Assembly (NCBI GenBank): GCA_051881675.1
Contig: JBJEQI010000270.1
Location: forward strand, 1-25,413
Length of the DNA stretch: 25,413 nucleotides
Direction: 5' to 3'
Origin: Acutalibacteraceae bacterium
GTDB lineage: Bacteria > Bacillota > Clostridia > Oscillospirales > Acutalibacteraceae
Of this stretch, positions 1-25,413 are shown piece after piece. Numbering within the stretch: position 1 is the first letter of the stretch; each line of letters opens with the position of its first letter. A program made the translations under genes and the position numbers. The notes under the pieces were generated by a model. The model saw only the letters and a list, made by a program, of their open reading frames with translations. It ran no database searches and was not told where the DNA came from.

Positions 1-39
1 ACTCCTTCTGTTTTTAAAATGCAATAGTTTTTTAAAAAA

Positions 40-957
40 TTACCGCTTTTTCTTTTTTCCTTGCGAGTTATTTTCTACCATAGCGGTCTTTTCGTCGTAT
101 TCCGCGATAATATCCCGTGCGCGTTTTCTATGGCCGGGGTGGGTGCCCTTCGACACGAGCGTAACATCTTTGACATTATACGAAGCGGGGGCGGAATCGC
201 TGTTCCCGTTGATATGCACCTTGACCTTGCCCGCGATCAGTCTGACGTCGGTTACAACGCCTCTGCCGTCGGGCGTGTCAACGACCGCGCCCTGACCCGG
301 CGTTTCGCGCAGCAGCTTTTCATAGGTATCATGCTCATATTTCAGGCAGCACATCAGCCTGCCGCAGGAGCCGGAGATCTTAGTCGGATTGGGGCTGAGG
401 CCCTGCTCTTTCGCCATTTTGATCGACACGGGCTGGAAATCGTCCAAAAACCGCGCGCAGCAAAACGGCTGACCGCAGATGCCGACGCCGTCGAGCATCT
501 TTGCCTCATCGCGCACGCCGATCTGGCGCAGCTCGATGCGGGTATGAAACTCGGAAGCAAGCGCTTTTACCAGCTCGCGGAAATCAACTCTGCCGTCGGC
601 GGTGAAGAAAAAGACGATCTTGCTGCCGTCGAATGAGTATTCCACGCCCGTCAGCTTCATATCCAGCTTAAAATCCGCAATCTTTTTGGTGCAGATGCTG
701 TACGCCCGCTTTTCCTTTTTCAGATTGTCCTCATAGCGCGACTCATCCTGCGCGGTGGCTTTGCGGACAATGCTTTTCAGCGGTTTAACGATCTTATCGT
801 CCTCGAGCATCTTATTCGCCATCGAAACTCGGGCACACTCAATGCCGCGCGCCGTTTCGACGATGACCGCGTCACCGACGGAAAACCGCTCGTTTTTCGG
901 CGAAAAATAATAGATTTTTCCTGTATCTCGAAATCGTATGCCGATAATTTCGGTCAT
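40..957 (-). CDS. yaaT: PSP1-domain protein, stage 0 sporulation family YaaT/RicT
   Basis: N-terminal 'IGIRFRDTGKIYYF', 'YSFDGSKIVFFFTADGRVDFRELVK', 'RIELRQIGVRDEAK', Cys motifs GICGQPFCC and GSCGRLMCCLKYE; lies downstream of holB as in Firmicutes. Confidence 0.95.
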   Translation of the reverse strand: MTEIIGIRFRDTGKIYYFSPKNERFSVGDAVIVETARGIECARVSMANKMLEDDKIVKPLKSIVRKATAQDESRYEDNLKKEKRAYSICTKKIADFKLDMKLTGVEYSFDGSKIVFFFTADGRVDFRELVKALASEFHTRIELRQIGVRDEAKMLDGVGICGQPFCCARFLDDFQPVSIKMAKEQGLSPNPTKISGSCGRLMCCLKYEHDTYEKLLRETPGQGAVVDTPDGRGVVTDVRLIAGKVKVHINGNSDSAPASYNVKDVTLVSKGTHPGHRKRARDIIAEYDEKTAMVENNSQGKKKKR

Positions 958-1049
958 GCTGTTTTACCTAAAACGCGCTTTCCACGCGCTTCCTTTCTTT
1001 GTTTTGATTAAAATCACCGCACGGCGATGTCAACATTCGCGCCGACATG

Positions 1050-1101
1050 ATCGCCGAAGAGATCGCGATACTATCGCCGAAGTGATCGCGATATTATCGC
1101 C
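1050..1101. repeat. 23-bp tandem repeat (ATCGCCGAAGwG-ATCGCGATAyT) x2 plus a partial unit
   Basis: Read directly: ATCGCCGAAGAG ATCGCGATACT ATCGCCGAAGTG ATCGCGATATT ATCGCC; begins at the holB stop codon. Confidence 0.85.
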
Positions 1102-1960
1102 CTGCCGCCGCTTTCAGGCTCGCGCACAGGCGAGTGACGTTCAGCTGCGCGTTGGCGTTCGCCGCCGCGGCGTCGCCGATGCTGTCCGCCGCCTCGCACA
1201 TTGCAAGCGCGGTTTTCAGCGTGATCGCGCCGAGCAGCTCGGGAGAAACGGGGGGAATCGGCACGGTATCATTCAACTGTGCGCCGCTTTTCAGGCAGTA
1301 GGCTTTGCGAAAAATGCTTTTCAGCGCGCTCAGCGTATCGTTCAGCAAAGCGCGGTCCTTTGTCAGCGGCAACGTCATGCGGATTAGCTCGTATTCGGAC
1401 CGATTGAACACGCAGTCGATCATTTCCGCCGCCAGCTCGTTCGCCGCCTGCGAAATACTGCTTTTCGCCGCGCCGCAAACGATCACGCTGACCCGCGAGA
1501 TGACGGTATCCAGCAGCATTTCCTTGCGGTTGCAGCAGATAATGAACATCACGCTCTCCGGCGGCTCCTCTATGATCTTCAGCAGCGCGTTCTGCGATAC
1601 AACGCTGATATTGTCCGCATTGGTAAAGATATAGACTTTCCTTCGCGCCTCGTTCGGCTTGATATATGCCTCCCTGCGGATTTCGCGCACAAAATCGACG
1701 GGGTACGGGTTATTCGGCTTTTGCGGCTCGAGATAAATAATGTCGGGGTGATTTTTGGTCTGTGCTTTCAGGCAGGGGCCGCACTTCCCGCAGGGAATCG
1801 GCTCCTCTCCCGCTTCCGCCTCCGCGCAAACCGCCGCCGCGGCAAGATATTCCGCATTTTCGGCGGCATATTCCCCCTCGAGCAAAACGGCGTGAGGGAT
1901 ATTTTTATTCTCGATAAGCGCGGTCAGCGCCGAACTGATATGTTCGTTTCCCGCCATCAC
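1094..1960 (-). CDS. holB: DNA polymerase III delta' subunit
   Basis: Zn motif C...PCGKCGPC, NHPD, 'EARRKVYIF', 'SQNALLKIIEEPP', 'TVISR'; darA-holB-yaaT synteny. Confidence 0.9.
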   Translation of the reverse strand: MMAGNEHISSALTALIENKNIPHAVLLEGEYAAENAEYLAAAAVCAEAEAGEEPIPCGKCGPCLKAQTKNHPDIIYLEPQKPNNPYPVDFVREIRREAYIKPNEARRKVYIFTNADNISVVSQNALLKIIEEPPESVMFIICCNRKEMLLDTVISRVSVIVCGAAKSSISQAANELAAEMIDCVFNRSEYELIRMTLPLTKDRALLNDTLSALKSIFRKAYCLKSGAQLNDTVPIPPVSPELLGAITLKTALAMCEAADSIGDAAAANANAQLNVTRLCASLKAAAGR

Positions 1961-2262
1961 ATTTTTTCAAAACGGTCGACATCGAGCACAAAAACCGTGG
2001 CTCCGCCCACCGTCACCTGACCGTGTTCCGCGCCGCTGCCTGCGCCGCCCATCAGCTGCATACGCCTGCTGGAATGAAGCTTGATCAGCTCGAGTACGCC
2101 GTCCACCCTGTCCTCGTCCACGCCGAGCAGGAAAGTGGTGTTCTCCAGATTCAAAAATCCGCCAGCACTCGCCATTTTTGTGGCGGGATAGCCGTTTTGC
2201 AGCAGCGCATTCCCCACAGCGAAAGCGTCGTCATCGTTGACGATGGCAATAATCAGTTTCAT
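1957..2262 (-). CDS. darA: Cyclic-di-AMP receptor, PII-like DarA/PstA/YaaQ family
   Basis: 'MKLIIAIVNDDDA', 'ASAGGFL...NTTFLLGV', 'VTVGGATVFVLDV'. Start placed at ATG 2262 because GGAGG lies upstream; the 160-aa ORF-track call is over-extended. Confidence 0.9.
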   Translation of the reverse strand: MKLIIAIVNDDDAFAVGNALLQNGYPATKMASAGGFLNLENTTFLLGVDEDRVDGVLELIKLHSSRRMQLMGGAGSGAEHGQVTVGGATVFVLDVDRFEKM

Positions 2263-2389
2263 ACAAATAAACCTCCCGTCAAGGCGTCGGATACACATTC
2301 GGGCTAAAAAGATCTGCCCGTTCGGCGGCAAACCGCCGCGCGCAATCATTTTACACGGAACAAACCCGCTTATATGCTTATACATTTTA

Positions 2390-2418
2390 ATTATACCTTG
2401 TTTTCGGCGATTAGTCAA
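2390..2418 (-). promoter_or_regulatory. Sigma-A promoter for darA-holB-yaaT
   Basis: TTGACT-N17-TATAAT on the minus strand. Confidence 0.8.
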
Positions 2419-2450
2419 CCAAACGGGCGCGGAATTCACAACATTTTCAT

Positions 2451-2500
2451 AAAAAATAACCCCGCCCGCGGGAAAATTCGCCGCCGACCGAGGTTATTTT
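2451..2500 (-). terminator. Probable intrinsic terminator after the dockerin gene
   Basis: Minus strand AAATAACCTC...GGGGTTATTT stem followed by a T-tract. Confidence 0.6.
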
Positions 2501-2571
2501 GCTGAATATTTTCAATTTTTTACAATACGGGAAAAATTCGCATTCATCTCGCCGCGGCGGGCAAACGCCGT

Positions 2572-4128
2572 TTATGACGCTTTTCCGAATTCAACGTCCA
2601 TACCTGCCAGATGCTGCCTGATCAGCAGAACGTCTGAAATATTCACGCTTCCATCGCCGTTGGCGTCGGCGTTTCGCATATCAATATCAGTGCCTGCACC
2701 CGCAAGATGACCTCTGAGCGCCAAAACATCCTCGATATTGATCTTGCCGTCGACATTCACATCTCCGTAATCGGGCGAATGGACAACTATCTCCAGCGGC
2801 AGATTCTGAATGAGCGCAGGCGTGACATTCGCGCACTGTTTATCATAGACCAAGCTGTCGCCGACGATCGCCAGGCCGTAAAGGCACTCGTTATTTTGCA
2901 GCTCGGGCTTCGCCACCTCGGTCACCGCGCCTGTTTTGATATCGTACTGCTTGACAGAATCGACGGTAGTAAACCAAATCGTATCCTTATACGCGGCAAG
3001 GCGCGCATATCTTGCGCTGTCCCAGACGGTGTAGCTGTTGCCCTGATAGTTCCACTTGCCGTCCGGATTGCTCAAAATCACACTGCTCTCGCCCGTCGCT
3101 TCGTTCTGCCAGACGAGATTACCGTCTTCGAAATAATAGAAACTACCGTTTCTCGCATAGATCTGCGTCGGAGTTGATCCTTTGAAATCCAGCTCGTCGT
3201 ATCTATCCGAATCCGCCGAAACCGCCGACACCCAGCCGTGGTGCGCGCGATTCTCAGCACATTCATCCGACATCAGAAAAAACGTATGCGAAACATAGCC
3301 GTTGACATTATAATGCACCGAATCCGCTTGACCTACCCGCGAATCGTCCCAAGTCACATCGACATGATAATACTTGCCGTCGAGGCGAACCATGTTCCAA
3401 ACGTGATTCATCTCGTCGCTTTCGGCAAAGCTTGAGTGGATGCCGCAGCGGTCAAGCAGCGCAATATACGCAAGCGTGTATCCCTGGCAGACGGCGGCGC
3501 GGTTGACCAGCGCGCCGTAAGCAGTATAAGATGCATCGGGAACGGCAGTTCCGTTGTATAAATTACTGTCGTATTCGCAGTTCAGCGCAAGCATATCGTG
3601 CAGGGTCAGCGCCTTGGCAAAATCGGTCATGCTGTCGTCGACACTGCTGAGCATATTGTCCAAAGCGGCTTCATACTCCTTGATCATCGGCTCGCGAACG
3701 TCAGGGGCGACGGTATAGATCGGGTAGATTTCCGCGATATATGCTTTGTCCTCCGAAAGGCCGATATAAAAGGGCCGATCGAGATAAAAGCAATCGGGAT
3801 TGGCGAAAAGCGCGCTGCTGTAAACGCCGGATATATCGCCTGCGGGAATGTTGAATCTTGACACGTCGATCACGTCGGCGTTATTGCGCCAGCCGTTGCC
3901 GATCACGCGGCAGACCTCGTCGAGATCGTATCCGCTTTGAGCAGCAGGCGCATCATACAGCTCCACGGTAACAGCGACCGCGTCTGACGGAATCGCCGAT
4001 GACGGGACTGTCGGCGCCGACACTGTCGCAGCCGATACGGGGCAAAGCATGACCGACAATGCGATCACCGCGCCCACCGACATGCCGAGCAATCTTTTCA
4101 ATGATCTGACAATTGTTGTTTTCCTCAT
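2572..4128 (-). CDS. Secreted transglutaminase-like (Cys-His-Asp) protein with C-terminal type I dockerin
   Basis: Signal peptide ending 'PVSAA'; triad motifs AVCQGY, HVWN, YYHVDVTWD; two Ca-binding dockerin repeats YGDVNVDGKINIEDVLALRGHL and NADANGDGSVNISDVLLIRQHL (about 2600-2769). Start ATG 4128 chosen from the GAGG SD. Confidence 0.88.
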   Translation of the reverse strand: MRKTTIVRSLKRLLGMSVGAVIALSVMLCPVSAATVSAPTVPSSAIPSDAVAVTVELYDAPAAQSGYDLDEVCRVIGNGWRNNADVIDVSRFNIPAGDISGVYSSALFANPDCFYLDRPFYIGLSEDKAYIAEIYPIYTVAPDVREPMIKEYEAALDNMLSSVDDSMTDFAKALTLHDMLALNCEYDSNLYNGTAVPDASYTAYGALVNRAAVCQGYTLAYIALLDRCGIHSSFAESDEMNHVWNMVRLDGKYYHVDVTWDDSRVGQADSVHYNVNGYVSHTFFLMSDECAENRAHHGWVSAVSADSDRYDELDFKGSTPTQIYARNGSFYYFEDGNLVWQNEATGESSVILSNPDGKWNYQGNSYTVWDSARYARLAAYKDTIWFTTVDSVKQYDIKTGAVTEVAKPELQNNECLYGLAIVGDSLVYDKQCANVTPALIQNLPLEIVVHSPDYGDVNVDGKINIEDVLALRGHLAGAGTDIDMRNADANGDGSVNISDVLLIRQHLAGMDVEFGKAS

Positions 4129-4289
4129 AACGAAGCATCCTCTCTGTAAAATGATTGCCGTGCGGCGAATTTGCGCAGTCAGCGCGCGGCGCAACGCGGC
4201 GCTGTTTTACGCTGTTTATTCTCCGCATACCAAAACCGATAGTTCACGTCCGAAATCGGGGCGCAATATCGGTTAATTCTCTGATTCTG

Positions 4290-5183
4290 TTATCCTTTGC
4301 GGTGTTCTTCCGACTGCTGATCGCTTTGCAGCGAATTCGCGCAATCTGCGCCGCTCTTCGCCGCCGCACGCCTGCGGTAAACGATCGCCGCCGCTGCCGC
4401 AAGCGCAATGACCGCCGCTATAATCAACCAAAGATACCGCGCGCGGCTTCCGCCCGCACGGTTCGGCTCACCGCCCGCCGCACCGCCCTCGGGGGTGATC
4501 ACGTTGCCGTTTTTATCGGTCTGCGTTTCATAAGTTGAGCCGCCCTCGGAAGAGCTGCCCGATAAGCTATCGGACCCGCCGCCCGACGCATTCCCCTCAG
4601 CCGAGCCACTATCCGCACCCCCGGCGGCACTGCCGCTCGGTGCGGCACCGCCCGCAACGGTAACCGTTCCGCTCGAATAGGTGAAATCAACATACTTCGA
4701 GTCCACATTCATGGGTCTGCCGTCTGTTCTAAAAGCCGCGCCGTTCGCCTGCGTCGCGGTTTCGTCCACCGCGGCGACCGATACGGCATACTGCCCGCCC
4801 ACGGCGGTTTTGCTCACCCGAAAGGTCAGATCCATCAGCTTGCCTGTGTTGATATTGTCGGCGATCTTTGTATTGAAAACGCTGATGCGGACCTGCCCGC
4901 TCCTGTGCGTCAAAATAAACTCGCCCTCGCGGAAGACGTCGCCGTAGCTCACGCTGTCGAACGTCAGCACGGTCGGGTCATAATTCACCACCAGCGCCAT
5001 TCCGAAGATACCGGGGTTTTTATCCATATTCAGCGGCACGGTAACGCGCTCGCCTGCATTCGCTTGCGCACTGCCGACGGCGATCGCGCCGCCCTCGGCG
5101 GCAAACGCACCGACATGACAAAGCAGCGCCGCCAACACAGTCAGCATAAACGCCGCTATCCATGATCTTATCCGCTGTTTCAT
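4290..5183 (-). CDS. Single-cohesin protein with signal peptide, G/S-rich linker and C-terminal transmembrane anchor
   Basis: Cohesin-like beta-sandwich 'IAVGSAQANAGERVTVPLNM...GMALVVNYDPTVLTFDSV...TGKLMDLTFRV...GQYAV...SGTVTV' (about 4655-5090); C-terminal 'LWLIIAAVIALAAAAAIVYRRR'. Start ATG 5183 with GGAGA SD. Confidence 0.8.
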   Translation of the reverse strand: MKQRIRSWIAAFMLTVLAALLCHVGAFAAEGGAIAVGSAQANAGERVTVPLNMDKNPGIFGMALVVNYDPTVLTFDSVSYGDVFREGEFILTHRSGQVRISVFNTKIADNINTGKLMDLTFRVSKTAVGGQYAVSVAAVDETATQANGAAFRTDGRPMNVDSKYVDFTYSSGTVTVAGGAAPSGSAAGGADSGSAEGNASGGGSDSLSGSSSEGGSTYETQTDKNGNVITPEGGAAGGEPNRAGGSRARYLWLIIAAVIALAAAAAIVYRRRAAAKSGADCANSLQSDQQSEEHRKG

Positions 5184-5253
5184 GATTCGATCTCTCCTCA
5201 TGCGCCCGCGCGCCGAACGGTCGGCAAAACGGGCAGGGCGCCCTGACTCTGCG

Positions 5254-6543
5254 TTAAACGGCGCCCGCCTGATCGGCAGGCTCGTCGTCCACAGTGACCC
5301 TGCGGATATTCGCGCCGAGCGCCGTCAGCTTTTCCACATAATTTTCATAGCCGCGGTCGATAATATGAATATTCTCGATCTCGGTCGTTCCCTCAGCCAT
5401 CAGCCCCGCGATGATCATCGCCGCGCCCGCGCGCAAATCAACCGCTTTTACGGGTGCGCCGACGAGCCTGTCCACGCCCTCGATGACGGCGGTATGGCCG
5501 TTCACCTTGATCTTTGCGCCCATGGCGGTGAGATAATCGACATACTGAAAACGGTTGTCAAAAATCAGCTCGTTTACGATCGAAGTGCCCTCGGCGGCGG
5601 TCAGCAGAGTGGTGATCTGCGGCTGCATATCGGTCGGAAAGCCGGGGTGCGGCATCGTTCTCACACTGCATCCGCGCAGCGCGCCGTTTGATATGACGCG
5701 AATCGAATCGTCCGACTCGATGATAGTAACGCCCGCTTCCTCCAGCTTGGTGCTGATCGCCTCCATATGCTTGGGGATGACGTTTTTCACCAGCACATCG
5801 CCGTGCGTTGCGGCGGCGGCTGCCATATAGGTTCCCGCCTCGATCTGATCGGGAATGATGGAATAATTGGTGCCGTGCAGGCTCTTTACGCCGTAAATTT
5901 TGATAACATCGGTGCCCGCGCCGCGAATATCCGCGCCCATCGAATTGAGGAAATTCGCCAGATCGACAATATGCGGCTCTTTGGCGGCGTTGTCGATCAC
6001 GGTCATTCCCTCTGCCTTGACAGCGGCGAGAATAATGTTGATCGTTGCGCCGACCGAAACATTATCCATATAAATAGACGCGCCGATCAGCCGATCGGCT
6101 TTGATGTCGACCATGCCGCCCGTCATCTCAACGTCCGCGCCGAGCAGGCGAAAGCCCTTGGTATGCAGGTCGATCGGGCGCACGCCGAAATTGCAGCCGC
6201 CGGGAGGGGCGACCTGCGCCTTGCTGAATCTGCCGAGCATAGCGCCCATAAAATAGCACGAACCGCGGCTGAGCTTGGTCAGCGAATAAGGCACGACATG
6301 AGTGCGAATGCCGCGGGTGTTGATCACGACAGTGGATTTATTGAGAAATTTAATATCCGCGCCTGTTTCGTGAAGAATACTGATGATGGAATGAACGTCG
6401 GCGATGTCGGGTACGTTTTCGATCCTGCAATCTCCCTCGGAGAGAACGGTTGCCGTGATAATGGCAAGCGCGGCGTTTTTCGCCCCGCTGATCGTCACTT
6501 CACCTTTCAGCGGAGAAGCTCCGTTGATCACGAGTTTTTCCAA
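5254..6543 (-). CDS. murA: UDP-N-acetylglucosamine 1-carboxyvinyltransferase
   Basis: 'ISGAKNAAL', catalytic Cys loop 'PGGCNFGVRPIDLH', 'PHPGFPTDMQ', 'DLRAGAAM'; TTG start with GAGGAG SD. Confidence 0.97.
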   Translation of the reverse strand: MEKLVINGASPLKGEVTISGAKNAALAIITATVLSEGDCRIENVPDIADVHSIISILHETGADIKFLNKSTVVINTRGIRTHVVPYSLTKLSRGSCYFMGAMLGRFSKAQVAPPGGCNFGVRPIDLHTKGFRLLGADVEMTGGMVDIKADRLIGASIYMDNVSVGATINIILAAVKAEGMTVIDNAAKEPHIVDLANFLNSMGADIRGAGTDVIKIYGVKSLHGTNYSIIPDQIEAGTYMAAAAATHGDVLVKNVIPKHMEAISTKLEEAGVTIIESDDSIRVISNGALRGCSVRTMPHPGFPTDMQPQITTLLTAAEGTSIVNELIFDNRFQYVDYLTAMGAKIKVNGHTAVIEGVDRLVGAPVKAVDLRAGAAMIIAGLMAEGTTEIENIHIIDRGYENYVEKLTALGANIRRVTVDDEPADQAGAV

Positions 6544-6702
6544 ATTCTACACTCCTCTTAAATTCCGCCGCCCGAAACGGTCGGTCCGACGAAAAATACA
6601 GTTAATATAAAGCGCCGTGCGAAAACGAAATGCCGCGACAAAACGCGCTTTTCGCCTTTCGGGCGCACCGAAATAAAGCCCCCTAATAACTGCTTTGCAG
6701 TT

Positions 6703-6731
6703 ATTATAGCACAACTCAAAGAAAATATCTA
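6703..6731 (-). promoter_or_regulatory. Sigma-A promoter for murA (extended -10)
   Basis: TAGATA-N17-TATAAT with TG at -15/-14. Confidence 0.6.
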
Positions 6732-6795
6732 CTGCTAAATTGAATTTTTTTATAATTTATAAAGGGCGCGCCGTCAAGCGCCCGCATGAATTTTG

Positions 6796-6824
6796 TTGAC
6801 ATACCAAGCGGATTTTGATATTAT
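6796..6824 (+). promoter_or_regulatory. Sigma-A promoter for degV
   Basis: TTGACA-N17-TATTAT. Confidence 0.8.
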
Positions 6825-6921
6825 AGTAGTATAAGTAAAAACGCTCGTTCCCGCCGACCGCGTCCGCAACAGCGGCAAAGGAGCCGGAGGGCGGCAATAT
6901 CACCGACGGAGGGTACGCCAA

Positions 6922-7794
6922 ATGGGAAATTATGTGATTCTGACCGATTCGACCGCAGATCTGCCTTATGATCTGATTCGCAGGCTCGGCGTGCGCGTCG
7001 AACCGCTGACCTACATCATCGACGGCGAGGAGCAGTTTGATGAGCCCACGGAGAGCGCCGAGCGCATCCGCAGCTTTTACGCCGAGCTTCGCGCGGGCAA
7101 ATCCTCCTCCACCTCGCAGATCAACGAAAGCCGCTTTGACGAGATCTTCCGCCAAATTCTCAGCGAGGGCAGGGACGTTTTGTATATCGCGTTTTCCGGC
7201 GCGCTGTCCGCCACCTGTTCGCGCGCGGTTACCGCGGCAAAGGGGCTGGAGGGTGAATTCCCCGAGCGCCGCGTCGTCGTGGTCGATTCCAAATGCGCGT
7301 CCCTCGGCGAGGGATTGCTGGTTTATTACGCCGCGCAGATGAAGAACAAGGGCGCTTCGATCGACGAGGTCGCGGATTGGCTCGAGCAAAATAAGCTTCA
7401 CCTCTGCCACTGGTTCACGGTCGACGATCTGCACCACTTAAAGCGCGGCGGGCGCGTTTCCGCGGCGGCGGCGGTGATCGGCTCCGTTCTCGGAATCAAG
7501 CCGATCTTACACGTCGATGACGAGGGCAGGCTGATTTTGGTATCGAAGACCCGCGGGCGGCGCCAGTCGCTCGACGCGCTGGTTGACCGCGCGGAGCAGA
7601 CCGCTGTGAATCCCGCCGAGCAAACGGTATTTATCAGCCACGGCGACTGCATCGACGACGCCGAATATGTCGCCGAACAGCTGAAACGCCGTCTGAAGGT
7701 GAAAGAAACGGTCGTCAACTATATCGGTCCGGTCATCGGTTCTCACTCGGGGCCCGGCACCGTCGCGGTCTTCTTTATGGGAACGCAGAGATAA
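6922..7794 (+). CDS. degV: DegV family fatty-acid-binding protein (FakB-like)
   Basis: 'ILTDSTADLP', 'STSQIN', 'FSGALSAT', 'VDSKCASLGEG', 'LHHLKRGGRVS', 'IGSHSGPG'. Confidence 0.95.
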   Translation: MGNYVILTDSTADLPYDLIRRLGVRVEPLTYIIDGEEQFDEPTESAERIRSFYAELRAGKSSSTSQINESRFDEIFRQILSEGRDVLYIAFSGALSATCSRAVTAAKGLEGEFPERRVVVVDSKCASLGEGLLVYYAAQMKNKGASIDEVADWLEQNKLHLCHWFTVDDLHHLKRGGRVSAAAAVIGSVLGIKPILHVDDEGRLILVSKTRGRRQSLDALVDRAEQTAVNPAEQTVFISHGDCIDDAEYVAEQLKRRLKVKETVVNYIGPVIGSHSGPGTVAVFFMGTQR

Positions 7795-7814
7795 TTCCTT
7801 ATTTTGCAAAGAAT

Positions 7815-7867
7815 AAGCGGCGGCACTCCTTGAGATACTATGGGGTGAAGGAGGAAGCCGCTTTTTT
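7815..7867 (+). terminator. Probable intrinsic terminator after degV
   Basis: AAGCGGC...GCCGCTT outer stem, CTCCTT/AAGGAG inner stem, followed by T-tract. Confidence 0.6.
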
Positions 7868-7934
7868 CGTCTTTTGATTTACCCCAAATCCAATTACCCG
7901 AGATTCAATTTACCCAAAAGCGGCAGTCAAGAGC

Positions 7935-8189
7935 ATGAACAAACGGAAAAAAGTATATCCCGAGTCCCGCGGCTTCGGCGGCGGGAACAAGCTCTTCAGC
8001 GATCGGTATGACGCGGAATCAGACGATATACCGTTCGACGAACCCTTCGGCGTTGCTTCAGCTACCGACTGTACCGGTCTTATGCCGTTTGCACCCGTAC
8101 AAACAGACGATATAACCTCATACCGCGATTTGTATGACGTTCCGCTGTCCCCTGTCGTTGCAGATGAGGCAGACCCGAAGAACAACTGA
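7935..8189 (+). CDS. Small acidic hypothetical protein (SATDCTGLMP motif)
   Basis: 84-aa ORF fills the gap between two hairpins; I recall similar 'SATxCTGLxP...SY..LY' motifs in clostridial hypothetical proteins (not verified); no strong SD. Confidence 0.6.
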   Translation: MNKRKKVYPESRGFGGGNKLFSDRYDAESDDIPFDEPFGVASATDCTGLMPFAPVQTDDITSYRDLYDVPLSPVVADEADPKNN

Positions 8190-8200
8190 CGCAGCGTCTA

Positions 8201-8250
8201 TTTGCGGCGGGTAAGCGGCTTTGCGCCGCCCCGCCCGCCGCAAAGCTTTT
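8201..8250 (+). terminator. GC-rich hairpin, probable terminator
   Basis: 11-bp stem TTTGCGGCGGG/CCCGCCGCAAA with inner GCGGC/GCCGC stem, followed by GCTTTT. Confidence 0.55.
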
Positions 8251-8336
8251 CGCTCGCTCGTTTGATACATAATTTCGCCAGCATTCCGCTGATCTTAGCG
8301 CTCGGCAGCGCTTATTTTAACAGGAGGCAAGGCGCC

Positions 8337-9227
8337 ATGACCGCTCCCGTAAAAAATCCGAAGCTGCGCGGGATTTTCCGCAGTGCAGTGGGATTTTTTG
8401 AAAAATGCGCCGAGAATCATATTCCGGCTTATTCCGCGCAATCCTCGTTTTTCATCGTAATATCCATGGTGCCGTTCGCCATGCTGTTTTTCTCGGTGCT
8501 GCGGCTGTTTATCCCCGTCGAGCGCGAGATCATGATCGAGGCGACGGAAAATATTTTCCCCGCGGGGATGCTCGATTTTACCGAGAAAATCATCGACGAG
8601 CTGTATGCCAACGTCAGCTTCTCGGTGATTTCCGTCACCACGATCGTGCTGCTGTGGTCGGCCTCCAAGGGCATCAAAAGCATGACGGCGGGGCTGCAGA
8701 ACGTTTACAAAACCACCCGACCGACCGATTTTATCTTCAACATTATCTTTTCGATCCTCTACACCGTGATCTTCATCGCTATCCTGATCATCACCGTGAT
8801 CGTGCTGATCTTCGGCAGACGGCTCAACGATCTTCTCTTTGCCGAACTGCCCGTAGTACGGTCGATCATCGCGGGGGTGCTGGAATTTCGGAGCGTGCTG
8901 TTTTTGCTTCCGCTGACGCTGTTTTTCGCGCTGTCCTACAAATTCTTGGCGAAGAATGATCTGAAATTCTCCGCTCATCTGCCCGGCGCAATACTCTGCG
9001 CGCTCGGATGGATGCTGTTTTCGCTGTTTTTCGCCATTTATGTCGACAATTTTGCGAACTACTCGTATATCTACGGGAGCCTGACCGCGGTCATTTTGCT
9101 GATGCTGTGGCTGTATGCCTGTATGACCATGTTTTTGATCGGCGCGCAGATCAATGTCGTTTTGAAAGACCGACGGCGCAGTAAGATCGCTGCCGATACG
9201 CGCGATCAGGGCGAAAAGCAGGGCTAA
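8337..9227 (+). CDS. YihY/virulence factor BrkB family membrane protein
   Basis: 'AQSSFFIVISMVPF', 'LLWSASKG', 'YSYIYGSLTAVILLMLWLY...FLIGAQIN'; start ATG 8337 after AGGAGG. Confidence 0.92.
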   Translation: MTAPVKNPKLRGIFRSAVGFFEKCAENHIPAYSAQSSFFIVISMVPFAMLFFSVLRLFIPVEREIMIEATENIFPAGMLDFTEKIIDELYANVSFSVISVTTIVLLWSASKGIKSMTAGLQNVYKTTRPTDFIFNIIFSILYTVIFIAILIITVIVLIFGRRLNDLLFAELPVVRSIIAGVLEFRSVLFLLPLTLFFALSYKFLAKNDLKFSAHLPGAILCALGWMLFSLFFAIYVDNFANYSYIYGSLTAVILLMLWLYACMTMFLIGAQINVVLKDRRRSKIAADTRDQGEKQG

Positions 9228-9292
9228 ACGTACTGCTACCGCGCATAGCGCCGCATATACTAATTCCTATCACAAACGGAGAGAGAAACACC

Positions 9293-9967
9293 ATGAGAAT
9301 GAGAAGGCTTAAAAAATTCGACGAGCGAGAAGCTTTCGTGCGCGATATTATGATCAAATGCACGGTGGAGGACAAGCGGTACAACGCGGCCGCCGACGGC
9401 GACGAATACATAGATCTTCCCGCGCTGTTCGGCAACGACAGCCCCGTTTATCTCGAGGTCGGCTGCGGCATGGGCGGATTTGCGGCGGAATTTGCCAAGC
9501 GTCATCCGCAAATCAATCTGCTGGCCGTTGAGATCAACGAAAACGTCATTATTAAAGCGGCGGAGCGCACAAAGGCGGAGAATATCCCGAATGTCCGCTA
9601 CTTATGCGTGTCGGCGAACTATCTCGACCGCTATATCCGCGACAGCGCAATCGAGAGGATGTTTCTCAATTTCTCCTGCCCCTATCCGAAAAACCGCTAT
9701 GAGTCGCACAGGCTGACAAGTCCCGTGTTTTTGCGGATATACCGCAAAATTCTCAAAAACGGCGCCGAAATTCACCAAAAGACCGATAATATGCACTTTT
9801 TTGAATATTCGATCGAGCAGTTTTCAAAGCACGGATTTGCCCTGCAAAATCTGTCGCTCGATCTTCATCATTCCGATTTTGAGGGGAATATAGTCACCGA
9901 ATACGAGAGCAAGTTTGCATCTCAGGGGCTGCCGATCTACCGCTTGGAAGCGGTTAATCAAAAATAA
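9293..9967 (+). CDS. trmB: tRNA (guanine-N7)-methyltransferase
   Basis: 'LEVGCGMGGF', 'LNFSCPYPK...HRLT', 'KTDN..FFEYS', 'VTEYESKF'. Confidence 0.95.
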   Translation: MRMRRLKKFDEREAFVRDIMIKCTVEDKRYNAAADGDEYIDLPALFGNDSPVYLEVGCGMGGFAAEFAKRHPQINLLAVEINENVIIKAAERTKAENIPNVRYLCVSANYLDRYIRDSAIERMFLNFSCPYPKNRYESHRLTSPVFLRIYRKILKNGAEIHQKTDNMHFFEYSIEQFSKHGFALQNLSLDLHHSDFEGNIVTEYESKFASQGLPIYRLEAVNQK

Positions 9968-10015
9968 GCGAAGCCTTTTCGCCGCCGCTCCCCGAAAAAC
10001 AGACGTTTATACGCC

Positions 10016-10055
10016 AAAAAAGCGATAAGAGGAACGCTCCTCCTATCGCTTTTTT
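10016..10055. terminator. Bidirectional intrinsic terminator between convergent trmB and the M48 gene
   Basis: AAAAAAGCGATA...TATCGCTTTTTT, giving a T-tract on either strand. Confidence 0.8.
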
Positions 10056-10084
10056 GATGTTTAAGATTTCGCGGCAGGCGCGCT

Positions 10085-10603
10085 TTACCCGCGCAAAAGC
10101 GCACGGCGGCTTTTATGATCGGGCATATACCGCTCGATCAGCGCATAAAACGCGGCGGAATGGTTATGGTGCCGTATGTGAGCCAGCTCATGCAAAACGA
10201 CATAGTCCACCGCGCTCGCGGGATACTGCATCAGATACAGCGAAAAGCAGACGCCGTTTTTCGCAGAACAGCTGCCGAAGCGCGTTTTTGCCGCGGTGAT
10301 CTTGACCGAAGTCGGGTAAAGCCCCGTCAGGCGGCTGAAATACTCCACCCGCTCAGGGATGATCTGCTCGGCAAGGGCGCGAAGCCGGGCGATCTGCTGC
10401 TCGGTCGGTTCGGGGTGCGCCTCGCGCCTGCGGCGGCAGTCCTCCAGCGATTTTTCTATCCAAGCGCGATGATTTTCAACAATAGCGGCAACCGCGCCCT
10501 CAGGCGCCCGACTCGGCGCACGCACAATTACCTCGCCGCTCGGCTTCACCTGAATACCGACGGTCTTTCTCTTTGAGCGGATCACCGTATAGTCAAAATT
10601 CAT
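10085..10603 (-). CDS. M48-like/YgjP (DUF45) zinc metallopeptidase-domain protein
   Basis: 'RSKRKTVGIQV', 'KTRFGSCS', 'DYVVLHELAHIRHHNHS..FY'. Confidence 0.9.
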   Translation of the reverse strand: MNFDYTVIRSKRKTVGIQVKPSGEVIVRAPSRAPEGAVAAIVENHRAWIEKSLEDCRRRREAHPEPTEQQIARLRALAEQIIPERVEYFSRLTGLYPTSVKITAAKTRFGSCSAKNGVCFSLYLMQYPASAVDYVVLHELAHIRHHNHSAAFYALIERYMPDHKSRRALLRG

Positions 10604-10644
10604 AAGCGTTTATCCTCTTGCGCGCAAAGGGAAACTCGCGCGCA

Positions 10645-11163
10645 TCAAGCGTGCAGTTTTTCAAAAATGCGGGACTTTTTCAGCATAAAATACAGCGGCA
10701 CGCCGAGCACAAAGACGACGACCGCCTCGCCTGCGGCGACAGACGCAACGCCCAGCAGCAGCGAAAATTCGGCAGGCAGCACAAAGAACAGCTCGCCGCC
10801 GACGATCGCCCCGTTAAACACGATCGGCGCGAGCAGCGAGAGCAGGGGCAGCTCTTTGATGCGGATATTGCGCAGGGCATAGGTGCAAAGCGCCGCGAGC
10901 ACGGTCGCCGCAGAGCCGATCAGCACATCCCATGCGCCCGCAAGATTCGCGCCCGTCATAACGCCGATAAAATTGCTGATCACGCATCCGACCGCCAGCC
11001 CCGGCACCGCCGCGGGCGTGAGCAGCGGCAGAACGGTGAGCGCCTCGCTGATGCGAAACTGCACCACGCCGTAGGAGATCGGCGCGAAAACGCAGGTCAG
11101 AACAGCATAAAAAGCGCCGATTACGGCGCTTTCTACAATGTATCGTGTGGATTTGTTTTTCAT
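10645..11163 (-). CDS. queT: QueT family queuosine-precursor transporter
   Basis: 'FAPISYGVVQFRISEAL', 'GLAVGCVISN', 'GSAATVLAA'; preQ1 riboswitch directly upstream. Confidence 0.92.
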   Translation of the reverse strand: MKNKSTRYIVESAVIGAFYAVLTCVFAPISYGVVQFRISEALTVLPLLTPAAVPGLAVGCVISNFIGVMTGANLAGAWDVLIGSAATVLAALCTYALRNIRIKELPLLSLLAPIVFNGAIVGGELFFVLPAEFSLLLGVASVAAGEAVVVFVLGVPLYFMLKKSRIFEKLHA

Positions 11164-11179
11164 GTTGGATTCGACCTTT

Positions 11180-11215
11180 CTTGTTTTATTTATAGTCAGG
11201 TAATTGCGACTGACT
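11180..11215 (-). promoter_or_regulatory. preQ1-I riboswitch, translational, resembling the Thermoanaerobacter tengcongensis type
   Basis: Minus strand AGUCAG-UCGCAAUUAC-CUGACU-AUAAAUAAAACAAG, running into the AAGAAAGG SD; same architecture as CUGGG-UCGCAGUAAC-CCCAG-UUAACAAAACAAG (recalled from memory); upstream of queT. Confidence 0.88.
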
Positions 11216-11284
11216 GTTTAGCAATATGAAATTGTAAGCGGCGAAATTCGGCGTTGCCCGCCGAACACCCGCGCGCCGCCGCGC

Positions 11285-12619
11285 TTATACGTCGGACGAC
11301 TCTGTTTCGGGCAGCTTCTCGGCGCGGACGGTTTCGATGCGCCGCTCATCCGCCTTTTCAACGGTAAAGCGGTACCCCGCGCACTCGATCGAGGGGTTCT
11401 CGCCCTCCTCGGGCAGATGCCCGAGCACCGACAGAATCAATCCGCCGATGGTATCATAATCGCCGTCGGGCAGAGTGACCGCCAGCATATCCTCCACCTC
11501 TTCGATGTCGCACACGCCGTCGATGGTGTAGGTGGTTTCATCGAGCTTGGTGATGTCCTCTTCCTCATCGTCATATTCATCCTGAATATTGCCGAGTATC
11601 GACTCTATCAGATCCTCCAGCGTCACCAGACCCGCCGTTCCGCCGTATTCGTCGATGACGACCGCCATTTGAATGTGGCGCTCGGTCATTTCCGCGAACA
11701 GCTCGCCGCACCGCTTAGATTCGGGGACATGGTACGCCTCGCGCATCAGCCCTTTCAGCGTGGCGCTTTTCGGAATCGGGCGGCCGACATAGCGCAAAAG
11801 GTCCTTCACATAAACCACGCCGACAATATCGTCCAGATCGTCGCCGTAAACGGGGATTCGCGAGAATCCCTCGCTGATTGCCAGCGCAATCACATCGCTC
11901 AGATCATCATGAATCGAAGCGGCGGTGATCTCGGTGCGGTGCTGCATAACGTCGCCTACGTCGATATCGTCAAACTCGAAAATATTGTTGATCATATCGC
12001 GCTGGCTTTCCTCAATAACGCCCTTTTCCTCGCCCGCGTCGACCAGCATACGGATTTCTTCCTCGGTGACGTTTTCATCGTTCGCTTCGGGATTCATGCC
12101 GAAAAGGCGGACCACGCCGTTCGTCGAAACGGTGAGCAAAGACACCGCAGGATAGAGCAGTTTTTTGAAAAACGTCAAGATGCCGACAACGGCAAAGCTG
12201 ATTTTCTCCGCCTTTTGCATAGCGATCTTTTTGGGAACAAGTTCGCCGAATACCAGCGAGAAATAGGAGGTGATCAGCGTGATCAGAACGACCGACACCC
12301 CATAGATAAACTGAATGAGCGACGGATCGGTAATGCCCCACCAGCCGCACAGCGCCGAGGACAGCATATCGCCGAAATTCTGCGAAGCGGCGGCAGAGGT
12401 CAAGAACCCCGCCAGTGTGACGCCGATCTGAATGGTGGACAAAAAGCGCGAGGTATCCGCGGTGAGCGCCATGATCTTTTTGGCTTTTTTGTTGCCGTTG
12501 TCTGCCATGCTCTTGATCTTATTATCGTTCAGCGTGACGATCGCCATTTCGCTCATAGCGAAAAAGGCGTTGACAAATATCAGCAGTATGAGCAATATCA
12601 GCTTCAGTGCGAGATTCAT
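11285..12619 (-). CDS. HlyC/CorC family (CNNM/DUF21 + 2 CBS + CorC domains) Mg2+/Co2+ transporter-like protein
   Basis: 'NAFFAMSEMAIV', 'FLSTIQIGVTL', 'VFGELVPKKIA', 'GFSRIPVY', 'VIDEYGGTAGLVTLEDLIESILGNIQDEYD', 'YDTIGGLIL'. Confidence 0.95.
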   Translation of the reverse strand: MNLALKLILLILLIFVNAFFAMSEMAIVTLNDNKIKSMADNGNKKAKKIMALTADTSRFLSTIQIGVTLAGFLTSAAASQNFGDMLSSALCGWWGITDPSLIQFIYGVSVVLITLITSYFSLVFGELVPKKIAMQKAEKISFAVVGILTFFKKLLYPAVSLLTVSTNGVVRLFGMNPEANDENVTEEEIRMLVDAGEEKGVIEESQRDMINNIFEFDDIDVGDVMQHRTEITAASIHDDLSDVIALAISEGFSRIPVYGDDLDDIVGVVYVKDLLRYVGRPIPKSATLKGLMREAYHVPESKRCGELFAEMTERHIQMAVVIDEYGGTAGLVTLEDLIESILGNIQDEYDDEEEDITKLDETTYTIDGVCDIEEVEDMLAVTLPDGDYDTIGGLILSVLGHLPEEGENPSIECAGYRFTVEKADERRIETVRAEKLPETESSDV

Positions 12620-12741
12620 CGGTCGCTCCCTCCTTTATCACAAAGAGGGGCTCTCACCACAAAAGCGCCGCGGCGCGCAAAGAACTCCATCTCGCCGCAA
12701 CTTCGCGGGGATGCATTATCGGTGGGGAAAGGGTCGTCCAT
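12616..12741 (-). CDS. Putative 41-aa leader peptide (MDDPFPTDNASPRSCGEMEFFARRGAFVVRAPLCDKGGSDR)
   Basis: AAGGAG SD 9 nt before ATG 12741; open frame; TGA stop overlaps the corC ATG (ATGA). Below the ORF-track size cutoff. Confidence 0.5.
   Translation of the reverse strand: MDDPFPTDNASPRSCGEMEFFARRGAFVVRAPLCDKGGSDR
12625..12651 (-). promoter_or_regulatory. Hairpin sequestering the corC Shine-Dalgarno
   Basis: Minus strand GCCCCUCUUU-GUGAU-AAAGGAGGGAGC: 10 bp with two single-base bulges covering AAAGGAGG. Confidence 0.55.
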
Positions 12742-12812
12742 TTCTGATTACTCCTTAAAATAAATATCGGCGGGTTCAGGCTCATACGCCCCGAAAACCC
12801 TATACAAAATTA

Positions 12813-12841
12813 ATAATACTATATATCCGGCGCATTGTCAA
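12813..12841 (-). promoter_or_regulatory. Sigma-A promoter for the corC leader
   Basis: TTGACA-N17-TATTAT, implying a 5' leader of about 190 nt. Confidence 0.8.
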
Positions 12842-12901
12842 TCCTAAAACCGCGGATTTTCCCAAAAAGCGGCAGAACCCGACGCCGATCGCGGCAAAGT
12901 C

Positions 12902-12929
12902 AAAAGCGGGCGCTTTATCAGCGCCCGCT
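12902..12929 (-). terminator. Intrinsic terminator after the hydrogenase gene
   Basis: AGCGGGCGCT-N5-AGCGCCCGCT perfect 10-bp stem followed by TTT on the minus strand. Confidence 0.75.
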
Positions 12930-12987
12930 CATGGCAGTATCACGGTTTTACGGGTGCGTGCGCACAATCGCGCGCGGTCCGTCGCCG

Positions 12988-14412
12988 TTATTTCAGCAAA
13001 CTGATCGCGTCGGTGATCGTCTTTTCCAGCGCTTCCTCGCCGTATTTATCGACCTCGGCCTTGTTCTTTTCGCCGTGGGTCAGGCAGCCCGCGCCGCCGA
13101 TACAGCCGCCGACGCACGCCATACCCTCGATAAAGTTGCCGGGGAGCACGTTCTTGGACGCTTTCAGCAGCGCCATGCGGCACTGCTCGATACCGTCGCA
13201 GGGAACGGCTTTCAGCTCGAAATCGTCCAAGCCCTGCTCCTTGAGCGCCTGCGCGACCGCGTCGGACAGGCCGCCGCTGCGGGCAAAGATTCTGCCGTAA
13301 TACGACGCATTATCGAGGTAGTCCTCCTCCAGCGTCGTGATGTCAATATCCTTGCCGTCAAGAAGCGCCTGAAGCTCCTCAAAGGTAATGGTCGAGTCGA
13401 TATACTGCTTCAGCTCCTCGCGCGAGAATTCGGCTTTTTTCGCCGTACACGGCCCGATAAACACGATCTTCGCGTCGGGAGTCGTTTCTTTGATATATTT
13501 CGCGATGGTCGCCGCGGGCGAGAGATTATGCGAGATATGCTCGTTCAGCGCGGGGAACGCCTTATGGATATAGTCGACAAACGCGGGGCAGCAGCTGCTG
13601 GTCAGAAATCCCTTTTCGGTCAGCTCGCGCGCCTCGGCATAGGCGACCATATCCGCGCCGAGCGCCGCCTCGACCACGGTGAAGAAGCCCAGCTCCTTGA
13701 TGCCCGAAATGACCTGCCCGAGCTTGGCATACTGAAACTGGCTGGAGATCGAGGGCGCGACCAGTGCAAACAGCTTGTAATTTTTATTATTATCGCTTTT
13801 TTGAATCAGGTCGATGACGTTGAGGATAAAGGATTTATCCATGATCGCGCCGAACGGGCACTGATAGACGCACGCGCCGCAGGAAATGCACTTGGAATTA
13901 TCGATCGCCGCGGCTTTGGACTCGTCCATCGTGATCGCTTTCACCTTGCAGGCGCGCTCGCAGGGGCGCTTGTTGTTGGCGATCGCGGAATAAGGGCAAA
14001 CCTTGGCGCACATACCGCATTCGACGCATTTGGTCTTGTCGATGATCGCTTTCTGATTGCTGTCAAACGAGATCGCGCCTTTTTTGCAGGCGTCCTGACA
14101 GCGGTGCGCGATACATCCGCGGCAGGCGTTTGTCACCTCATAGCCGCCGACGGGGCACTCATCGCAGGCAATGTTAATACATTCCACAATGTTCGGGTTG
14201 TTCTTATCGCCGCCCATGGCGAGCTTGATGCGCTCCTGAACGATCGCGCGCTCCTTGTAAACGCAGCAGCGCATGGTCGGCGTTTTGCCGGGAACGATCG
14301 TTTTCGGAATGTCGTTGACCGTTTCAAGCAGCTGCCCGCGGAATGCCTGGCGGGCGACCTCACGGAGAACTTTATATTTCAGATACTGTACCTGTGTGTC
14401 AAATTTTCTCAT
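12988..14412 (-). CDS. Monomeric [FeFe]-hydrogenase, group B type (HfsD-like position)
   Basis: H-cluster motifs TSSCCPAF, IGPCTAKKAE, EGMACVGGCIGG; N-terminal ferredoxin motifs CRGCIAHRCQDAC, CVECGMCAKVCP, CISCGACVYQCP. Confidence 0.92.
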   Translation of the reverse strand: MRKFDTQVQYLKYKVLREVARQAFRGQLLETVNDIPKTIVPGKTPTMRCCVYKERAIVQERIKLAMGGDKNNPNIVECINIACDECPVGGYEVTNACRGCIAHRCQDACKKGAISFDSNQKAIIDKTKCVECGMCAKVCPYSAIANNKRPCERACKVKAITMDESKAAAIDNSKCISCGACVYQCPFGAIMDKSFILNVIDLIQKSDNNKNYKLFALVAPSISSQFQYAKLGQVISGIKELGFFTVVEAALGADMVAYAEARELTEKGFLTSSCCPAFVDYIHKAFPALNEHISHNLSPAATIAKYIKETTPDAKIVFIGPCTAKKAEFSREELKQYIDSTITFEELQALLDGKDIDITTLEEDYLDNASYYGRIFARSGGLSDAVAQALKEQGLDDFELKAVPCDGIEQCRMALLKASKNVLPGNFIEGMACVGGCIGGAGCLTHGEKNKAEVDKYGEEALEKTITDAISLLK

Positions 14413-14488
14413 AGCAGAGAGTCCTTTCGGTCATGAATAGGTTCGGGGGCCGGCAAACGCCTTAAAGCGCACCCGCGCGCCCGATTGA

Positions 14489-15661
14489 TTAAAAATAGCT
14501 AACCTTGATCTGCTTGCCCATGCGCTTCAGGCAGTCGGCAAGCTCGTCGACCAGCCGCATTTTAATATTGAAATTGATCGGCAGATTCGGGTTCTGGTGG
14601 GCGGGGTTAACCGCTCTGCCCACGAAGAAGTTGATGTCGGTTGCTTCCTCGAAAAGCATCCGCGCGATCAGCGACGCGCCGTCGCGCGAGCCGCTCCATT
14701 TCTGATACATCCCGTTGTCGCCGAGAAAATCCTTGGCATATTCCAAAACGCGGTTGATAGTAATAACGCCCTCGGTGACAAGATCAACGCCGTCGATCTC
14801 CGCAATCGGCGGAATATCGGGGTCGATATAGTCCATTTTCGGCACGACCCTTTTGCGCAGATATTTTGCCGCGATCGTGGAGGTGGTTCCGCCGCAGACG
14901 ATATGCTTGCCTTGCTTTGAGAAAAACAGCGACATCATCTTATCGCAGTCGTTGCGGTCGGCGGGCGGACCGATCATCAGATTCATCGGCTCGCGGCGGC
15001 GAATCCTAACCGTGCAGACGGTGGTATCGTCCCCCGGCTCGCCGCCGTAAAGCCGCACACACTCATCCAGCAGAATGGTAGTCAGCGTTTTCGCAGTAAA
15101 GCCGACGTCGTAAAAGGTCTGCATATACTCGGCGATCTGGTCCCGCTCCCAGCCGAAGTTCAGCGACATCCCGACGCCCGCGTGTATCGCGCCGTCGCTC
15201 ATCGAGATGAAAATGTCGCCCTCCTGCACCTTGATTTTCGAGGAAAAGATCGCTTTCCCGCCGATGTTCATTTCGGTTTTGGGGTATTCGTGCACCTCGC
15301 CGTCGCGCAGCAAGATCACCATCGGGTTATCGTACTGAATCATCTCGACATAGTCGTTGTCGACCAGGCGAAGGATGGTAAAGGTGGAATATGCCGCCTC
15401 GCGCACCTTGCAGATCGGCAGGGTGGCGGCGATCGTTTCAACGCAGTCGGTAATGTCCATCCCCTGCGCCATCATGGTCGATATGATCTTCGAGGTGAGG
15501 GTGGAAAGAATGCACGCCTTGACCCCGCTTCCCATGCCGTCGGCAAGCACGATCAGGGTAGAACCGTCTTCGCAGTCGACAATATCCACATGGTCGCCGC
15601 AAAGCTGCTCGCCCTGCTTATTGACGCTTTTATAGCCGATATCCGCGCACAAATCATTCAT
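14489..15661 (-). CDS. SpoIIE/PP2C-like Ser/Thr phosphatase (HfsC-like)
   Basis: 'EQLCGDH', 'LADGMGSG', 'MSDGAIHAG', 'GDDTTV'; C-terminal 'VCGGTT' extension; overlaps the 3' end of the upstream hydS. Confidence 0.92.
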   Translation of the reverse strand: MNDLCADIGYKSVNKQGEQLCGDHVDIVDCEDGSTLIVLADGMGSGVKACILSTLTSKIISTMMAQGMDITDCVETIAATLPICKVREAAYSTFTILRLVDNDYVEMIQYDNPMVILLRDGEVHEYPKTEMNIGGKAIFSSKIKVQEGDIFISMSDGAIHAGVGMSLNFGWERDQIAEYMQTFYDVGFTAKTLTTILLDECVRLYGGEPGDDTTVCTVRIRRREPMNLMIGPPADRNDCDKMMSLFFSKQGKHIVCGGTTSTIAAKYLRKRVVPKMDYIDPDIPPIAEIDGVDLVTEGVITINRVLEYAKDFLGDNGMYQKWSGSRDGASLIARMLFEEATDINFFVGRAVNPAHQNPNLPINFNIKMRLVDELADCLKRMGKQIKVSYF

Positions 15662-17324
15662 CGGTGACCTGCTCCTTCAGTTTGGTAAGCGCAATTTTGG
15701 TTTCGGCGGCAGTTTCGCCGAGCAGCGAGGCGATCTCCTGAACAATCCGCATCTGCTTATCGACGACCTTGTCGGCGATATCCACCGTTTTGCGGCTGAC
15801 CTCTTCCTTGCGCTCGCGCTGGTTCTCCTCGACCGTAACGTCGCGCATAATGCACATCAGACTGCGGAACTCCTGATCGTAAACGATCGTTTCCTCGATA
15901 TATTTTTTATACTCCGCCAGATAAACGCGCTTGTCGGTAATATGCGCGCCGGACTTCGCGTCGATGAAATCCTTGGGGTCCATAATGCGGATGACCTGCT
16001 CGCCGATCACGTCGGACGCCTGCCGCAGATTCATAATCCTCAGCGCCGCCTTGTTGATCTGCTGAACCTCCAGATCTTCATTCAAAATGATAATGCCGTT
16101 GGGCGTATTGCCAATAATATTATCCGAAACGCTTTCCGCCCGATCCTTGAGGAACGGCAGACACATCGACAAATCCGCCTTGCCCTGATAAACGGCGATC
16201 GCTTTTTCGCGGCAGGTATTGTAGCCGCACGAGCCGCAGTTCAGCTCCTGCGAGGGCTTGGTCTTGCCCATTTGGCGGAGAATCGCCGCGATCTCGCTCT
16301 CCGAGGGAATCCTTTGCTGTTTGTCGATAAACTTGAAGTTTTTATGCAGCTCATCCTTGGACGGCATATCCACCTCGAAGTCGTTTTTGCCCGCATAACT
16401 CGCTATGCTGACATAATCGCGCACGGGCGAGCGGTGATATTTTTCCATAACGGGGCCGTTGATACAACTGCCCGCGCAGGCGGACATCTCGATAAAGCAA
16501 TGCTTCAGCCCGCCGTTTTGAATGTCGCGCAACGCCGACATACAGTTCTCAACGCCGTCTACCGCGAGGTATGTATAGCCCTCTTCATTGCAATCCATGG
16601 TTTTCAAGATGCCGCCCGTTGTCGGGAAGAAGCGCGCGCGGCTGTTCTCGTTTTGATCGCATTCCTTTTCGATCTCGATATTCTCATCCCGCAGCCAGCC
16701 CGACAGCTCCTCAAAGGTCAAAACGGCGTCGGTCGGACCGTAATGCGCCGCCTCGTCTTTTTTGGCGATGCAAGGGCCGATAAACACGGTTTTGGCACCC
16801 GGAATACGGCGCTTGATGTCGGCGCAGTGCGCCTGCATCGGCGAGAGAATATCCGCGAGATATTTCAGCTGCTCGGGAAAATATTTCTGTATCAGCAGGT
16901 TGACCGAGTGGCAGCAGGAGGAAATGAGAATCTCGGGCTTATCCTCGTGCAGCATACGCTCGTATTCCTTTTTGACGATGGTCGCGCCGATCGCCGTTTC
17001 CTCCGCGGAGTAAAAGCCGAGCTTTTTAAGCGCTTTTTCCAGCGACTGTATGCCCGCGCCGTCGTAATTTGCGATAAACGAGGGCGCCACGCTGGCAACC
17101 ACGGGGTCGCCGCTTTGCAAAAACACCTTGACTCGCTCGGTATCGTCGGCGATCTCTTTCGCGTTCTGCGGGCAGACAACAAAGCAGGAGCCGCACAAAA
17201 TGCACTCGTTCCCGACAATATTCGCCTGATTTCCCGAAAACCGTATCGACTTCACCGGGCAATGGCGAATGCATTTATAGCAGTTTTTGCAGTTGGACTT
17301 TTTCAGTTTGAGAAATTCTGCCAT
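15654..17324 (-). CDS. hydS: Sensory [FeFe]-hydrogenase, group C/HydS (HfsB-like), with Fe-S and PAS domains
   Basis: 2[4Fe-4S] motifs CKNCYKCIRHCP and CILCGSCFVVCP; SSCCHSV, GPCIAKKDE, EMSACAGSCING (Met-to-Gly and Met-to-Ser substitutions typical of sensory type); NCGSCGYNTC; PAS-like 'NTPNGIIILNEDLEVQQINKAA'. Confidence 0.92.
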   Translation of the reverse strand: MAEFLKLKKSNCKNCYKCIRHCPVKSIRFSGNQANIVGNECILCGSCFVVCPQNAKEIADDTERVKVFLQSGDPVVASVAPSFIANYDGAGIQSLEKALKKLGFYSAEETAIGATIVKKEYERMLHEDKPEILISSCCHSVNLLIQKYFPEQLKYLADILSPMQAHCADIKRRIPGAKTVFIGPCIAKKDEAAHYGPTDAVLTFEELSGWLRDENIEIEKECDQNENSRARFFPTTGGILKTMDCNEEGYTYLAVDGVENCMSALRDIQNGGLKHCFIEMSACAGSCINGPVMEKYHRSPVRDYVSIASYAGKNDFEVDMPSKDELHKNFKFIDKQQRIPSESEIAAILRQMGKTKPSQELNCGSCGYNTCREKAIAVYQGKADLSMCLPFLKDRAESVSDNIIGNTPNGIIILNEDLEVQQINKAALRIMNLRQASDVIGEQVIRIMDPKDFIDAKSGAHITDKRVYLAEYKKYIEETIVYDQEFRSLMCIMRDVTVEENQRERKEEVSRKTVDIADKVVDKQMRIVQEIASLLGETAAETKIALTKLKEQVTDE

Positions 17325-17375
17325 TATAGTTATTCTCCGATCTTTTTATGGCAAAGCACGTCTTTTTCCTCCCTC

Positions 17376-17526
17376 CGAAACAGCCGAAACGATCGCCGAA
17401 GTGATCGCCGAAGTGATCGCTGAATCCGCAAAAACGGCGTGGCAAAAAGGCGAGCGGTCTGTCAGACGGCAAAAAGGCGGATAATTGCCGAAGAGTGATC
17501 TAAGCAGAGCGAACGGCTCGGCGATC
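17376..17526. repeat. Repeat-rich intergenic spacer: ATCGCCGAAGTG x2 plus degenerate copies, and GGCAAAAAGGCG x2
   Basis: Units at 17392, 17404 and 17416 (degenerate); GGCAAAAAGGCG at 17441 and 17468; related GCCGAAGAGTGATC and CTCGGCGATC near 17500-17526. Confidence 0.8.
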
Positions 17527-17764
17527 ACAGAGCTGATTTGATATTCTTCTCAAAAAACGCGTCGACGGTGTCGGGCGACACAGAAAAGCGCTCGCCGTCA
17601 ACGGTGACATTCACGCCCTTCTGGCACTCTCCCATGCAGAAAGTGCCCGCCAGCTCCACCTTATCCGAAAGATTGTTTTCAGCGACCAGCGCCTGAAGGC
17701 GCTCAACGACCTGACGCGAGCCCTTAATATGGCAGGACGAGCCGATACATACTGTAACTTTCAT
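17525..17764 (-). CDS. Thioredoxin-like [2Fe-2S] ferredoxin (HfsA-like)
   Basis: 'VCIGSSCHIKG' and 'GTFCMGECQKGVNV' Cys motifs; GGGAG SD. Confidence 0.92.
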   Translation of the reverse strand: MKVTVCIGSSCHIKGSRQVVERLQALVAENNLSDKVELAGTFCMGECQKGVNVTVDGERFSVSPDTVDAFFEKNIKSAL

Positions 17765-18025
17765 AAACGATCTCCCTTATTTTTCAAAATATTCCGCGCG
17801 GCAGGCTTTTGCTCTCGCGCAGCCGCCGAGACGGCGCCGAAGCGCTCAAAGCCCCGCGGAATCGAACCTTAAGTCATCATGCCCCGCACAAAACTCAAGC
17901 GGGCAAAACAATACCGCAAAGCAACAGGGCAGTGCCCGTCGCCCTGCGGTAAAAGCTTTCAGCAGTAGGCGGAAAACCGCGCTGCGCGGGGACCCCGCGC
18001 GCATCGCGCGCCGCCGCGAACCGAA

Positions 18026-18775
18026 TTATTCGTAATCGACAACATCGACCCAGCGGAGCAGGAAGTCGCGCTGCTCGGGGTTGCCCTTGACCAGCTGAGA
18101 AGCGGCGACAATCGGCAGCCATTTTTGAATATACTGCTTAGCGGTGTCGCTCTTTTTGCAGAACAAATCGAGGTATTTATCCGCTGTTTCTTTGTCGCCC
18201 GACAGCGAGAAGAGCAGATAGGTTCTTGCAACATCCGCCGACGCATTGCCCTGCGTAACGTGCGACCAGTCGAGGATATAGGGAGTGCCGTCGTCGGTGA
18301 TGATGATGTTGGAGGGGTTAAAATCGCCGTGGCAGACCTTGTTATGCTTGGGCATTCCCTCAAGGCGGGTATGCAGATCATAGCGGGTCGTCGCATCGAG
18401 GTCGGTTTCCGAGATCTTTCTCGACATTTTATCCTTCAGCTTGTTGAGCAGCGGCGCTTTTTTGGAATGAACGCTCATCTGGAGGTCAACAAACAGCTCG
18501 AGATATTCGTCGCGCCGATCGGGATTCGCCTCCATCAGGTCGGCAAGCGTTTTGCCCGCGATAAACTCCGAAACGATCGCCCATTTGCCGTCGATCTTGG
18601 TAACCTCGATAACCTTGGGGATATTCAGCCCGATCTCTTCGACGCGCGACTGATTGAGCGCCTCGTTGAGAACGTCCGACTTTGAAAAATTTTCGTTGAA
18701 CAGCTTGATCGCCTTATCGCCGTCGCGATAAATTGTTTTAGTTGTTCTAACAGCAATGACCCTGTCAAGTTTCAT
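18026..18775 (-). CDS. Aminoglycoside-phosphotransferase/kinase-fold protein
   Basis: 'AIKLF', 'NEALN', catalytic 'CHGDFNPSN' and 'ILDW' motifs. Confidence 0.88.
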   Translation of the reverse strand: MKLDRVIAVRTTKTIYRDGDKAIKLFNENFSKSDVLNEALNQSRVEEIGLNIPKVIEVTKIDGKWAIVSEFIAGKTLADLMEANPDRRDEYLELFVDLQMSVHSKKAPLLNKLKDKMSRKISETDLDATTRYDLHTRLEGMPKHNKVCHGDFNPSNIIITDDGTPYILDWSHVTQGNASADVARTYLLFSLSGDKETADKYLDLFCKKSDTAKQYIQKWLPIVAASQLVKGNPEQRDFLLRWVDVVDYE

Positions 18776-18830
18776 TTGATATTACCGTACCTTTCCGATA
18801 CATAATCTGTTTGTATCATTTACAATCATC

Positions 18831-18859
18831 AGTTTAGCATATAGCGGTGATAAAATCAA
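18831..18859 (-). promoter_or_regulatory. Sigma-A promoter for the kinase (and possibly the hfs genes)
   Basis: TTGATT-N17-TAAACT with extended TG. Confidence 0.6.
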
Positions 18860-18872
18860 CCCGTTTTTGAGT

Positions 18873-18896
18873 AAAATCACCAAATCGGCGGTGATT
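18873..18896 (-). terminator. Probable terminator after adhE
   Basis: AATCACC-N8-GGTGATT followed by TT on the minus strand. Confidence 0.5.
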
Positions 18897-18908
18897 ATTC
18901 AAAACAAT

Positions 18909-21539
18909 TTATACATTCTGATCGTTGTTGCCGTAGTATGCATTGAGATACATCTGCTTGATCTCGCTCATGAGCGGATAGCGGGGGTTCGCGCCGGTGC
19001 ACTGATCGTCGAACGCCTGCTCGGTCATATCGTCAAGACGGTCAAGGAAATCTTTCTCATCAATGCCGTATTCCTTGATCGAAGATTTGATGCCGATCTT
19101 GACTTTCAGCTCGTTGATCGCGTCGATCAGGCCCTGAACCTTTGCTTCATCGGTCTTGCCCTTAATGCCGAGATAATCGGCAACCTCGGCATAGCGAGCG
19201 AGCGTATGCGGATGATCGTACTGCGGGAAGGTGCCCATCTTAGTCGGAACCTCGGCGGAGTTGAAGCGGATGACCTGCTCGAGCATGAGCGCATTGGCAA
19301 CGCCGTGGGGCAGGTGGTGGAACGCACCGAGCTTATGTGCCATCGAATGGCAGACGCCGAGGAACGCATTGGCAAACGCCATACCCGCCATGGTAGCGGC
19401 ATGCGCCATCTGCTCGCGCGCTTTCGGATCGGCGGCGCCGTTGTCATATGCGCGGGGGAGATACTCAAAGATCATTTTCAGCGAACGCAGCGCCAAACCG
19501 TCGGTAAAGTCGGTCGCCATAACCGAAGCATAGGCTTCGAGGGCGTGGGATACCGCGTCGATACCCGAAGCGGAGGTCAGACCCTTGGGGGCGTTCATCA
19601 TCATGTCGGCGTCAACGATCGCCATGTTCGGCATCAGCTCATAGTCAGCCAGCGGGTATTTTACGCCGGTTTTCTCGTCGGTGATAACGGCGAAGGGGGT
19701 AACCTCCGAGCCGGTGCCCGCCGAGGTCGGAACGGCGATGAAATACGCCTTTTCGCCCATTTTCGGGAAGGTGTAAACGCGCTTTCTGATGTCGGAAAAG
19801 CGCATTGCCATATCCATAAAGTCAACATCGGGATGCTCATAGAGAACCCACATGATCTTTGCCGCGTCCATAGCCGAACCGCCGCCGATCGCGATGACGC
19901 AGTCGGGCTTGAACTCGGTCATGAGCTTCGCGCCCTCTTTTGCGCAGGCAAGGGTCGGGTCGGGAGCGACATTCGAGAAGGTGGTGTGCATAATTCCCAT
20001 TTCATCCAGCTTGTCGGTGACGGGCTTGGTGTAGCCGTTGTTATACAGGAAAGAGTCGGTTACGACAAACACTCTCTTTTTGCCGAGAACGTCGCCCAGC
20101 TCGCACAGCGCAACAGGCAGACAGCCTTTTTTGATATAGGTTTTTTCAGGTGCTCTGAACCACAGCATATTCTCTCTCCTCTTTGCAACGGTTTTAATGT
20201 TGATCAGGTGCTTTACGCCGATATTCTCCGAAACGGAGTTGCCGCCCCATGAGCCGCAGCCGAGGGTGAGCGACGGAGCCAGCTTGAAGTTGTAAAGGTC
20301 ACCGATACCGCCGTGCGACGAGGGAGTATTGACCAAGCAGCGGCAGGTTTTCATTCTGGCGGCGAATGCCGCGAGCTTATCCTTTTCGGTGGTTTCGTTC
20401 AGATAAACCGAAGAGGTATGACCGAAGCCGCCGTCCGCGATCAGATGCTCGGCTTTGTCAAGAGCATCCTCAAAGGTTTTGGCTCTGTACATAGCGAGAA
20501 CGGGAGAGAGCTTCTCATGCGCGAATTCTTCGGAAATATCCACGCTCTCGACCTCGCCGATGATGATCTTGGTCTTTTCGGGAACGTCAACGCCCGCGAG
20601 AGCGGCGATGGTGTGCGCCGACTGACCCGCAATCTTGGAATTGAGCGCGCCGTTGATGATCATGGTCTTTCTGACCTTATCGGTTTCCTCGGGATTCAGG
20701 AAATAGCAGCCGCGCTTTGCAAATTCGGCTTTGACCGCGTCGTAGACCTTATCCAGCGCGATGACCGACTGCTCGGAAGCGCAGATAACGCCGTTGTCAA
20801 ATGTTTTGGAATGGATGATCGAGTTGACCGCGAGAATCACGTCGGCGGTGTCGTCGATGATAGCGGGGGTATTGCCCGCGCCGACGCCGAGGGCGGGCTT
20901 GCCGCTGGAATAAGCCGCCTTTACCATGCCGGGGCCGCCGGTGGCGAGGATGATGTCGACTTCTTTCATCAGCAGGTTGGTCAGATCGAGGCTCGGAACG
21001 TCAATCCAGCTGATGATGCCCGCGGGAGCGCCTGCCTTAACAGCCGCCTCGAGGACGATCTTCGCCGCCGCAATGGTGCAGTTCTTAGCGCGCGGATGCG
21101 GGCTGATGATAATACCGTTGCGGGTTTTCAGCGAGATGAGTGTTTTGAAGATAGCGGTCGAAGTCGGGTTGGTGGTGGGGATAACCGCACCGACAACGCC
21201 GAGCGGCTCGGCAACGCGCTGAACGCCGAAAGCCTCGTCGTCTTCGATGACGCCGCAGGTCTTGGTGTTCTTATACTGATTATAAATATACTCAGCGGCA
21301 TAGTGGTTTTTGATAACTTTATCCTCCACAATGCCCATGCCCGTTTCTTCCACCGCCATTTTTGCGAGCGGAATGCGCTGAGCGTTCGCCGCCATAGCGG
21401 CCTCAAAAAAGATCTTGTCGACCTGCTCCTGCGTGTAGGTCGCAAAAATCTTCTGCGCCTCGCGGACAGAAGCCAGCGCGGCCTCAAAGCTCTCGACGCT
21501 GTCGACAACGGCACGTGTGTTCTTAGTCTTTTTCTCCAT
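18909..21539 (-). CDS. adhE: Bifunctional acetaldehyde-CoA/alcohol dehydrogenase
   Basis: 876 aa; 'PTTNPTSTA', 'ATGGPGMV', 'CASEQS', 'HEKLSPVL', linker 'LGCGSWGGNS', 'GGGSAMDAAK', 'PTSAGTGSEVT', 'HSMAHK...HG'. Confidence 0.98.
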   Translation of the reverse strand: MEKKTKNTRAVVDSVESFEAALASVREAQKIFATYTQEQVDKIFFEAAMAANAQRIPLAKMAVEETGMGIVEDKVIKNHYAAEYIYNQYKNTKTCGVIEDDEAFGVQRVAEPLGVVGAVIPTTNPTSTAIFKTLISLKTRNGIIISPHPRAKNCTIAAAKIVLEAAVKAGAPAGIISWIDVPSLDLTNLLMKEVDIILATGGPGMVKAAYSSGKPALGVGAGNTPAIIDDTADVILAVNSIIHSKTFDNGVICASEQSVIALDKVYDAVKAEFAKRGCYFLNPEETDKVRKTMIINGALNSKIAGQSAHTIAALAGVDVPEKTKIIIGEVESVDISEEFAHEKLSPVLAMYRAKTFEDALDKAEHLIADGGFGHTSSVYLNETTEKDKLAAFAARMKTCRCLVNTPSSHGGIGDLYNFKLAPSLTLGCGSWGGNSVSENIGVKHLINIKTVAKRRENMLWFRAPEKTYIKKGCLPVALCELGDVLGKKRVFVVTDSFLYNNGYTKPVTDKLDEMGIMHTTFSNVAPDPTLACAKEGAKLMTEFKPDCVIAIGGGSAMDAAKIMWVLYEHPDVDFMDMAMRFSDIRKRVYTFPKMGEKAYFIAVPTSAGTGSEVTPFAVITDEKTGVKYPLADYELMPNMAIVDADMMMNAPKGLTSASGIDAVSHALEAYASVMATDFTDGLALRSLKMIFEYLPRAYDNGAADPKAREQMAHAATMAGMAFANAFLGVCHSMAHKLGAFHHLPHGVANALMLEQVIRFNSAEVPTKMGTFPQYDHPHTLARYAEVADYLGIKGKTDEAKVQGLIDAINELKVKIGIKSSIKEYGIDEKDFLDRLDDMTEQAFDDQCTGANPRYPLMSEIKQMYLNAYYGNNDQNV

Positions 21540-21641
21540 ATCACGAACTCCTTTTAGAATAATTACCGATAGTGTAATTATGGGTTTTCGGGCGGCAGCA
21601 GCGCTATCGCTCCATGCAGAGATATACGCCGTCCCACCGAT

Positions 21642-21659
21642 TTGTTAATATTTTAACAT
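21642..21659. promoter_or_regulatory. Rex operator overlapping the adhE -10 element
   Basis: TTGTTAA-TATT-TTAACAT, one mismatch to the clostridial TTGTTAAnnnnTTAACAA consensus. Confidence 0.85.
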
Positions 21660-21678
21660 ACTTTAGTATTTTTGTAAA
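21650..21678 (-). promoter_or_regulatory. Sigma-A promoter for adhE
   Basis: TTTACA-N17-TAAAAT with extended TG. Confidence 0.75.
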
Positions 21679-21792
21679 ATACCTTTTGCTGATAGCCGAT
21701 ATACCTTTTTGATATAGCACCGCCGCGCGACAAAGTTCTGCCGTGCGGCGGGATTATCTAAATTCAATTTTTCAAAATCAAATTTTTTAAAA

Positions 21793-22578
21793 TCAATTTT
21801 TGTCGATCTGTTCGCCCGTTTTCGTAAAATAATGAATACCGTCATACAGAATATAATCGTTGGTTTCACCGTGGGACAGCACCGCCGCGATAAAGTCGGA
21901 GATGCTCTCCAGCGGCTTTTTGAACAGCATTCCCGAGCCGTAAAGCGCCGTGTTGTGCATATCCGAGCCGGCGGTGGTGGGCAGACCGTATTGATTCGCA
22001 TATTCAAAAGCGCGCGGATTGGTGAGATGATCCTCGTTTTCGGGACAATACTCCGGGTGGCCGGGAACGACGTGCGGATGCTTCGCGTTGATCCCCTCCA
22101 CCCCGTCAACATACGCGGGGAACAGGCGAATCTCGGGGATATAGTCGCGCTTCCTAAACGGATGCGCATGAATGACCATACCGCCCGCTTCATGCACCAG
22201 TCGGTATTGCTCCTCGACCGTGCAGCTGCGCAGCTCCGGATGCTGTTTCATCCATTCCTCACCAAGGCCGTAAACCAAAAATTCCGTCGCAGAGAATCCG
22301 GACTCCCAACCGCAGAATACCTTGATTCCGAGCCGATCGCCCGCCGCCTTGGCATTGCGATAGCCCGCGAAGAATTGGTGGCACCACTCCTCCCACGGCA
22401 GATCGCGGGAGGGGCGGGTGTTTCCGCCGAAGTGATGATCGGTAATGATCACCCCGTCGTAGCCCGCCGCTTTGTACGCCGCGACGATCTCCTCGGCGGG
22501 GCAGCAGCCGCAGGCGCTCCCCTCGGAGGTATGCATATGCGTTTCATATAAATAAGTATACTCGCTGATGTTGGTCAT
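21793..22578 (-). CDS. PHP-domain metal-dependent phosphoesterase
   Basis: 'ETHMHTSEGS', 'ITDHH', 'HAHPFR', 'GSDMH'. Confidence 0.92.
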   Translation of the reverse strand: MTNISEYTYLYETHMHTSEGSACGCCPAEEIVAAYKAAGYDGVIITDHHFGGNTRPSRDLPWEEWCHQFFAGYRNAKAAGDRLGIKVFCGWESGFSATEFLVYGLGEEWMKQHPELRSCTVEEQYRLVHEAGGMVIHAHPFRKRDYIPEIRLFPAYVDGVEGINAKHPHVVPGHPEYCPENEDHLTNPRAFEYANQYGLPTTAGSDMHNTALYGSGMLFKKPLESISDFIAAVLSHGETNDYILYDGIHYFTKTGEQIDKN

Positions 22579-22662
22579 GTTGGTTGTCCTTTCATTGTTG
22601 CTGTCAGATAAAATAGGGAGTGCGGCGCAATTGCGCCTTTCGTACCATGATTGCGGAGCGGG

Positions 22663-22986
22663 CTATCTGCCGTCCCACATATATTTTTCCAGGTCAACGG
22701 TATCTCCGTTCACCTCGATACCGTCCGCGCGTAAAAGCTCCGCCTGCGCCGAGCCGCCGCCGAACGCAAACGAGCCGGATAGGCGCCCGAAACGGTCCAC
22801 CACCCGAAAGCAGGGGATGTGCTCGGGGTCGGGGTTGGCATGAAGCGCATACCCCACCACGCGCGCAAGGCGCCTGTTGCCGCAAAGCGCGGCAATCTGC
22901 CCGTAGGTCGCGACCCTGCCGCGCGGTATGCGACGCACGACCTCGTATATTTTTTCAAATGTGTTCATAAAGCCACCGTCTGTCAT
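22663..22986 (-). CDS. Single-domain MGMT/ATL family protein
   Basis: 'IPRGRVATYGQIAAL', 'ARVVGYAL', 'IPCFRVV', 'Q..LLRADGI'; ATGA overlap with the upstream gene (alternative start at 22968). Confidence 0.9.
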   Translation of the reverse strand: MTDGGFMNTFEKIYEVVRRIPRGRVATYGQIAALCGNRRLARVVGYALHANPDPEHIPCFRVVDRFGRLSGSFAFGGGSAQAELLRADGIEVNGDTVDLEKYMWDGR

Positions 22987-24836
22987 CCCGCACGGCGCTC
23001 CGCTCTCCCGCCGCCGAAGGAGCTGTTTTTCACCGAAGAATCACCCTTCGATGAATCGCTCTTCGAGGAGCCGCTCTTCGCCCGAACGTTCTTGATCCAG
23101 CCGTTCATCCTCTCGCGAATCACATCGAACTGCGACGGACCGACCGTAAGGATGAATCGGCGAAACTCCTTCTCCGAAAAAGCGTCGCCGAGCGCCTTCT
23201 GTGCCTCGTCTTGCAGGGAGATCAGCTCGAGATAGCCTATATAATAGGTAAGATAGGTCACCGGCATCTCCAACAGCGTTTCATAGATTTCGCGGGCGGT
23301 AGTCTCGTCGATACCCATTCCCTCAAAGAATTGTTGCGCGGTTTCATACGTCCACCCGTCGTAGTGGATGCCAATATCGGCAAGACAGTAGAGGATAAAC
23401 CCGAACTCGCGATCCAGCATATCGAACTGCTGCACCGATTTGTCGGCATTTGTCAAGCCGTATGCGTACATTTCGGCATAAATACCCCAGCCCTCGTCGT
23501 AGCCCGAAAAGCTCATGCAGCTGCGCACTAAAGCGGGGTTGGTCGAGTGAAAATAGGTCGTCTGATACAGGTGACCGGGGAATCCCTCGTGCGCCAGCGT
23601 GGTAAAATCAAGGTCGGTTCCGCTTTGCTGTGAGCGGTTGATATAGATGTGGTTATCGTTGATATTGTCGACGGGCGACAGTATGTAATAGGCAGGGTTG
23701 GCATACTTTTCCATCGACTTCGGCACATCGTGTACCGTAAAATCGCAGTCGGGTGAGAGCGGAAAATCGCTCTCAATAGCCGATTTCAGGTCATTCAGCA
23801 CCTGCGTCGGATCGCTCACATCCATCGTCGGATTCCCGGCTTTTTCGAGCAGATCGGGGTCTTCCGCGAGCAGCTGCTGCGTCTTTTGTGAGCAATACAT
23901 CATCCTGCTCTGCAATTTCAGCCGAATCTGATCCACCGACATCGCCGAGCCTGTCATCGACCGCGCCAACAGCCCATAATACTCCTTGCCGTTTTTAAAC
24001 GTGCAAAGTCTGCCGTCGCCCTTGCATTTGCCCTTCAGCGCTTTCAGCTCCTTTTGCAGATACTGATAAGACGGAACGACCGATTCCGCAAACAACTTCT
24101 TATTTTCGGCGATATATTCCGCCTTTTGCTTCTGGCTGAGAAAGTCCAGCGCGTTGATGCGCTCGTTAAAGCTGTCGATCATGAAATGGTTTTTCGTATC
24201 GGCGATAAACTCGGCGCACTGATCGATCGTTTTGTCTGTCAGCGCGTCGGGCATAAAGGTGCCCGCCTTGACCTGTTCGCCCGCAAAGCGAATCAGCTCT
24301 GCAAAATAATCGGGGAACTGTTTCAGTATTTCAAAATAATCGTCGATATCCTGCTCGCCGTAAAACGCATAGGACGCAAGCAGCGTCGGCAGCGTCGACT
24401 GCTGTCCGCCCTGCGCACCGAGCAGATTGCCGTAAAGGCGGTATTCATCGACCTCCAAAAGGCGCAGGTTGTCTTCAAGATACGCCCGCAGAACCTCGGC
24501 GTCATAGCGCTGGCGCGGGGTAAGGAGGTCCGTGTCGATCTCCGCCAGTCGGTCGGACCACTGCGACACATCCTCGTAGCTTTCCGCATATGTTTCGGCG
24601 GTGAAGTCGCCGAGCGAAACGCTGTAACCGTCGATCCCCGCCGCCGCGGGGTCGGCCAGCACAAAATGAAGATTCAAGATGTTGTCCGTCAACTCTTCTC
24701 TCGCAATCTCATCCGCGAGGCTGTCAAACGCCGCCCGCGCCGAGGCAGTTTCGTTTACGGGGAACAACGTGCAGGAGGAAAGAATCAGCATGACTGCCGT
24801 AAACGCCGCCAACAGCGCCGAAATCCGCTTTTTCAT
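22983..24836 (-). CDS. DUF885 family lipoprotein
   Basis: Lipobox 'LILSSC', 'PAYYILSP', 'LAHEGFPGHLYQ', 'GYDEGWGIYAE', 'YLTYYIGY'; GGAGG SD. Confidence 0.9.
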   Translation of the reverse strand: MKKRISALLAAFTAVMLILSSCTLFPVNETASARAAFDSLADEIAREELTDNILNLHFVLADPAAAGIDGYSVSLGDFTAETYAESYEDVSQWSDRLAEIDTDLLTPRQRYDAEVLRAYLEDNLRLLEVDEYRLYGNLLGAQGGQQSTLPTLLASYAFYGEQDIDDYFEILKQFPDYFAELIRFAGEQVKAGTFMPDALTDKTIDQCAEFIADTKNHFMIDSFNERINALDFLSQKQKAEYIAENKKLFAESVVPSYQYLQKELKALKGKCKGDGRLCTFKNGKEYYGLLARSMTGSAMSVDQIRLKLQSRMMYCSQKTQQLLAEDPDLLEKAGNPTMDVSDPTQVLNDLKSAIESDFPLSPDCDFTVHDVPKSMEKYANPAYYILSPVDNINDNHIYINRSQQSGTDLDFTTLAHEGFPGHLYQTTYFHSTNPALVRSCMSFSGYDEGWGIYAEMYAYGLTNADKSVQQFDMLDREFGFILYCLADIGIHYDGWTYETAQQFFEGMGIDETTAREIYETLLEMPVTYLTYYIGYLELISLQDEAQKALGDAFSEKEFRRFILTVGPSQFDVIRERMNGWIKNVRAKSGSSKSDSSKGDSSVKNSSFGGGRAERRAG

Positions 24837-24940
24837 TTTGGTGACCTCCGTATGTATTGTATCAGGGAAGAAACAGCCCGCGGCAGCTGTCCAAGTATCC
24901 TGCCGCAGGCATAAATACTGAATCGGCTGTGAGAAAGCGG

Positions 24941-25413
24941 TTACGGTCTTTGACCGAGGCCGCCCTCGAGGGTGACGGTCTCGCCCGTCATATATTTGAA
25001 ATCGGGAGACGCCAGCTGAACGCAGACTCTGCCGATCTCCGGCTCCGCGTCGCCGAAGTGACCTGCGGGCGGAACGTGAACATTCGCCTTAAAAGCGTCG
25101 GGATAGGCGTTTTCAAACTGCTCGAGCTGTGCCGTCCACGCCAGCGGGCAAACGATATTGACATTGATCCCGTCTTTCGCCCATTCGGTTGCCGCCACGC
25201 GGGAAAGACCGCGGATACCCTCTTTTGCCGCGGCATACGCGCACTGACCGAAGTTGCCGAAAAGGCCCGCGCCCGAAGCAAAGTTGATAACCGAACCCTG
25301 CGTTTTCGCAAGGTGAGGATAGCACGCTTTCATATAGTAAAACGCCGCATACAGCCCTGAATACATCGCAAGATCAAACTGCTCGGTGGTGTGGTCGGCG
25401 AGCGTAACGCCCG
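24941..25413 (-). CDS. SDR oxidoreductase, probable 12alpha-hydroxysteroid dehydrogenase (5' end outside the window)
   Basis: Frame stays open past 25366 to the window edge (GVTLADHTTEQFDLAMYSG...); 'INFASGAG', 'YAAAK'; C-terminus 'GRVCVQLASPDFKYMTGETVTLEGGLGQRP' closely matches the Clostridium 12alpha-HSDH sequence as I recall it. Confidence 0.85.
   Translation of the reverse strand, partial: GVTLADHTTEQFDLAMYSGLYAAFYYMKACYPHLAKTQGSVINFASGAGLFGNFGQCAYAAAKEGIRGLSRVAATEWAKDGINVNIVCPLAWTAQLEQFENAYPDAFKANVHVPPAGHFGDAEPEIGRVCVQLASPDFKYMTGETVTLEGGLGQRP

Follow-up and report, generated by a model that had tools for sequence, protein, structure and literature searches.

A transglutaminase-like dockerin enzyme next to a single membrane-anchored cohesin, a likely shared dock for secreted proteins in a pig gut Clostridia bacterium

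The genome of an uncultured Clostridia bacterium from the pig gut, a metagenome-assembled genome (MAG) of about 1.7 Mb, encodes one cohesin protein with a membrane anchor and, beside it, a secreted transglutaminase (TGase)-like enzyme that ends in a dockerin. The lone membrane cohesin is likely to be a monovalent anchoring scaffoldin, a common dock for all of the dockerin-bearing secreted proteins, with the TGase-like enzyme as one cargo among them. The system is probably a simple version of a known surface-display system rather than a private one-to-one pair, with a socket that would hold at least seven secreted proteins. The cellulosome anchors of ruminococci and clostridia already display its parts and its logic, and it introduces no new principle. 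The locus was analysed in a window of 25,413 nucleotides, the whole stretch of DNA under study. It is present in 20 sequencing runs, mostly pig gut metagenomes from nine studies, with no RNA run among those listed.

The pair consists of two co-oriented genes, both on the minus strand in the list of open reading frames (ORFs). The first encodes the cohesin protein of 297 amino acids (aa) (P0001, 4290..5183), with its ATG at 5183, the ribosome-binding sequence AGGAGA just before it, and its stop at 4290-4292. An alternative ATG lies further upstream, at 5201. Read directly from the translation, the protein begins with a signal peptide (residues 1-28, 5100..5183) that ends in AFA. The cohesin domain occupies about residues 29-175 (4659..5099) and matches Pfam Cohesin (PF00963) with 53.6 bits, above the cut-off of 24.1 (E 3.6e-14). 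The AF2 model (pLDDT 89.2) has the nine-strand jelly-roll beta-sandwich fold of cohesins, and all of the top 50 Foldseek matches in the PDB are cohesins (50/50), the best-ranked ones with TM-scores of 0.75-0.83. A word-based search with the whole protein, probably dominated by its low-complexity stalk, gave no more than the protein's own cluster and two close relatives; it was replaced by an exhaustive search with the domain alone, which returned 2468 homologues (E<=1e-3), for the most part scaffoldins with several cohesins.

The rest of the cohesin protein is a putative anchor. By composition, residues 176-249 (4437..4658) form a Gly/Ser/Ala-rich stalk of 74 residues, with 20 Gly, 13 Ser and 12 Ala. 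A C-terminal transmembrane (TM) helix follows (residues 250-269, 4377..4436; hydropathy 2.63 over 19 residues), and after it comes a 28-residue cytoplasmic tail with the basic start RRR (4293..4376). Direct reading found no LPXTG ahead of the helix, which supports a membrane helix, and not a sortase signal, as the anchor; the protein was rejected for the same reason as a sortase substrate or a ScaE-type sortase-anchored scaffoldin. Two further candidate identities, GPS-CTERM and FeoB_associated, were discarded as sub-threshold matches to the TM helix. Nothing relevant to a described transmembrane-anchored scaffoldin was found in the literature searched.

The second gene (P0002, 2572..4128) encodes the TGase-like enzyme of 518 aa. 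Its ATG is at 4128, with GAGAGGA just before it as the ribosome-binding sequence, and its stop is at 2572-2574. The signal peptide (residues 1-33, 4030..4128), also read directly, ends in VSA and has no lipobox, which rules out a lipoprotein. An N-terminal alpha/beta region and the TGase-like core take up about residues 65-290 (3259..3936), where Transglut_core (PF01841) matches with 31 bits against a cut-off of 23 (E 3.2e-7). The triad C214, H242 and D257, with codons at 3487-3489, 3403-3405 and 3358-3360, is invariant across a family alignment of 17 sequences. The best Foldseek match of the enzyme model is PDB 9crn, Streptococcus pyogenes TglA (E 3.2e-9), and the others are TGase-like or cysteine-protease structures. 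Of the solved structures, TglA and the 'TGase' of PDB 4xz7 come closest to the enzyme part; the motifs VCxGY, HxWN and VDVTW are common to TglA and the enzyme, whereas both solved proteins lack a dockerin and sequence identity is about 15%. The literature searched gave no functional description of TglA or 9crn. Membership of NCBIfam MAG6410 was rejected, the score of 84 bits against a cut-off of 450 reflecting shared-core homology only. Provided that the cohesin is a common dock, the chances are about even that the enzyme is a cysteine peptidase or amidase with extracellular proteins or glycopeptides as its substrates, and not a cross-linker.

Residues 320-435 (2824..3171) form a beta-strand-rich region resembling propeller blades, with about 12 strands in the AF2 model at a pLDDT of about 70-85. 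An earlier suggestion that this region may be beta-propeller-like stands as far as the modelled strands go; on the other side, the Kelch and TolB matches are weak (TM<0.35) and DUF5050 gave no Pfam match in the enzyme at E<=0.1. DUF5050 is present in 92% of the members of a neighbour cluster in the ESM Atlas.

The dockerin (residues 452-512, 2593..2775) matches Dockerin_1 (PF00404) with 47.6 bits, above the cut-off of 22.9 (E 1.9e-12), and has dockerins among its PDB matches. It has two Ca-binding repeats of 22 residues, which begin DVNVDGKINIED and DANGDGSVNISD and carry Asp or Asn at the Ca-binding positions 1, 3, 5, 9 and 12. The repeats are identical at 14 of the 22 positions, including the DVL..R.HLAG helix, in agreement with the near symmetry first read from the sequence, and this symmetry is compatible with dual-mode binding. 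A complex prediction of the cohesin with the dockerin (residues 448-518) scored 0.22 against a mark of 0.32 and was counted neither way. Overall, the description of the locus in the initial annotation holds. The ORFs, Pfam and the predicted folds agree on adjacent, co-oriented genes for an anchor and a dockerin enzyme; Pfam, the fold and direct reading agree on a signal peptide, one cohesin, a G/S linker and a TM/RRR anchor with no LPxTG; and the signal peptide and the invariant triad agree with a secreted enzyme that has an intact C/H/D triad. In the profile search that it had proposed, Cohesin, Dockerin_1 and Transglut_core all matched above their curated cut-offs. Its statement that the window has no glycoside hydrolase (GH) or carbohydrate-binding module (CBM) gene also proved correct, as the family search found no such family in any large ORF of the window.

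The genome-wide count of domains bears on the shared dock. The counts refer to the MAG as assembled, with 327 contigs and a completeness of 88.7%; it has one cohesin and seven dockerin proteins by Pfam and by independent local HMMs. Besides the TGase-like enzyme, the dockerin proteins are a GH3, a GH78 rhamnosidase, a GH24-type lysozyme, an M14 carboxypeptidase-like protein, and F5/8-type-C and Fn3 proteins. The dockerin repeats are uniform, 14 of 14 carrying N[IV]xDVLxIRxHLAG. In the genome of a sister species, a single cohesin is accompanied by 23 dockerins, and the cargo includes GH5, GH9 and GH16. More cohesins could sit in unassembled sequence of the MAG, yet the sister genome, which is 99% complete, also shows one. 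One cohesin with many dockerins in each genome points to a monovalent anchor that serves many cargo proteins. The initial annotation had named a full cellulosome in the genome as evidence against its reading; we found a single cohesin domain genome-wide and no GH48, GH9 or CBM3 in the 88.7%-complete MAG, so that its proposal of a module without a multi-cohesin scaffoldin agrees with the count. The sister species carries its GH9 and GH5 dockerin enzymes despite having a single cohesin.

The same counts do not fit the one-to-one pairing that had been proposed, in which a dedicated pair displays a wall-remodelling or cross-linking enzyme, co-expressed with murA and tied to peptidoglycan synthesis. 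Within the genus, three genomes have the two genes side by side and in synteny, a close relative and the sister species both keeping the pair, and the two genes are under purifying selection (dN/dS 0.36 and 0.21). The upstream neighbour is murA (5254..6543, minus strand), identified by Pfam EPSP_synthase (E 4.6e-101) and synteny. Only 70 nt separate its stop from the cohesin ATG, with no terminator-like fold (z +0.99), as had been noted earlier, and a strong hairpin with a U-run resembling an intrinsic terminator follows the enzyme gene (2450..2495, minus strand) and would end the transcription unit. Co-transcription of murA with the pair is possible, and two further cargo proteins, the lysozyme and the M14 peptidase, are of a wall-active type. 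Against a dedicated pair, six more proteins carry the same dockerin type as the enzyme in a genome that offers them one cohesin, and GH3, GH78, GH5, GH9 and GH16 cargo in the two species point to diet or host glycans and not to the cell's own wall. In addition, murA adjoins the pair in this genus only, being present at none of 79 TGase-homologue loci outside the genus and none of 11 cohesin loci of other genera, which leaves the proposed functional link to peptidoglycan synthesis unsupported. We consider a dedicated pair of this kind improbable.

The conserved gene order also bears on a second alternative, in which the TGase-like protein belongs to the display machinery instead of being ordinary cargo. 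Docked on the cohesin or fused to it, the protein would lock, trim or release the anchor, the cargo or wall peptides, by Gln-Lys isopeptide transamidation or by proteolysis. Such a role would explain why, at the loci examined, the TGase-like gene is the dockerin gene kept beside cohesin genes whose products have TM helix, SLH or adaptor-scaffoldin anchors, and is sometimes fused to them. In both the MAG and the sister species, the TGase-like gene is the only dockerin gene that adjoins the cohesin gene, and its triad is intact. Similar neighbourhoods occur in other Oscillospirales: at one locus (L058) the neighbour is a Cohesin+SLH gene, and in another genome (G028) a Coh-Big_2-Doc gene is followed by two TG-doc genes, while at L032 and L093 cohesin, TG and dockerin are fused in one ORF. 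However, a cohesin gene within 5 kb is lacking at about 25 of 30 TGase-like dockerin loci of other genomes; the pairing thus recurs without being obligatory. Cohesin genes also adjoin non-TGase dockerin genes (G039, G012 and G028:C5), which suggests that cohesin and dockerin genes tend to be neighbours in general, and the same TGase-like module also occurs on SLH, CW_binding_2, Big_2 and LRR carriers that have no cohesin system. We know of no biochemical precedent for a role of TGase-like proteins in display machinery, and regard it as unlikely, though somewhat less so than the dedicated pair.

The preferred reading, a common dock, presupposes that the cohesin and the dockerins are partners. 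Alternatively, the dockerins could be Ca-binding stabilisers, carbohydrate or wall binders, or ligands of a receptor of another organism, and the cohesin could have some other ligand. A passage of PMC4300822 that cites earlier work describes non-cellulosomal dockerins without known cohesin partners as widespread. In the sister species, however, the 20 dockerins read have another signature in common, NMKDVLx[LM]RK[YFH]IAG, and its cohesin, equally divergent, is 29% identical to that of the MAG. Dockerins that are uniform within a genome and differ between genomes, beside a lone cohesin, are as a shared co-evolving dock predicts. The conserved adjacency and the fusions, together with the solved cohesin-dockerin precedents among the PDB matches, also argue against unrelated ligands, and this alternative seems to us the most improbable of those weighed.

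In the common-dock reading, the 297-aa protein would be a Sec substrate whose C-terminal helix keeps it in the cytoplasmic membrane. The flexible stalk of about 74 residues would present the single cohesin outside the wall; its length may be short for spanning a thick Gram-positive wall. We infer that the cohesin serves as a shared dock for at least seven secreted dockerin proteins, which would compete for its one site through Ca-dependent dockerin binding, and that near-symmetric dockerins may dock in either of two orientations. The TGase-like enzyme would be a syntenically conserved cargo with Cys-His-Asp chemistry of the transglutaminase-like (papain-like) superfamily, and its beta-blade region might bind the substrate. 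A small-genome gut Clostridia lineage could in this way arrange the enzymes that it secretes by means of a cohesin-dockerin system of the smallest possible size, made of one membrane-tethered socket and one plug type, the signature of the plug being rewritten between sister species. With one cohesin and seven dockerins in one species and one and 23 in the other, the genus offers a clean natural setting in which to test how cohesins and dockerins co-evolve and keep their specificity, and the pair itself is compact enough to be of use in protein-display engineering.

Among known systems, OlpA and OlpC of Clostridium thermocellum have a single type I cohesin with an SLH anchor and bind enzyme dockerins directly. 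The protein described here is similarly predicted to be a monovalent, type-I-like cohesin anchor for single dockerin enzymes on the cell surface, while OlpA and OlpC differ in the SLH anchor and in being accessory to a large CipA-based cellulosome. The structures of both (PDB 3ul4 and 4dh2) are among the PDB matches of the cohesin model. A second likeness is with ScaE of Ruminococcus flavefaciens FD-1, a single-cohesin surface anchor for dockerin proteins that are not carbohydrate-active, the corresponding binding being a prediction here. The R. flavefaciens group-4 dockerins tested bind ScaE, the symmetric ones in dual mode, and the dockerins of the TGase-like proteins were not reported among those tested (PMC5301203). 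Strain FD-1 has ten TGase-like dockerin proteins, five of them with group-4b dockerins (PMC2930009), and its SIGN-Transglutaminase-like-Doc proteins have the same TGase-like-plus-dockerin architecture as P0002, with internally symmetric dockerins (PMC2930009, PMC5301203). In contrast, ScaE is attached to the wall through LPXTG and sortase, as part of a large multi-scaffoldin cellulosome whose dockerins number more than 200 and have several specificities, whereas the anchor here has a membrane helix followed by a cytoplasmic tail, is the only cohesin, and faces one dockerin type. In the structure matches, type I cohesins also rank closer to the cohesin model than the type III cohesin of ScaE does.

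Ruminococcus albus 7 has many dockerins and one putative cohesin, Rumal_2328 (PMC4300822). As in the MAG, many dockerins across the genome face a single cohesin and a multi-cohesin scaffoldin is absent; R. albus differs in being a cellulolytic specialist with a larger genome. The amylosome of Ruminococcus bromii, a gut relative that is not cellulolytic, is likewise built on cohesins and dockerins, with several cohesin proteins organising GH13 amylases; here GH13 occurs in none of the seven dockerin proteins of the MAG. The locus adds to the evidence that gut Firmicutes regularly carry TGase-like enzymes as surface cargo, and a homologue of the TGase-like dockerin protein is also carried by Ruminococcoides intestinale (L029).

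The genome holding the window is metagenome-assembled (1.51 Mb in 327 contigs, 88.7% complete), and a sequencing-run search identified pig gut metagenomes from several studies as the main source of near-identical DNA. Homologues of the enzyme occur in records from Oscillospiraceae, Acutalibacteraceae, Ruminococcus and Ruminococcoides. On the minus strand, murA (5254-6543) is followed after a 70-nt gap by the cohesin gene (protein P0001; ATG at 5183, stop at 4290-4292) and, after 161 nt, by the enzyme gene (protein P0002; ATG at 4128, stop at 2572-2574), the coordinates of both genes being those of the initial annotation. After the enzyme gene, in minus-strand order, come a strong hairpin with a U-run (approximately 2450-2495) and a c-di-AMP receptor gene that has a promoter-like site of its own. 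The 161-nt spacer (4150-4295, minus strand) folds more stably than its shuffled versions (z -2.0) and has a hairpin directly after the cohesin stop, followed by two U only, which may be an attenuator or a processing site.

P0001 has a Pfam Cohesin match of 53.6 bits (cut-off 24.1). Residues 25-180 were modelled with AlphaFold2 (pLDDT 89), and all 50 best PDB matches of this model are cohesins, of which the best-ranked reach TM-scores of 0.75-0.83. Among the nearest structures are the type I cohesins of C. acetobutylicum CohA2, A. cellulolyticus ScaB, C. cellulolyticum CipC and C. thermocellum OlpA, as well as R. flavefaciens ScaC. Reading of the sequence identified a Sec signal peptide ending in AFA, a stalk of 74 residues in which Gly, Ser and Ala predominate, and a C-terminal part with a hydrophobic helix of 20 residues, RRR and a polar tail of 28 residues; no LPXTG was found in P0001. 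These results confirm the architecture first proposed (signal peptide, one cohesin, linker and TM/RRR without LPxTG), from which P0001 is read as a putative type I membrane protein whose cohesin would face outward. Few of the 149 best cohesin cluster representatives are short single-cohesin proteins with a terminal TM helix and tail (e.g. P0192 and P0247); the architecture is uncommon, not unique. In another family of the same taxonomic order (locus L023, contig G039:C14), a 495-aa cohesin protein combines duplicated Cys-rich repeats with a TM helix at its C-terminus, and its gene (4784-6268, minus strand) shares 4 nt with the start of the gene (3-4784, minus strand) for a giant protein (>1594 aa) that has an N-terminal dockerin. 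The anchor logic there is as in the window, and the cargo is different.

Regarding P0002, Pfam assigns Transglut_core (31 bits, cut-off 23) and Dockerin_1 (47.6 bits, cut-off 22.9). The C/H/D triad described initially is intact: across 17 aligned homologues, C214, H242 and D257 do not vary and lie in the motifs VCQGY, NHVWN and YHVDVTWDD. The best structural match of the AlphaFold2 model (pLDDT 77.6) is S. pyogenes TglA (9crn; E 3.2e-9, 281 columns), in which a phmmer alignment finds all three motifs kept; next come 4xz7, a "TGase", and 3isr, a putative cysteine protease, and kyphoscoliosis peptidase ranks first in Swiss-Prot. The chemistry of P0002 itself is a predicted one. Residues 320-435, initially described as possibly propeller-like, have approximately 12 modelled strands and weak Kelch/TolB similarity; P0002 has no Pfam match to DUF5050, a domain combined with Transglut_core in an ESM Atlas neighbour cluster, and the description is fair, if unproven. 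The dockerin contains a pair of canonical Ca-binding repeats, identical at 14 of 22 positions and near-symmetric, as first noted. A second homologue of the transglutaminase (TGase)-like module, in which the dockerin is absent, is encoded elsewhere in the genome (G000:C207:6257-7504, minus strand; local HMM E 2.6e-21).

Pfam and independent local HMMs agree that this 88.7% complete genome encodes a single cohesin and seven proteins with dockerins, a count that argues against the one-to-one pairing initially proposed. Besides P0002, there are six dockerin proteins. A GH3 protein (open frame of 1411 aa between stops), a GH78 alpha-L-rhamnosidase and a phage-lysozyme-type muramidase are joined by an M14 carboxypeptidase-like protein, which has Fn3 domains and carries its dockerin at the N-terminus, and by one F5/8-type-C/FIVAR protein and one Fn3 protein. 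The GH78 frame (locus L005, G000:C230:2634-4241) starts straight after a stop codon and lacks both a signal peptide and a start codon. Its only matches are to the catalytic and C-terminal domains, and a frameshift, a split or a misassembly may affect this gene. The motif N[IV]xDVLxIRxHLAG is common to all 14 dockerin repeats. The sister species (G001), whose genome is 99% complete, has one cohesin and 23 dockerins, and the 20 read carry another signature, NMKDVLx[LM]RK[YFH]IAG. The two signatures differ at the helix positions through which dockerins touch the cohesin in solved complexes. One dockerin type and one cohesin per genome, with the dockerin type differing between genomes, form the strongest indirect argument that the lone cohesin would be the common dock for all dockerin proteins. 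The cargo of G001 includes two GH5, a GH16 and a GH9 with N-terminal dockerin, together with CE4, BspA-type LRR, beta-helix and lysozyme+SH3 proteins and several without known family; as the cargo in both genomes indicates, the display system carries glycoside hydrolases. It is not a cellulosome, because no multi-cohesin scaffoldin, GH48 or CBM3 was found.

Comparable systems are known. In C. thermocellum, the single cohesins of OlpA and OlpC, both anchored by SLH, bind enzyme dockerins directly. R. flavefaciens FD-1 has ten transglutaminase-like dockerin proteins, five of them with group-4b dockerins, of which four are in one operon (Rincon et al. 2010, PMC2930009). Its cell-surface anchor ScaE, with a single cohesin, binds group-4 dockerins, and symmetric group-4 dockerins bind in dual mode (Israeli-Ruimy et al. 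2017, PMC5301203). R. albus 7 has one putative cohesin and many dockerins (PMC4300822). We infer that the window system works like those of ScaE, R. albus 7 and OlpA/OlpC, from which it differs in that a membrane helix is the anchor, the anchor is the organism's sole cohesin (as assembled) and the cohesin gene is kept beside a TGase-like cargo gene. It is a variant of known cohesin-dockerin surface display, with putative binding, topology and enzyme chemistry.

A TGase-like dockerin gene is present in around 30 of 80 compared loci, five of which also have a cohesin. Both genes occur in the sister species (L028) and in L055, and in L058 a Cohesin+SLH gene is directly upstream. Two loci have a single open frame, with the cohesin N-terminal, the dockerin C-terminal and the same TGase-like module between: L032 (3294-6293; Cohesin, four Big_2, Transglut_core, Dockerin) and L093 (3846-6287; cohesin, three SLH repeats, Transglut_core, Dockerin), the L093 cohesin being called by local HMM alone and absent from the Pfam matches at E 1e-4. 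Such proteins could polymerise head to tail or act as enzymatic adaptor scaffoldins. In a reverse survey of 10 further cohesin-gene loci in related genomes, a dockerin gene adjoins the cohesin gene in seven. The neighbour is TGase-like in G028 (Coh-Big_2-Doc, then two TGase-like genes) and likewise in G001; in G039, G012 and G028:C5 the adjacent gene encodes non-TGase cargo. Adjacent placement is therefore a general tendency among cohesin and dockerin genes, with TGase-like cargo a frequent partner. The module is also found on SLH, CW_binding_2, Big_2, LRR and Flg_new carriers, which marks it as a probable surface enzyme with interchangeable anchors.

The initial observations were confirmed, and their interpretation is supported in part only, as the proposed tie to peptidoglycan synthesis also illustrates: murA adjoins the pair in this genus only, and was found in none of 79 TGase-homologue loci outside it and none of 11 cohesin loci of other genera. 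The 70-nt gap, as first described, has no terminator-like structure, so read-through from murA is possible. The G001 locus has the same order (DegV, murA, cohesin-TM, TGase-like dockerin), with holB and PSP1 slightly further downstream. Protein identities with L021, an 87%-identity relative, and with G001 are 99.3% and 80% for MurA, 97% and 64% for DegV, 83% and 29% for the cohesin protein, and 87% and 32% for the enzyme; PSP1 is 77% identical in G001. Given dN/dS of 0.36 (cohesin gene) and 0.21 (enzyme gene), both genes are functional and under purifying selection. Relative to L021, dS is 0.20 and 0.34, respectively, whereas the flanking murA and degV have values two to three times lower (0.10-0.11); the local maximum, up to 1.06, is within enzyme residues 181-240. 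No difference is seen in the c-di-AMP receptor gene downstream. The raised dS suggests that allele exchange or mosaic recombination was limited to the genes of the two surface proteins (2572-5183). Elsewhere in the window (12988-17324, minus strand), a SpoIIE/PP2C-type phosphatase gene (390 aa) is located between two genes for [FeFe]-hydrogenase-like proteins, one of 474 aa containing ferredoxin domains and the other of 556 aa containing an additional 'FeS' domain, an arrangement that resembles sensory hydrogenase regulatory modules.

Follow-up and report, generated by a model that had tools for sequence, protein, structure and literature searches.

An acidic leader peptide, apparently split off from its own transporter, as a candidate translational cation sensor ahead of a CNNM/CorB-type gene in Acutalibacteraceae

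The 41-codon open reading frame directly upstream of a CNNM/CorB-type transporter gene in an Acutalibacteraceae genome may well encode a leader peptide whose translation sets that of the downstream exporter through ribosome destabilization by an acidic, proline-containing (DE/P) start, having originated as the split-off N-terminus of the transporter; we hold this composite reading at about even weight. Such a leader would probably let the ribosome act as a cation sensor, with the exporter being made only when the hard start of the leader is readable. Abortive translation at the motif, its dependence on Mg2+, positive coupling of the two frames and Mg2+ as the transported substrate are what we infer from the arrangement. 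What is new here is the detachment of the DE/P motif as a separate, coupled upstream ORF (uORF); the class of intrinsic ribosome destabilization (IRD) sequences is already known, and the inverse logic, in which more Mg2+ yields more exporter, has already been proposed. An earlier note on this DNA had put that logic forward and knew of no such system described for clostridial CorC genes; it is plausible, but Chadani et al. (2021) had previously suggested it for the acidic N-terminal sequence of E. coli ybeX (corC).

The locus lies in a stretch of 25,413 nt (contig JBJEQI010000270.1 of assembly GCA_051881675.1), referred to here as the window, and comprises the following features.

11285..12619, minus strand: gene for a CNNM/CorB-type transporter (CorC) of 444 aa that begins directly at TM1, assigned from Pfam domains and structural relatives
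12616..12741, minus strand: leader ORF (uORF) of 41 codons plus stop, the TGA of which overlaps the CorC ATG (ATGA)
12718..12738, minus strand: uORF codons 2-8 (D-D-P-F-P-T-D), the N-terminal DE/P motif and proposed sensor
12751..12756, minus strand: uORF SD (AAGGAG), 9 nt ahead of the ATG at 12741
12641..12650, minus strand: anti-SD arm CCCCUCUUUG, within the uORF, with an SD pair probability of about 1.0
12628..12636, minus strand: CNNM/CorC SD AAAGGAGGG, 8 nt ahead of the ATG (9 nt for the GGAGG core), predicted to be hairpin-sequestered
12772..12800, minus strand: 5'-proximal hairpin GGGUU...AACCC, species-specific, in the MFE and centroid structures
12813..12841, minus strand: sigma-70-type promoter TTGACA-17-TATTAT (11/12 matches)
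12904..12930, minus strand: intrinsic terminator of the upstream Fe-hydrogenase gene (11-bp stem with 8 GC pairs, then a T-run)

The near-consensus promoter that had been claimed for this leader is indeed present at 12841..12813 and places the transcription start near 12806; the leader then measures about 187 nt, where about 190 nt had been suggested. The terminator of the Fe-hydrogenase gene lies upstream of it, and the leader therefore forms a separate transcription unit; promoters of equal strength (TTGACA-17-TAnnnT) precede the uORF in relatives, including L002. The uORF itself, with its own AAGGAG SD and an MDDPFP start, was found as described at 12741..12616 of the minus strand, and its stop (12618..12616) falls inside an ATGA shared with the CorC ATG at 12619, again as claimed. 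The protein encoded downstream has the domain composition of the CNNM/CorB family, namely CNNM (6e-53), a CBS pair (2e-15) and CorC_HlyC (2e-25) by Pfam, and its best PDB relatives are the archaeal CorB structures 7m1u/7m1t and the TpCorC TM domain 7cff. It falls short of the NCBIfam equivalog cut-offs for PaeA (238 vs 500 bits), CorB-type PRK11573 (188 vs 475) and GldE (262 vs 376). Judged from these domains it is a putative Mg2+ exporter, with a polyamine or other cation also possible as the substrate, and the gene is probably a magnesium-export gene.

The uORF occurs in 12 of the 13 members of one Acutalibacteraceae CorC clade (SH-aLRT 99), nested among clades in which the same motif is fused to the transporter. 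Homologous uORFs were found at L002, L111-L117, L119, L120 and L147, and the L118 lineage has lost the uORF and retained the transporter gene. Conservation upstream of orthologous corC genes, on which the earlier note had proposed to judge its model, is borne out within this clade, the frame being open in every case: across 11 species it contains 0 stops in 310 codons against 36 stops in the other two frames (8 and 28), and arithmetic on these counts gives P ~1e-8. Acidic small ORFs preceded by an SD are about 40 times denser in the uORF zone than in the rest of the loci. The first eight residues follow a clade consensus of M-[DE]-[DE]-P-x-P-[AT]-[DE], and over codons 2-8 in 10 species the third positions vary freely, with a pS of 0.62, a pN of 0.18 and a pN/pS of 0.28, whereas codons 9-18 have a pN/pS of 0.87 and the peptide beyond the motif is unconstrained. 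The uORF N-terminus (codons 2-8) is selected as a peptide and not as RNA.

Peptide-level selection on the N-terminus would also suit a uORF product that functions in trans as a small protein, for example on the cytoplasmic CBS/CorC domains of the transporter, as would a S/T-x-R-[LS]-C stretch that the window uORF additionally has in common with its closest relatives. Such a role is decidedly improbable, given that the peptide varies from 19 to 41 residues across the clade, with only 8 residues conserved and the remainder unalignable, and that it matched no Pfam or NCBIfam family. The CorB/CorC structures have an N-out topology; the tail of the ancestral transporter would thus have been extracytoplasmic, and a cytoplasmic peptide could not have kept its old contacts.

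Action on the ribosome is suggested instead by the kind of residues conserved. Translation is aborted at N-terminal DE/P sequences such as that of MgtL (MEPDPT), and more strongly when Mg2+ is low (Chadani et al. 2021); hallmarks of this class are a Pth-sensitive peptidyl-tRNA and an enhancement of the effect at low Mg2+ or in the absence of bL31. By the criterion of that work, D, E or P account for four or more of the first six residues after the initiator Met, and no long nascent chain precedes them. The uORF of the window has four of six (D-D-P-F-P-T, codons 2-7), and 9 of the 11 clade uORFs reach the same threshold. The exceptions, L112 (2/6) and L114 (3/6), have lost the P-x-P spacing and kept D2-D3, with one Pro retained in L114; the conserved signal is hence acidity, which indicates IRD rather than EF-P or proline. 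The emphasis that the earlier note laid on proline and EF-P is accordingly not upheld, as there is also no PP motif, although its likening of the leader to MgtL proved apt, the EPDP motif of that peptide being the cause of its Mg2+-sensitive abortive translation. N-terminal DE/P clusters are rare, with 4 in 1142 ORFs of the window genome and 10 in 4187 ORFs of E. coli (Chadani et al. 2021). Counting against the IRD reading, the split clade has a bulky residue (F, L or Y) at motif position 5, and bulky residues near a DE/P motif are reported to counteract IRD (Chadani et al. 2021).

The motif is linked to the transporter gene by a geometry that has persisted through indels and one frame change, with the uORF stop kept on or just past the main start. 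Among 12 members the junction is ATGA in four, TGATG in one, a 10-nt overlap in six and a 17-nt overlap in one; the window has ATGA, and the uORFs of all 12 relatives end from -2 to +17 of the main start. With the stop near the main start and the main RBS inside the uORF, the arrangement would suit translational coupling. In line with the earlier claim that the transporter SD is buried in a hairpin, the anti-SD (12650..12641) is predicted to pair with the SD (12636..12628) and to leave it with a P(unpaired) of 0.13, compared with 0.44 +/- 0.16 when the upstream part is shuffled. Opening the main RBS of the window would cost 14.5 kcal/mol, against 10.0 +/- 2.9 in shuffled controls (p 0.09) and 6.4 kcal/mol at the uORF RBS, and the same disparity runs through 11 of 11 leaders (main RBS 8-17 kcal/mol, uORF RBS 3.4-7.7). 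Across the clade, main RBS sequestration relative to shuffled flanks has a Stouffer z of 3.0, a moderate excess among sequences that are related. The stop/start overlap that the earlier note had proposed to look for in orthologues is kept in the clade, ATGA itself in 4 of 12, but the covarying anti-SD was not found: RNAalifold, given 11 leaders cut to their final 55 nt together with 15 nt of the main ORF, returned no consensus pairs, the sequences being too diverged to align.

Taken together, these features would allow the following sequence of events. Ribosomes would load at the accessible uORF RBS, where the acidic, proline-containing first eight residues would destabilise them while the exit tunnel is still empty, such that a shortage of free Mg2+ (or of total cation) would make many of them abort within the first codons. 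The survivors would melt the anti-SD/SD hairpin and terminate on the ATGA, after which they would reinitiate at the transporter gene or enable other ribosomes to initiate there. Exporter output would then be proportional to ribosome survival through the motif, that is, to ample cytoplasmic Mg2+. A GGAGG-type main SD at 9-10 nt spacing occurs in 10 of 10 leaders compared, and so strong and well-spaced an SD could allow independent initiation whenever the hairpin breathes.

The overlap and the sequestered main RBS would equally fit a coupling device without any sensing, in which a relic uORF merely opens the RBS and delivers ribosomes as a constitutive enhancement. A precedent of positive coupling without a demonstrated signal is known from E. 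coli and Salmonella, where a start-to-stop change in the YoaL uORF lowers translation of MgpA (yoaE), and L118 keeps its gene though the uORF is gone. We consider this explanation unlikely, though by no means negligible: coupling of this kind needs no particular peptide, yet codons 2-8 are constrained while the remainder is free, and the conserved residues are precisely of the rare DE/P class. The YoaL system resembles the present one in that its leader ORF overlaps the region upstream of a CorC-domain cation-efflux gene, mgpA, but the membrane domain of MgpA is TerC where that of the window transporter is CNNM, and YoaL has neither a known signal nor a reported relation of its sequence to the MgpA N-terminus.

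The leader might also be read with the opposite logic, in which ribosomes pause on D-D-P-x-P rather than abort, a paused one holds open a helix joining uORF codons 6-8 to the distant main start region, and slow translation turns the transporter on. The MFE structures of L113, L115, L116, L119 and L120 pair CCUGCUGA, the P-A-D codons, with the region of the main start and uORF stop, and in three of these five the main start codon has a P(unpaired) of 0.00-0.01. This reading is improbable, as the predicted fold of the window lacks the helix and pairs the SD locally, both arms of the helix are also under coding constraint, and no covariation is demonstrable; more exporter at low Mg2+ would moreover be counter-productive if Mg2+ is the substrate.

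Control of transcription rather than translation, with the position of the ribosome choosing between a terminator-like hairpin and an alternative fold, was considered on account of the mutually exclusive helices that the earlier note had described. Their complementary segments do exist, as CGCGAAG/CUUUGCG (12707..12701 with 12682..12676) and GCGGCG/CGCCGC (12698..12693 with 12675..12670), and a weak terminator-like site, a 5-bp stem followed by CGCUUUUGUG, is present at 12680..12668. These GC helices fall, however, in a central part of the uORF that is not conserved, and like the 5' hairpin they have no counterpart in a congeneric genome (G001), nor do they have one in other relatives; being species-specific, they carry no evidence, and the whole leader folds no better than its shuffles (z = -0.32). 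The conserved alternative helices that govern transcription in an MgtL-type attenuator were therefore not found in the leader of the window, and attenuation is highly improbable here.

A paralogous CNNM clade (L211-L217) does pair an acidic uORF with a strong terminator. Its Asp-rich uORFs either lead into strong terminators or continue as far as an ATGA overlap, and the terminator stems measure 11-18 bp at -20 to -31 kcal/mol, with nothing comparable in the window; the loop of the L214 terminator exceeds 8 nt, beyond the reach of a simple terminator scan, and its segments were folded separately. The two clades share an acidic leader start and the regulated gene family, and their organisms belong to the same order, but in the paralogues a strong intrinsic terminator ends the leader or is read through by it, as in transcription attenuation, whereas the clade of the window has the stop/start overlap and no such terminator. 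The paralogous clade thus appears, from its gene arrangement, to carry the same sensor with a different output module.

The preferred reading, that of a detached N-terminus acting through the ribosome, draws its account of origin from the sister clades, in all of which a M-D-D-P-type motif is the transporter's own N-terminus. A M-[DE]-D-P start is fused to the transporter in 167 of 195 related loci; an isolate genome is represented among the related loci by L159, which is of the fused type. Of the 69 fused loci that are non-redundant, 64 have their first [DE]P at residues 2-4, and in this set Met and TM1 stand 11-42 residues apart. As the position of [DE]P is fixed while the Met-TM1 distance varies, the motif is tied to the start codon and not to the membrane domain. 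By this comparison the leader peptide is the detached ancestral N-terminus of the transporter, and the split-clade transporters seem to work without the motif. In the ancestor M-D-D-P-x-P would have formed the extreme N-terminus, followed by a variable linker and then TM1; in one Acutalibacteraceae lineage the frame would have been broken and a new SD and start codon placed directly before TM1, the old N-terminus persisting as a uORF that ends in overlap with the new start. That an eight-residue acidic start is selected both when fused and when cut off in a 19-41 codon ORF argues that it acts on the ribosome and not on the mature protein. In the fused proteins an acidic N-terminus may also help N-out insertion into the membrane, and the family-wide enrichment could be partly structural.

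The fused orthologues also raise the prospect that the two ORFs are a single gene that an assembly error has broken or that programmed frameshifting joins up, and a frameshift does occur in one metagenome contig from a fused species (L098). In-frame fusion of MDDP in orthologues had been named in advance as a sign of such an artefact; the fusion is there, but the artefact is not, and the fused forms instead reveal the source of the uORF. Four independent pig-gut assemblies from four studies have no indel in 12616..12841, and the split, which is monophyletic, has been kept by 12 species, all of them with a conserved SD followed after 9-10 nt by a start codon, which leaves this explanation barely conceivable. 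A metagenome scan with the CorC protein returned best matches only 62% identical, all of them fused, and the split clade gained no members. Programmed frameshifting was rejected in view of the absence of a slippery heptamer at the junction, the different frame relation in L112, and the conserved SD and start codon.

MgtL, ahead of mgtA in Salmonella and E. coli, is likewise a short leader ORF before a Mg2+ transporter gene and has a D/E/P-rich N-terminus after Met (MEPDPT vs MDDPFPTD), although homology cannot be claimed for peptides so short, and in both it is translation of this stretch that is proposed to report on Mg2+, by way of intrinsic ribosome destabilization. The target of MgtL is an importer turned on at low Mg2+, whereas that of the window is an exporter-type protein with inverted logic, and MgtL works through alternative leader RNA structures and transcription termination where the window has a stop/start overlap and SD occlusion. 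Also comparable is mgtQ, the acidic codons of which control a sequestered mgtB RBS by purely translational means (Choi et al. 2021, PMC8092293). In both, acidic, ribosome-destabilising codons of a very short uORF would decide the release of a sequestered downstream RBS, but mgtQ has 8 codons and is intergenic within an operon, compared with 41 codons in the window, and it promotes an importer at low Mg2+ with abortion activating, where completion of the uORF is proposed to activate here. The acidic N-terminus of E. coli YbeX (CorC) aborts translation, and its authors proposed that relief at high Mg2+ gives more efflux capacity (Chadani et al. 2021). This arrangement, an acidic N-terminus on a CorC-domain Mg2+-efflux factor, resembles the fused relatives of the window gene; YbeX is, however, a soluble CBS-CorC protein with its motif (MSDDNSHSSDT) inside the ORF, whereas the window has a detached, coupled uORF before a membrane CNNM protein. 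A literature search on CNNM leader peptides in Firmicutes returned nothing beyond the Salmonella and E. coli papers, and one on Rv1842c with a uORF found nothing.

Salmonella corB and corC both rise at high Mg2+ by an unexplained mechanism, and for E. coli ybeX N-terminal ribosome destabilization is a hypothesis only. The fused forms, the coupled uORF and the terminator-linked leaders of the paralogues suggest a broad regulatory theme for CNNM genes. Tentatively, and with more doubt than confidence, the acidic N-terminal motif might be viewed as an ancient, portable ribosome-as-cation-sensor module of bacterial CNNM exporters, cis-acting in translation and deployed in three interchangeable ways, namely inside the transporter ORF, in a stop/start-coupled uORF, and in a uORF leading into a terminator. 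If true, this would provide a general and hitherto unexplained route by which many bacteria raise efflux of Mg2+ or other cations when cation-replete. With a leader of only about 190 nt, the present locus is also a compact cassette on which IRD-based control could be tested in Gram-positive gut anaerobes.

Comparison with Rfam 15, which holds known metal riboswitches such as M-box and yybP-ykoY, gave no match at the gathering score anywhere in the window, so that none of the families named in the earlier note (M-box, yybP-ykoY, Mg sensor) was matched, and a threshold relaxed to E up to 10 for 12500..13000 brought up only Xoo2 and CRISPR-DR23, both at chance level; a genome-wide look at this 88.7% complete assembly found no M-box either. 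The PreQ1 model (RF00522) did not score the conserved queT leader. The 5' hairpin described in the earlier note is a genuine element of the predicted structures, though its confinement to one species deprives it of evidential weight; it has no variants across the four strain assemblies and is possibly an mRNA-stabilising stem-loop.

The 444-aa CNNM/CorC transporter is preceded by a 41-codon leader ORF (uORF) which, judging from the comparison of related loci, is the split-off former N-terminus of the transporter itself. The leader and its gene are arranged as follows.

12930..12904, minus strand: strong intrinsic terminator, ending the upstream Fe-hydrogenase gene
12841..12813, minus strand: near-consensus promoter, TTGACA-17-TATTAT (11/12 matches)
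near 12806, minus strand: predicted transcription start, ~187 nt ahead of the CorC ATG
12800..12772, minus strand: 5' hairpin within the leader
12756..12751, minus strand: uORF SD, AAGGAG, within the leader
from 12741, minus strand: uORF of 41 codons starting MDDPFPTD, its TGA stop inside the ATGA shared with the CorC start
12650..12641, minus strand: anti-SD, CCCCUCUUUG, pairing with the transporter SD in a hairpin
12636..12628, minus strand: transporter SD, AAAGGAGGG, paired with the anti-SD in that hairpin
ATG at 12619, minus strand: CNNM/CorC transporter, 444 aa, with CNNM, CBS-pair and CorC_HlyC domains

All of the sequence elements listed in the earlier note (promoter, 5' hairpin, both SDs, uORF, the complementary GC segments, ATGA overlap and SD hairpin) are present in the window. 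Folding of the complete leader is no more stable than that of shuffled sequence (z = -0.32), and a check of the window against Rfam gave no family match. The 5' hairpin and the mid-uORF GC helices, for which mutually exclusive pairing had been proposed, are without counterpart in relatives, and we regard them as species-specific. Among solved structures, the 444-aa protein is closest to archaeal CorB (7m1u/7m1t) and to the membrane domain of TpCorC. It scored under the cut-off with the PaeA model as well as the CorB model, which leaves Mg2+ as a putative substrate.

CorC loci were drawn from 41 related genomes, metagenome contigs, GTDB representative genomes and contigs that carry the genes of the best-matching database proteins. 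Of the 195 loci, 167 have M-[DE]-D-P-[GD]-P at the very start of the transporter ORF, in frame with TM1 and joined to it directly or via a 10-30 residue linker (fused loci). The proteins nearest to the window's transporter (59-99% identity) start right at TM1, and upstream of such ORFs lies a separate ORF of 19-48 codons starting M-[DE]-[DE]-P-[YLF]-P-[AT]-[DE] (split loci L002/L121, L111-L117, L119, L120/L122 and L147). A maximum-likelihood tree built from 93 non-redundant proteins groups the 12 split loci with L118, where the uORF is lost, in a single clade (SH-aLRT 99) nested among fused clades. This is consistent with a single split that was then retained for long; the acidic uORF is kept in 12 of the 13 members. 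The hosts of split loci are uncultured Acutalibacteraceae (Oscillospirales), with the window's species found in pig-gut metagenomes. Several fused loci, L171, L148 and L174 among them, bear extensions of 25-42 residues with a second D-P motif just ahead of TM1 (for example ...TDPDTGVLIP and ...STDPLSIV), which suggests that the N-terminal segment was duplicated in tandem; the split may have arisen from such a state.

MDDP fused in frame in orthologues had been named as a sign of a frameshift or assembly artefact. The fusion is indeed what the 167 loci display, but the artefact reading fails: contigs from four runs, each belonging to a different study, span 12450..12950, with zero indels in 12616..12841. 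One strain's uORF carries two synonymous changes and, in the middle stretch that is not conserved, N-V in place of E-F. All split loci possess a GGAGG-type SD 9-10 nt ahead of an ATG or GTG. Programmed frameshifting is unlikely because no slippery site is present; in L112 the frame relation of uORF and main ORF is unlike that of the other split loci. Separately, the metagenome contig L098, from a fused-type species, has a frameshift soon after the TM1 start and reads MDDPDPGNLIFQ... before an early stop. It reflects a sequencing error or a pseudogene and differs in this from the split that the window's clade conserves.

Across 11 species the uORF frame holds 0 stops in 310 codons compared to 8 and 28 in the other two frames, and by our own arithmetic the chance of a fully open frame at the empirical stop rate is near 1e-8. 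In codons 2-8 synonymous divergence is near-saturated (pS 0.62) while pN is low (0.18; ratio 0.28), a pattern that therefore points to constraint on amino acids and not on an RNA motif. The ratio reaches 0.87 in codons 9-18; constraint is limited to the extreme N-terminus, the peptide being free to vary in the rest of its sequence and in its length, which runs from 19 to 41 residues. The acidic residues of codons 2-3 and codon 8 are the conserved signal more than proline or EF-P, both raised in the earlier note. Over the 200 nt ahead of TM1, acidic-start, SD-preceded small ORFs reach ~40 times the density that they have in the rest of these loci. Of 69 non-redundant fused proteins, 64 have their first [DE]P dipeptide at residues 2-4, and the Met-to-TM1 distance ranges from 11 to 42 residues; as read from these positions, the motif's place is set relative to the start codon and not relative to the membrane domain. 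The mature transporter of the split clade is without the motif altogether, and a purely structural or topological role does not explain selection on it after detachment. The uORF is thus very probably a real, translated and selected leader derived from the N-terminus, in keeping with the leader peptide first proposed.

In all split loci the uORF terminates near the main start codon, at the earliest 2 nt ahead of it and at the latest 17 nt past it, the forms being ATGA, TGATG and overlaps of 10 or 17 nt. Opening the main RBS costs 8-17 kcal/mol compared to 3.4-7.7 for the uORF RBS, the main site being costlier in 11 of 11 leaders, and against shuffled flanks it is sequestered to a moderate degree (Stouffer z of 3.0 and Fisher p of 0.007, the sequences being related). 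The covarying anti-SD that was anticipated did not emerge: the pairing partner of the main RBS is the local anti-SD in the window and the D-P-L codons in the congeneric genome G001, the MDDPYPAD subclade forms a long-range helix of its P-A-D codons with the main start region, and RNAalifold found no consensus structure in the leaders.

N-terminal DE/P sequences, defined by a count of at least four D/E/P in the six positions following Met, destabilize the ribosome intrinsically, so that translation aborts before the exit tunnel fills; the effect is stronger at low Mg2+ and without bL31 (Chadani et al. 2021). MgtL (MEPDPT) is their paradigm, and 10 of 4187 E. coli ORFs qualify (Chadani et al. 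2021). The window's D-D-P-F-P-T has 4/6; of 1142 SD-supported ORFs in the genome, 4 qualify. The N-terminus of YbeX (CorC) aborts likewise, high Mg2+ being proposed to relieve abortion and raise efflux (Chadani et al. 2021); the inverse logic of the earlier note is plausible and has this published precedent. In mgtQ, acidic destabilizing codons of a tiny uORF can control a sequestered downstream RBS (Choi et al. 2021, PMC8092293). Full MgpA translation needs the YoaL uORF, which overlaps mgpA, and high Mg2+ induces corB, corC and mgpA in Salmonella.

The interpretation given in the earlier note thus holds in part: an MgtL-like reading, based on a shared acidic, Pro-containing start, is the best available, with the difference that the output here would be stop/start overlap with RBS unmasking, not alternative helices, which relatives do not conserve. 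Ribosomes would start at the open RBS of the uORF, and a fraction that depends on Mg2+ or another cation would get past the DE/P start; these ribosomes would disrupt the SD hairpin, finish at the main start codon and thereby allow the transporter to be initiated; in fused relatives the same gate would sit directly within the transporter ORF. Against this stand a strong main SD, a bulky motif position 5 in the split clade, weakened motifs in two members, and the merely putative substrate, given the PaeA and CorB scores; the whole mechanism, cation-dependent abortion included, has about an even chance of being correct.

Acidic starts also occur elsewhere in the CNNM family. Among 150 representatives of 50%-identity clusters, 24 have at least 4/6 N-terminal D/E/P and 58 at least 3/6, and the second CNNM paralogue of Oscillospirales starts MD[ST]DS or similar. 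In a paralogous clade (L211-L217, family f16), Asp-rich uORFs (MDGDSCDPD, MDSGSSDDD or MDNAEEDE) lie ~60-240 nt upstream and run into a strong intrinsic terminator (11-18 bp stem, -20 to -31 kcal/mol, U5 tail) with compensatory stem changes; in three species (L211-L213) the uORF continues through it and stops in an ATGA overlap or 5 nt ahead of the main start. Sister species have a fused MDSPGSIPL N-terminus instead. The more distant orthologue L024 (46% identity; genome G031) has an SD-preceded uORF starting MSDSDPGAGN, ~70-190 nt upstream of the CNNM start, that ends ~70 nt before it and is followed by a short GC hairpin and U-run; this may be another detached acidic leader.

The window's genome (assembly 88.7% complete) encodes CorA (C172) and a second CNNM paralogue at a contig edge (C183, N-terminus missing); no M-box riboswitch or MgtE was found in it. 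Downstream, queT follows corC in a conserved gene order. A terminator-like hairpin (11244-11266, minus strand; TTCGGCG-GGCAA-CGCCGAA, then TTTCGCC) comes directly after the end of corC, so that queT is probably controlled by a region of its own and not simply co-translated with corC. Between the genes, a 5-6 bp hairpin, GUCAG/CUGAC, with a 10-nt loop (11175-11216, minus strand) gave no Rfam hit and no score with RF00522; compared with the T. tengcongensis aptamer, it resembles a preQ1-I-type riboswitch. An A-rich tail follows, running into the queT SD, and hairpin and tail hardly vary among nine of the clade's species (alignment A2).
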